DNA of 63,646 nucleotides, filler included, from Licmophora abbreviata (Eukaryota), in the NCBI GenBank assembly GCA_900291995.1. It is 13 parts of 13 records of this genome, joined end to end, with 100 filler letters (N's around TTAATTAATTAA, not from the genome) between each part and the next. Parts side by side here need not be neighbours in the genome. Positions count along the whole stretch, not along the records: positions 24,860 to 27,712 come from OLMU01005623.1; positions 27,813 to 36,126 come from OLMU01005624.1; 11 more parts are not named here. One strand, written 5' to 3'. Below, piece by piece: positions 1 through 63,646 of this stretch. The notes beneath the pieces were generated by a model. That model was not told the DNA's origin. It was given only the letters and a program-made list of their open reading frames with translations, and made no database searches. The position numbers were made by a program, and so were the translations under genes. Positions within the stretch are counted from its first letter, which is position 1. Each line of letters opens with the position of its first letter.

Positions 1-17
1 GTATAATTCGGCATGCC

Positions 18-38
18 TTGTTGTTGTTGTTGTTGTTG
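18..38. repeat. (TTG)n microsatellite
   Basis: About 7 tandem TTG units at 18-38. Confidence 0.8.
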
Positions 39-388
39 TGTGATGAGAGAGCCGAGTCATCAGCAGTTCGTTGTGAAATTGTGAGCCGCTCTCTCCTTTT
101 AGCATTCTTGATCAATTATGTCATGACATTCTATCAGAAGACTGGAAACCACGTTGACTTCTACGCAGAGAGGTACTTCAAGAATGTCATTTGCGTAGAC
201 TCAGTACTACGACCTACAGAGATCGTGACTAGGTCTGTTCTGCTGGATTTCTCTCCTGTGGCACAAGAACGACAAAAGCCGAAGAGAGAGAGGAAGGTCC
301 GCCTCTGTTTCTGCCTCTTTTCTTTCGTTCATTGCTTCTTGTGGATCTACTTCTCTCACTGTCTTCTCATAAGAATAAAAAGAAGACA

Positions 389-2322
389 ATGCGTCTCTCT
401 CGCAAAGGATCCGGCGGCCGCAAAGGGAAGGTGAGTGTCGCGACTCATTCGTTGCATCGTCCTTCGTATCAAGATTCCCTCTTTCGTAGGATTCCCTAGT
501 TCGATCTTCCGGGTGTTTTGCTAGTGTACCGGTATAGGATGGTGATGGAGGAGGAAGACGATTGATTCTTTGGACGAAGATCGTGGTACAAGCAGTAGTA
601 ATAGCAGAGTGGGAACGTTTTGAGTGCCATCCAGGAAGCAGAGTCAGTCTAGTAGCAGCCGCAGTGGAGGAATCTGAATCGACGAGGGACGGCGACGTCA
701 GACATTGCTTCCCCTAGATGCCGCGACCGACGAGATGTTACTGTTGAGATTCGAGGAAGAAGGAACTTTATTGGTTTGGTATTTCGTTTGACTCACGCTA
801 GCTGTTCACTTGAAACACTCGCTCCTTCCAGAATGACGCTTCGTCGTCGCCTACCCCGGAAGATACAAAGGGCGCTCGCCGCCGCGGCGGCCCTCCTGCA
901 GCACAGGCCTCCATGACCATTCCAGCTTCCCAACAGGCTGCCGTCAAACAGCAGATTCAGCAGCACCTGCAGCACTCGCCGCGTACTCCCTCGAATCAGC
1001 CGGCCCGTTCCCCGGAAGTTCAAATCCACCAGCCCGGGGCCGACCGCGCGGCCCTCAAGGAACTGCCGGCCTTGCGCGATGCGCCTGCCAACAAGCGGGA
1101 GGAATTGTTCATTGCCAAGTTGCAGCTCTGCAGTGTCATTTTCTCGTTTGAGGATCCCAATGCCGACAAACGGGGCAAGGATATGAAGCGCCAGACGCTG
1201 CTGGAGCTTGTGGATTACGTCAATACGCCGGCAGGACAAAAGATCTTTACGGAAAACGTCATGGGAGACTTGATGGCCTGTGTCTCGGCCAATGTCTGTC
1301 GTGCGCTGCCTCCTGCGACGGATGACTTTGATCCTGAAGAAGACGAGCCCGTCTTGGAACCGGCCTGGCCGCACTTGCAGGTGGCGTACGAGTTCTTTCT
1401 GCGTTTCATCGTCAGTTCCGAAGTTAATGCCAAGGCTGCCAAAAAGTATGTGGATCAAAAGTTCTGTCTTCAGCTGGTGGAGCTCTTTGACAGTGAAGAC
1501 CCGCGCGAGCGCGACTACCTCAAAACGATCCTTCATCGCATCTATGGCAAGTTCATGTCGCACCGGTCCTTTATCCGACGTTCCATTTCGAACGTCTTTT
1601 ACCGTTTTGTCTACGAGACGGAACGTCACAATGGTATTGGCGAGCTGTTGGAGATTCTCGGAAGTATCATTAACGGATTTGCGATTCCTCTCAAGAAGGA
1701 GCACTTGCAGTTCTTGGTGCGCGCCCTAATCCCCTTGCACAAGCCCAAATGCGTGGCGCTGTACCATCAGCAGTTGTCGTACTGTATTATTCAGTACGTG
1801 GAGAAGGATGCCGACACGGCGACGCCCATTCTGAATGGCTTCTTCAAGTGCTGGCCGTGGAGCTGCAGCGGAAAGCAAGTCATGTTCCTCAACGAGCTGG
1901 AAGAGATTCTCGAACTCCTGGGAGCCGACCAGTTAAGCCAAGTGAGTAACATGCTCTTTACGAATCTGGCTCGCTGCTTGGATTCCGACCACTTTCAAGT
2001 CGTCGAACGTGCACTGTTTCTGTGGAACAACGAGCACTTGGTCAACAGCGGCTGCTTGAGCCGACTGAACGCACAGCAGGTGCTCCCGATCATTTATGGT
2101 CCTCTCTACAAGAACTCATCTGGACACTGGAATGCGACGGTTGAAGGATTGGCTCAGAATGTGTTGAAAATGTACATGGAGTACGACTTGGTCTTGTACG
2201 ACAAGTGCACTGCGGGATACCTCCGTGAGGAAGAGGAAGCCAAGCGCAAGCTGGCGGCCATTAGCGACCGCTGGCATGCTATTGAAGAGATGGCGAATCA
2301 AGCCGCGGTAGAAGCCAAGTAG
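389..2322 (+). CDS. PPP2R5: Protein phosphatase 2A regulatory subunit B' (B56), 2 exons: 389-430, 832-2322
   Basis: B56 signature sequences (FDPEEDEPVLEPAWPHLQVAYEFFLRF, LFDSEDPRERDYLKTILHRIYGKF, ELLEILGSIINGFA, HFQVVERAL). Upstream exon MRLSRKGSGGRKGK ends at a GTGAGT donor (431). The acceptor TTCCAG at 831 is in frame with the 913 ORF. Confidence 0.95.
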
Positions 2323-3130
2323 GAACGGAGCGTGTAGTATTAAAAAAATGAAAGCATGGGAGCTGCCGGCCCTAGAACGAAATACATAGTTTGATTATAT
2401 CTACTCGTACTCTCCGTTGATCCAAGAGTTGTACGCTATTGTGTTCCAGTATTGTTCGTCTCATTGACGCGCGGAAGATCCGCCTATTAGCATGCTTGCT
2501 CACGCAAGACTATGTGACGATGCAAACGACCTTTTGCGCCACGGAGCGCTGATTGAAAAGAATGGAATCCCATGGCCGGCTCTAGAATGAAAGGGAGTCA
2601 GTCGAGTGATGAGTCGAGTCGAGTCGAGTCCAGTCAAACTTGATGAACCCGGAGTCTGAATCTGATGCCAATGACAGAAATCGAGGCATCAGGGACACAC
2701 AACAAACCGCAGCGCAAGAGTTCCACCCCGGTCCGTCGCCAATGACTTTAACGTTTCACTCTGTTCGCCACCACCCTCTTGTGAGAGGACGTGTTTGACA
2801 AGGAGAGAGGACACTACACGATGTTTCTATCGCGCACCGCGTCGTCCGTTGAGTTTCAAAACTTTTCTCACGAGTGAACATCGACCGTTGGGAGTGCACC
2901 TTGGCACTTTTTCTGCTGCTCGGCTTAATGTTGTTCTTGTTGCTGTTGTCAGAAAAGTATCCATTGAAGGTTGAACAAGTGAGTAGCTTGCGGTTGTCCA
3001 CCAGCCATGTGACTTTTTACATGACTCGTCGGGTTCTCTGGTCTCTGCCTCGTCGTCATAAACTCACGTTCCTCCGTTTCTTTGCTCTATCTTGTTCTCC
3101 AGTTTTTTCCCATTATTTGCAATCTTCATC

Positions 3131-3382
3131 ATGCAGCCTTTTCCATTCGTGAAGCGGGTTTGTCTAGTACTGGGAGTACTGGCTTTGGCTGTGGTCAGCC
3201 TCGGAGAGGTTTCTGGCCAGCAAGATTTGCAGCAAAGATCCACCGAGACCAGCAGCGCCTCGAAACGACGTCTTCGCGGCATTACTAATAGTGAAGCGGC
3301 TGATCAAAGCGTCCAGAATCAGAAGAGTCACAAAGAGCATCTAAAGGTCGTTGATTTGATTTATGACATGATTCATATGTGA
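3131..3382 (+). CDS. Small secreted protein (83 aa) with signal peptide and KRRLRG motif
   Basis: MQPFPFVKRVCLVLGVLALAVVSLG hydrophobic leader, then SKRRLRG. A probable 5'UTR intron spans 2979-3102 (GTGAGT...CTCAC...TTCTCCAG). Confidence 0.55.
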   Translation: MQPFPFVKRVCLVLGVLALAVVSLGEVSGQQDLQQRSTETSSASKRRLRGITNSEAADQSVQNQKSHKEHLKVVDLIYDMIHM

Positions 3383-3973
3383 GGGTTCTAAACTCCCATG
3401 TCTACATACTAGTAAAGTGCTTCATCGCTGCATGATACCTCAAAGACGATACTGGGTCACCTGATTGATGGTGTCGTGTCATGTGTCTGAACAAGAGGAC
3501 ACTCTAGCTAGAGGCTTTGTACAGTTCTCGTTGCTGAAAAGCTCGTACAGTAGGTGAGCTGCAAAGTAGAGCTATGTGCATCCTATACGAAGGCATACCC
3601 CCCGATCCTTCTTAGTATTGCCCGTCCCATACTTCGTGTCTCCTGAAGAGTGGTGAAGCAACCAACTCTGCAGTTCAGTCTGTGCTCACATGATGGTACG
3701 CATCTCACGGGACAATAGCCCATATCTGCTTCACAGAAAGAAGTGAGGATGGATACCAAGTCGAACAAGCAAATCCAATACGGAAGTAGACTAGGACGAG
3801 ACTACCGACCCGATCCCTCATGAATCGAAACGACCTATCACAACTTGTTCTTACATTGAGTCGAAGCAGTCAATCAAGATTTGAGGGTTGCTCGATGTTC
3901 TCGGACGATAACAGACTGCACTAGTAACGTACCGCGCGGGTGACGCTTCTATTTTATTTTTTCAGGATGGACC

Positions 3974-5299
3974 ATGACGCCGATACGTCCCCGCCGTCGT
4001 TGGAGTGGCATCGTACTTTTACTACTCTGCAGTACTCGTCTCTACTCTTCTTTCTCCCTTGAAGATGCTTCACCAGCTACAGCTCCCCAGATTCAAGCGA
4101 TTTGGTATCGCGAGACGAACAACATTCTCCACTGGAGCTGTCGTGTGGAAGTATCATCTTCTTCTTTCGACGACGACGAACTAGAATCACGTCGCCAGTG
4201 CTGTAGGGCCATTCGAGATGTACTGAAAGAAAAGTGTAGGCAGACTGAGGAAAGCAGTAGTCCTAGTGGTAGTGTCGGCGTCGCTGACACTGTACAGCTC
4301 TGCGAGTTCTTGGAGCAGCTGGCACCATCCTATCGAGAAAAGTTGCAAGACATGGAGTCGCTCATGGCGCGAGTTCCCATCCGTTTCGACGACTCCTTGG
4401 CTGTGTACTACTACTCGCTATTACTTTCCTTAACACCCCAACAGGCCGTGTGGAATCATGATCCCACCGTACTGACGACCAGAGATAGCAGCAACGATCT
4501 TCCTAATCTCTATCTACACGAGAATCATGGTCAGTGGACGACCGAGCCTGCCCCGATGCCCTGGTGGTCGAATGACATTCCGAATAGCGAGGAGACATCC
4601 GCTGCTCCTGGGAATGTCCTCCATGCAAACGTTCGCTCGAGACCATCGTCCACCGGGGGCATGCATCGGCACCTGCACACTGAAATCGGACTCACCACGG
4701 CAACAAGAGCACCTCGTACAGTGAAACATGCATCCTTGACGTTGCTATTGTTTGTCACGCAAGATGTCTTTCTTGACATGGACGATATCTTCGTGGGAGA
4801 CTGCGGTATCACCATTTCGGACGGTAGTGTCAGTGAAAGGAAATGTCGTGCATCGCTTGTCGAATCAGTATTTCTGGACAACATTTTGCCGCCGCGCATT
4901 GACATTGAACAGCCGGCCTTTGTCAGTCCGCAGCATGTCGTGGCGGTGAGGATGGACTTGGAGGAAAGTGAAGATGACGCTCATCGCATCGATAATTGTA
5001 CACTGCACGTGACGACACAGATACACGCGAGGTACCCCCAGCCTATTGCGAGTGGACGATATCGTTCGTTTGTACTCCCTGCACCCGTATTGGTTGGCGG
5101 CGAATGCGAGGTAGGGGAGTCATCGAGCGAGACGTGTCGAGTGCGAGTGACGAGTATTGCTGAAGCACCAATATTGGTTCATGTGGCTGCTGGGTACGAG
5201 AAGGACTACATGTGGACCACCGTTGTAACGTTCTTGTGCAGTCTGGTGGGTTCGGCGATTTTACTACGCGAGATTGTGACGGTGTCCCGATGGGACTAG
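3974..5299 (+). CDS. PIGX: PIG-X/PBN1-like subunit of GPI mannosyltransferase I
   Basis: Signal peptide, PIG-X-like motifs (GGMHRHL, VFLD, IDIEQPAFVS, IHARYPQP) and a C-terminal TM helix. Confidence 0.7.
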   Translation: MTPIRPRRRWSGIVLLLLCSTRLYSSFSLEDASPATAPQIQAIWYRETNNILHWSCRVEVSSSSFDDDELESRRQCCRAIRDVLKEKCRQTEESSSPSGSVGVADTVQLCEFLEQLAPSYREKLQDMESLMARVPIRFDDSLAVYYYSLLLSLTPQQAVWNHDPTVLTTRDSSNDLPNLYLHENHGQWTTEPAPMPWWSNDIPNSEETSAAPGNVLHANVRSRPSSTGGMHRHLHTEIGLTTATRAPRTVKHASLTLLLFVTQDVFLDMDDIFVGDCGITISDGSVSERKCRASLVESVFLDNILPPRIDIEQPAFVSPQHVVAVRMDLEESEDDAHRIDNCTLHVTTQIHARYPQPIASGRYRSFVLPAPVLVGGECEVGESSSETCRVRVTSIAEAPILVHVAAGYEKDYMWTTVVTFLCSLVGSAILLREIVTVSRWD

Positions 5300-6084
5300 G
5301 AGGAACGACAGTACAAGTCTGACTGCTGCGAGTATTGCGATGCTGGGGGATGCGGAGGCGTCAACGTCTACACTGATATTGTAGCTATCATATTATAGCT
5401 CCATGTTGAGACATACTCTAGAGAAACAACGCACAAAACAAAACGGAACATTGGCGTGCCCTCTCATAGATTCATTCCGGAAGCACAATGCATTGGATTC
5501 GGCCTTCATTTCTTCCCTTTGGATGTGTTTACAGGTGCCTGGCGAAGAACGGCGCTGGTTCCGGCGGCGAGAGCGATCGGTTGACAAGTCCTTCTTGTAC
5601 TACTAGTGGTACGCCTCGGCGGCGAGCTCATTCTCGTCACAGATGGCGTCGCGTGAGTCAAGACTGCATCTCGCGCTATGTCGACATAGACTCGAGCATC
5701 TTTCCACTGAATCCATCCTCCCAACATGGTGATTGGAATCTCTACTGTGTGCTCTGCATGTCGAACGAACAGATCGATGGAGAGGATGAGCCTGCAGAGA
5801 AACAATCCTTCTCCTTGCGGTGGAGGTGTACGACGATACAGTACCAGATGCACCTTAAATAGGTCATTCACTCATTAATACAATTCAATATACTTTTCAG
5901 CAAATCAACTTGGCCCAACGCACGCTCACAAATTTTTGGCGGCAAACCCAACGGATGCCTTCACCTACAATTGCGTCGTTGGCGGGCTTGTGTCACACAT
6001 GACCATGGGCAAGAAGACGGTCCACAAGCAAATCCCTTACTCTACAACCTTCACAGCAACAAGAAGCGTAACCAGTTTTCGATC

Positions 6085-8344
6085 ATGAGATTTCTATGTT
6101 GCTGGACTGCATTGTGGGGCTTGGCGGCGTTGCAATCGGCGAGGGCGGTCAAACACAACAGTCGAGCTCGAACCAACAGAGAGCTTAGCGTCCTTTTCGA
6201 CTCGGACCACGTTGGATTTGAAGATTACTTTGAGACACAGTATGCTGAGGATCAGCATGTAAAGGCTGCCGGCGGGAAGAAGGACGGAAAGACAGGTAGG
6301 TGCCGCTGGGCGCCGGAGTCGATGGAATGTTCTTGTATCATCTGACCCCGTCATACATCGTTCTTGCCTCTGTGTCTACCTCAGGATCAAAACCAATCCC
6401 AAAGCCGAAGCCAACTCCATACTGGTCGACTGCACAGGCCCCGTACTATTGGCCCACCGCAGGCGACTACTCTCCATCATCTCCTTCCTACTACTGGCCC
6501 ACATATGGCGACAAGCCAGTTCCCTATGCCAAGCCAACTCCCAACCATGGAGGAAAGAAAAGCTCCAAAGGACACAAGCCAACGCCGGCAAAACCTACAC
6601 CACATTGGTGGCAGCCCACTATCGAGTATTCACCCTCAAAGCCCATCCCACCACCATATTACTTCTATCCAACTGGACCAGGACCATCAAAGCCTTCACC
6701 TTATTGGCCAGCTGCATCGCCAAATTATTGGCCAACCTATCACACGGGTAAAGGTGGAAAGAAAAGCAGTAAGAGCGGGAAAAAGTCATCCAAAGGGTCA
6801 TCCAAGGGGAAAGGTATGTGTATGCAGGGTCGTAGCGACGTCCGCCTTGACGTCTCCTTTTGAAACGAACGGGCTCTAAATGTGTCTCGATCCAACATCT
6901 CTATCGAACAGGATATCCGAAGCCGCTGCCATACTGGAAACCTGTTCCACATCCGTCTAAGCCCGTGCCAGTAACGCCATCGGCTCCATTCTTCCCATCG
7001 GCTCCGTTTTTTCCTTCGGCTCCTTTTCCTTCAGCGGTGGTGCCGACGACTGTGCCTGTGGCTGTACCAGTGGCAGCACCTACGCCCGCCCCGACACCTG
7101 ACCCGACGCCCGCACCCGCGAGCCCGATAGCTCCCTCTAGCCCAGTCTCACCAGTGGCTACGACTGGCGATACTGTCACCAGTAATGCGCCACCAAAGGG
7201 TGAGCGCCCAGTGTCGTCTCCAACGGCATCCGCGCCGATTCCGTGGTCAATTGAAGTTATTCCAACGGTAGAAAGTCCGGTTGCGTTGTCTCCAGTAATA
7301 GCCTCTGTTTTGTCCCCGGTATCGGCTCCAAGCGACGGTCAAGGCAACGAGCTGGATGACATCATGGCAACTCGAAGTGTGCAGTCAGCTGCAGTTGTCA
7401 TTGATTTTACGGGGACATTCGATGTAGTTGTTGCGGATAGTGCCATCTTTGACAAAGTGCTTTATCACATTGATGCATACTTGAAGAGCACAATCGGCTC
7501 CGTGCTGGACACCTTTGATTTGCTTTTATCGTTTCACGACAATGAGAGTAATGGAGGACGCCGTCTTGAGTCAACAAAGGCGGATGTGTCCCTCATTATA
7601 CGGCTCTCCAGTCAAGATGAGCTGGCGCTCGCTTCGTTTGACAACGACACGGCGACCAAAATGTTAGAAGATTTTTTTGATAGCGACGCAGTCGAGGCGC
7701 TGGAAGAGGATCTCGTTGCAGCTGGTGTCGACGTGGTCGACATTTCTCGTGTAGAGACTGCAGAGGGAAAGACGAGTGGTCAGGAAAGCACCGAAAGTAC
7801 GCAGAGCAAGACCGTCGTCGCAGCTACGGTCAGTGGCGCCTTTGTCTGTTTGACACTCGTGGGACTGTTGGTGTTCAATCGACGCCGGCAGAGAAAGGAT
7901 TTCCGTGTGGGTCCAGAGGTTAGCGCGCTCAGCACGGTGGACTCGGATGACGAGACCCAGGCGCGTGGCAACGTATCGAGAAAACGATCCAACTCATGGC
8001 ATTCGTCCTCAAGTCGGTCAAGCAGTCGTCACAGCGAAGAGTCATCGTTTTCCTTTTCGAGTCAAAGCAGTTATGACCCAACAGCCATTTCCTTTCCGAG
8101 TCTGCTTCGGTCAGAAAAGGATAGCTACAGCCGGCCCAAGCGACAAGAGCCTGTAGACACCAGTATCCGAATGCTGGACGGGCCAGACCTCGTGGCCAGC
8201 ATGACCGCCTCGGAGCCGACCATGTGGTCAGTCGATGGCTCATCGACATTCCGAGTAGAATCAGCCTCAGCAAAACAGAGGCGACATCGGTACGAGGGGG
8301 TCATAAACTATGAAGAAGATTCCATGGAAGATGTGGGCCTATGA
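6085..8344 (+). CDS. Type I membrane protein with Pro/Tyr/Trp-rich and KSSK/KSGK-rich luminal region (candidate biosilica/SDV protein); exons 6085-6295, 6385-6813, 6912-8344
   Basis: Signal peptide MRFLCCWTALWGLAALQSARA, REL and RRL motifs, YYWP repeats, GGKKSSKSGKKSSK, PT stalk, TM (VVAATVSGAFVCLTLVGLLVF) followed by NRRR, and a Ser-rich tail. Two phase-1 GT-AG introns (6296-6384, 6814-6911) join three ORFs in frame. Confidence 0.75.
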
Positions 8345-8531
8345 CGGGCGGGAGCAAGAAACTGAAATGGGGAATACAGTACTCGCTCGTGATGTATACA
8401 CTAGTACATGTTGATCATTAGATTCTACGATCGGTATGGATCCGTCTGATTGATACTGCCATACCGTTCAAAAACGCGTGGCACCAACGAAAGCGACTTG
8501 CTTCCCCTCTTGCCCCAAGTGTCGCTCATTC

Positions 8532-10732
8532 TTACTGATCTTTCTTCTTCGAGTCACCACCCTCAACGACCGTCTCGTCTCGCGTTTCCCCCAGCGACGA
8601 AACGTCGCCGTTTGCTTCGCCAACCGAATCTGTCATGAGACTCCTGTCTTCATAGTACTTTGATAGAGCCATGTGTCCATCGTACGACGAACTTTGTTCA
8701 GTATCTTCGTCCTCGTCTTCTCCCTCTGCCAGCTGCGCTGCCATGAGCGCTCGCGGAGGTGCAGGCAGTTCCTTGGCGTCTCCGAGAGTCACGACGCCCG
8801 GTCCAAACAGTTCGCGCACACCACCACCACGATCGTTGGCGTCTGCAGGGTATACACTTCCAGCATCACCACTACTACCATTGTACACAACACTGGTGTT
8901 ATCTTCTGAGAGGGTGGAAATGACACTCAAATCCCTGAAATCACCATCATCCCGCGATTTGAACGCAGCGTCCAACGCCGAATTGTCAAACAACACGGAA
9001 CCAGCGTCTCCCAGATAGGAATCAATCGCACGTGTCCCACCATAGGGATGATTCATAAGGGACGACGACATGACCGACGATTCTTCTTCAAAGTAGCTGT
9101 ACGTGGAGGTTGCCACGGAAGCGTCGTCATCGTCGTCGCATGGGGACGTTCGTTTCCGTCACGATCATCGAATGGTGCACTCTGCGGCGGCGCTCTCTTG
9201 CTACCATAAGAACTTCTCGGACTGATATCCTCCGTTTCAGCAGTGGGTACTTTGGGAATTTCCAAGCCATCATGCTCATCGATGTTGCTAGTATTGAGAA
9301 ACAGGTCTTGTTGTTTCTGCAAATGTCGCGCACGGCGAATTTTGTACCAAAAGAAGGCAACCAGCACAAATCCCACCACTGCGACGCCCACGCTGCTTAC
9401 CAAGAGAATATCCGAGGTGTCCATGTCGGAAAAGTAGTTTGTGACGCTGTCCACGAAACCATCGTCACTGCTGCCACCGCTGCTACTCTTAGTTGTATCG
9501 ATACTAACTTTTTGCGTATTGGCCAATACGGGGTCTTGGGCATCCTGCAAGAGCAACAAGTACTCAAACATGGCGGTGTCTTGAAACGAGGATTGCACGG
9601 CCGTGTCAGTGAGTTCTTGTGTACCATCATCATTGTCATAATATGCAACACCTTGCACTTGCTGTAGAATCCACACGGCGCCACCTTGGTTCTTGTCTAG
9701 ATAGTATCGTGTCGGTGCCGGATCAAAATCGAGCCGAAAGGATGATAGTGATGATAGTTCGACATGTTGGAATACATGTTGCGTCGTAAGTTCCAGCCAC
9801 TCGTCGCGATCCACTTCGATCAACGTCGTGGGTGTTAGCGAGGAAGTATCTAGAGCTGTTGATTGGCGTCGCCTAACACCACTCCTTGTAGTACTACTGC
9901 TGAGCAAGCGTCGCCTTGTAGACGTCGTACTGGGGACAACGAGACGCAATTCAAAGGGCGTAATGTCGACTCGTAGATTGGACGCAAGGTTGACGGATGG
10001 GGCCTGGGTAGGAAATGAGGTGACTGTGGGCCCTCCGGTCGGTGTAGTGGTAGGAGCTAAAGTAGTTGAAGGAGAAGACGTGGGGGCTGATGGGAAGTTA
10101 TGGAGAGTGGCAGTGCGTACGAGGTACCAAGAGCACGGAAAACGGGAAAGCAACGAGAAAGAATGAGTTCTCGCATGAAGATTCGACTCTGCTGGACAAA
10201 CTACACACTCTCGCGCTTACCTATCGTCGGCATTCTTGTCGTACTGGGCATACTGGTCGGCGGCACTTGAGTCGGCACGGCCGATGCCTTCAAGTCCCCG
10301 TAATTCATTTCCCACAAGAGACACGGTTCATAGTAACTATTCCATTCATCGTCCTCATCTGGATCATAGTCGTTATAATCAAAGTTCTTGCAGCGTTTTG
10401 GAGCTTTCTTCGGATCCAAGTCGCTCACGACCCACCGTCGGTCGTCCTCGTCGCAGACGACAGTGTCGTCGTCATTCCACTTGTCATCCTGGCGATGATT
10501 GCAATGATGAATGTCGTCGGGAACGCCGGGAATCAAGCCTGCTTTCTGGAGGAAGCGGGTGATCTTAGCAAACGTACGAGTATAGTGGTTTTCTTCAGTG
10601 GTGGTCTTCCAGAAAGAAGTGAATGGAGAGGAGACATCTGTAGTTCTAGTTTGAGAATACGACAGCAAGCCCATCACTGTCAAGCTGCTGCTGCAAACGA
10701 TTCCCAGTACGAGTACCAGCGGGAGTTTCATT
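8532..10732 (-). CDS. Type I membrane protein (PT stalk, RRRLL motif, SEA-like domain, TM, acidic tail), paralog A; intron 10087-10220; apparent 1-nt frameshift near 9140
   Basis: Hydrophobic N-terminus MKLPLVLVLGIVC. A phase-1 intron GTAAGC...CATCAG joins ORFs 10201-11058 and 9053-10153. The tail continues in ORF 8532-9116 (STYSYFE), matching paralog B. Confidence 0.7.
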
Positions 10733-11225
10733 GTTCGACGTAATTTGGAAAGCTGTTCAAGGAAATCAGAGTGGGAAGAGTGGAGGCAGGCGCCGTCGAC
10801 GAGAAAGGGTGGATGTGGCGAGCAACAACACAACGAGAACAGCACAAATTCAAAACTGAATTCAACCGCAAAACGCAAGGCCGACAACAAGAGCATCGCG
10901 ATCCGTGTTTCGTTTCGAATTTTTGGCGCGCGCGCCAGTCGGCCCAAAGATTCGTCCAATCTGGAGGGCGTCGAACGAGTCGAGTCGAGTGACTCGTTTT
11001 TTTCTTTTCGAAACTGGAAAGTGAAACAGTGCTCTCGTCGCGGGAGGACATCGAACATTGCATCAACGAGCTACGACGTGGACTAGAGTCAGCCTTGGTC
11101 TACCGAGCTCTGCCATACCATGAAAGCAAAACAGGTACACACTGTCACTGTACAATGTAATATTCTTTCGCTATCAACTTCATCCTCATAATCTATTATA
11201 GAACCAAGATAGCTCTTCATATCCC

Positions 11226-13103
11226 CTAAAGCTCGACCCGTTCGTGCTCTTGTTTCTTCTCTTCCTCCACGGCAGCTTGACTATGTTGCCTACCAGCACT
11301 CGGTTCGCTGTTCACTTGCTCACGGATTGCGTTGATTTCAGTAGATCCCGTGGTGGTAGTGGCGACGGCGTCGTCTTGTTGGTGTGGTTCGTTGTCTGCC
11401 GCCTCTTCTTTGACACTCGAAGCTAAAATTTGCTCATCGTGATGGTCTTCCTGTTCTTCATCGTGATCCTCGAACGTCTGCTCTTGCTCGTTGTCATCAA
11501 GGTCATTCACAAGCCTCTTCAGCTCATCCCCAGCATTATCTTGGATATCATCCTTGACGTCCTTCAGCTGATCCTCATCGTGAATTGTATCGACACTCAA
11601 CGAAAGAGACCGCGCCCCAACATCGGCGTCGGAATACTCTCCCTCATCGGCGTCTAGACAGGAAATCGAGGGACCGAGACCACTGGCATTCACCATCGCA
11701 GTGACCCCATCGTCCCTGGGTGTTGTTGCTGTTTCCGCTTTTGGTATACCGTACTTCTCTTCCCATCCACGGGCATCCGCTCCGTCTTGTATTTGAACAG
11801 ACGCAGGAGCAAAAATGCTACTCGGCACGCCAGCCTCAAATCGTTCTTCGTCCATGCCATCGTCCCATATTTCAGTGAAGGCTTCGGAACGATTGTCGGA
11901 GGGGGGAATGCCGTACTTGGCTTCCCAGTCACGTGTGTCGGCCGCAATGCTACTACGACTGACATTTGATTTCTTTTGCGTTGATGGGGGTGCCAAAGCG
12001 TTGTCGTTGTCATCTCCATCTGTCCACAGCTCGCTAAAGAGTGACGCATTCTGGACTGAGTCGTCGTCCCCTCCTTCTCCATATCGAGAAGGAGATCCGT
12101 TGAGACTTCCCAAGACACTATCATCGCACTGCGTCATGTCGTCGTATGCTTGATTGTGCTGTTCCGTTAGAGCATACAGATCAGCAACGCTCACTTGAGA
12201 ACGTCTTTTCGAAGTAACTGTAGGTAGACGACGCTCCCACGCTGCTGCCGTCGTCAAAGTCGTTGTAGGACCGGACACTTTCAGGAGGCGGAGGTATTGC
12301 TTGTTCGTCGCGCGGACTACCATGTTGTCCTTCTTGCTTGGAGGAGACGGAACCTTCGATGAGAGAATTGCCGGAATCAGCAGTCTCCTTTTGTTTCAAG
12401 TCTAGCTGGCTGTCTTGCCTCTTGGCCCATTTACTGCCAAAGACAAAGTAAGCAATCGCCAATAGTCCCAGAGCTCCAGCGCCAATGCCGGCATACAAGA
12501 GAATCTGACCAATATCTATTCCTCCGTCATTGCTGCTCGCATCTTCTCCTTCTTGTGCGTTCTCCAAGATGACTTTCTGAGTCGACGCCAGCACTGGATC
12601 ATTCGCTTGCTCCAGAAGCAACAGGTACTCAAACAAGGCTGTATCGCGGAACGAAGCTTGCACATGGTCATCCAGCTGCTCCTGAAGGGGCGGCTGCGAA
12701 TCCTTGTGAAAGTAGGCGACCGAGGTGACAAGCTGCGTAAAGGTCACGGACACATCGTCATTTTCCATCGTAGAGAAGCCGTCGAACTTCAACTCGAACG
12801 AGACGTATGGCGTCTCTTCTCTTTGCACGAGCGCGGCTTGCAACTGTTCGGAAACATGACGGTACGTAAGTTCTTCCCATTCCGTTCCGTTGACTTGCAC
12901 CACGCGTTTTCGTTTTCGCAGCATGTCGGCATTTTCCGGCTCTTGTTTGGGTACGACGACACTCAAGAATATGTTCGATAAGGCACGGTCGTTCGTGTTC
13001 TCCAAATTGATGGAAGGACTCCCAGAGGGTACCAAGCTTGCAGTAGGGACGGCTGAAGGAACATCAGACGGAGCCGTAGTCTTCGAGGGAGCGACCGAGG
13101 GGG
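11226..13103 (-). CDS. Type I membrane protein, paralog B (5' exon lost in gap); apparent 1-nt frameshift near 12206-12209
   Basis: Shares EW.ELT..HV, VAY[YF], VQ.SF.DTA.FEYLLLL..A.DPVLA.TQKV, the TM and STYSYFE with paralog A. It has the same phase-1 acceptor before an AP[ST] stalk (GAACAG at 13104). The tail is in ORF 11226-12323. Confidence 0.7.
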
Positions 13104-13141
13104 CTGTTCAATATGGGGGTTCACGGACGAGAGAGAGAGAG

Positions 13142-13241
13142 NNNNNNNNNNNNNNNNNNNNNNNNNNNNNNNNNNNNNNNNNNNNTTAATTAATTAANNN
13201 NNNNNNNNNNNNNNNNNNNNNNNNNNNNNNNNNNNNNNNNN
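13142..13241. other. Artificial scaffold spacer N44-TTAATTAATTAA-N44 (first of 12)
   Basis: Identical 100-bp spacers with stops in all six frames at 13142-13241, 19977-20076, 22462-22561, 24760-24859, 27713-27812, 36127-36226, 45391-45490, 51020-51119, 52343-52442, 55785-55884, 59846-59945 and 61623-61722. Confidence 0.99.
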
Positions 13242-13763
13242 CAACTCGGAACGGAAATGAGAGCGTTGTCCAAGCGCTGCTCGAGTAAGAATGTGTTGGA
13301 ATCCGATGACGTACGACGTACTCGCATGGACGCCGAAGCTTGCTCCATCTCAAACCACCGTCTAGTCTACTTGGAGGATACTAATTGTTCCTTGTTTTAG
13401 TGGCGTTCCATGTCTAGTATATTGGATCACCATGAGGTCTCGTTGTTGCAAAGACCAAGTACATTACAGCTCCTTTCACGGTTTGGTATGTTTCGGACTG
13501 GTAGACTACATTGATACCTTTAATCTTTTTTGGCTGCCACGATTTCGGTTACAATGACATTCCTATTCGTCGTAGAAACTTCTGTACGTATCTACATGAC
13601 GAGCGGAATCTCTTCTCCGCCATCATCCATGAAAACTCTGACTGCCGGACGAACTCTCCGGAACAACACGATCAGGCCCCACGACCCAGATGGAGATAAA
13701 TCCAGCTTCACATTTTCAGTTTCTCCTGTTTGACACAAAAGAAAGCAGAACTACACAGCATCC

Positions 13764-15127
13764 ATGGCGACCATGAGTTCCTACAAGAGTAGCAGCGGAA
13801 ACGGCAGAAGTACTGTGTACGTGGCGGTTCCAAACAGCGACGCCGACGATGCTGAAAAGCTGCAGCAAGAACACGTGATGCATCCGAAACAGACACGCTC
13901 GACAGTTCGTCTCATCCTCGGCACGGTTCTCGCATTCCTTGTCTTGGGCATGATCTTCGATGACAACGATTCCTCGCACGATGAAAATCCGGACTACTAC
14001 TACTATGGAAAGCAAGGTCGTCACCATCACCACGGAAAACATCACCACCATCACACGACGACGAGGGCTGGTGGGAGCACGTCAAGAAAGACTTGGGCTT
14101 TGGACCTCGACCCGCTCCTACCAAACTTCCTGGTGGTGGGCGTGACTGGCTTGTGGATGTCACAGAGGGCACACTGGTGGCCAAACACAATCCCTCCCTC
14201 GTTCTCGGTGTGGATAGGAACGCTCCCCTCGTTCTGGTTCCCAAGGGCAGTCCCGACCAGCTCACGTTTGGGCCGCCTCCCAAGGATGGTACGGAGAAAC
14301 TGCCGTTTGTGAGTAAGGAGGGTGGCAACGTGCTAGTCCAGGATACAATGAAGCTTCCTGGATTTCGGGTCCGAGTCGCTGGATTGAATGTCGATAACGA
14401 TGACTATGAACAAGCGGATACGACGACCGCTTCGAAGGATACTGTCATGGTTTCGTTCAAAGACAATTTCATCATTCTCAATGTCGACAACGACAAGATG
14501 GTCTTGGACGTTGCCTTTTGGGAGATTATGGAAGGTTCTCACGTTAATTTTGTCCGTGATGCGTCGTGGTGTAGCAAGAAAACCTTTGTCAGTGGAGGTG
14601 GTCGTGATTGGATTTGGAATCAAGAGGACGGCACGATTGCGACGAAACTCAATCCCAATTTGGTCTTGGGCAAGACGCTTCCTTCCATGGTGTTGGTCAA
14701 GCAAGAGGATACCAAGCACAAGATTGTATTGGATAAGAGTGCTGCAATGGACTTGGCGAGTGGACTCAGCGTTCCTATGGTGTTGGAGAATGGGGGCGTC
14801 GTGACCCAGCGTTTGGACCGTACCAAAGAGTTTGGTCCCTGGCACTTTGTGGAGAGTGCCGTGGATACCACACGGGTTGACAGCACCAGTGAATCCCCCA
14901 TTACCATTCAGTACGATGGAAACTATGTCTTTGTCAATGACGATAATCAAGTCTTGGACGTGTCCTTTTGGAACATGGAGCCTGGAACGGTTGTCAACTT
15001 TGTGGGTGGAGATAAACCGGCGGCAGTCAAGGCGAAAAAGGATGTGAACCAAAAGTACAAGTCCTCCTTGAGGAGCGAGAGCCGCAGCAGTAGCAGTAGC
15101 AGTAGCAGCAGCTCAAGTGAAGATTAG
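13764..15127 (+). CDS. Type II membrane protein: His-rich linker, duplicated ricin-B/beta-trefoil-like module, poly-Ser-ED tail; apparent frameshift near 14055
   Basis: TM LILGTVLAFLVLGMIF and a His tract. Two copies each of GGGRDW...GT...K.NP.LVLG and VLDV.FW...G..VNFV. Restoring one C at CATCAC^ACGAC joins ORFs 13764-14312 and 14093-15127 (HDDEGWWEHVKKDLGFGP). Confidence 0.65.
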
Positions 15128-15577
15128 AAGTTCGCAGGACGCTGGAAGCCAGCCAATTTTTTTAGTGAGTCCACGGGTCAGTGTACCTAGTACCGGTACA
15201 TCTGAGTCGAGTCGAGTCGTCTCCTTCGGCATAGGCGTTATCGGGACATTCATCAGAATAGTTCATGAGTTATATTATATCTGGTTCGACCTCGTAGCTT
15301 GAAACGAGATTTTCCTCTCGCACATACCGGAACGCCACTATTGTGCCGACTATCCCTAGATTCAGAACGGAAGACATCGTATTTTCAGTCACCTCGTGGA
15401 AACCTACAAGTTCAAAGTATAGTGATTGCTGCACCATTCCAACAACATGTAAACTAAGCTAATACTTTTGCGAACAATGTTACTTCGAGAAGTCGAGCGA
15501 GCTGCATCGCGCTGCAGCGTTCACACACAGTCGCTTTCGACGCTCTCTGTCCATCGGCAGATCATCTTCAGCAATCC

Positions 15578-18500
15578 TTAGGACTTGTGCCCCGTCGATC
15601 CATACGTGGTGGCGTCGCCAGTCGCCAGCGCAGACGATTCATTGACAACTTCTCGTTCAGGCATTTCCCTCTCTGGAATCATGTCGCCTTCAAAATGTTG
15701 TCCAAAGAAACGGGCAGAAACTTTGGGAGGCGAAGCGTCCGCGACGTGTGGCGACGCGTGTGACGGATACTGAGGCCAATCGTAAAAACGATACTCCTTG
15801 AAACGAGGCACGCCCACAATGTAAGTTCCGTAGCAGTATCGCTTCATGCTCTTCAACTTTAAGGCGTCTTCCCTCTGGATCTGACGCCAACGCCTCGCCT
15901 CCACGAGCTGCTGATATCGCAGACGCAGTCGCTTCTTTGCATCTTTCCTCAGTTGTTCCCTCGTTCGACCCTTTACCAAGAAGATGTCAACCAACTTCAT
16001 CCACGGACCTAGGAAAGTCCACACCATGATCCGAAACACCCAGTGGAAGAGCCATCCCCACGGGATCCCGACTAGTAGAAGTCCTGCTACGATCGAGATG
16101 TTGATAATCCAGAAGTTGTATCGACTTTCTTCCCATGTCGCAAAGCTTTTGCCGATCCGCACGCCTCTGACCACGACTTCAAGGTTCTGCTGCACAGGGC
16201 TGAGAATAGGCTCCAAAGGATTCAAGGAGAACCCGAAGCGAGTCTTGGCAGACTCGATCGATACTTCGGTATCTTCTGCGGCTGCAGCCTCTTCCTCTTT
16301 TGCAGCTTTGTCAGCCCGCGCCGCTTCCGCAGCAGCTTCTTCCTGGCTCGCTTCTTCGGCAACTTTCTTTTCTTCTAGGTACTTCTCCACCTCGTCCTTC
16401 CGTTCGTCCGGATCAATCGAGTCTGTAAACGTTCGATTGAAGAGGAGCACTTGCAAGTGTTCCCAATACGTCCGTTTTTTCCTCCATGGCGATGGATGAC
16501 TATTCATCAATTCCATGGAGCCAAGAAGCACCCACGCAACAGAAAATAACAAGAACGATGGGAAGAGATTGTAATCTTCAGCCAACAGCATACCACCGAT
16601 GAATGCGACCATTGAATGCATGGGAAGCTTCAGTGTTAGAGGCATTAACAGGCGGCGTGGTAGGCTTTCAGGTGGCTGTTCCGGGTCGATGGGGCGGGGA
16701 GGAATCGAAGGAACCAGGATTGTGACGGGCAAATGTCCGCGCCAAAGCAGAACGGTAAATGCAGCTGACTTCAACACAGGGACGACAGCCTTGTACGCTT
16801 GAAGTTCCTCGACAAACGAGGCAAGCGTGTCCATGCTGAACATCTTGGTGTCACACTGGACGGATGAGCAAGACGGAGATTGTACGTAGTAAGCAGACGA
16901 CGAACGGGGAAAATCTCACGATACGGATCAGCAAATTGACAATCACCTACCTCGCCGACAATCGCATAGTGGGAAGACTCAAAGTCCCTCTTTTGCGAAA
17001 CATTGACGTATATTTCTGGAGGGGGCATGATGGATCGAATGAGCGCCTTTCTTTCGTTTTCCCATTCGATGCGAACCCGTACGGTTACAGTGCCCTGTGC
17101 CTTCCGTTTGGACACTAAAGAGGAGGTGACCAACTCGAGCTGCATTGTGTAATCTGTCATGGGGCGCATGTTAGAGTGGTCAAGCGTCACTCTCCCAACA
17201 GGATCGTTGCTATTCAGAGGAGTGCCAGCATCGTAGTCAAGTATGGCGAGCATAAGCTGTGACGACGGATGCATTATATTGAAAACAAACGCACGCTGTG
17301 TCCATGGCATCCACCTAGGGCTTAGAGCATCCGAAATGACATCGGTGTTGACGACGGAGTCCTCGTATATCATACAGGCAAATGCGTCCGTCATTCCACC
17401 AGTCGCAACATGCATAGGCCCACTGTCCATATTGGGAAGCCCATCGCAGCCAATGAGCTCAACGTAGAACTTTCCAAGAGCACCAGAACCAACCTGGATC
17501 CAACTTTTCGATGGTTTGAGGGCTTCCACGTTGACCTGTGCTTCTGTCATCCACGTCGTCTCCTCTGGACGATCAGGATCTGGCCCAGGCTTCACTCGAA
17601 ACTGAAAATGCGATTTGAAAGACGGCACAGGGTGAGACGTACTAGAGGCTGCGATGTTGGTTCAGTTGTGAGAGGCGATCGACTCACCTCCTTCTCTCCA
17701 GTCTTCGATTTCCGTTTTTCCCTCTTAAGAATTGAACCCGTGACAGAGCGGATCGGAACAAATGCTTCATTTGCGTAGGCCCCGACGGACCCCTTCTTCT
17801 TCTTCTGAGATGCAAAATCCTTCATGAACTCAAGATCCTCTGTTGAAGCCTGACGAAAACGGAGCACAAGTCTAGCACCTTTGGCGTCTTTGTGCTTTGC
17901 ATCGAGAATGAGAGGGTATTCGACGCGTTCGCCCGATCCATCCAATAGCTCCTCTTGGAGCACATACACCCGTCCCAATATGTCGTCTTTTCCTATGGCA
18001 TCGTAGTCATAGACGGTGAGTGCAAGTCCAGCGCTGCTGCGAAAGAATTCTTCCGGTGTCTTTTCCAACAGAAACAACGAGCCGCTTTCAATAGTCCAGA
18101 CAGGGTTCAGCCTGCTCGTATATTCGGGCAGCAGATGGGTTGGTGAGTAATGTCTAAGTAAGGTGATACACCGAGCAGTTCTCATCCCACATCCTCTCTA
18201 CTCACGTGTTGGGTTTCTGGTCGGTCCGATGAAGTTCTTCTCTTCCTAGATGTACGGTAACGTACGCATCGGTACTCGCGAGATCTGCCACTGGCAGTCG
18301 GACCGCAGACACAATCTCCACTAGGAGTTGAACCTTGGATCCTAGATTCCGCATCTTGCTGTTGGGACTGGCGTGAAAGGCCTCGAGTCTGCGCTCTGCA
18401 CGACCCTCTTCGAGCTTACCCAAAGACTCCAGAATTGCACAGAAGGTTGTTGCTGTAGTTGCAAAGAAGCCACGATAAGGTGAGCTGCATAGCCTCAGTC

Positions 18501-19510
18501 TTCCGTACACTCTCAATACCCCAGCGAAGCTAGGTTCGGCCAAATCGTACCTTCTTGCTCGCTGGTAAAGTTCAGATCTCGAAGTTTTGTATCGTTGCCC
18601 CGACCCATCTTGAGTTCAACGGTATGACGCCGGTGCTTGAGCAATTCAATGTCGTCTAAACTGTAAAGATATGCTTCCGTCCACATGCCATCGTGGAACT
18701 CCTAGGTGTATTGTGGACGAGAAAGCGTGAAAGAAATGAGGAGGGTGTACGCGTGTATGGGTGGTGTTGAGTCACGTGCCATCGACGCGAAAAAAGGATG
18801 TTGCCTACCTTGTCGACACCCGACAGTGATATCGATGAAATCGAGTGGTCGTCAGCGTCGTCTTCGTCTGAGATCAAGCAAAAGACGCAGCAGAAAGTCT
18901 TAGTCAAGAGGCGATCATTGCAAGTTCTTCCAGTCATTCCCGACGTACCTTCACCCTTGTCGTCATCATCTCCTCCTTTCTTGCCCAATCCAAAGAGTCC
19001 TCCTCGCTTATTCGCTTCCGCTCGTCGAAAGATTCTCAAAATGATATATTCTTCGTCGTGAAGTACCTCATTGTCAAGATGCTTCATCGACGTTCCTCGC
19101 AAGAGTCCTTCCATGACTGCGGGTCCGCCTTTCGAAGACCCTTTCTCTGGGTCATCCTTGTTGGTATGAACTTCCATCGTAATACGACTCGTCTTTTGGC
19201 GCAGTTTTCCGCCCAGCGCACCCCCGACGGTAGGAACGAGTTTTCCGTTGACCATGTCGGACTTGATGGGAGGCATTTTCACATCCCACACTCGTACGGC
19301 ATCGTGCTCTCCCAGATTAATTTCTTGACTGAGTGTCATGTCGCCTCGTTTGTTCTTTGTGGGCATCAGGCGTTCCAGCAAAGCTTTCCTTTCGCCCTCT
19401 GTATTAGTTTCGCCGTCGTCCTCCTTTCGAGGCAGTATCTTTTGAAATGGATTCTTGGTCATCTTTTGAAACGGATTCTTGGTCATCTTTTGCAATGGAT
19501 TCTTGGTCAT
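15578..19510 (-). CDS. Multi-exon C2-domain and transmembrane protein (MCTP-like)
   Basis: C2 motifs (LLVEIVSAVRLPVADLASTDAYV, LNPVWT, TVYDYDAIGKDDILG, VELIGCDGLPNMD, LSPRW, LDYD) across collinear ORFs with GT-AG junctions, and C-terminal hydrophobic segments. Exon boundaries are approximate. Confidence 0.8.
19436..19510 (-). repeat. 24-bp tandem repeat x3 encoding MTKNP[LF]QK
   Basis: GATTCTTGGTCAT occurs three times at 24-bp period at the start of the C2 gene. Confidence 0.9.
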
Positions 19511-20076
19511 GACGCGAATCTGTCTCTTTCCCTATCGCTTGTACAGACTCAGCCGTTGCTTCAATGGCAAAACAGGAGGAAATGAGAGGATATGGTACAC
19601 TTGAAAGACTTCTCGTCAAACACACAGCTTGAAAAGTGTTCTCTTTGCAAAGTTGACAGTCGAGCTTATGACTAAAGATACCGCTTGATTTAGCTCGAGC
19701 ACCATGCATCACCGGGCGCGACACAAAAACACCTCACAAAACCCTGATCCACGCATGATTCATGGCCCCCACGACACTCTCCCATTGCCATTCAAAACTT
19801 CAAGTGTGTCAAAGTAAGAAGCGTGAGTAAATTCTAGCGATGGTGACTCCAGTGTCATCGAATCGAATCAGGATCGACCCCTAGCTCAAACGGGTCTCAA
19901 AGCGGGACTGACGAACCAATCAAAGCGGGACTGGGCCAACCGCCGGTTTGCTCGCGCGATGTGAAGCGGCGTCGCCNNNNNNNNNNNNNNNNNNNNNNNN
20001 NNNNNNNNNNNNNNNNNNNNTTAATTAATTAANNNNNNNNNNNNNNNNNNNNNNNNNNNNNNNNNNNNNNNNNNNN

Positions 20077-20535
20077 ATACGCCGCAGACCTTAGAGGTGT
20101 CCATCCATCATTGCCAGGTCGGTGTTTGTCGGCCCCGTTCTCCATCAACACTTTCACCACATCGATGTGTCCTTTAAAAGCCGCAGCATTGAGAGGTGTC
20201 CATCCATAGCCATCGTCCTGTTCATTAATATCCGTGACCTTCCCCACAAGTGCACGCACGGTGGATACATCGCCGTCCAAGCAAGCAGTCTTCAGCAATA
20301 TATAGTGTTCCGCTGGGCTCTTTTGGTCCGTCCCAATCTTGTCTCTCTCAATGACTAGATTCTGGGCCATAGCATCAAGGGAAGGTGTCTCCTCGGAATT
20401 CTTGGAGTTGGGCCGTGTCACCAAGAGTTGGGGAGGCATGACATTCGTCGACTCCCGGAGTATCAAAGAGGGCTGCCTCCATCTTGGGGGAACGCTGGGC
20501 ATGTTGGAAGATTCGAAGAAGTGAACAAGTGACAC
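20077..20535 (-). CDS. Ankyrin-repeat protein, 3' end truncated by gap
   Basis: YGWTPLNAAAFKGHIDVVKVLMENGAD and DGWTPLRSAA ankyrin consensus. The start codon is uncertain. Confidence 0.85.
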
Positions 20536-20998
20536 TGTTGTGAATGGGGAATAAGGCCTCTCTTCTTGCTGATGAAAACGATTGCCCGCGTGTTTGGTAC
20601 CATCCTACCGCGGTATGTACAGGTATGAAATTTTCACGATCAAGTATCGTACCTGGTGGTATGTTCAACCTTACTCATGGCAAAACTTGGCGGTCTCCAT
20701 GTGCGAGGTCCGCGTCTTGAATCAGTCATGGAATGGCCGGCGCAACATCTGACGCCAGGGCGTGATTGGATGACGTTTTGTTTTTTGTTTTTTGGTTTTT
20801 TTTCATCACACAAGATACTACTCGTACGTACAGTGAAGTTCGTTTTCCTCTCAAGACCCATTGCAAAAGTTTCAAGACTCGTCTCGTCTCGCAACGACCT
20901 ACTGTATCATACAGTTCATCGAGTACCATTTTGCAAGCAAGAAGCCCACGCCGCTGCAGTGCATGCCACGCTGAGACGCTGACGCCCAAAAGTGGAGA

Positions 20999-22183
20999 AT
21001 GGAAGCGGTCACGTTTGCTCAGGCCGAACAGAACGGTGTCTCGGGGCCGTTTCCTCTTCCCCTCGAGAGGATCTCGAGCGCAATTCGTCTACCCAACCAA
21101 GCGGTTCTACACAAGGGCGAAACCCTGAAGGCCAAGTTGATAATTGCGAATATCCAAGACCAGGAAAATGGTTACTGGATCGAGCCTGAAGGCAAGAAGA
21201 GCAAACCACTTGCCTCGACCAGACTCCGACAAGACAGAGAGGACACAAGAGGCGGAATTAGGACTCGCACGACGATCTTTGGAAACGTTGTATCAGCTGT
21301 GAAAGTGACACGTTCCAACTCAAATGGTCCATGGAACGTGGGTGGCAATGTCGCGATTAAAAAAACGATCGTGGCAGATACCTTTAGCAGGTCTTCTTCC
21401 GAGAAACCTTACCAAGAGCATGCAATGTCCCAACATATTCATGGTAGAGATGAGCAGTACCCGCATTTGAATCGGACCCAGGATGCGTTGATTGACCAAG
21501 AATATCTGTACGTTGTGATGCCATTTTACAGAAAGGGAAGTATGGAGTGGATTGTAAGGAACGGCAAACTTGCGGAGGATGAAGCACGTTATTGGTTTCA
21601 GAAGCTGCTGACATGCCTAGAAAATCTACAGGCACGAGGAGTTTCCCATAAAGACCTATCTCTCGACAACATTGTAGTGAATGACGGAAATGAACCGGTC
21701 ATCATCGATTTCGGCATGTCGGTACTGGTGCCTTATCGTCATGAGATGGCTGGTGATGCAGAAGAGAGTAAAACAGTGACGGATGTGAATGAAGGCGGAG
21801 GAAGGCGTATGCTTTTATGTCCTGGCTGCCGAATGGGCAAGTTCCTTTACATGTGTCCCGAAATCTACAGTGGTAGGAGCTCATTCGATGGCTTTGCAAT
21901 TGATATCTATGCGGTCGGAATCATTCTTCACCGAATGCTTACTGGATTGTTTCCTTGGACGCTCCCCGATGCGCAGGAGTACCGCACAAACTACAACTAC
22001 ATTCAGAACGACAGGCACGCTTTAGTTGGTGAAGATGCACAGGATTTACTCAGGAAAATGCTGAAAGGCGACCCCGGAGAACGCGCGACCCTGAACAATT
22101 GTGAAACGCATGCTTGGACGAACGGCGAAGTTCGTAGGCCCGGCGACGTTCCTACAATTCCACCTCGAGCGCTCAACAGGTAG
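20999..22183 (+). CDS. Ser/Thr protein kinase (CAMK-like, non-RD)
   Basis: VAIK, HKDLSLDN, DFG, GKFLYMCPE, DIYAVG and a C-terminal R (PGERAT). Single exon. Confidence 0.9.
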   Translation: MEAVTFAQAEQNGVSGPFPLPLERISSAIRLPNQAVLHKGETLKAKLIIANIQDQENGYWIEPEGKKSKPLASTRLRQDREDTRGGIRTRTTIFGNVVSAVKVTRSNSNGPWNVGGNVAIKKTIVADTFSRSSSEKPYQEHAMSQHIHGRDEQYPHLNRTQDALIDQEYLYVVMPFYRKGSMEWIVRNGKLAEDEARYWFQKLLTCLENLQARGVSHKDLSLDNIVVNDGNEPVIIDFGMSVLVPYRHEMAGDAEESKTVTDVNEGGGRRMLLCPGCRMGKFLYMCPEIYSGRSSFDGFAIDIYAVGIILHRMLTGLFPWTLPDAQEYRTNYNYIQNDRHALVGEDAQDLLRKMLKGDPGERATLNNCETHAWTNGEVRRPGDVPTIPPRALNR

Positions 22184-22561
22184 GTTCAACGCTCGCACAG
22201 ATGTTCTAGTTTCTTTTTTTGGTTGGTAAACTAGTTTCAAGTAATCTGTCGCTGTTGTCCAAAACATCAATGCCACATACAAATTCAAATCTCAATTCGA
22301 TCCCCCTGTCGGCGCAGTCACCCCTGGTCGGCACGCAGTTTATCAATAGTCGTTGCGTCAGAAAACCGATCTAGAATACCTGTAGGCGACCTAAGAGCAT
22401 CGTTGCCACGCTCACCATCGCTCCCTGCATCGGGGAGGGCAGGTCTGATAGATTATTAGGTNNNNNNNNNNNNNNNNNNNNNNNNNNNNNNNNNNNNNNN
22501 NNNNNTTAATTAATTAANNNNNNNNNNNNNNNNNNNNNNNNNNNNNNNNNNNNNNNNNNNN

Positions 22562-24759
22562 AGGTGTTGATCATGCTCTCGTCACTGGTATCATTGCTGA
22601 TGCCCGCCTCCTCCGGGACAGCATCACCTGAATTACCGCCGATCATCCCACAGGTGCCGTCACTCCTTTGTACAACTGTCATGACCTCGTCATGCCACGC
22701 TCGCGCGGCTGCATTGTCGCTCCAGTTGTGAGAACTGGGCACATCAAATGTACCGACAGTAGAAGCGTTCGTCATTTCTGTGGATGTGGAGATGCCCTCG
22801 TTGTTGCCGATATGAGCGGCAGAGTCAGCATTGAAGTGTCCCGCCTCCTCCGGGACAGCATCACCTGAATGACCGTTGATTATCCCATAGGTGCCGTCAC
22901 TCCTTTGTACAACTGTCATGACCTCGTCAGGCCTCGCTCGCGCAGCTGCATTGTCGCTCGAACTGGGCACATCAGAGTTCATCCTCCTTCGCATGTGCAC
23001 CTCTTCGCTCATCCTTTCTGTAGGTTGCTCCTCCACACTCATCCTCTCCAAAGACTTGGACACGCTCTCCACACTCAAATTTTTGCCGCTGAGGAGATCT
23101 TGATCAGATTGGGCCTCCACTGCATTCAAGGTCGAATTGGAATCGGTTGGTGCAGGAGTCTCGAAGTCGACTGGCGATCCGCCTCTACTCCCCACCGAAT
23201 CATCGGAGTTAGTAGAATTATCGGAGGGTTCCTTCAAATCGCGATGCATTTGAGAGATTTTGTTATAAACGGTAGCAGGATTAACCTCGGCCCACTTGTC
23301 GTCCTTCTGCTGTTTCAGGAAATTTCCTCCCAGTTCATAAACCGCATCTCTGATGCTGCGCACGAAGCGAGGCTTTCGCTTGTCACCCTCCTCAAGTCCA
23401 AGACGGTGAGACTCCTTTGCCACCAACTTGCGGGCGACCTATTCCATGAAAGTCAGGGTGCACGAATGTGAGTTGAGACACAGTGTCTGGGCCCAAAGCG
23501 TTGCTTACAGTTCACGTACCCTATTCGCCAGGTGATTGAAGTTGCATCTCCCTCTTCCACAGCGAACGTCTATTGGGCTCGGTTCGTCCACAACTGTCTC
23601 TGTCCGTGGTCTCTCATGTAAGGCGGAGTTAGGATTCTCGTACAATCTTTGCACGATGGGACGCATCTCGTTCAGTAATTTCATGTAGTCGTTGTCTTCA
23701 TGTTCGGCTGCTGGTTCGACCGGTTTGTTGACGTTTTCATTCCGCCCGCTCGTGCGTGCATTCTTCCTCCGGAGTTTTTCCCTCTCTTCGTACTCGCTGA
23801 GGATGAACCAACCGTTTTCATCAAAGCCGACAAATCTACCTTCATTCTTACCTCCTTTACTGTACTTCTGGGTACCTGGATGCGCTGTCCACCGGTCGGT
23901 CAAGCTTCTCCCACACACAACATCTTCATTCGTTAGTTTCAACTCCTCATAAGTCACATATCTGTCACGACGCTCACGCATTCTCCGCAACTTCTTCTTG
24001 ATGGCGTCGGTGTCCATTGTCTGCGTGCCTTGGGAGGTAACGTGGAGGAAACGACCACCAAGCCTGGTCCACTGCTCGATGATGGTGTCGTCCGAGACTT
24101 GCGGATTGGCGTCGAAGAGGGTTAGGAAGAAATCTAAGAAAATTTTATTTCCCAAATGATTGATCCAACGATCTGCCCCCACGCGGGCACTGACAGTATC
24201 GATGTGTCCTGGGTTAACGAAGCTGCCGTCGGAAGGCAACTGGATGTCGCCAACCTCGACTGGCGCCTAGTGTCGCAAAAGCAGGTGGCGAGGATGAGGC
24301 GAGTTGACAATGGAGGAGTTTATGAGAAAGTCAGAGACTTACGTGATCATCGGAATTGTCATCAGAGTCGAACGAGACAAGGTTATCGTCTGCGAGATCA
24401 TTCTCATCATTTTTCAAAGCGATTGAGGCCACATCCGCACCGGTAGCTTCTGCCGGACCGTTTGACCGGTACGTTGCCGACATGAGCACTGTCACCGTCG
24501 GTGGCCCTCCTGTATGCTCTGATGCTGCAAGCTGACGCTCGATTTCAGCGCGAACATAGGCAATGACTGTAAGGTCACCCCGCTGAACAGGAAAGTGGAT
24601 ATCAAAATCACCGTTCCTTAGCATTGCGTTGAGGATGTCGTGGTGGAGACCGGATGGGGATCGCAAAGCAACCTGAAGCTCAAGGCTGAGTACTTCCTCT
24701 AGATTGGGATCCACAAGCCGTGTTTCCCTGTTGTACACAAGGTGAATGGGGGTCCTAAG
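22562..24759 (-). CDS. Multi-DUF6824 protein, partial at both ends; introns 24240-24342 and 23439-23519
   Basis: Three DUF6824-like units (SARVGADRWINHLGN...GGRFL; DVVCGRS...HPG; DVRCGRGRCNFNHLAN...GGNFLK...W...KISQMHRD). Phase-0 introns GTAAGT...ATCCAG and GTACGT...GAATAG join three ORFs. Confidence 0.75.
22603..22974. repeat. Direct repeat of about 140 bp (22603-22746 and 22840-22974) inside the DUF6824 gene
   Basis: Both copies encode SDNAAARA..DEVMTVVQRSDGT.G.I.G.SGDAVPEEAG, and the DNA is near-identical. Confidence 0.9.
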
Positions 24760-25150
24760 NNNNNNNNNNNNNNNNNNNNNNNNNNNNNNNNNNNNNNNNN
24801 NNNTTAATTAATTAANNNNNNNNNNNNNNNNNNNNNNNNNNNNNNNNNNNNNNNNNNNNCGGCATCCAACAAACGCCCTAAAGTGACGCCATCACCCGCC
24901 GCCGCCCCCACCACTTCCGCTACTAGTTCTACCACGACGCCACTGTCTACCTTGGCCGCCGCCGCCGCCCTCCTCACTGTACCTACGCCCTCTGTCTCCT
25001 CCCAGGCGGCTCTTGGGCAGTATCAGGCGGCTCGCTCAAAAAAGGCACTGTCTGTGGAGGTGTCAATTTCTTCGATTGAGCGCTGGCTCCGTTTCGAATC
25101 TTCTGTGCAGCCACTGAATCGCAACTCCTCGGCTTCCTCCATGATGCGTT

Positions 25151-26893
25151 TTGCCCGTCGCAATTTTACTGCTGTGTCCTATGCTCCCCGCAGGCCTTCT
25201 ACTGGTCACACCTCCCGTCTTGCTGCTGTTGCACCCATCATATATCACGGACTATGCGCAACGTATGGAGTTCATCAAAGCAAACCAAAACACGCTTCGT
25301 GTACCAGGGGACCTTCACGCCCTCCGGTTCCATCAGCTTGGACCAATCTTTCAATGTTTCTTTGGCGGTTTTCTGCAGCCAATACTAATTGCGCTGGGCT
25401 GGAAACGCATTGATCATCAACGTATAGAGAAATGCTACCAGCAAGCATCACTGTTTGTCACGCTTGTGTATTGGGAATGCCATCGGCAACTTCATGACGC
25501 TTTTGTTGCTTCCCTTAGCAATGCTCAGTGGGCAGACATTACAAAGTTGGTGGAAGACAACGAGGCTGAAGGATTGGCCGCGTTACTGGCAGAATTGTAT
25601 CCTACATGGCAGGAGGAACGCCTGGAGTTGACTAGTGACGAGGAACGGAGACGTGTACTTTTGTTTTGCAAGGCCATGCGCTACTACAGGCTTGCTTGTG
25701 ACTCCATGAGTACTGGCGATGCATGCGCGGTTGAGGCTTGCTACAGTGTTGCTGCAACCATGTGGTGCGCCTTGCGGAAGCGAATCAACTTTGAGATTGC
25801 ACTGGTGCAAATGGATGATTGGTATTCAGAGGCACCGTACTGGATGTTACAGGTCATGCGGGACAACAGGTTTGGCCCCATCCATGATCCCGAACAGGAC
25901 GGCGTGAAGGAATTTAGCCTTGACGGGCTAATTGAGCATCTTCAATGGAAGCAGAAGTGTTTGTCTTTTGGCGCAACTGAAGAGAGTTGGCAGGAACGCA
26001 GTACAAACGTAATGCTGTTTCTTCGGGCGCATGCCTTTGCCACACGCCATTATCATGCCTTTCAGGATGTAGCGGCATATGATGCATGGAAGGATGGAAA
26101 TGAGCCAAACGTCGACCAAGGGGACAAGCGCAAGGATTCAACGAAACCAAAATGGGAGACTGAGCGTGCTATAATAGCCGAATGCCTGACCCTGTCTGAA
26201 GTAGTATGTCAAGAGAAACCTGGTCGACAGCTGCGGTTGAACATCATTTGGGATATTCTTCCGTCCATTTCGACTGTCCGCGAACAAGCGGCGAGTGCCG
26301 GGAGTGCCATACACGGACTTGAGCGTGCGGTCGATGATACCGTTGACCAAATGCTGAATGAAGAGTCGCTGGAGGACACATCCGACAATGTGATATTGAC
26401 AAATGATAGCGAAGAAGGCGAGGAGACGCTGCATGAAACGGAGGAGGCCTGTGCTATCGACGATGCACTGGAGGAGGTGGACGTTGCCAATGAAATGGAA
26501 GCGATGGAAGGTGAAGGAGACGCGGAGGAGGTGGACGATTACATTGGCCTCAATGAAGATGAAACTAGGGGCGCAGAGGATGACTGTGAATCGATTGTCG
26601 AGGTTGGACAGGCGAAACGACAGGCTAGAGTGCGGAAAGTAGAGTTGAATCCCATGGCCCTGACGGATGTTTTCAAAGTGGGACAGGCAAAAATGAGCAC
26701 AATGAAGCTTGTAGCAACACGGCAACGGCGGAGGAAACGCCATGCACGAGAACAAAAGTATCTTCAGGACAACCTTATTGTAAGTCTACAAGCAACGCAA
26801 GCATCTGGAATGTCTCCAGTTGCACAGATTATCACCCATATACCAGTAGAGCCGACAATCACAGCAACTATGCGAGAACAGTTATGGACTTAA
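25151..26893 (+). CDS. DUF6589/Academ-transposase-like protein (5' part missing or disrupted)
   Basis: VPGDLH..FH.L..IF..FFGGFLQP....LGWKRI motif, a helical region with GDA, FSLDGLIEHLQ and a long acidic tail. An in-frame TGA lies at 25142, just upstream. Confidence 0.55.
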   Translation: MPVAILLLCPMLPAGLLLVTPPVLLLLHPSYITDYAQRMEFIKANQNTLRVPGDLHALRFHQLGPIFQCFFGGFLQPILIALGWKRIDHQRIEKCYQQASLFVTLVYWECHRQLHDAFVASLSNAQWADITKLVEDNEAEGLAALLAELYPTWQEERLELTSDEERRRVLLFCKAMRYYRLACDSMSTGDACAVEACYSVAATMWCALRKRINFEIALVQMDDWYSEAPYWMLQVMRDNRFGPIHDPEQDGVKEFSLDGLIEHLQWKQKCLSFGATEESWQERSTNVMLFLRAHAFATRHYHAFQDVAAYDAWKDGNEPNVDQGDKRKDSTKPKWETERAIIAECLTLSEVVCQEKPGRQLRLNIIWDILPSISTVREQAASAGSAIHGLERAVDDTVDQMLNEESLEDTSDNVILTNDSEEGEETLHETEEACAIDDALEEVDVANEMEAMEGEGDAEEVDDYIGLNEDETRGAEDDCESIVEVGQAKRQARVRKVELNPMALTDVFKVGQAKMSTMKLVATRQRRRKRHAREQKYLQDNLIVSLQATQASGMSPVAQIITHIPVEPTITATMREQLWT

Positions 26894-27655
26894 ATTAGGA
26901 ATACGGTCCCATGTTGCATCACAATCTAGAAGTAGTTCAGCATCAGCGGTTGTTCCAAGGCGAGCCAGTAATCTTGGATGCGAGCGGGATTCGTCGTCGT
27001 CTGCAAAATCTACCTTGTATGAAAGGATCCCCGCGACAAGCAATTGCAGGACCATTCGTTTAATCTTGCGTGGCTGTGGAGACTGTGATATGGTATGACC
27101 CCAGATGCTAGCATTGTAGCGCTTGACACGAAACTGGTCGACGAAGGTAGTGTCCAGAATAAGAGAGGGTGCGGCATTGGGACCAAGAAAGATCTCCAAC
27201 AGGGCTTGTCGTAATCCCGTCCGGCTGACCTTGTGGAACTGCTTCATGACGGAGCCATCACAAAACGAACACGCTGGCATTTCCGAAGGGCAACCCGCCA
27301 CAAGGTCTTGCGAATCCACCACGGCAAATGGATTCTGCAACGTTTTTGCAAATGCCAGTAGTAAACAACATCGCGGGAGAACCAGTATCATAGCAAGGTC
27401 ATTCAAGTTGGAAAGCAAAGTTGCACGGTATTCATCAGCAGACAGGAAGCTGTCAGAAAGTGTCATGTCAGGACCCTCCGGCTGATAGGCACGGAGCACC
27501 AACCTAATGTATGACTCCAGCGAAATCAGCACATGGTAGGAGTCATTGGCACTTGGAGGGCGACGGCCCCTCCCTCCAGCACGACCGCGTTCCTGCCATA
27601 AGGAAGTCACACTGGTAGGAAAGTCAGGGGAAACAACAGCATAGATGTGGCTGTT
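26882..27655 (-). CDS. C-terminal part of a RecQ-like SF2 helicase
   Basis: In-frame IYAVVSPDFPTSVTSLWQERGRAG (motif VI, QExGRAGR-like), followed by a Zn-binding C...CP....CSFC and a helical C-terminus. Confidence 0.75.
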   Translation of the reverse strand, partial: NSHIYAVVSPDFPTSVTSLWQERGRAGGRGRRPPSANDSYHVLISLESYIRLVLRAYQPEGPDMTLSDSFLSADEYRATLLSNLNDLAMILVLPRCCLLLAFAKTLQNPFAVVDSQDLVAGCPSEMPACSFCDGSVMKQFHKVSRTGLRQALLEIFLGPNAAPSLILDTTFVDQFRVKRYNASIWGHTISQSPQPRKIKRMVLQLLVAGILSYKVDFADDDESRSHPRLLARLGTTADAELLLDCDATWDRIPNLSP

Positions 27656-27883
27656 TTAGCCGAACGCGTCTGTTTCTTTTTCTGATGAGTCTTGGAGGAC
27701 TGGGAGGGTGGTNNNNNNNNNNNNNNNNNNNNNNNNNNNNNNNNNNNNNNNNNNNNTTAATTAATTAANNNNNNNNNNNNNNNNNNNNNNNNNNNNNNNN
27801 NNNNNNNNNNNNGTTGTGATCCTACAGATTGTCATCTCTACGACTACTCGTAGAGTTCCTTTTTTGCGGGAGGCCGTTGGCAT

Positions 27884-28228
27884 GTGCTCATCGTTTGGCC
27901 ATGGAAGCTCGAGCAGCTCCAGAGAAAGTTGGACGAAGCCTACGGCAGCAAACGAGTTGACGCCTACGGCAGCGAGCCTGAGGCCCGTATGAGAGAAGAG
28001 CTGGAACGCAACATGGCTCGGTCTCGCCTCCTGACGATTGCCGCCCTCGTGGAAGAAGTGTTAGAAAACATTGGAGGTATCATCATGGCCGTTGCTACCC
28101 TTCGAAGTGAGGACGTCACCGCCTTTCTATACATCTTATCTCTTGTCTCGCTTGGTTTGTCTGGCCTGTCCGGTATTTTCGAAACCGGACTTTTCGTTGC
28201 CAAACTAGCGAATGTGAAGGAAGAATGA
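27884..28228 (+). CDS. C-terminal fragment of a membrane protein of unknown function
   Basis: Two or three hydrophobic segments at the contig start. The 5' end is unclear. Confidence 0.4.
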   Translation: MLIVWPWKLEQLQRKLDEAYGSKRVDAYGSEPEARMREELERNMARSRLLTIAALVEEVLENIGGIIMAVATLRSEDVTAFLYILSLVSLGLSGLSGIFETGLFVAKLANVKEE

Positions 28229-28610
28229 CAAGCAGCTTCTTTTTCCGTTTTTGATAAAGTACGTCCTGTAAACGGGAAGTACAGTGTACATAAGATTTGT
28301 TTCATCGCAGATTCTACTAGTATCTTGGAGACCACCGGTGTTATTTGCCGCTCATACTCGGTACGAGTTGCACTCTAGAGACTGCCCTACCAGGTCGCGT
28401 CTTGAAAACAGACTAGCTTCACGACGCTTCTCTGCATCACTACTTCAGACCCCCATGCTGCACACCGACAGGCGACGGAAAGAGTATGAGGCCGGCATCA
28501 TACGTAGGTGGGGGTTCAAGTGCCGCACGTTCTCCGGGGCACCGTCTCTATCTGGATCGCGGTTGACATAACCTGCGCTTGATGATGAGTCGTCGGCTCG
28601 ACTTGCAGAA

Positions 28611-29456
28611 CTACTTTCTCAGTTTCTTTGTCTTGACCAAGTCTGCCAAGTCCGGTCCCATCTGTTCCAGCGACATGCCTGCAAACTCCTCCAGCGACTG
28701 TACATCATTGACATAGGCAAACTTATTCCGCGTTTCTTCCGCAACAAAGACTAGAAAACCTTGAATGATCTTTTGCAACCAGTTCGGCACAGGAAACATG
28801 ACGCTTCGAAAGAGCGTTTCGGGATAATTGGCCTCCATGATGGCATTGACCTTTTGGAGAAACTTGAGCGGCGGCGAGCGAATTCCAGAAACATCCAGGA
28901 GAACGACAAACTGTTGGGTGTCGAAGGAAGGACCAAACCTGGGAATCACATGATGTTCCAAAAGATAGACGAGGGCCGCAATCTCCTCTTCTACGATATA
29001 ATCCATTTCCTTGAAACGATGCAAGCAATACAGAATGACCGGTCTTCCTTCCGCATCGCATTCGTCCAACATGTAAAACTTCCGCGTGGCGAGTGTGGCC
29101 TGGATGGCAGCTGTTTGGTTGGCAATGTTTGGAAGCGTCGTTTCTCTCCAGTGGACGTGATCCTCGTACATGGAGATTGCCTTTCCTACATTGTAGTCAC
29201 GAGCCTTTAAGAATCGCACTAGATCGTGTGTGGCAGTCGTTGGAAAGCGTTCCTGCATGGCTTGTAGTTCGGCGCTGTGGCTCTGCTGGATCTGAAGGAT
29301 ACTTGGACGGGACATGGATGCCCGGCGCACAACGACTTCGTTCTGACTCTTGTTCGTGCTCAGCCAGTATCCGCCCTCGTCCTCCAGCATGGAACTCTCT
29401 GCGACTGACATGATTCTTCTTGAATGCCCGCTTGTGAATGGAAAAGGAACTCCCAC
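28611..29456 (-). CDS. CRAL-TRIO (Sec14-like) lipid-binding protein
   Basis: DLVRFLKARDYNV.KA..M......WR, DAEGRPVI, VVLLDVSG, ANYPETL, ETRNKF. The start may be the second Met (29411). Confidence 0.9.
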   Translation of the reverse strand: MGVPFPFTSGHSRRIMSVAESSMLEDEGGYWLSTNKSQNEVVVRRASMSRPSILQIQQSHSAELQAMQERFPTTATHDLVRFLKARDYNVGKAISMYEDHVHWRETTLPNIANQTAAIQATLATRKFYMLDECDAEGRPVILYCLHRFKEMDYIVEEEIAALVYLLEHHVIPRFGPSFDTQQFVVLLDVSGIRSPPLKFLQKVNAIMEANYPETLFRSVMFPVPNWLQKIIQGFLVFVAEETRNKFAYVNDVQSLEEFAGMSLEQMGPDLADLVKTKKLRK

Positions 29457-29930
29457 GACAGCTACAAAGTGTGATGGTTGTCGTGAAAATGAAACGGACT
29501 TCAGACTTCACATCCATTTTCGAAGAAAACCCGGAAGTCGTCTTGGAGGTCCGTGTCATAGCCGTTCGAACTTGTCTCCGTTGTTCCGATCGGCACATTA
29601 CACCAGGTACCATACATGACGACGTCAGGATCACATCAATACGATAACGATGACTGCTATGTACTATCATATCACACCAGTTTTTGCCGTTTTGAATCTC
29701 CCACGATACCTCTAGTAGAGTCGGTATCGACTTCTCTACCACTGACACTTCTACGTGTGTTGCGGTGTCGATCGATGCTGATCGGCATCACCATGCGATC
29801 GAGTCGCAGGAAGCTTTTCGCTTTGGACGGTACTCAATACTATACACTCTTCACAGTCTGATACGAGTCCCACGAGAAGACGACAAGTCTCATGAGGCGA
29901 GTCTGTCTTTGGTTACCGTCACAGTGCCCC

Positions 29931-31127
29931 TTATGAGGTCTCCGACTCGCACATGGGAAAGTTCTCGGGCTCGCGGCTTTCCAACTGCTTCAAGAGGCAT
30001 TGGTTCTCCGAGAGGGCCTCTCGGATTTCTTCGTAGTTCGTCAGATACTTTGACAAGTCGTCCGAGACACGTTTATAACTCACTGGCTGCTCCTTCAGCT
30101 TCGCAAGTGAACCTTCGTCGAGGGGAGATCCAATGTAGTCCCCGAGCGCAGCCAATTCTCCAGACAAGTCGTGCTGCATGCCCTCGTAGCTCAGGCAAAA
30201 CAGTCGGCCATCTCCATATGTCTGAGACACTCGTGCAGCAGCATGTATCAATTCTTTTTGCTCCTTTTCATAGTGTCTTGCCATGTTCTCTACGTTGCGC
30301 GGGTGTATCGTGAGTTGTTGGTGTGCGAGATCTTTGGTACACGGGTCATCGGCTCGCATATTGTGTTTGTTTCCACAAGGATCCGACTCGGCCCTCCGGG
30401 CCTTACTTGACAGCACCTGCTTCACTATATTGGTCCGCACCAGCAGCCCGACTGCGAGGTCAGGTACCGCTCGAAAGAGCTTCTCCCACCCCTCTTCCTC
30501 CATTTTGGCGTGTGGATAGGTGACTGTGAGCTCGGGAACGAACACATGTACATCCATGTCGGCGACCATGACGCCTAGCTCGCTTGCGTCTCTCCCGGCA
30601 GTGACAGAGCAGGCTCCATCCAAACCCGTTCTGTTTTTCATAGATGACAGTGTGGTGCCATTCGTAGTACGGGAGAAAAATTCAATCAGCCAGTCGGTGA
30701 ATTCAGCAGACGACTGAGTACAATGTTCGGGTTCATGCGCATACATGACCTGGAGACCAGACTGCAGCTTCAGTTCGTTGATGCTCCATGCGAGCCAGGT
30801 GCTCCCGGAACGAGCCCTCTTGAAGATAAGCATGGGTCGATTCTTCCTATCAGATGGGTTTCCCCGTGAACAGTGAGGGTGTAAATCTGGTGGACCTTGG
30901 TACAGAGTCTTCTCACTGTCTGCTGCAGACTTTATATCTTGCAGTCGGAGCCTGGCTTCCTCAGAATGACTACTGCCGATTGGAGCAAGATAGAGAAGGA
31001 CGGCAGCGGCGCCCAGAACCAAGCACAACAGAACCTTCCGCGTGCTGGCCGTCAGGGCTGCAAACGAACCGCGGCGGTGCTGCGTGGGGGCACCCAGCAG
31101 GTAGGTACCTGGTACAGGCACTGTCAT
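29931..31127 (-). CDS. Type II membrane (Golgi) sulfotransferase, Stf0-like
   Basis: N-terminal TM, 5'-PSB motif ARSGSTWL, HEP, 3'-PB motif VRTNIVKQVLS, and LSYEG. Confidence 0.8.
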   Translation of the reverse strand: MTVPVPGTYLLGAPTQHRRGSFAALTASTRKVLLCLVLGAAAVLLYLAPIGSSHSEEARLRLQDIKSAADSEKTLYQGPPDLHPHCSRGNPSDRKNRPMLIFKRARSGSTWLAWSINELKLQSGLQVMYAHEPEHCTQSSAEFTDWLIEFFSRTTNGTTLSSMKNRTGLDGACSVTAGRDASELGVMVADMDVHVFVPELTVTYPHAKMEEEGWEKLFRAVPDLAVGLLVRTNIVKQVLSSKARRAESDPCGNKHNMRADDPCTKDLAHQQLTIHPRNVENMARHYEKEQKELIHAAARVSQTYGDGRLFCLSYEGMQHDLSGELAALGDYIGSPLDEGSLAKLKEQPVSYKRVSDDLSKYLTNYEEIREALSENQCLLKQLESREPENFPMCESETS

Positions 31128-31794
31128 CTGAGACTGTAAGAAAATAACGCTTCAGTACTAGTATTGCCGAATGAAACAAACAAGGGGAAGCACGCCTGTA
31201 CTGTGCTGTACTGTGCTGGTGGCGAAGAGAAGGATAGAGAGTGAAATGTGCAGGTATGATACGGCCTGTTCGACTTCAAATGTTGTGTCGACGTCAAATC
31301 ACACTGTATGTGAAATAGTGAGGAGCGACGACAGACGGCGACGAGAGCAACAACGCGCGAGGGCAAGCTAGACTCCAAGGTAGACTACCTCCACTTTTCA
31401 GCGCCTGAACTCTCAACGGGGGACAACATCCATCACCTTCTGCATTCGAAGCCGCCTCTCGGCCGGACGATGAGAGTACGCCGATGTCAGTTACGTGACG
31501 CTTCCTCTTTGCCTCTCTCCGCTGGACGGGACACAACGCCACTACATCTAAATTCAAGACCTCCTCTTGGGTCAACGCAGTGCCGTCTCTAGCCATTCAT
31601 TCTCACTATTTAAAGTATTAACGATGTAGCTTACGAAGGTCACTCTGGTTCGTTAACCAGGCTTTTTACCGCATGCTACGCCTCGGCTCCTCTTATTGCT
31701 GGGTCTAAAATCTATTCTCCTCAAAACAACGACAATCCATCATCATCATCATCATCACTGCCATAACATGGGCACGACTTTATATCACTTCAGC

Positions 31795-32724
31795 TTACAT
31801 AAAAACACCAATGGCAACCAGCGGTAGACCAATCCATGAGGACAGTCCTCGTATACTGCTGCCTCCACTATCCTGTCCTCCCACTGGATCGACGTTGGGT
31901 GTATCGACGAGAGGCGGATCGTCAACTCGTTCCACACACTCGAATCCAGTAGACTCGTCTCCAACACACATTTCAAATCTTCGATCACATCCAGCATGCG
32001 TCTTCGTATCACATGTACATTCATTTTGCCAACAATTAGACGATGCACAGTCATCATCACTCTCACACATCTCTCCCGTCGGCACATAACACAATGGCAG
32101 TTGTTCCTCAAATGGCTCACGTCGAACCGCACACTCTTCTGTGAGAGCGCATCCTTGGTTGGTTCTCGGATGACACGTACAGACCCGGCCTCTCGTCCCC
32201 GCAAAGCAATTCTGCGTTTCACACTGTTCATTGACTTGACACGTCATGCCCGTCGCCAAGGACCCTTCATCAATCGTGACACACTCGGGATATCCCAAGA
32301 GCGCGTCCGGGAGACAGACTTGTTCCGGACTGCATCCCAGATGGTTCACCGGATCGCAACGACACATTCCCGCATCACAGTTCTGCGAATGACAGTCCCC
32401 CGCAGGGATGAGTTCGTCGTTGAAGCGCCGCGAGATGACATTGCACGCTGTACCCACGGGCAGGCCGCATCTGGGAAAGCTACTTCCAAAGGCATCCTCG
32501 TAGTCGCATGTTTCAATGCCACGCACACAGCCATCGTGATTCGTGGGGTTGCAGGTACAGATCCCGATCTTTCCAAAATCAGGATCCATAGGGTGGTGGC
32601 ACAAGAGGCCATCGACGCAGTCGTTGTGTGACAAGCAGGCGGCATTCATGTCGGCGGCGGAAGCGGACCGCAAGACGGACGATGAAAGAGTGAGGAAGAA
32701 TACTAGAGCAGGGAGGCGCCGCAT
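31795..32724 (-). CDS. Secreted or GPI-anchored Cys-rich repeat protein
   Basis: Signal peptide MRRLPALVFFLTLSSSVLRSASA, four units centred on C.C.P.(N)H.GC, and a C-terminal small-residue site plus hydrophobic tail. Confidence 0.75.
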   Translation of the reverse strand: MRRLPALVFFLTLSSSVLRSASAADMNAACLSHNDCVDGLLCHHPMDPDFGKIGICTCNPTNHDGCVRGIETCDYEDAFGSSFPRCGLPVGTACNVISRRFNDELIPAGDCHSQNCDAGMCRCDPVNHLGCSPEQVCLPDALLGYPECVTIDEGSLATGMTCQVNEQCETQNCFAGTRGRVCTCHPRTNQGCALTEECAVRREPFEEQLPLCYVPTGEMCESDDDCASSNCWQNECTCDTKTHAGCDRRFEMCVGDESTGFECVERVDDPPLVDTPNVDPVGGQDSGGSSIRGLSSWIGLPLVAIGVFM

Positions 32725-33173
32725 GGTGAAAGTATATGACTGTAGCTGGTAGCTGATGGATCTATCTGTCTGACGGGACAGTGAGTGCGATTGCAAGAAA
32801 CGATGGGCGAAATGATAAGTGCATTTTATCTGCGAGAAAGCGACGCAGAGAGATGCCAACGAACAGAAAAAAGTGAGCGTCGACGGCCGTTTGGCCGTTG
32901 TTTTGTGTCGTTGGGAATTCAAATTTTGTAAGAGCTCAGACCTCGAAGGAGTCATATGGTAGGTACCGTGCGTCTAACTTGGTTAATGTGTGACGGATCG
33001 TACTTATGGATCGTGTCGGCAAGCAGTCATTGGGAAGAACCAGTGAGAAGTTCCAAATCCAGTGCAAACACGAACAAAATGCCCGTGCGTTGCGCGTGAA
33101 GTCAAGGCACTCTCACAACTTTACACTTTGAAGTTATTGTCTTGTCTTTGAAAGTCTTCGCATCGTTTGGACC

Positions 33174-34076
33174 ATGATGAAAGCTTCCGACGAACAGTCG
33201 TACGCGGCGCTGCCCGTGGACCCGAGTGTTCCCACCAAGACGACGACCAGTCGCACGCGCCATCCGAGTCGTGAACGCTCGGTGGCTCGGAAAGCTTTGA
33301 TTGGACTCCTCCTGCTGGCGGTGGTGGCTCTGTCGGTGAGCTGGAGCAGCGGCGAATGTCCCGGCAAGGCGCTTCGAGGATACCTTGATTCTGCGGGTAG
33401 CAGCGATGAGGGTAGCAGTAGCAGCAGCAGCGATGAGGATGTCTCGTACATGATGTTGCAGCACGACAAGAAGCACTCTCCCAAAATGGGCGGATGGTTC
33501 CATCATGGATCCTCCTCCTCCTCTTCCGAGGACGGCAAGCTTTTCTTCAAGAAAGGGCATCATCACGACCACAAGGGGCCTCGAGGTTTTCATCATGACC
33601 ACCACCATCACTCGTCGAGTCATGACGGACCTCATGGTCACCACCACAAGGGACCGCACGGCAGTCACAAGGGACCTCACGGCAGCCACAAGGGACACCA
33701 TCATCATCATCATCACGGTCCGCCGCCCAAAGAGGGAGGCAAGCTTCCTCCTCCCAAGGGCCCGAAGTCGTCCTCTAGCAGCGGCAGCTCGGGATCGTCT
33801 TCCAGCAGCAGCAGCGGATCTTCCAGCGCTGACTCCGAATCGTCTTCCAGCAGCGGCAGCGGATCCTCAAGCACCAGCTCGAAATCGTCTTCCAGCAGTG
33901 GATCTTCCAGCTCGGAATCGTCTTCCTCTAGTCCAGACGTCGAACCAGCCGTCACTCTCGATGTGAAAGCCATGCAAAAAGATGAAGTGTTGGTCAGCAT
34001 GGAAGTCTTGGAGGAGGAAGCCGAGAAGGAATTTGCCGTGAAGGAGGAACGTCTCGAAGTTTACAACGGCAATTAA
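33174..34076 (+). CDS. Type II membrane protein rich in His/Lys/Gly and poly-Ser
   Basis: TM ALIGLLLLAVVALSVSW, ALRG, SSSSSSDED, (HKGPHGS)n repeats, His tracts, a long Ser tract and an acidic end. Confidence 0.75.
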   Translation: MMKASDEQSYAALPVDPSVPTKTTTSRTRHPSRERSVARKALIGLLLLAVVALSVSWSSGECPGKALRGYLDSAGSSDEGSSSSSSDEDVSYMMLQHDKKHSPKMGGWFHHGSSSSSSEDGKLFFKKGHHHDHKGPRGFHHDHHHHSSSHDGPHGHHHKGPHGSHKGPHGSHKGHHHHHHHGPPPKEGGKLPPPKGPKSSSSSGSSGSSSSSSSGSSSADSESSSSSGSGSSSTSSKSSSSSGSSSSESSSSSPDVEPAVTLDVKAMQKDEVLVSMEVLEEEAEKEFAVKEERLEVYNGN

Positions 34077-34202
34077 GAAGCCAAAAAGGTCGCAACAAAG
34101 ACACGTTGTCGTACTGTCTTGTTTACATAAGAACTGTGTTAGTTAACATACGCAAGTTAATGTACATTCTCTACCTTTTTCAAGTGCACACAACAAACAC
34201 TC

Positions 34203-35909
34203 TCACGCAGTTCGTCTCGTCGTATGGTACGCAATGTGATTCTGTAGCTCGATGTCGTCCACCCAACACCCATGGAAGCCGTAAGGTACTCGGTGGGGGA
34301 TGAGCAACGTGACAGCCGGTTCCTGCAGGGTCGACTCCATGTCGTACAGTACAAACGTCGACTTGGCGTCTTGTTCCTCATACAGAAAAGCCGCAACATA
34401 GACTTCACCAGAGCTGTGCAACGTTCCTGGCTTGGGGACAACAACAGCCTCGCCCCCAAGCGCACCATTTGGATACTGCACAACCTCATGTACCGATCGA
34501 TTCGTCATGTCCCAAACGACAAAGCCATGAAACATGCCTTCGACATGGCCGCGATCGGGTTCTACGTACGCCGTCACCCCGAACTGAGCAAACTCTCCCA
34601 TGCAGTCGTCTCGTAGTCTCGAGAACTCGACATTGTATGTACGATCAATAGAAGTCTTCACAACATTTCCAGTCTGTGGATTCAATCTCAATTCTGTCAT
34701 GTAAAAAGTGTTGAGGCCTTTCTGCAAGTCGCCATGGAAGGCATCTCCTAACGGAAGCCATATGACAATGCTACCATCGTCTTCTTCCCACGCATTCAAG
34801 GGATGGACGGCCACATGGGGCGCTCCAACGTCAAACCACCGAGTCGATCCAGCCGACGTCTTCGTAGTATTTCGTGGCACCAACCCAATCATCAAGTTTC
34901 GTTCCGTGTGAAACTTGAGAAACTCTCCACCCCACGCCATTTCCGTCCCGTCAAAGACGACACTGCCATCATACACTATCATCCAGTGCTTTGTAAAGAC
35001 CATGTCGTGCGCAAGCGGCACCACAAACTGTGACGACTGATTCAATCGTGTCGGTGGCGCAATGCCAGAGTAGTAGAGCAATTTGTCTGTTTCTGTATTC
35101 AGTTCTCCCACCTTGAGGTATCCATCCCGAGCAATCAAGTCCGGATGAGCCGCGTAGCCGTGAAACAGAAGATTATGAGAAAGTGGATCGACTCGGACAT
35201 GGGCTGAGACAGGATAGTTGAGTGTGTTGTGCAGCCTTTCGTAAGCAAGGCCTTGCTCGATGCTGCCGTCGTCACGCAATTCCAATCGAAACGGCAGTGA
35301 CGCTTCGTGCAACGCGTAGAACTTATTCTGATACATCAGAGCATTCGTATTGGCCTGTCCAGAAGTGAGCCTGGTCGTGCGAAGCAACTTAATCTTGAGT
35401 TTCTCCAACAAGATCAACTTGAGCAGTCCCACAATTCCCCCTAGCTGTCCAAGTTTGAAGAAAATCTCTTGATTGTACTGCTTTTCAATAGCGTATCGCG
35501 GCGTCGGAATGTAGCTGTTGGAATAGGTAGCTGTAGTGTTCCCGCCATAAAAGCGTACAGTGTGCAGCATCCCGTGTCCGTCAAACCAGTGGTGTCGTTT
35601 CTTGTGGACGTGCGTAGGAATGGGATTCGGGCCGTTTCGAACAAAAAGACCCAATAGGTCCGAGGGCAAGGCGCCTTGAATCACTGATAGCGGAACACCA
35701 CGGTGTTCAGACTCCACAGGCGCAAAGTTTCCTTGTAGATAAGGATTCATTTCCTCCGTACCCTGCAAGTAATCCAACATGTTGTCCAAGAAGAGAACGA
35801 TGCGAACCCCACGCGAGAATAGTAGGTGCAAAAGTATAGCGGACACTATAATCGCGGCAGTAGCTATCTTCGGCGCCACGGATGAGTTTCGGCCCTTGTT
35901 TTCAGTCAT
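34203..35909 (-). CDS. Carotenoid cleavage oxygenase (CCD/RPE65 family)
   Basis: GNFAPV, GLFVRNGPNP, HWFDGHGMLH, ANTN, and four Fe-ligand His residues (SAH, AHD, VHPLNAWE, PYGFHG). Confidence 0.93.
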   Translation of the reverse strand: MTENKGRNSSVAPKIATAAIIVSAILLHLLFSRGVRIVLFLDNMLDYLQGTEEMNPYLQGNFAPVESEHRGVPLSVIQGALPSDLLGLFVRNGPNPIPTHVHKKRHHWFDGHGMLHTVRFYGGNTTATYSNSYIPTPRYAIEKQYNQEIFFKLGQLGGIVGLLKLILLEKLKIKLLRTTRLTSGQANTNALMYQNKFYALHEASLPFRLELRDDGSIEQGLAYERLHNTLNYPVSAHVRVDPLSHNLLFHGYAAHPDLIARDGYLKVGELNTETDKLLYYSGIAPPTRLNQSSQFVVPLAHDMVFTKHWMIVYDGSVVFDGTEMAWGGEFLKFHTERNLMIGLVPRNTTKTSAGSTRWFDVGAPHVAVHPLNAWEEDDGSIVIWLPLGDAFHGDLQKGLNTFYMTELRLNPQTGNVVKTSIDRTYNVEFSRLRDDCMGEFAQFGVTAYVEPDRGHVEGMFHGFVVWDMTNRSVHEVVQYPNGALGGEAVVVPKPGTLHSSGEVYVAAFLYEEQDAKSTFVLYDMESTLQEPAVTLLIPHRVPYGFHGCWVDDIELQNHIAYHTTRRTA

Positions 35910-36226
35910 GCAGTACTATCTTGATTTTGGTGCAAACAAGGGGTGAGAATCGCCTCTTAATAGACAGGCATCGAACCAAGAACAATGCCATCAACAGCAT
36001 CAACAGATATCCTTTCGTTGCGAGACACCGCCGAAATACCGGCGAGAATGCTTTCTTGCGAGTCTCAACTCACAGTTTTGTCATGACGTTTTCGGTTTGA
36101 GATAGTACGGTAAAGCCGTCGTACGTNNNNNNNNNNNNNNNNNNNNNNNNNNNNNNNNNNNNNNNNNNNNTTAATTAATTAANNNNNNNNNNNNNNNNNN
36201 NNNNNNNNNNNNNNNNNNNNNNNNNN

Positions 36227-36703
36227 ACTTCTATCAGGGTGGTGAACGAATTCCTCCCCGCGGCGCCTGTATGGTTCTACTTGCTCGTTGGTGGCTTCAT
36301 GAAACACAAGGAGAATGTAGCGCTTTGGGGCGGACCAAGTGGTGCCAAGCTTTTGGCGAACCTATTATTGTTGCTGGCTACAATTGTTCATCGAGCGGGA
36401 TCCCAAGCAGGAGGAGGCGTCTTGGCAAATGACCTGATTGAGTTGTCTCTGACGTTTCGACTTTCCGAAGACTCAGAGGTCCGATCGGCTGTCCTAGTGA
36501 CTATCGGGAACAGCCTGGCAGTGTTGCGAGACGATGCTCTCCTGGGGGCATTGTACGGGAGCTATGGAAGTCTGCCAGAGTACATTAGACGACTGGCGCT
36601 CGAGGACCCAGATGAAACTTGCAGGCATCTTGCTAGTACTTTGTCAAAGACCATCGCCGAGTCAATCGAAGACGGCCCTGAGCTTACTGGGCGACCAAGC
36701 TAG
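36227..36703 (+). CDS. TELO2: C-terminus of telomere length regulation protein TEL2/TELO2 (partial)
   Basis: NEF...A..WFY.L, LL..LL..LA..V, F...D.EVRSAVL and DPDETCRHLA pattern. Confidence 0.7.
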   Translation, partial: TSIRVVNEFLPAAPVWFYLLVGGFMKHKENVALWGGPSGAKLLANLLLLLATIVHRAGSQAGGGVLANDLIELSLTFRLSEDSEVRSAVLVTIGNSLAVLRDDALLGALYGSYGSLPEYIRRLALEDPDETCRHLASTLSKTIAESIEDGPELTGRPS

Positions 36704-36885
36704 AGACTTATTTTCATGTGAATATTACAGTGCATAGCTGGCCTACCGATACAGGACATAATAGCACGCAACGTCAACGCTCTCTAGATTAATTTCGTGG
36801 GTACCGAGCTACTGTCTCGTGGACGACGAGCGTCAGCTAATGATAGATTTCATCAGAAGGATGTACTACATTGGTGGGCTCGCAA

Positions 36886-38878
36886 CTACCAGTGTCCATC
36901 GCTAAACTGCCCTCCTCCACCTCCACCGCCGTACCCGGAGCCTCCATAACCACCTCCGCCTCCGCCATAGCCACCTCCCCCGTAGCCGCCTCCACCGCGA
37001 GAACCCCCTCCGTCACCACCACCACTGCGATTGTTGTAACGTACATCACGCCCGCCAAATCCTCCGCCACCGCGGCGGCGGCCACCCGAGCGACCGCCTC
37101 CGCCGCCCGAGTATGCGCACATTTGAACGAGCCACGCAGGAACTTCTTGTTCGTTTTCTTCCAACAAGTCACGGAGTTCGCGCGCGACACCACTGTTCTT
37201 TTCATTCACAAACGACAATGCCGCTCCCGTATTACCGGCACGACCGGTTCGTCCAATGCGATGAACATAGTCGTCAATGTTTCCAGGTAGGTCGTAGTTG
37301 ACAACTTGAGTCACATTCGGAATGTCCAACCCACGGCTTGCAACATCTGTGGCCACCATGACGGGGGTGTGCGCACGTTTGAAGGATCGCAAGGCCTCTT
37401 CGCGCTCGCGCTGAGTCTTATCTCCGTGAATCGAGCAGGCGGGAAACCCCCGATTGCACAGCACGTCTTCGACGTAATCGCAGGAGCGCTTGGTCTCCAC
37501 AAAGATAAGGATGAGCCCCTCTTCGATGGTAAGCAAAAAGCGCATGAGAGTGTCGAGCTTATCCTGTTCTTCAACGTACTCGACCGTCTGTGTGACGTCC
37601 TTGGAGGCGGATCCCACACGGCCGACCGTCAAGAAGACGTAGTCCTGAAGGAAATCGCTTGCCAAGCGCTGGATCTGTTCCGGGAACGTAGCGCTGAACA
37701 TCATGGTCTGACGACCGTCTCCGTACGGCATGCCTTCTTCTTCGACGATACGACGGATCCTTTGAAAAAAGAAAGATGGGAGACAACAAGGTGAGTGTAG
37801 GCATTCTAGCGACGTGATGCGACTACAAGCAACGCATGGCAATCTTCGACTGTACTCACTGCGGTTCAAATCCCATGTCCAACATTCGGTCCGCTTCGTC
37901 CAGCACAAGGAACCTCACGTTGTCCATGGCCAAACGACCGCGCTCGATCAAGTCGACAAGTCGACCGGGTGTGGCCACGAGCAAATCGCATCCTCGTTCG
38001 ATCTGACGCAACTGCTCGCGAACTTCCGCACCGCCGTACACCACAACACTGGCGATTCCGGTGCAGTAGGTGAACTTTTTCGCCTCTTCGTGAATCTGAG
38101 ATGCGAGCTCTCTCGTCGGAGCAAGCGCCAATGCCTCGGGATAAGTGCGACGCCTAGCTCCCTCTGGAGGTTCCTGTCCTCCGCTCTTGATCATCGCAAT
38201 GATGATTGGAAATAAGAAACCGGCTGTCTTTCCGGATCCCGTCTGGGCGCAAGCCATCAAGTCGCGTCCGGCACCTGCAATGGGCACACTGTACTTCTGG
38301 ACAGGCGTTGGCCTGGAGTATCCACAGAGCTGCGTATTGCGATACAAATCCTCTCCGATCGTATCAACCGAGTAGGTGTCAATGGGATCAGGAACGTCGC
38401 TACCACTGACTTCGACGGGAATTTTGTCGTAGTTGTCAAAGTTGATTCCAGTAGTCTGCTGGTCCTCCCGCTCAAAGAGCTGACGTTCGAGACGACTGTC
38501 GGGTTTCAAATCACCGTGATAGCCGCGTTCGTTCGTGCGAGCAGAGTAGCGGCCTCCTCCTCCGTATCCGGAGTCGCGATAGGATCCACGACGATCTTCG
38601 CCAGCCACCGCCGTCATTGTTCCAGCGGCTGTTGGTAGCAGAGGGGTAGTTGCCGCCCCCGCGATCATATCCGCCACCGCCGCCGCGGTCGTAGGAGCCG
38701 CCATCACGCGATCCATAGGAGCCACGGCCTCCGCCACGGCCTCCGCCACGTGATCCTCCCCCGTAGGAGCCGCCGCCACCACCCCGCGATCCACCGCCAT
38801 AAGATGAGTTTCGAGAATCACCACCACTCTGAGCAGACGCTGTTGCGTTTCTCAGATGCGGTGGCACATATTTACTAC
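36886..38878 (-). CDS. DDX3: DEAD-box RNA helicase DDX3/Ded1; intron 37760-37859; apparent 1-nt frameshift near 38603; first exon uncertain (possibly from ATG 39173)
   Basis: [67 protein letters not shown], and RGG-rich termini. Confidence 0.95.
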
Positions 38879-40058
38879 CTGAGTTTGAAGTAGCAGTAGA
38901 AAGGGTTGAAATCTTGAAAATTGAGTACTTGTTGTCGTTGTTTTCGATGATATGGGACCAGCGACGACCCAACAAACGCTTCGTTGGTCAAGGAGGCGCA
39001 CGATTGAGACAGCAGATGTCTCACAAGCGGAATTGGAAACCGTTTCTCGTCAAGGTACACGACCGACTGTTTTCGGGACCAAATTCTAAAAGCTTCGACG
39101 TAGAAAGTACACAGACTCCGGTACTCGACTGAACACATGAGATGCTCCAGCTTGAGCGTGCTGGTTGGTCATTTTGAGGCCATTTCTCGGGTCCACCTCT
39201 TGTTTCTCTCTCTCCTTCACTCCCTTCTCGCTACACGAGCACAATGCGCGCACCTCAGCCTCATTCCTCTCTAAAAACGCACCATTTTGCATAACACAGT
39301 TCGAGTACAGTTGGCAAAACCAAACAGTGAGCGCAAGGGTGGCAAAACGGGCGGCCCTGGTTATTTCCTGTAGAAACCTTACTCATAGCTACGTGTGTAG
39401 ATGTAGTACTTAAGCCACGTAGGGAGAGTTATGGGTCCTTTTCGAAACTGCCATGTTCCGGGTTTGACTCCGCGTCTCTCTACCGGCCTAGATCTAGGTC
39501 TACCGGTAGCTCTCTAGAAGCACCCTTGAGCCCTTGCTCAGTAGCCTAGCAAGCTACTCTCTCTCTCTCTCGGCATTAGAGTTTTACATGTGAGCCCATG
39601 ACGAGCATGACACTGGTAGTTCGCTCTCCTCTCAGACGAGGCCGTCTATCATACCAGGTACCAGTAGCAGTGAAGAATGGTCGTTGGGTTCCACGAGAAG
39701 AGGAGAACCAGAAACACTACTGTACTAGGGAGTACTAGCTAGCATGATCTCAGCTTCTCTAGATTCTTGCGAAACAGATGAGATCTGCTTGGAGGTGCAT
39801 TTGTGGGTGCACGGAAGGTGCTCGTCCGTCACTGGCGATAATGAGAACATCCATATTCAGGAGTGCAACACACGACAAGTACTGTACGAAAGCCTCACTC
39901 CATGCGGTAGTTCTAACAAAACTTCCATGAGTACTAATTGATGCTTAACACCTGGACACGCCCGCTCTACTGCTCTTCCGTATGCACAAACCTGCAAACT
40001 TGCAATTCTCACTGAGACTGCGCCGACGAGATACTAGGTGCCAGACTACGCTCAAAGT

Positions 40059-40313
40059 TTATTTTCCATGCGGGACGGCACCGGCGACGGCAGCTCCTGC
40101 ATCCGTGACCATTTTTCCACCGTCGATTCCGCCTTCGACAATCTTCTCGTGGGTATCCAGGACGGTGGCATTCGCGACAGCCTGAACCTCCTTGGACGTG
40201 TCGATGAAGCCATCGACATTGGTTCCATGAGGCGATTTGTCAAGGATGGTGGCATCCACGGCCTTGTGCAAGACCTCTCCAGTCTTGCTGACGACTCCCT
40301 TTGCTGCTTCCAT
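40059..40313 (-). CDS. Small (84 aa) protein with an internal duplication, function unknown
   Basis: AVDATILD...VDGFID..K and AVANATVLD...VEGGID..K, with coding-like composition. Confidence 0.55.
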   Translation of the reverse strand: MEAAKGVVSKTGEVLHKAVDATILDKSPHGTNVDGFIDTSKEVQAVANATVLDTHEKIVEGGIDGGKMVTDAGAAVAGAVPHGK

Positions 40314-40685
40314 GATGATTTCTAGTGACTTGCGATGTGTCTGTGCTCTTCCTTCAAATTTGTGAGCAACTGCGGGACGCAATAGACGCAAGTTGAAAGT
40401 CCACGGAAAGGACTGCACTTCTTAGCGCTCTTGTTGAGTGTTTCAATAGTAACAAGCTAACATTTTCGGGTGCTTGCACTTGATAGTGTTGCGAGGCGGG
40501 CAACTTCCGGAAGAAGCGCGCCACGACGTGACGGTGCGCGAAGTGACGCAAAAGCGCGCGATATGGGCTCGAAATCTTCTGATCGACGCCTGAAGCGAAG
40601 CGAGACAAACTAGTCTATCACCTACGACTTCAGGCGCAACGGTTTAACGATGACTCCAGTGTCTCAAATATAGCTAGACGGGTTA

Positions 40686-43600
40686 TCAAGTAGATTCTCC
40701 ACCCTCAACAGGTGCAGATCCTGTTAGCTGTTCTTCGGGTACCACCACTCGCTCATCACCAGAGCTTGTGTACTTGCTGATTCGTGGTGTCCACCCGCTC
40801 TTGAATCCGAATGTTCCGTCGGGTCCGTTTGCCATCATCGACTGCGCCATAATCTTCCCTCCGCGATCCTTGAGCTCCTTGCGAACAGTCAGGTTCAGTC
40901 GAGGCCGTTCTCCATGACTTGTGCCAAGTTTCGATTCGAGATAAAGGTCACAAGTTCGACAGATTCCAAATATTTTTCCGTCGTGAAGGATTCCTTCTAC
41001 AGACTCCTTGTCCTTCAGAATTGAAGCGTCACAGCTCACAACTTCAGAAAGATCAACGTCGTATACTTCCTCCTTCTGGGTAAGTGCATGGAATTTGGCA
41101 GTTCCGACAACAGGCGATTCCGTATCGCCAATGTTCGCGACTGTAATCTCTTCCAATCGACCACGAAGGCGCGTCGCAGCTCCACGGGTCTCAACACGAA
41201 TTTCCCGAGCTACTCTGCCATTCTTCGCTTTGACGAACGAGACGAGATCTCCCCGACGAGGGCCGCTCGAGCCGTCGCCTACTGCACTAACACTCGAGCC
41301 CTGGAGAGCAATAGCCCCCAGCTTGAAGGATACATGACTGCCCACTGCGCTTATCAACATTCGTGAATCAGAAAGTGCATCGCTAGGCTCCGACTCGTGA
41401 GCGCTGTCAGTCTTCGCAATCGGCTTCATGTCACCATCGGCACTCGTTTGGGGGGCAGGACCTTGGTGTGACATGTCCGTCTCAGCAGTAGCCTCCGTCG
41501 CGGTCTGTCCCTTTTTCTCGGTGTACGATGGCTTGGAAGCAAACAGATTAGTAGGATCTTCGATAAGAAGAATGCAACCTCCTTCTTTAGCAGAGATCTG
41601 TCCCTTGTGTCGACTCAAGTCGCTCGTCGTGTCGACATTCTGCCATCTACTGCCAGGAGTTGATGCTTTCGCCAATTTGCCGACTGAAGACGCTTGTCGA
41701 GATGGCGTGTTCGCCATACTTGTATGGGAAGGCTCCATCATGACAAATCCTCGACACGCATTCTTATCTGCCTTCGTCTTGATATTTAATGAACCTCGCG
41801 GCAAGATGTGAATGTCGACAGCACTTCTCTTTCCATTTTTCGCTCTAGAAATCTCGAACTTGACTTCGTCCCCCTTTCTTGGGGCAGGAGCTCGGCCTTT
41901 GCTGCTGGCATCACTTGCAACATTGGACAGCTGAAAGAACAGCATCTCACGCTTCGAAGCATTCTCGTCCAGAACAGCAATGAATCCAAACTGCCGTGCG
42001 GAGACAACTTCTGAAATGACCCCAATGCCTGAACTTTCGTCGAGTTTCGCATCAAGGACAGGCGGGCCACGCTCGACTACCCGAATACTCTCAAGACTGG
42101 CACCTCCCGACCGTCTGGACTGGACCACATCGCATTCAATGACATCGCCGACTGCTGGAGGCAATTCCTCGCCATCTCGTAATTCTCGGATCAAACAGTG
42201 TTTGTCGAAATGGACCAACTTGATTGGCTTGTCTAAGCTGTGGTGCTTCTTCTTTCTGCCACCCTTCCTCGGCAACATGACAGATGGTCCAACGGACTTT
42301 GCAAGCTCAGATCCAGTCCTCTCTGGGTGCAAAGAAGCCTGCTCCTTGCTCTCTTCATCCTTGGCTGCGTCCTTGTCAGCAGGCCCTTGTCTGGTCGCTG
42401 CGCTTGAAATTACCAGCCTACCTGGAAGCAATGGCTGAGAAGAGACCGGAATGTGGGAGCATGACAACTTCCCTTGACCCAGCCTTTCCACCATATCGAC
42501 AACCACCTCATCATCTTTCGCGCTCTGAATGTCGTGAAAAACAATCGGATGAGACGCCACCTCAGGTTCTTCAAATGTCTTGAGAATTCCCTGAACCATC
42601 TTCGCAACAAGGGGATGCCGTTCCTCGATCGACATTGGTTGATATGTTTCCTCGAGTTCGATCGACCCCGAGTACGTTTGCTTGGCATCTTCTTTCGCCA
42701 CGACGCCTCTTACGCCAGTAGCAATGACCTTTTTGTCGACGATCGTCCCAGGAGGAAGAAGAAGGATTCGCTGAGCTTTGAGATTCTCTCGCTCACCTTG
42801 CCCTTTCCGTGACCGAGACCCTCCCATGGCTATGGTGCCCTTGATGGACAGATCAAACTGAACCTCCGACCCAACTTTAAGCTCGAGTTTGTCGTCGCCG
42901 TTTCCAGGCTGAAGAGGGCACAAATTACCACGGAGGTCATGTTGAATCTGCTCTGGCAGTAGCTCGTACAGTCGAAAGTAGGCGTCCACCGGTCTCTCGG
43001 TACAGTGGATAAAGCCATACCCATCCTTGACTGCACGAATGACACCTTCGGCCCGACCCGCCAACGAAATAGAAGTGAGACGAACTGCCTTCGGATTGTC
43101 CACCAGCGCCGACTCTTCACTTTTGCTTGCGACTCCTGACGACTTTTGCTTGACTGGGCAGATATGTTTGGTCGGTGAGACACGGTACGACCCGTCCACC
43201 GTTTCTCTGACAAGATCAAACAGCACCGTATCACCCTGGCGGACCCACATGCCGACAGCAGAGCCATCCATGTTTTTCGCAAAGCTACCACCGGGGGCGT
43301 CGGTGGCGTAGAGCAGAGCATCCTTGACAATAACCGTCGATCCATCTTCGGCTTTGCATTCAATAGGAGTCCACAAATGGACGGATCCGACCATATCGAT
43401 AGAATAGCCAGAGTCGGCAGGGTGGGGAGCTTGCATGACCATGCCTGTAACGCCTTCGGCTAGAACTGTATGAAACACGACTGAGCCGGATGGAAGAAAG
43501 TCGACTTTCCGGGCACTCAGACGCTCCTTTCTTCCACCCGAGCCAGGTTCCGTTACGACAAGGAATTCCATCTCTTGACCCTCCTTCAAGGTAAAGTCTT

Positions 43601-44660
43601 CCGCGCCCGCTTCTTCTTTTGCTTCTTCTTCCTCGTCATCAGGCAGTACGACGTTGGAATAATGAAAGTAGACTTCCTCCCGCCGCTTGTTGCTTCTGAG
43701 AAATCCAAAATCGTTCCTAAGTGCCGTCACAATACCCCGTTCCAACGTGGCATTTTCCAATAGCTCTTTTTCTTTTTGTACTCGCTGTCGTTCTCGATCC
43801 GACTGGATGAGGGTAATGCTACGGGCAAATTTGTTTCCGCTGCGGCGCTCCGTAACGAGCGTAAATTCGACCAAGTCATTCCGGTTCAGACGACCACCAC
43901 GGGACGACGACGACGATGTCGAATTCATGGAATCGAAACGACGCAAGGTTCGTCCATCGGCATTGTCCGTAGTACCCGTCGTACGCGATGGTTCATAGTC
44001 CGGCGCTCGGAAACGCACGAGCGGACCCGAAGCGTCTGCCCCAACATTGGCAGGCTGATCCTTGTCATCGGGTGCATCGTCTCGTTCGTCATTGCTGGAA
44101 GTAGCTTCCGGAGCCAACAACATGCGAATGGTTCCTTCTTGCGGTGGACCACCACGAGCATCACTCCCTCGCACAGGCCGTTCGACCAATCCCTGGTATC
44201 TCTCTCCCGGTTCCTCTTGATATTCCCATTCAATCGTCCCCTGTTCGAGCTGTTTCACGTTGTAAGCTGCCAGCTTGTCTTCATCCTCACCTTCCCTGTT
44301 TCGTGCCGTCCCCACTCCAAATTCGACTTCATCGTGAACTTTCAAGTCAGCAGGATGACATCCCCGAACTTGGGAGAAATGGAAAAAGAGGCGATCCTCA
44401 CGATCGGCACAATGGATGAATCCAAAGGAATCTTTCAAGGCAGCAATGGCACCCTGTTCAATGGGAAAGTTGCGATGATGATGATTACTCGGCCGTCTGG
44501 AACGAGACGCTGTTGAGTAGCGATCGGCAGCTCCTTGTTCGGCTTGAATTTCCAAAAAACTGGGAGGACGTTTGCTGTTGTTGGAAGACGATGCTGGTTT
44601 CCTGGCTGCTGCTCGACGCTGATTGAACAAGTCGCCCATGCTGGTTCCAGAGGATGACAT
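40686..44660 (-). CDS. CSDE1: Cold-shock domain-containing protein E1 (UNR)-like RNA-binding protein
   Basis: Multiple CSDs (LKDSFGFI...LFFHFSQ; NDFGFL...VYFHYS; KDGYGFI; RQFGFI...LFFQLS) and a C-terminal SUZ-C-like GPDGTFGF. Confidence 0.85.
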   Translation of the reverse strand: MSSSGTSMGDLFNQRRAAARKPASSSNNSKRPPSFLEIQAEQGAADRYSTASRSRRPSNHHHRNFPIEQGAIAALKDSFGFIHCADREDRLFFHFSQVRGCHPADLKVHDEVEFGVGTARNREGEDEDKLAAYNVKQLEQGTIEWEYQEEPGERYQGLVERPVRGSDARGGPPQEGTIRMLLAPEATSSNDERDDAPDDKDQPANVGADASGPLVRFRAPDYEPSRTTGTTDNADGRTLRRFDSMNSTSSSSSRGGRLNRNDLVEFTLVTERRSGNKFARSITLIQSDRERQRVQKEKELLENATLERGIVTALRNDFGFLRSNKRREEVYFHYSNVVLPDDEEEEAKEEAGAEDFTLKEGQEMEFLVVTEPGSGGRKERLSARKVDFLPSGSVVFHTVLAEGVTGMVMQAPHPADSGYSIDMVGSVHLWTPIECKAEDGSTVIVKDALLYATDAPGGSFAKNMDGSAVGMWVRQGDTVLFDLVRETVDGSYRVSPTKHICPVKQKSSGVASKSEESALVDNPKAVRLTSISLAGRAEGVIRAVKDGYGFIHCTERPVDAYFRLYELLPEQIQHDLRGNLCPLQPGNGDDKLELKVGSEVQFDLSIKGTIAMGGSRSRKGQGERENLKAQRILLLPPGTIVDKKVIATGVRGVVAKEDAKQTYSGSIELEETYQPMSIEERHPLVAKMVQGILKTFEEPEVASHPIVFHDIQSAKDDEVVVDMVERLGQGKLSCSHIPVSSQPLLPGRLVISSAATRQGPADKDAAKDEESKEQASLHPERTGSELAKSVGPSVMLPRKGGRKKKHHSLDKPIKLVHFDKHCLIRELRDGEELPPAVGDVIECDVVQSRRSGGASLESIRVVERGPPVLDAKLDESSGIGVISEVVSARQFGFIAVLDENASKREMLFFQLSNVASDASSKGRAPAPRKGDEVKFEISRAKNGKRSAVDIHILPRGSLNIKTKADKNACRGFVMMEPSHTSMANTPSRQASSVGKLAKASTPGSRWQNVDTTSDLSRHKGQISAKEGGCILLIEDPTNLFASKPSYTEKKGQTATEATAETDMSHQGPAPQTSADGDMKPIAKTDSAHESEPSDALSDSRMLISAVGSHVSFKLGAIALQGSSVSAVGDGSSGPRRGDLVSFVKAKNGRVAREIRVETRGAATRLRGRLEEITVANIGDTESPVVGTAKFHALTQKEEVYDVDLSEVVSCDASILKDKESVEGILHDGKIFGICRTCDLYLESKLGTSHGERPRLNLTVRKELKDRGGKIMAQSMMANGPDGTFGFKSGWTPRISKYTSSGDERVVVPEEQLTGSAPVEGGEST

Positions 44661-45212
44661 GGTGATGCAGCAAGAAGGAGTGTAGAAGGTGCTGTATGTA
44701 TGTAGACTATCAAGGCAAACTTCTCGTTGAAATTGTGTTTGATTTCGAATAGGTAATGATCCCCAGAAATCAAACGAGAGAGCGAGAAGTTTTCTCAATT
44801 CTGAAGTCACTCGATGGAGGTCGGTACTCTTCTATGGCCAGTCGAAAGCGCTGCAGTGAGCTGGACGACACCTGCAGGCAATGAGGGTGCCCAGTCGTGC
44901 CCGTAGCAAGGAGCGACAATAACAGCCTCGAGCCAAGATCGCAGAAAAAGATCGATGGCCGCGCTTCGGGTTCGATATTTGATATTATATATTTGGATCG
45001 TTTGACCTTTGAACACAGACAGCGTGTTCTTCGAATGTCAGGAATGTAGGGGTACTGCTCGTGCTTCCAGAAATGTTACTACTTGTATGACACACAGATT
45101 GTATATTTTCATATGTACTATTCTAATGAATGAATACATTGAATAGTTAGAGTTCGGCAAAGCGTTGCTGCGAAGTCTCACAGTCGCCGATCTTGAAATC
45201 TCGATCGATCAC

Positions 45213-46163
45213 ATGTACGAAGACAGGGCGACCATGAGGGCGGCCACGAGACAACGACGACAAGGCTGGTGGATGATGGGGGTCCTGCTACCGTTGGCAC
45301 TGCTGCTCCTCAGTTTACAATCCGCCCATGGCTCATCGTCGTCTTCGTCAGGCCTCCAATTATCAGGCCAGCTGAAAGTGTCTTCGACTTNNNNNNNNNN
45401 NNNNNNNNNNNNNNNNNNNNNNNNNNNNNNNNNNTTAATTAATTAANNNNNNNNNNNNNNNNNNNNNNNNNNNNNNNNNNNNNNNNNNNNTCAGAGAGAG
45501 AGCTACAGCAGGAACAAAAAGAGAAGACTCATCATGCACTCGCCTAGACATGTATAGATAGCTCACACATTTTTTACTTTCTCGCCACTCACTCACTCAC
45601 TCACTCGCTCCACAGTAAGAGTTCGAAGCAACGAGTACGCAAGCACGGGGATCGCGGTCTCGATCGAAGCAGGAGCCTTTGGTGTTTTGCAGGCGGCAGT
45701 CTCGCAAACGAGTATCTGCTCGCTGGGGTCCATGGCATCCTTATCGTACAAGGACGATGACGACGATTCCTCCTCCTTTTCTTGTCCCCCGACGCAGGGA
45801 AAGTATCTCTGGAAACTCAAATTTGAAATTCCCACCTTTACGAACGACGTTGACTTTAAGGCTACACCAGATGTGCGCTTCACCTTTTATGATCGATCTT
45901 CTGGAACTGTCATTGGCTGCGCCGACACTGGCACCCTTGCACTCTACGTGAATGGATCGCGGCACACGAGGAACGGACGGATAGCCTTGGGGATTTCATT
46001 GCTGGTCCTTGCGTCCATCTTTGGGTGTTTCCTGTACCTCACCTATCGGAGAAAAAAGAGGCTGGAAAAGGAACTCGTGCAGCAGAAATTTCGTTTTGTG
46101 CGAACGACGCATCAAGGGGATGTGGTCGCCTTGGAACAACCGACGGCCCTGCCGGCCCCGTAA
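45213..46163 (+). CDS. Type I membrane protein of unknown function, probably spanning the 45391-45490 gap; last exon 45616-46163
   Basis: Signal peptide before the gap. After the gap, an acceptor CCACAG (45615) is in frame with a Cys-containing beta-rich domain, a TM (IALGISLLVLASIFGCFLYL) and RRKKR. Confidence 0.55.
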
Positions 46164-46200
46164 CTGCTATCAATCAATCTTATTATACTACTCCTAGTTA

Positions 46201-46851
46201 CTACTTTGCTTCCAGAGATAATATGGCAACTGCTAGATTGGCGGCTTCAATGTAGCATTGGAGGGCTTCCTTGGCTTCCCTCTGTGCCACCTGCAAGTCT
46301 CGTGGGGGCAAAGCTCCAAACAGTTCGAGAGGATTGGCATTTTGCAAACGATGTTCGGGCGTTTCCAGAGTGTGCGTCTCTGTCGTCCACTCCGTAGTAC
46401 TGGAGGAAGCAGTAATGGTTTCTCCCTTGCGTCTGCGGAGACCCTCCTTGGATTCATCTGCCGTGGATGGGTTCGTTACTGTAGCGTCTTGCTGTCTTCT
46501 CTTGACTTGCTCCCGTTCCCGTTCCCGTACCTCCACGGCATCGACGAGAACGAAGCAATCCTTGGTGGGAACCAACGATGATTTCTGATCTTTTCCTACT
46601 AGTTCTTCTTCTTCTTGTAGCTCTGGTTCCGGAACCTGCAGCCGCGCTCTTGCCCGCAGTTCTTCTCTCACGTTGACGGCTGAAATGGAGTCGCTGCTCG
46701 ACACTCCCATGTGTTGATTGTTGTGCTGGCAACGCGCCTTGTGCAAGTTCCAAAGACAATTCTTGAACTGCGACTGCGCCTTGTCTTGGCAAGCTGCATA
46801 GGCTTCCAACAAGCACACAGCAGTCACGTGAGGAGGCATAGAAGAAGACAT
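46201..46851 (-). CDS. CCDC115: V-ATPase assembly factor Vma22/CCDC115
   Basis: L..Y...Q.....F......L.KAR at the N-terminus, GLRRRK, and NPLELFGALPPRDLQVAQ. Confidence 0.8.
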   Translation of the reverse strand: MSSSMPPHVTAVCLLEAYAACQDKAQSQFKNCLWNLHKARCQHNNQHMGVSSSDSISAVNVREELRARARLQVPEPELQEEEELVGKDQKSSLVPTKDCFVLVDAVEVREREREQVKRRQQDATVTNPSTADESKEGLRRRKGETITASSSTTEWTTETHTLETPEHRLQNANPLELFGALPPRDLQVAQREAKEALQCYIEAANLAVAILSLEAK

Positions 46852-47241
46852 GACGCCGAATGGAAGAGAGTAAGAGACAGGAGGCAGACAGCAGCAGCTT
46901 CGACTGACTCACTCGACCACCAGAAGTGTGTCGAGCTCATTCATTGAACATGATTGAAAAAAGTTCGACACGTTCGATGACGGCCAGACCAATACATAGG
47001 TCTGGGTATCGTATGATTGTATCATGTTCGTACTGGGTGCACGTAGCTTGTACGTAGCCTCCATTGCAATCCGGTTCACCACACACAACAAAAAGTCAAC
47101 GCCCATTGTCATCTCGTGTGGTGTCTCTAAACTCCGCATGCTGAGGCCTTAAAGCTCAACTAAACTCTTCCGGATATCGCCAGTACATCTTTGGTGTACC
47201 GGGACGACTTATTTTCTCTTGTGCAAACTCTAGAGGCAACC

Positions 47242-50200
47242 ATGGCCGAAGAACAGGTACGAGCGATGACAGGAGTTTACCATGCCGACGAAATCAAATT
47301 CCGTCCCGGACAGATTCCTTTTCTCGAATCTACACCTCCAGCTAAACGTGCAGTCTATCAACTAGGTCTCTACATTGATAGATCGAGTCGCGATATGGTA
47401 CATACTCTCTATGATCATCGAACAATGTTCTAATTCTATTCCATCTTGCCCTTTTGTTTCAATCCACAGTCCCCTCGCCGCAAGAGACGTAGTACTGGAA
47501 AACGGGGCAGTCTCCGACGATTCAACAATATCGAGTCTGCGGTTGTCGAAAACACCTTCGCACTCACATTACCTAGCGAAGCTTCTGCGGCCGTCCGGAG
47601 CGAGGTTGATACTACTCACGAAAATATCGGAGAAGGCTGTTATGTGTCCGCTACAGTTCACAATCGACGCTATTATGGAGTCCTCGTGGATCAGGCCGCC
47701 CTCAAGGCAGCATCGCTACTGCACTTTCAAGATGAAGCCAGTTCGTTGGACCTTAATCGACGAATGAAGCTATTGCAAGATAAAAGCAAACGTCAACTGG
47801 AGGGGGGCAATGGGGAGGGATCAGTTGTAACAGAGAATGATCAAATCAAGCGACCACTGGAGCAGTCGGAGGCAGATGCGATCGACAAGAAGCGAACGAA
47901 AAATCTTGGAGATGCTACTTTGCCTGCTTCTTCTTCTTCTTCTTCTGCACGACCTGTTCAGAAGTTCACTTACGTCGAAAATACCAAGGGTCCGGGATAC
48001 AGACTGCTGCTAGCGACATACGCCAATATTGAAGCAGCGTCCGAAGGGAACGACGAACGGGCCAGGCTCGTAGAGGAAGCGTGTCACACCGGCGGCAACT
48101 TTGTCGGGGACTTCTACTATCAGTACCAAGTCATTGGTACGACTCTTCAAACAGCCAGACGCCCGCCTGATATGGGAATGCGCACGTCGCTGGGGTTTGA
48201 TTCTTTCCTGCACAATACGCCATTGCCTCTATGGTATCCACTTTCGAATCTTCAATTTGGTCAACAGAAGGTACTGTCCATGCTACAAATGAAAAAGGAC
48301 GGCAAGGGTGGCATTGAATGGGATGCAGCTCCAAAGACTGGTGCCTCGGAAATTGATTTGTTCCAGGGGACACATATTCCAATGGAGCCAAGGTCACGCT
48401 TTCGTGTGGGAGTCCTTGGGGGAGGCATTGCTGGTTTGAGTGCGGCGACAGAGTTGTTGCGATTGAGTGAACGCGACAATATAGACATGGAAGTAGTGTT
48501 GCTGGAAGGTCGTTCTCGGCTAGGGGGTCGCCTCTGTACCGATACCGAAACATTTCAGTGCAGTGACGGTGCTACACCGTTTCCAGTAGATCTAGGCGCT
48601 TCGTGGATTCACGGGATCGACCACAACCCATTAGCTCATCTGGCCCGACAAAGCGGTGCTGAGTTTGTGACAGCGAGCGAAGAAGTGAAGATTCTCGCCG
48701 AAAAATGTGCTCCAGTGGATCCAGATATGGATGAACGGATGGGCAAGCTTTACGACGATCTTTTAGACCAAGCTGCGGAAGACATCTGGGACGATACGGA
48801 GGAGCGTCCTTGCGACCAGGAAGCCGTGAGATGGTACGCTGAGGCGCTAGTGAAGAATGAGAAGCTACCCTGTTCCACGAATGCACCGCGACACAGACAG
48901 TCGTCGGACATGTCCATGGACCGAGCGATCGGGAACGCGATTGCGAAGCATAAAAGGCATGAGTTTTCCAAGCTGTCGGAACAAGAACACAGATTGCTAC
49001 TATGGAATACGAAAAACACTGAGTATGCGCTCGGATCCAACGTGAGCGACCTCTCGATGATGTTTTGGGACAGCGACGATCGACACGCCTTCGAAGGTGA
49101 CCATGTCTTGCTTAAGCAGGGCTATTCGCATGTGATTGACTACATGGCTCGGGGCCTGGAGGCAAAAGGTAGCAGATTTCAATGCATCAAAGACTTTCGA
49201 ATCGGCACGATTGCATATTCGGTGAAGAGCACATCCATACCTTATCCAGATCGCTTTCGGAAGGTAATCGACCTATCTGACTCTTGCTGTGTGACGTCTC
49301 AAAAGGGTGACCAGACTTTCAAGTTTGATTTTCTCGTGTCAACGCTTCCACTTGGTGTTCTAAAGGAAAGTGTCTGCAATGAAGGCATTCTGGATGATAC
49401 AAAAGTTTCATTTCAACCTACCCTCCCGTTCGTAAAGCAAGATGCGATCCGTAACGTCGGCTTTGGACTTTTGAACAAGGTGTACCTGCAGTTTCCTTCC
49501 CCGGCGTTTTGGAGGACCAGCGGCGTTCTTGAACACGGCCAGACGTTGTTTGGAAACGCATCGGAGCTCAACCCTCAGTATTACATGTTCTTCGACGTTG
49601 GGGTGAGTCTGGGGACAGAGACGAATACTCCTGCCGTTTTGATGACTCTGATATCTGGGAAGGAAGCATTGGAGCTGGAGATGAAGTCTGACAAAGCCGT
49701 TGTCGACGATGTGCTCAACACACTGCGCACACTTTTCGATGACGATTCTGTTCCCGACCCTGTGGCATCCAAGGTGACTCGGTGGGGATCAGATCCATTT
49801 TCCCGTGGTTGCTATTCGTTTCTTCCCCCCGGCGCGAGTGATCAAGACTTTCAGATTCTTCAGTCACCTGTGAATGGCAACGGAGACTCATTGCTTTTGG
49901 ACAAGGCTGAGACTATGCGACTGTTTTGGGCCGGTGAGCATACGACATCCCTACATCCTTCGATGGCGCACGGAGCGCAGCTTAGTGGTATCCGTGCAGC
50001 GAAGGAAGTCATCGATACCATCTCTTTCACCCAGTCGGACGCTAGTGATGACACTGACAATCTCATCCCCTTGGCCATTTTTAGAGAAAGAAATCCCTCG
50101 TCGCCCTTAACGTGTAGTCTCTGTCAGTTGTCCGGAAGCCGGGTTCGGGAGGGCTCTCTCCTAGCCTTTCAACGTGGTGCGCGCCAGATTCTTGTACATA

Positions 50201-51019
50201 ACAATTGCGCAGAGTACTCGCCAGAAGTCGAGGTCCAAGATGGACGGTGGAAGGATGTCATCAAGGCTGCGAATAGGGGAGCGAAGATAGAATGCGAGCT
50301 GTGTCAAAAGGCTGGGGCAACTGTGGGATGTACACAAGAACGCTGCTTCCGCTCGTACCACTTCAGCTGTGCAGAGGACACGGGGTGGCGGTTTGAACGC
50401 GACGGCAAAGAGTTCTACTGTGACCTACATCGAGAACAGTACGAGAATGGGGAATTGATGTACGGGGCGAAAGACGGAGAATGTGACAAGATCTCAATAC
50501 GTTTTTTCCGCTCAAAGGAACCTTCTGCTAGCATGAACTGTATCTTTTGTGGAGCGCATGGTCTCAACAAGCAGAGGGGCAAACTTCTGGCGTTCCAGAA
50601 AGGAAACTCGCGGTTGCTTGTGCATGATCAGTGTGTTCGCTTCACCAATATCATCAGCACGCTGGAGGAGTCTGAAACCGGGGAAGAATTTCGCAATATT
50701 TTCGAGGCCAGAGCCCGCTCCAAGGTCTGTGACCAGTGTGGTGGAAGTGGGGCTACAGTCGTCTGTACGGACCCGTCTTGCGAAAAGAGCTTTCATGTCC
50801 CCTGCTGCTTTCGTACGGGGTGGGACTTTCGGAAGAAAGGAAGTAACTTTCTTTGCGAGAAACACCGTGGCGACTCGTCGAGAGTTGCCGTCCATGTCAA
50901 GCCGTCTACTCGGAATGGGGCGCTATTCAAACATAGCCTCTTCGCTCCCCCAGGCGCCGATACAATACAGAATGGCTCAATAGCAGCAACACGCACGGTT
51001 CCAGAAAGTCAGCTAGGTG
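47242..51019 (+). CDS. LSD1/KDM1-like FAD amine oxidase with two extended PHD fingers; exons 47242-47256, 47470-51019 (runs into gap)
   Basis: GGGIAGL, LEGRSRLGGR, DLGASWIHG, TLPLGVLK, GFGLLNKVYLQF, WGSDPFSRGCYS, FWAGEHT, HGAQLSGIRAA. Two CxxC...H..C...CxxC...GATV.C....C..S[YF]H..C...C..H modules follow. Confidence 0.9.
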
Positions 51020-51119
51020 NNNNNNNNNNNNNNNNNNNNNNNNNNNNNNNNNNNNNNNNNNNNTTAATTAATTAANNNNNNNNNNNNNNNNNNNNNNNNN
51101 NNNNNNNNNNNNNNNNNNN

Positions 51120-51568
51120 CGACAAAGCTGTCAGAGCAGGTCAATCGGAGCATTGCAAACGGAAGACATGACGTCCACGATGGAGGGACCGTTTCGGATG
51201 ATAGCTACTCGACCGACGAGGATTCTGACGTCATGACACGGCCCTTGTCGCTTGATCCCGCTGTGCATAAGGAGGCTCGGGTCGTCACGGTACAGAGGAC
51301 GAACAATGCTCAACCTTGGGGCCTATCGCTTTCTCTGACGGCTAGGAATGGAATTCATCCAGTCTTATCGTTGCAGTTAGAGTCGGTGGAGCCCACGGTT
51401 GACGGTCTCGAACATGGCGATACAATCGTCTCAATCAACGGAAGCAAGTTAGGCTCACCGCCAGTGTCCAGTCTGTCTGAGGTTCTCAAAGTCATGCAGG
51501 GAAGTCTTTCTCTGTCTCTTGGCGTCGCTGCACCTCGGAAACGCACTGCCACATTAGACAAAAACTAG
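51120..51568 (+). CDS. C-terminal PDZ domain fragment (possibly the end of the LSD1-like gene)
   Basis: VTVQR.....WGLSL...GLEHGDTIVSING...LSEVLKVM...LSL. Same strand as the LSD1-like gene and directly after the gap. Confidence 0.65.
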
Positions 51569-51647
51569 CTTCGCCATATTTTTCATGGCAAAGCAAGAGA
51601 CGGGGGATAACATGTGTCTAACCATTACTAGCCGAGTGCACACAATT

Positions 51648-52241
51648 CTATGTGACCTTGCACGAGCAGGCCGGTAGTACTGGACAGGCAGTGCCGTTTG
51701 AAGTCGAAGCGACGGTATCAGGACACCACGTTTCGCAGTTTGCCTCGATGAGGCTGGCAGTCACCGTGGGGGCATCTTTGTGAGACTTCTTTTTATAACT
51801 GCACTTGTATGCAAACGATGGAGGACTGTAGAGTTGTTGGACTGGACACAGGCATTGACTGTAGGCTTCTTTCTTGTTGTAGCCCACATTTGCACACAAG
51901 GCATCCGCGTATGAGTAGGAGCAAGACATGAGCAGAGACGATGCCTTTTTCGTCGAGCCCTTTCCTTTGCCCTTCTTATTTTTCGTCCCACCCATCATTT
52001 CCATATTCATCCCTTCGACTTGAGGGACCCGATCATTTGTGGTCCCGGTCCAAAAGAGAAGCAAAAGAGTACCCACGGTCAACAGCAAGGCACCAAAGAC
52101 ACTCTTGAGTGGATTTCGGGCTCCAGACTGGATGATGATATTTGGTTCCCCTTCCGTGTTCTGAAATATGGCAATCTCGGGAATCGCCGCGTATCCCATT
52201 CTTTCTCCGGCGGTCGTCGTGGCGCTCTCAACCCACATCAT
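51648..52241 (-). CDS. Small type II membrane protein with Lys/Gly linker and Cys-rich C-terminal domain
   Basis: YAAIP, TM VFGALLLTVGTLLLLFW, KNKKGKGKGSTKK, and 10 Cys in the last ~95 aa. Confidence 0.65.
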   Translation of the reverse strand: MMWVESATTTAGERMGYAAIPEIAIFQNTEGEPNIIIQSGARNPLKSVFGALLLTVGTLLLLFWTGTTNDRVPQVEGMNMEMMGGTKNKKGKGKGSTKKASSLLMSCSYSYADALCANVGYNKKEAYSQCLCPVQQLYSPPSFAYKCSYKKKSHKDAPTVTASLIEANCETWCPDTVASTSNGTACPVLPACSCKVT

Positions 52242-52758
52242 CGCCTGCTCTTGAAAGATACCGTTCTCCTCAGCGGCAAGCTATGTGGAAAATCTTGAAA
52301 GCATACCAGGTACCGGTGTCATCATTGTGAACGTCGAAACAGNNNNNNNNNNNNNNNNNNNNNNNNNNNNNNNNNNNNNNNNNNNNTTAATTAATTAANN
52401 NNNNNNNNNNNNNNNNNNNNNNNNNNNNNNNNNNNNNNNNNNACGAGAACTACTCGTACAGGCTCAAAACATTGATCTACCCTCCCCATACCTGGCGTGT
52501 ATGATCCACTGGGTACTTCAAAGTGGACTCTACTTAAAAAAAGATCAATAATAGCTTTAAGTTAATGATACTGCTTCGTCGGGTTTCGTGTTGATACGAG
52601 TAATCCGGAGTGAGCCCTCCCATACCGGACCAAACTCCTGACCGAATCCAGTGGAGCATAGTCAAATCACTCGAATGAATAAGACGTCGTGTCTCTGCCA
52701 CAAATGGGCCCACAACGCATGCCGAATATCGAGTAGGGTTCGTCGTCGCTCGTTCGCT

Positions 52759-55176
52759 TCACTTGGACATGCTGCTCATGACTGACATGGATGACTCGGA
52801 CGGTCGTCGCAATAAATTCTTCTCAATGTATCCCGCCGAATCTTGCCATTTCCACTCGAAATTGTATGATTCTGTTCTAGTACCATTCGCGTTGCTTGCG
52901 ATATTGTTTGCAACAAGAATATCATCCAGCATGGCATTTTGGTGCAGCATGTTGGAGCTTCCAAAGGAAAGAGGCTGAACCGCGCTCAAAGCTTAATGAA
53001 AACAAGGAAACCAGACAAGCCAAACGAGAAGGTGTGAGGTCAAGGTTGTGCTGCGGTCCTATCGACGTCCAAGCGACTGTAGCCTTACCATTCGGAAACA
53101 CAGTGATCGAAACTTGCTTTTTCGAACCGCGGGACACGTTCTTCACTGCCCTGCTTCGAAGAATAGGACGGTCGAATATATCACTGCTCGGGCGGGCGCC
53201 GCGCTGCATCGTCTTGACAACCACAGACTCTGCCTTCTGCAGGAGGCTTTCTTCAAAGAGAAAGACAGAGGCAGGTAGCCCAGTAGGTCTACCACGCGGC
53301 TTGGCCTGTAGAAAAATCAAAAACAACGAGAGTGAGCGATGGATAGATCTACTAGGGGTACACAGCGTACTGTACAGACAAGACAGGCAGCATGTCGACG
53401 CACCAGTTCCGCCATGGAGCCCGCAAAAGACAGATAGCGCAACCGTAACAAGAGCTGTTCAGCAGCGTGTTGTCCCGGAGCGGTAATGTTCTTCGTGGCT
53501 AGATAGGACGTGAGGATTTTGGCCATGAGACTTTCTGTTCCAGTGATGTTGTGTTGATTCCCGAAGAGAGCAGGAAGAAACCTCAATTGAAATCCATAAT
53601 TCGACTGCAAGTATAGGGAGAACGAGGCATGCTCGGCTGCTTCTCCATCCATGCTGGTCAAGTGCTGGGTCGAATATTGCGCCAGGGCTTTGAGCAAGAG
53701 CACATTCAAGCGTTCTGCGCCCGCCTGTACGAATTTCGTCTGATTCGCACTCTTGGTCAACAAGCAGCGAATCGCAGACAAGACCCACTTGACGTGGAAG
53801 GTCGCCGCCGAGTAGCCACCCGGTCCGTCCTTTCCGGTGTGATTCAATGTATTCGCCAAAAGTTCAATCAACATTTCCACCTCGTTATTTCCACTCAGCA
53901 CCAGAATCGAATCGTCCACCTGCTTGTTGTTCGCATAGTCTTTCGCCGTCCGATCCCGCGCTTGACCAAATTTTCCATTAGATGCCAAGAGATACGCTAG
54001 CGCCATCCGTGCTTTTACAATTTGAAACTGAAGTTGCTTCTGTTCCTCTACACCACCATGGAATCCTGTAGCATCACTGTACTTGACAATCTGAGACAGG
54101 ACCTTGATACCGCCCGCATCCTTCACCGCTTGCCTCGTAATCGGCGACGCCGCCAAGTGCATAACAATAAACAAGGCTGCATCGTGCATCCCGTTGGTGA
54201 CCCACAAAGAGGGTGTTTCGTTCTGCGGCGACAAGGGATGTGACGGTGTCGGCGTCGAGTTGGAATCATAAGACTCGTCGTTCATCATATTAGAACTGGT
54301 AGTATCGACCTGAATGAATCTCAAAATGACAGCCTCTAGCATTCCACTTTGAATTAATTGCTGTCCTGCCGCCATGTCTTGCGTGGACGGTCGTGTCAAG
54401 TTTTTGAGCGCCGAGAGACACCACCGTGCCGTCTGCGGAAATAGCATCGTGTCGGACCTAGTAGTAGTAGCGAGGCGAGGTTGTGCAGCACTATTCAACA
54501 TGATCTCGTGTTCCTCCCATTCCTCATGGTCCGGAAGTGTCGAAACTTGCAATGCATGGAGGAGTGCGTCGATGAAAGTATTGGAACGCGCCAGTTCCCG
54601 CCGTAACGATGCATCGCAAAAGGTCAAATTGACAAGAATAATAGCCAGCAAATGACAACTGGGATCCTCGCGGAGCAATCGAGCAAGAATGTTGACACCG
54701 TTGTGGTCACTGCTGCTGTCGTTGTTGTTGTTATCGAGTGCCACGAGTCGTTTGTTTTGCGGTGGAATACTGATATTGTTCAAAACCAACAAGGTAAGGT
54801 ACTGTTCCGAAGTGCCCTTGTCGCAGCGTTGAAGGAAGTGGAGGAGTGCCGGCACGAGGTTTGGGTGCTCTCTTACCATCTCAACGCGCATGTGGGCATG
54901 TTCGCTCAAGCTGAAGAGGTCTCGCAGAGCACGTGCGGGGACTTCGCCTGATGTGTCGTCCTGGGTGGTTTCCAAATTGTGAATGAGCCTCGGGCACATG
55001 TCAAGAGTAGGCTGTTGTATGGTGTGGGTAGATTTTCTGGTCTCGGGAGACTTCTTCTTGCTCTTGGTGGTGTCCTTGACAATACGATGTTCTTCGAGTG
55101 GTGGAGTACTACTTCTGACATGACTGGCCTGCTGTACCGGCTGTTTTGTTTTGTTCTTGCGTCCAAACAAGCCCAT
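52759..55176 (-). CDS. ARM/HEAT-like repeat protein; introns 53306-53403 and 52992-53088
   Basis: Helical repeats (LLVLNNISIP, ILVNLTF, LSALKNLTR, VKDAGGIKVL). Both introns (GTGCGT...CTACAG; GTAAGG...ATTAAG) join three ORFs in frame. N-terminus is MGLFGRKNK. Confidence 0.75.
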
Positions 55177-55884
55177 CCTGTAATTTTCTACTCTACCGGT
55201 TAGGCTACGAAAGGTGAGACGGAAAGTGCGAGTTTGAGCAACGAAAGGTGCATTTTCTTCTCTCAAGGCGAGCTATCATAGTTCTCGGTTCTCCTTACCT
55301 GCTTCAGCACCCAGACTCTCTCTGTATCTCTCCGATTCGGTCAACTTGAGGCTCTCTTTTGTCATCGATCCGTTCCAATGATGTTCATGAAACTGAAATT
55401 GAAACTGATGAAATTCGAAAAAATTGATCCCAACAAGACTGACAAATGTTACTTATATATAAATCGTCAAGTCCGAAGGTATCTATTATGAAAATAGAAA
55501 CTATCAATGAACAATCAACGGCCGGCGCTGATGAGCGTCACTGTGAGGTGTCATACGTGCCAGTACCGGTGACAGTTTACGGACACCTCTCCTGTGAAAA
55601 ACTAGGTCTATCCGCCTCTCTCATGACCACACCCTTTGGATTACAATGAATGCAAGTACGAGAACTAGAGTGAAAATAGAATGATGCACCCTGTATGACT
55701 GCCGTACAGTCGTGCGCTAGTATGATATCATACGTCGTACAACGCAGAAGACTAGAGTACGGTACAGGACTATTACCGTGATTGNNNNNNNNNNNNNNNN
55801 NNNNNNNNNNNNNNNNNNNNNNNNNNNNTTAATTAATTAANNNNNNNNNNNNNNNNNNNNNNNNNNNNNNNNNNNNNNNNNNNN

Positions 55885-58800
55885 TCTTGCTCATCTTCAT
55901 CTTGGGCCTCTCTTGACTTGTCCCTGGCATTTCTTCTCTTAGTCTCTGGTTGCTCAAGGTCTTCAGCAAGATTCTCTGCATTACTTGACTCTTCTCCTTT
56001 TGGAAGCTCTGTCTCCTCTGCGTTCCCCTGGATATCGTTCCCCTTCGGTTGCGTGTCGTCGTCCACAGCAACGTCTTTTGGCTTTGTTTTCACCTGAACT
56101 TCGTTGCGCTTTTTCAAAAGCTCGTTGATCGCCTCGCGCTTGCTAGAAATATCCTTCTCCAAAGCATCGCCGTCGAAGTCTTCCACCTTTTTCATTCCCA
56201 AATCTGCGACCTTGACGGTCAGTGCCGCAATGGCGTTGAAGGTCGACAGCAGATCTTCGGAAGTTTCCTTGAGGGCGGCACCGGCTTTGCGTGTGTTCCC
56301 AGATTTACTCATGTTGCTCAAAAAAGAAGACCCAGCGTCCATGACGGAACCTGTTGCATTAACGATCGGGTCTGCCAAAATGCTATCGTTCTTCTTCTTC
56401 TTCTTCTTGCTCAGAGCACTAGTGGAGTTCGTCGTATCCTTGACGACAGCTCCCGACTCGTCGGTCGATGCGGCAGAATCCAAGAGTGCCTTCATTCCAA
56501 ACATACCAAACTTGGATGCGCTTCGCAGACTCTTCCCAAGCGAGCCGGCAAAAGAGCTCACAAGGTCTGCAGCCTCCTTGTCTTGTAATTCGCCAAATGT
56601 GTCGATTCTGTCCTCGTCCAATTGCGACGCCGACCACACATTCCAAGCTTCCTCCTTCGCAGCATTCATTTTGTTCGCGACCGTTTCTAAACCAGGTGGG
56701 ATTGGCTCTCCAAGAATACTGTTCTTTCGCACAAGCGCCTCGTCCACCTTCAAACTCAGTACACGAATGTGCTTTTCGGCGCTGGCCGCCAAGTCGGCCG
56801 CGCGTTCGAGGGCAACCTCCAGTTCCTCAATGTCAGACCACTCATACGGCGTGTCGGTACGTATTTCGGGTTTATCACCAATCTTCTTCATGGTCCGTTC
56901 TGTTTGATCGCGACGCTCTCGTCCATCCGTCAGGACGGACTGGAGTTCCTGGAGGCCTTCGTTCAGATCTTTGGCGATATCTTGATCCACCTTTGCGACT
57001 TGCTCTTTTTGGGCAATCAGCGTGTCCAGTTGGGCAGTAATTCTACCGTCCTTGAGCTTCGAGCGCGTGGTAAGCATTTCTTTCGTGATTCGCGCCTCCC
57101 TCTTCATCTCGTTTTCCACTACCTCGAGCGAGTCTTGTAGAGAGTCGATGAGTCCAATGACCAATTCCTCTCGCTCTTCTTCCAAGGCAATCTCGGTTTG
57201 GAACAAGCCGGAAATTCGTTCGACCTATTGTAGAAAGAAATTCTCTTCGCGTGAGTACTGGTTCAACGATCCCAAACACGAAAATATGGATACACTCGTC
57301 AGCTCACCTCTTCATCAATCAACGTCTGAGTCTCGGCTAGTTTACCCTCAAGGGCTTTCTCTACCGCCTTGGCGTCGGCTTCCATCTTGGCTTTGAGCTT
57401 TGATATCTTCTCGGCGGCCTTCTCTTTTTCATATGTGCTGCGCATGAGCCGGCGCTTTGTCCGGTCCTTTGACTCACGAAGACCCTCTCGCACCGACACA
57501 AACGTAGACTTGTCCGATCCGACGGTCTTGGCGGAAGAGACGGATGCCGAAATCATCTCATCGGTGGTGAGATCACTGGTGTCCTTCTCATCAACGACGG
57601 GTCGTGGGCTTTCACTTGTCTTCTCCAATGTCTCCTGCGCTTCCTTCGACTCGGCAGAGACCTTAAATTCTTGGGCTGGCGGCTCAGAGATCACCTTCTT
57701 CGCTGCTGCCCCTTCGGGCTCCTTCTTTTGGGAGGCTACAATTCCTTTTGGTTTGGCATTAGTTGTGGCCGATGCTGCATCCTTTGACTTGACCTTAGTC
57801 GCCTTGCCTATCTTTGAGACCGCACCAGTACTGGAATTGTCCTTGAACTCTTCCTTGGTGGGCTCATCTGTCTCAGCGTCTGTTCCATTTCGCGTGGTCC
57901 GTTTGCTCTTGGTTGCTTTGGACGTTGGAGGCTGTGGTGTAGTAGGCTCTTTTCGCCCAGCTACGGGCTTCCTCAGAGAATCTTCAGGTGTCTCCCTCGC
58001 GACTGTTCCTGGCTCGAGAGCCACTTCGTCTTTCGTCTTTCTGGGGGGGTCTACAAGGAAAGGAGTCCCTCTGGCGGGAGCAGCCGCGTCCGCTCCAGTC
58101 TCTCCAAAAGACGGTTTCGACACTTTCTGCTGAATACCTTTGGGCTTTTCAATGACCGCGTCATCAAACTTGTCGGACGACATACGTCGCTTCTGTCTCA
58201 TCTGGTCCTCATTTGGAGTCGATTTATCTTTCAAGGAAGAAATCGGCATAGATACCCACTTAGCACGGGGTGCTGCTGTACTCCCTTGCAAAGGTGGTGC
58301 CGGAATTTGTTTGTCTTCCACTTTCTCGGAAGACACACTCTTCTGTTTCATCGAGTCCTCGGTTGGAGTCGGACTGTCAGTCAAGGAGGACGGTGGCATA
58401 GACACCCATTTACCGCCAATGGTTGCGGAGTTCCCTCGCGCAGATTCCGGCTGAGTTGGCTCCTCGGACCTCTTTGCGAATGTATCCGGCGCTTCCTTGA
58501 TTGCCGCAGAGGACTTCCTTTCGTTCGTAGTCTCGGTGCCCTTGGACTTGAACCGTCGACTAGGCTCTTCAATGACGGCGTCAATAATTTCTTGGTAGAG
58601 AATATCATCCTTCGAACCCTCGACTGTATCAGGCTTTCTTACGGAAAAAGATGGCGGCATGGGAGTTACGGAGGAAGGAGGCAGTGTCTCTCCTGTCTTC
58701 GACGCACTCCAAGCCGGCTCGTTACGCATCGATGGGCCAGACCCCTTGGAGTCAGCAAGTTTCTCTGGAGAAGCAGGCATAGGACCTCTAGTAGACGTCT

Positions 58801-59845
58801 CGCCTCCGCGAAAGGCGTCAATGCTCGGCGCATCAGGGATGTCCGCAACTTGTGGCGTAGCGCTGTCGCCAGGCGAGAATAACCTGTCCTTGAACGACTG
58901 AATATAGGGGTCATCAGAGCCCTTGAACCTCAAAGCTTCAGCTTCCTCGCTGCTCGGCCCCTCTGCGTTTCCTCCTTTCTCAGCGGAAGCGCCTTGGCTT
59001 GCGCCGAAATCGTCTGCCCACAGGGGGCGTGCACCCAGCGTGGACTGTCCATCAACGTTCGATACAGACTCTCTTAAAACACCAGGCCGCTGCTGGCTGC
59101 CAGCTGACGAGCCGATATTGGTCCCTGCCTGCGGAGAAGAGGGCGCGCTGCCTTTTGGTGGCCCATTGGTCACCTCGAATGCTGGGTTCTCTCCATCAAA
59201 TGGATTCCTCGGTGCCTCTTCACTTGCCCCAGTTGGCCGCGTTGAAGCCGCACTTCCGTCCGGTCCTGTCCTCGGACGTTCTGTGCTACCACGGCGCCTT
59301 CCCGACATGCCCCTTGATGAAGTGGGCGTGGCTCCCTGATCAATTGGCCCAGCTCCGGGTGGATTTCTCGGTGCACGATCGGCAGGATCAAAGGAGGTGC
59401 CAGGTGGGAGCTTGCTTCCGAAAGAAGCACCTCGGGTGCCATCCGTCGGCGGAGGGATATTCCCAGGCACCGGCCCAGGAGACGACGGCATAGATCCTAG
59501 GTACGACGACTGTCCCTCAAAACCAGGGCTCGGTCTCGGTCTGTCACCTCCAGACGGATTTTGCCGATTGACTCTCACCTGATCGTTTGAGACACCTGGT
59601 GGAAGCTTGCCACTCAGGGAAGAGCCCATCGTCGAGCCAGGCTGATTTATCGGAGGCGCGCCCCCTTTCGGTGGCGGACGAGAGTTGTAAGTATCTCCCC
59701 TGGGAGGCTGCGCGTCTCTTCCACCATTTACAGTCGTACCCCCTGGAGGAGACGATATAGACCCCAGATATGATTGTCCTTCAAAGTTGGGGTTCACCTT
59801 GGGTTTCCTATTCGCAGCTGGATGCTGCCGATGGACTTTTACGGG
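55885..59845 (-). CDS. Large low-complexity plus coiled-coil protein, partial; intron 57225-57307
   Basis: ORFs 57299-59797 (Pro/Gly/Ser-rich, SYLGS and KWVSMP repeats) and 55833-57206 (coiled coil) are joined in frame by GTGAGC...CAATAG. Open at both gaps. Confidence 0.75.
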
Positions 59846-59945
59846 NNNNNNNNNNNNNNNNNNNNNNNNNNNNNNNNNNNNNNNNNNNNTTAATTAATTA
59901 ANNNNNNNNNNNNNNNNNNNNNNNNNNNNNNNNNNNNNNNNNNNN

Positions 59946-61622
59946 TTCCCAATTGAGACAACTGCATCATATGTCTTCAGAGTCTCGATGCTTGCTGTCT
60001 CCGACTTGGAGAGGGTGACCTTTGCTGCATCGCTGACGCTAGCATCGGGCTTCTCCTTTGCCGGATTCTCTTTCCTGTCGCGCCTGTCGCTAGATACCGA
60101 CGACACGTTACCCGAAGCTGCCTTGGCGTTGTCGGTTGTTGCCTTCGACAATGCCCTAAGCTTCTCTGTCTCCTTCCCATTTAACCTATCGGTGTCCGGC
60201 TTCTCGCGTTTCTCGGTATGTACAGATAGAGGAGAGAGGAATCCTGCGTAAATCCTCATATCAATACTGTCTGTGCTCAGATCCCAACTTTCAGCAGAAT
60301 CACGTGTGTCCGACGATGAGCCACTCGCAACGGACGACGAGTCGCTACTAGCCATAGAAGACGAAGATTCGATCAGAGATGGCAGTTTCACGCGTTTGGT
60401 GTCCATCTTCGATTTCCTTCGCTCAGAATTTGTCTTCTTGGTAGGCTCGATGCCAATGGTGGGTGTCTTAGACCCGGGTGGCTTTTTCTGGTTGATTGGG
60501 GGTTTCAGTTTTGAATCACTTGATGAATCACTTGATGATCCACTCGCAACAGACGACGAAGACTTGGTCAAAGAGGGCTGCTTCTCGCGTTTTGAGTCTA
60601 TCTTCGATTTACTTCGTTCAGACTTTGTCGATAACTTTCTCGCAGGATCAATGGTTGGTGCACTAGACTCGGGTGTTTTCTGTTTGATCCGGGGCTTCAG
60701 TTTCGTTGTTTTCATTCTCTCTTCTCCACCAGGGGCGACGCGCTTCGTTTCGTTCGGTGATAAAGACTTCAATTTGGGTTCTTCTGTTGAGACTGTTTTT
60801 TTTGGAGGCTCGATCGATTCAGAGAAGGCACCATGAGCAGACGTGACTGTCTTCGTCCCAGACGGTTGTGGGGAAGAGAGCACGCTTCTATCAGGATGTC
60901 CCGCTTCGCTCTTTTTAAGAGAGACATTCACGTTCATCACTTCCGATTTCCCATCCTTTTTGGAAGCTATCAATGAAGGCGATCCATCGCGTGAGGAAGG
61001 TACCCTCTTCTTTCCTGTCTCGATAGGATCGGAAGCCACATTGAGCGACGACAAGCGTACAGCTGACTCATATTTCGACACGTTTCCTTTGGACTCTCGC
61101 GAAACTTCTCTTTGCTTCGGTGCCGTGTGCCAACTGGGCGCAAAGAAGCTCCTCAGTGGTGAGCCCTTCGGAAGCCTCGCTGATGTCTTGCCAGCCTCTT
61201 CAGAAGCTACCAGAAGCGGTAAGTCGCTGGACGATGGAGAAGCTCTCTTCTTTCCGGCCTCATTCACATCAGAAGGAGCATTTCGAAGAGAAGGCGGGTG
61301 AGTAGTCCACGACTCTGACGTCGTCGTGCCTCCCTTGGATTCTGACGACCCCTCATGTGGCTTCGGCTCCGCGCTTTTCGCCTGCGCAAATAAACTTCTG
61401 AACGACGAACCAGCTGGAAGTCTCGCTGCCACCTTAGCGTCCTTCTCGGAAGCTAGCACCGATGGCGCGCCTCTGTACTGGTACGACGACGACGCGCTCT
61501 TCTTCCCGGCCTCATTGGTATCAGAAGGAGCATCTTGACGAGAAGGCGGGTGGATACTCGACTCAGACTTCGTCCCGCCTCTTTTCAACTCCGGCGACCC
61601 TTCATATGGCTTCGGTGCCGCG
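59946..61622 (-). CDS. Ser/Lys/Pro-rich repetitive protein fragment, open through the entire contig
   Basis: No stop across the contig. Contains an ~83-aa unit x3 and an ~64-aa unit x2. It may belong to the same gene as 55885-59845. Confidence 0.7.
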
Positions 61623-62161
61623 NNNNNNNNNNNNNNNNNNNNNNNNNNNNNNNNNNNNNNNNNNNNTTAATTAATTAANNNNNNNNNNNNNNNNNNNNNN
61701 NNNNNNNNNNNNNNNNNNNNNNGCAACCTGTACATGCAGCATCCTTGCGCAACGTCTTGATCTCTTTGGCACCAGCCACTGAAAAAGTGCGTGTGTGGGG
61801 TTGATGAAAGACGAAAGGTTTCCGTTGTGGCTTTTGTCCCAAGTTGAAGTGTCGATCTCGGATGGATCGCGTCCGTCCTACCATCCAACTCAAACTGTGC
61901 GATGTAGACTATGAACTCCGTCGTCGATCGAGGGTGCTTCGGCATCAAGAGTATGTTTAAATTGTTGCTTCGCTATTCCGACACTCCCATTAGGGAACTA
62001 GAGTGTGTATATTGAATATGGGTCGAGCATCCACGCTCTACAAGTTTTCGAATTTGCTAGCTATCATGCTATCATAAGAGCAATTTCTGATCTCTGATTT
62101 TGCCTGCGGGTAGAAGCGGTCGATGGAAACAGTCAACAGTGTCGGATCTCGGATCAAGCCA

Positions 62162-62692
62162 TCAGATCAGGCGGCCCCAGCCATCAGGTCGCTCCTCGCC
62201 TGGTTTCTTCGACTTTTTGGGAGCTGCGTTCCAACGCTCGCCGGAATCCGTCGACGACGAAACTTCCTTCTGGGTCGTCAAGGTGCTCTGGGCCCTTCTC
62301 CCATTGATCCCAGAGAAAGAAAATTCTGACATGGCTCTTTCATAGGGCGAGCCTTCGTATGCGTCAAATTCTTTCCCCAGCGGCTTGCGGGGCTCGTATG
62401 AGCCGGGGGCAACGTTGTTGAGATAGGACTCGTTGTGCCAGTCTGTCTGGGAAGCGCTCCATTTCGGTGGATCTGTGCTCAGCGCAGAGCTACTCTCTGT
62501 GTCACTCCCTTCCGACGATGACGAAAGAGCTCCCACCAAATGCCGTGCGACATGCACTTTTCCGTTCGTCGTTACAACAGCAAGACTTCTTCGATGCGAG
62601 TCACAGGGAGCAAACGCGAATCCACAAGTAACCTGCGAAACACACGCAGCCATCAGCAACGGGAGAGATTTTAGTAAGCGCATCATCATCGA
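62162..62692 (-). CDS. Putative plastid-targeted protein of unknown function
   Basis: MMMRLLKSLPLLMAACVSQVTCG-FAFAP resembles the diatom ASAFAP bipartite presequence. Carries a YLNNV.PG...FD.Y.GSPY.RAMS.F motif. Confidence 0.55.
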   Translation of the reverse strand, partial: SMMMRLLKSLPLLMAACVSQVTCGFAFAPCDSHRRSLAVVTTNGKVHVARHLVGALSSSSEGSDTESSSALSTDPPKWSASQTDWHNESYLNNVAPGSYEPRKPLGKEFDAYEGSPYERAMSEFSFSGINGRRAQSTLTTQKEVSSSTDSGERWNAAPKKSKKPGEERPDGWGRLI

Positions 62693-63150
62693 GCACGAGA
62701 GGCTGTTGTCGTCTTCCGTTGTCGCAAGCAAGAGACCCTCACAGTGAGCTGCAATAGAATAGATGCTCTCATCACATCACTTCGGGATTTACTCGTAGTG
62801 GTTTGCGTTGATGTCCCTTGAAGTGCAGTGATGTCATAGTGACGTTGTTCGTGCGTCACTGACCAAACAGTTTATGCATACAATTAGTCGAAGGGGTCGT
62901 ACGTACGTGGACACACGTCATGAATCATTGCAATGAAGAGAGACACGCCTCTCCCCCTCGCGTTGTAATGTGTACCCTGGTAACTTTGAGATGCTGCTTT
63001 AGAACACACTTCGTGCTGGTGGAGCTACGGTTCTATCTAGTAGCTAGAGTTCTGGCTTATTCAAGTAGTTTGGGCTTATTCAAGTGCCTGGAGAAAAGTT
63101 ACACTGTTGGCTACCTCTCGGCTCCTATCGCGTACTCGGAGTAAGTCTGA

Positions 63151-63646
63151 TCATGCGGCCACAGTCTCGGCTGGAGCCGGCACCACTTCACTCACAGGCT
63201 CTCCTTCACCCAGAGGTTTCTTTTCCGAGTCCTCTGCCTCCTCGGGTGTCTCCATAGACTCAGTCGATGCGATAGCTAAGTCCTTTCGAGCTGCCCTTTG
63301 AATCCTCCTCCCATCCACCCCAGATGATAGGAACCCTGACATGGCCCTCTGGTAGGGAGATCCTTGGTATTCATCGAATGCCCTTATCACCAGTAGCTTG
63401 CGCGGCGCTTCATGGGTTCCAGGACGAACGTTGTTTAGATATGGCTCATTGTAGCCGTCGGACGAAACGACCTTTGTTTTCAACTTGCTCTTGATGAGCG
63501 CAGAAGCAATCTTCTGGGACAGAGGTGCAGTATCTTTCGATTCAGTCTCTTTTGATACGGCCTTTTTTGATGCATCCACTTTAGATGTAGTCTCTTCTGC
63601 TGCAGCCTCTTTTGGTTCAGTAGCCGTGCCCATTGCGCTTGTCTCC
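63151..63646 (-). CDS. C-terminal part of a tandem paralog of the 62162-62692 gene
   Basis: NEPYLNNVRPG.HE.PRK...FDEYQGSPYQRAMSGF..SGVDGRR matches the downstream gene. Runs off the window end. Confidence 0.6.
   Translation of the reverse strand, partial: ETSAMGTATEPKEAAAEETTSKVDASKKAVSKETESKDTAPLSQKIASALIKSKLKTKVVSSDGYNEPYLNNVRPGTHEAPRKLLVIRAFDEYQGSPYQRAMSGFLSSGVDGRRIQRAARKDLAIASTESMETPEEAEDSEKKPLGEGEPVSEVVPAPAETVAA

Follow-up and report, generated by a model that had tools for sequence, protein, structure and literature searches.

A truncated, probably AcademH-like transposon copy in Licmophora abbreviata and its relatives in marine metagenomes

Few superfamilies of DNA transposons in eukaryotes have been studied as little as Academ. 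Its helicase-encoding lineage, AcademH, was reportedly described by Kojima in 2020, and to our knowledge this helicase-bearing branch has been reported only from animals and fungi. In AcademX, target-site duplications of 3-4 bp are expected. In the literature that we searched, a single paper names DUF6589 and none ties Academ to diatoms or stramenopiles. AcademH is reported from animals and fungi (PMC10045372, PMC10799480) with a target-site duplication of 9 or 10 bp (PMC10045372), and the consensus of the RNase_H_Academ profile reads f-D-N at positions 2-4, g-d at 190-191, g-f-f-H at 220-223 and l-D-e-a-l-E at 449-454 (PMC5751038). Kolobok is another superfamily with lineages that encode RecQ helicases, the models being the fungal KolobokH and Kolobok-1_CCri of a red alga, in the latter of which the helicase lies on the complementary strand; Kolobok traits are a TTAA duplication of 4 bp, 5'-RR..YY-3' ends, a C/DxxH motif following the second Asp, and a zinc finger from that motif to the Glu (PMC9587614).

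The locus that we compare with these systems lies in what we call the window, the whole stretch of 63,646 nucleotides of Licmophora abbreviata DNA that was analysed, in which contigs are chained via 12 artificial spacers of 100 bases. The contig of interest is small and unplaced (24860-27712, 2853 bases); a spacer at 24760..24859 (44 N, TTAATTAATTAA, 44 N) parts it from the preceding contig, and another follows it at 27713..27812. Two convergent reading frames occupy most of it, ORF A on the plus strand (25145-26893, 582 codons from stop to stop) and ORF B on the minus strand (26882-27655, 257 codons), and they overlap by 12 bases that include both stop codons (26882..26893). PGDLHALRFH is found in ORF A at 25304-25333, and Asp and Glu make up 37% of its residues 386-490; in ORF B, QERGRAGGRG is found at 27566-27595 and a Cys cluster is formed by PRCC (27365-27376) and GCPSEMPACSFC (27260-27295). 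A preliminary description of this DNA had pointed to two convergent ORFs overlapping by 12 bp, to a PGDLH..FH motif and an acidic tail in the plus-strand ORF, and to helicase motif VI and a RecQ-type Cys cluster in the other, and each of these features is present as described. Neither a second copy of the contig's element within the window nor an inverted repeat inside the contig itself was found. We regard the contig as probably carrying part of a cut-and-paste transposon with two genes, which would belong to the helicase-bearing (AcademH-like) side of the Academ superfamily.

The affinity of ORF A becomes visible through its relatives. Searched directly, ORF A has no significant match in Pfam and none to DUF6589 at E<=1, and neither ORF A nor ORF B has a significant match in PDB sequence searches; word-indexed protein searches were likewise empty, at near lengths for ORF A and at near and longer lengths for ORF B. 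A full HMMER search returned 265 relatives of ORF A (E<=1e-3), of which 16 pass E<=1e-30; the strongest match (6.1e-68) covers ORF A residues 29-550 and is 34% identical. In DUF6589-bearing proteins of 900-1400 aa, it is the C-terminal two thirds that align with ORF A, and among 25 long relatives DUF6589 (PF20231) is detected in 17 at E<=0.01 and lies above the Pfam gathering score in 14, the relatives' E-values ranging from 1e-5 to 1e-12. Two of three transposases from the metagenome loci described below also exceed the DUF6589 cutoff, and in one relative (P0001) the alignment with ORF A falls on the part that DUF6589 covers. The nearest Atlas clusters bear DUF6589 with scores of 0.94-0.95, clusters that resemble DUF6589 come from Cnidaria, Chordata, Basidiomycota and Mucoromycota, and no relative of the transposase was present on the viral contigs that were scanned. 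These comparisons, made through relatives of about 25-35% identity, support the placement of ORF A as a probable member of the DUF6589 family, and the relationship to DUF6589 proposed earlier for the plus-strand ORF is thereby upheld by way of the relatives.

The homologous part of ORF A, the putative transposase fragment, runs on the plus strand from HPSY at 25232 to the stop (25231..26893) and comprises the GxxH motif (PGDLH, 25304-25318), a GDA..E motif (25715-25735), an LDxxxE motif (25919-25936) whose Glu is putatively catalytic, a predicted all-helical insertion domain, an acidic stretch and a basic tail. When ORF A is aligned with its relatives, G55, L57, H58, F62 and H63 hardly vary, and G191, D260 and E264 do not vary at all; in ORF B, residues Q21, E22, G24, R25, C97, C129 and C132 are invariant. 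Because these motif residues are conserved across the relatives, their presence in the two frames is not due to chance.

Comparison with the Academ profile requires the longer relatives, whose motifs FDNxQ, LVGDGLS, PGDLH and (A)LDxxxE occur in the same order as in RNase_H_Academ (FDN, GD, GxxH, lDxxxE) and with similar spacing, as judged by eye against the consensus letters and without a score. ORF A retains the last two of these four motifs, PGDLH and LDxxxE, and lacks the FDN and GDG motifs with their Asp residues. The element would thus belong to Academ through the agreement of four motifs with the profile consensus, as read by eye; the assignment to Academ in the preliminary description holds insofar as the four motifs agree with the published profile, but a match by eye makes it weaker than was claimed.

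The predicted fold of the transposase agrees with a DDE enzyme. The AlphaFold model of the transposase core of one relative (pLDDT 91.6, pTM 0.91) has an RNase H-like DDE fold, in which the three motif acids are placed on strand 1, just past strand 4 and in a late helix. Its best structural matches are the transposases of Hermes (8edg, Z 8.8, a value of middling strength by the comparison tool's own note) and of the P element (6p5a, Z 8.7), with 293 residues aligned in each, and the first 21 rows of structural matches are all DDE transposases or integrases; a Foldseek search of the PDB with the same model gave no match at E<=0.001. With Hermes (a hAT element) and the P element the model shares an RNase H-like core that is split by a large helical insertion, from the second Asp to the Glu, whereas identity is about 10%, there is no match at the sequence level and the C/DxxH motif is absent, the likeness being one of fold alone.

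These structural matches also bear on another reading, in which the locus derives from a Kolobok-superfamily element with a RecQ helicase, along the lines of KolobokH or Kolobok-1_CCri. Such elements likewise combine a DDE transposon with a RecQ helicase, and the hAT and P element transposases are grouped with Kolobok, which also occurs in the diatom Fragilariopsis cylindrus (PMC9587614). However, the position of the C/D in the Kolobok C/DxxH motif is taken in our family by a nearly invariant Gly (G55, in PGDLH), as in the g-f-f-H of the Academ profile, and the FDN and l-D-x3-E motifs agree with the Academ profile as well. The invariant and nearly invariant columns between H58 and E264 contain no conserved Cys/His cluster that could correspond to the Kolobok zinc finger. 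Moreover, the ends of the relatives begin with CA and not with RR, and TTAA does not abut them in L001, L002, L004 and L013, loci whose flanks may be chimeric. We therefore consider derivation from Kolobok very improbable and retain Academ as the preferred assignment.

The second gene of the proposed Academ element is represented by ORF B, from just past motif V to the stop (26882..27654, minus strand), a stretch that alignment with the relatives places as the final 257 residues of an SF2 helicase of about 600 aa. Helicase motif VI corresponds to QERGRAGGRG, the four-Cys zinc cluster follows it and a C-terminal domain follows the cluster, while motifs I-V are missing. ORF B gave no significant match in a direct Pfam search, and its single-sequence AlphaFold model was unusable (pLDDT 40). 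The nine helicase ORFs of the relatives are open for 591-843 aa; the three that were scanned all contain DEAD and Helicase_C, and Pfam detected no RecQ_Zn_bind, RQC or HRDC in them. For each of two helicases searched against the PDB, all 37 of 37 matches are RecQ-family chains or chains named only as 'ATP-dependent DNA helicase', and a C-terminal profile that includes ORF B matches RecQ (4q47, 4e-4, residues 304-406) and BLM (9e-4) over a region spanning motif VI and the Cys cluster. The PDB matches of the relatives and the C-terminal profile show ORF B to be the tail of a RecQ-like helicase with a RecQ-type zinc cluster, the kind of protein already proposed in the preliminary description. Among known helicases, those of the relatives match only the family of the cellular RecQ proteins (RecQ, BLM, RECQ1, RECQ5, WRN), and ORF B can be aligned with RecQ and BLM over motif VI and the four-Cys zinc subdomain; the differences are that the helicase, of about 600 aa, is encoded in a transposon, in the relatives beside a transposase and inside inverted repeats, and that the window copy has no motor domains.

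The pairing of the two genes recurs outside the window. A convergent helicase relative (E 1e-26 to 9e-10) lies just downstream of the transposase in nine of 17 related metagenome loci, and these nine are all of the loci in which it could be assessed (at least 1.9 kb of downstream sequence), the remaining eight having at most 100 bases there; the combination of transposase and helicase that had been proposed from a single contig is therefore present in every assessable relative. Intact relatives are 6-7 kb in length and have long inverted repeats at their ends, which start with 5'-CACCCC and finish with GGGGTG. Inverted repeats of 50-346 nt surround the gene pair in six of seven loci examined and extend into the 5' ends of the genes, and the outermost motif common to the ends is CACCCC(N4-10)GGGG, which L001, L002, L006 and L013 carry at each end and of which L004 has a variant. 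In L006, two abutting ends are separated by 15 nt. The preliminary description had made its case depend in part on copies bounded by terminal inverted repeats, and such copies exist among the relatives. Inspection of the ends of five relatives (L001, L002, L004, L006 and L013) showed no target-site duplication, though the metagenome flanks may stem from different copies.

The family is thus similar to AcademH in combining a DDE transposase with an SF2/RecQ-type helicase and, in the relatives, in having inverted repeats at the ends of the element. It differs in its source, a marine eukaryote and marine metagenomes instead of animals and fungi, in sequences so divergent that the Pfam DUF6589 model is barely or not detected, and in that the 9-10 bp target duplication is not seen at the ends of the relatives. 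This is a known kind of transposon and not a new one, and what is added is a marine lineage to a little-known group. The distance from the Pfam model would also fit a separate marine-protist lineage, in which an Academ-like transposase became paired with a RecQ-like helicase in an event separate from the AcademH of animals and fungi, so that the element would be AcademH-like in its working only; RecQ helicases have been captured by more than one transposon superfamily (PMC9587614). There is no direct counter-evidence to such an independent capture, but common descent most simply explains why one transposase family occurs with one kind of helicase in both cases, and we judge separate acquisition to be unlikely.

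Under the preferred reading, that of a helicase-bearing Academ element, the intact relatives encode an RNase H-like DDE transposase of 900-1400 aa, with DUF6589 and the motifs FDN, GDG, GxxH and LDxxxE, and a RecQ-like SF2 helicase of about 600 aa, whose gene lies on the other strand and meets that of the transposase tail to tail. The transposase would bind the repeats and cut and join the DNA, and the helicase may assist by unwinding DNA, be it at the ends, at the target or in a repair intermediate. Of both genes, the window copy keeps only the 3' parts (25231-27654), joined on each side to what would be short 5' or terminal pieces of the element. With two of the three catalytic acidic motifs and all of the helicase motor missing, it can make neither enzyme, and it could consequently move only with enzymes supplied by intact copies.

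More tentatively, the window element and its metagenome relatives may together form an undescribed Academ lineage of marine protists that carries a helicase and is perhaps still active. Its ends might contain a palindrome capable of forming a hairpin (CACCCC...GGGG), its long inverted repeats might include, for both genes, the promoter and the 5' end, at least one member might assemble as a circle or tandem array with ends 15 nt apart, and the RecQ-like helicase might act on the structured ends. Apart from this, a divergent branch in a marine eukaryote and in marine metagenomes would widen the host range of helicase-bearing Academ elements; the part played by a RecQ-type helicase in cut-and-paste transposition could be tested on complete elements, of which both genes, the ends and a confidently predicted fold are available; and protist DUF6589 proteins and 'orphan RecQ-like' genes could be annotated as transposon genes.

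The state of the window copy is seen from its breakpoints, which lie at 25230/25231 and 27654/27655 and on which sequencing-run contigs and protein homology agree, the former stopping at 25230 and 27654 and the latter starting at 25232 and ending at 27655. The left flank (24860..25230, plus strand) is an open frame from the contig edge (ASNKRPKV..., rich in Ala, Pro, Ser and Thr) that has no similarity to the DUF6589 family (150 relatives and 17 loci compared), and its peptide has none to the upstream ORF1 of the relatives. Records of sequencing runs X1, X3 and X4 stop matching at 25230 with one loose end in common, and past this point related metagenome contigs continue with different sequence. 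ORF A does not continue the reading frame that is open upstream of it, and the missing N-terminal half of the transposase was not found upstream of 25231 in any of the six frames. We infer that the left flank is the 5' region of the element with an N-terminal coding part. The right flank (27655..27712) is not helicase, and motif V is not kept there. One sequencing-run record, identical over 27552-27654, continues as RALGGAGLDD when read by hand, which restores motif V as in all nine relatives. In other sequencing runs, in which record 16 of X4 has a joint and X2 and X3 have loose ends, the left end of the contig stands reverse-complemented about 12 bases before the right flank, indicating that the right flank is an inverted copy of sequence upstream of the left flank; it would be part of a terminal inverted repeat and a 5' UTR.

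The same breakpoints weigh on the possibility that ORF A and ORF B are host genes, a domesticated DUF6589-derived gene and a paralogue of a cellular RecQ. Both retained frames are open and keep all the residues invariant in the family, and in fungi it is common for host genes to be fused to helicases of transposon origin (PMC10799480). Both genes are nevertheless cut at the breakpoints, the helicase lacking motifs I-V and the transposase lacking two Asp motifs and lying off the upstream frame, and their relatives sit paired inside inverted repeats; we find a host origin extremely improbable, and read the copy as a remnant of an Academ-kind element.

This remnant is either a deletion derivative or a misassembly. 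None of the aligned sequencing-run records bridges the junction at 25230/25231 or that at 27654/27655, and an assembly chimera of an intact element is for this reason possible. Most of 25436-27547 is without sequencing-run coverage; among the runs listed as sharing words with the contig, the highest shares are 0.05-0.10 of the sampled words and none is an RNA run. A connection of ORF A with the upstream frame through an intron of 46 bases (25148-25193) was considered and dropped, because the upstream frame of related contigs remains open past 25230 and the breakpoint accounts for the change of frame. Thus, of the decayed, intron-split or misassembled copy suggested in the preliminary description, decay or misassembly stands in substance, with the cuts at the two breakpoints, but the intron does not. 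The in-frame stops that it had placed just upstream of both ORFs are real, a TGA in the frame of ORF A (25142-25144, plus strand) and a TAA in front of ORF B (27656-27658, minus strand). The first is inside the left flank and the second within the right flank. Neither falls in the block derived from the transposon (25231-27654), and neither is a mutation by which one of the genes decayed.

The window is a chain of contigs and not one chromosome stretch, its parts being joined by 12 identical artificial spacers of 100 bases each (44 N, TTAATTAATTAA and 44 N; 13142-13241, 19977-20076, 22462-22561, 24760-24859, 27713-27812 and seven others). Because the window concatenates unplaced contigs, genes on either side of a spacer are not to be taken as genomic neighbours. 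The contig with the element lies between spacers at 24860-27712 (2853 bases) and, as the preliminary description had it, carries two long convergent open frames that overlap by 12 bases, ORF A (25145-26893, + strand, 582 codons, stop to stop) and ORF B (26882-27655, - strand, 257 codons). The coordinates confirm this arrangement and also every feature named in that description: PGDLHALRFH (25304-25333, +) and an acidic stretch (residues 386-490, 37% Asp+Glu) in ORF A, QERGRAGGRG (27566-27595, -) and a four-Cys cluster (27365-27376 and 27260-27295, -) in ORF B, and in-frame stops TGA at 25142-25144 (+, ORF A frame) and TAA at 27656-27658 (-, ORF B frame). No second copy of the element was found elsewhere in the window, and its other contigs carry ordinary eukaryotic genes, e.g. 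PP2A B56, PIG-X, a protein kinase, an RPE65-type oxygenase and a DEAD-box helicase. This last gene (36889-38851, -) has no relation to ORF B and is an ordinary gene of the host; it is split over two frames (DEAD 37859-38851, Helicase_C 36889-37914), which points to an intron or a frameshift.

A PDB sequence search with ORF A returned a single chance match (E 0.47), and word-indexed protein searches with the ORFs returned none. When 1.84 billion representative proteins were searched in full with HMMER, 265 relatives of ORF A emerged at the cut-off of E<=1e-3 (87 at E<=1e-10 and 16 at E<=1e-30), the best of which, P0001, aligns to residues 29-550 with 34% identity (E 6.1e-68). In longer relatives it is always the C-terminal part to which ORF A aligns. 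The Pfam family DUF6589, suspected in this frame from the start, is borne out through these relatives, although the direct Pfam scan of ORF A was blank: 17 of 25 long relatives match it at E<=0.01, 14 of them over the curated cutoff, and the other eight have no match. Atlas look-alikes of residues 29-400, which serve as leads only, are DUF6589 clusters (scores 0.94-0.95) from Cnidaria, Chordata, Basidiomycota and Mucoromycota. The alignments show the conserved blocks of the family, in order, as FDNxQ, LVGDGLS, PGDLHxxxFH, GDAxxxE and (A)LDxxxE; ORF A begins right after LVGDGLS and keeps all invariant residues downstream. Judged from sequence, ORF A would be the C-terminal part of a DUF6589 protein.

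ORF B by itself gave little: DUF7563 alone at chance level in a Pfam scan (E 0.21), no PDB sequence match at E<=10, and a single-sequence fold with a pLDDT of 40, which is useless. Metagenome contigs scanned with an alignment that combined ORF A with nine relatives yielded 17 loci (L001-L017), and nine of them have a relative of ORF B immediately downstream of, and on the strand opposite to, the transposase relative (E 1e-26 to 9e-10). The nine coincide exactly with the set of loci that extend at least 1.9 kb past the projected transposase end; the other eight are uninformative either way, since they have at most 100 bases there. The gene pairing thus recurs in every locus with enough downstream DNA. 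The helicase frames at the nine loci are open for 591-843 codons; all three scanned contain DEAD and Helicase_C, and for each of the two searched against the PDB all 37 matches are RecQ-family proteins (BLM, RecQ, Q1, Q5, WRN, Q4) or named just 'ATP-dependent DNA helicase'. The part of these helicases that ORF B covers in the alignments is the last ~260 residues, motif VI through to the C-terminus, with Q21, E22, G24, R25, C97, C129 and C132 invariant. A profile of the C-terminal region alone matches RecQ of D. radiodurans at E 4e-4, over residues 304-406 with their CGNCDVC, and BLM at E about 9e-4, and 25 of its 34 matches at E<=1, including all six best, belong to the RecQ family, so that the motif VI and RecQ-type zinc cluster first noticed in the minus-strand frame are correctly assigned. 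ORF B is the tail of a RecQ-like helicase accompanying the transposase. In a tree of 44 rows, whose alignment does not include L001, L011, L013 and L017, ORF A is one of a group of four with good support (98/96), nested within a group of 22 (96/93) that has the helicase-linked L002, L003, L004, L006 and L008 among its members.

We modelled residues 90-720 of the L002 transposase from a 102-row alignment (pLDDT 91.6, pTM 0.91). Foldseek returned no PDB match to the model at E<=0.001, with Hermes and RAG1 among the weak rows. In a structural alignment against 48,161 representative chains, the two top rows, each with 293 residues aligned, were the transposases of Hermes (Z 8.8, rmsd 7.8) and then of the P element (Z 8.7, rmsd 5.5); every chain in rows 1-21 is a DDE transposase or an integrase of the retroviral type, and the remainder of the best 50 are nearly all other RNase H-like folds, e.g. 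Argonaute PIWI, Prp8, UvrC and RAG1. Values of Z below 8 are common in this search and the model is long, and what carries weight is how uniform the list is. The motif acids are predicted to be placed as in a DDE enzyme, with the FDN Asp on the first strand (model residue 40), the GDG Asp just after strand 276-281 (residue 282) and the LDxxxE Glu in helix 531-544 (residue 536). On this model, ORF A would comprise the helical insertion domain and the last helix, without the sheet bearing the two Asp.

Intact, repeat-bounded relatives of the element occur in marine metagenomes. Inverted repeats, which an element of this kind was expected to show, flank the two-gene block in six of the seven loci examined (L001, 50-55 nt; L002, 107 nt; L004, 346 nt; L006, 59-71 nt; L008, 128 nt; L013, 103 nt), and none was found in L017. 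Farther out, a hairpin-capable palindrome, CACCCC(N4-10)GGGG, with constant C and G runs and a variable middle, stands at both ends of L001 (385-400 and 7363-7378), L002 (68-84 and 6404-6420), L006 and L013 (295-311 and 6279-6295) and at one end of L003 (4572-4590), with a variant in L004; the positions give an element size of about 6-7 kb. No target-site duplication was seen at the ends of the five relatives inspected, where the flanks of metagenome contigs assembled across a repeat may come from different copies. An extra open frame of 363-530 codons, homologous among loci and with no Pfam family, lies upstream of the transposase frame (L001:567-1907; L002:103-1695; L004:253-1542; L006:617-1708; L008:224-1678), and in the longest database relatives its homologue is fused to the transposase as the N-terminal part. 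Since the upstream frame is homologous to these N-terminal parts, the full transposase probably has 1200-1400 aa, and the frame probably encodes the N-terminus of one long protein that an intron or a frameshift divides.

Individual loci show further features. The first 483 bases of L006 (1-483) recur at its end (6574-7056, 99.8%; repeat unit 6573 bases), and right and left element ends (477-493, 509-525) face each other 15 nt apart; L006 is a circular or tandem form, for which an excised circle, a tandem array and an assembly loop are possible explanations. The inverted repeat of L004 (171-516, 6447-6792) spans the 5' ends of both the helicase frame and the upstream frame, and tandem direct repeats of 186-189 nt occur in this region of L004 (297-671) and L005 (128-685). 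Decay is seen in some relatives: the transposase of L001 contains an in-frame stop (4377-4379), and in L013 the transposase match is divided between frames (3143-4190). No relatives of the transposase were found in a scan of viral contigs.

A RecQ helicase could also belong to a transposon of the Kolobok superfamily, as KolobokH encodes one, Kolobok-1_CCri carries it on the complementary strand, and Kolobok has been found in a diatom (PMC9587614). According to the same source, however, Kolobok is marked by RR..YY ends and TTAA duplications, and also by a C/DxxH motif and a zinc finger that precedes the Glu, whereas our relatives end in CA...TG with no TTAA next to the ends of L001, L002, L004 or L013, have GxxH with a nearly invariant Gly, and show no conserved Cys/His cluster before the Glu in the family alignments. 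With none of the four marks found in these relatives, Kolobok identity is unlikely. The RNase_H_Academ profile (465 positions, 44 sequences; PMC5751038 supplement), its consensus letters compared by eye and without a score, has four motifs in identical order and at comparable spacing to those of the family: qfDNwD (1-6, D and N almost invariant) for FDNxQ, vvltgdqply (186-195) for LVGDGLS, lvpflgffH (215-223, H strongly conserved) for (V/I)xxPGDLH, and wayvhlDealE (444-454, D and E almost invariant) for (A)LDxxxE. The motif order, the DUF6589 relatives and the pairing with a RecQ-like helicase support the original reading of a helicase-bearing, Academ-type DNA transposon, of which the contig would be a broken copy; the element adds a member to a known transposon kind and is not a new kind. 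A passage of PMC5751038 describes Academ as without a Pfam match as of 2017 and as most abundant in Pucciniomycotina, AcademH is reported as low-copy in Basidiomycota, Ascomycota and Mucoromycota (PMC10799480), and the duplications are given as 9-10 bp for AcademH and 3-4 bp for AcademX (PMC10045372). Our literature search found nothing linking Academ with diatoms or stramenopiles, its matches being irrelevant or general, and DUF6589 was named in one unrelated preprint only.

The word content of the contig is present at small shares (0.05-0.10) in five sequencing runs, and we compared the assembled contigs of four of them with the window contig, which consists of a left flank (24860-25230), a transposon core (25231-27654) and a right flank (27655-27712). 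Records from three marine metagenome runs that resemble the left flank (3-18 differences each) cease matching at 25230 and continue with one common sequence unlike the window. Family protein homology begins at HPSY (25232); the 145 tblastn matches of 150 listed relatives to the contig include none upstream of about 25205 or outside ORF A, and the six frames of 24860-25300 have no similarity to relatives or metagenome loci. At the other junction, one record matches 27552-27654 without a difference and then departs from it, reading RALGGAGLDD on the - strand in the ORF B frame (hand reading), which restores the motif V G-x-A-G-(I/L)-D present in all nine relatives and missing from the window. 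The right flank is an inverted copy of the stretch just upstream of the left flank: three runs show the contig's left end, reverse-complemented, ahead of 27654/5-27712, and a single record links the two across 12 intervening letters. The left flank has an open frame, out of frame with ORF A, that in related copies would begin with ATG at the contig edge (hand reading of the loose end). No compared record bridges 25230/25231 or 27654/27655, so the contig may be an intact copy misassembled into a chimera; the simplest reading is that the window copy is a derivative in which the terminal and 5' regions remain together with the 3' half of each gene, the catalytic 5' halves having been lost. The in-frame stops, taken in the preliminary description as signs of a decayed, intron-split or misassembled copy, are real and the copy is broken, but they lie in the two flanks and not in the genes. 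The reverse complement of 27690-27712 begins ACCACCC, resembling the CCACCCC of the relatives' ends, and the contig may end at the element's real end.
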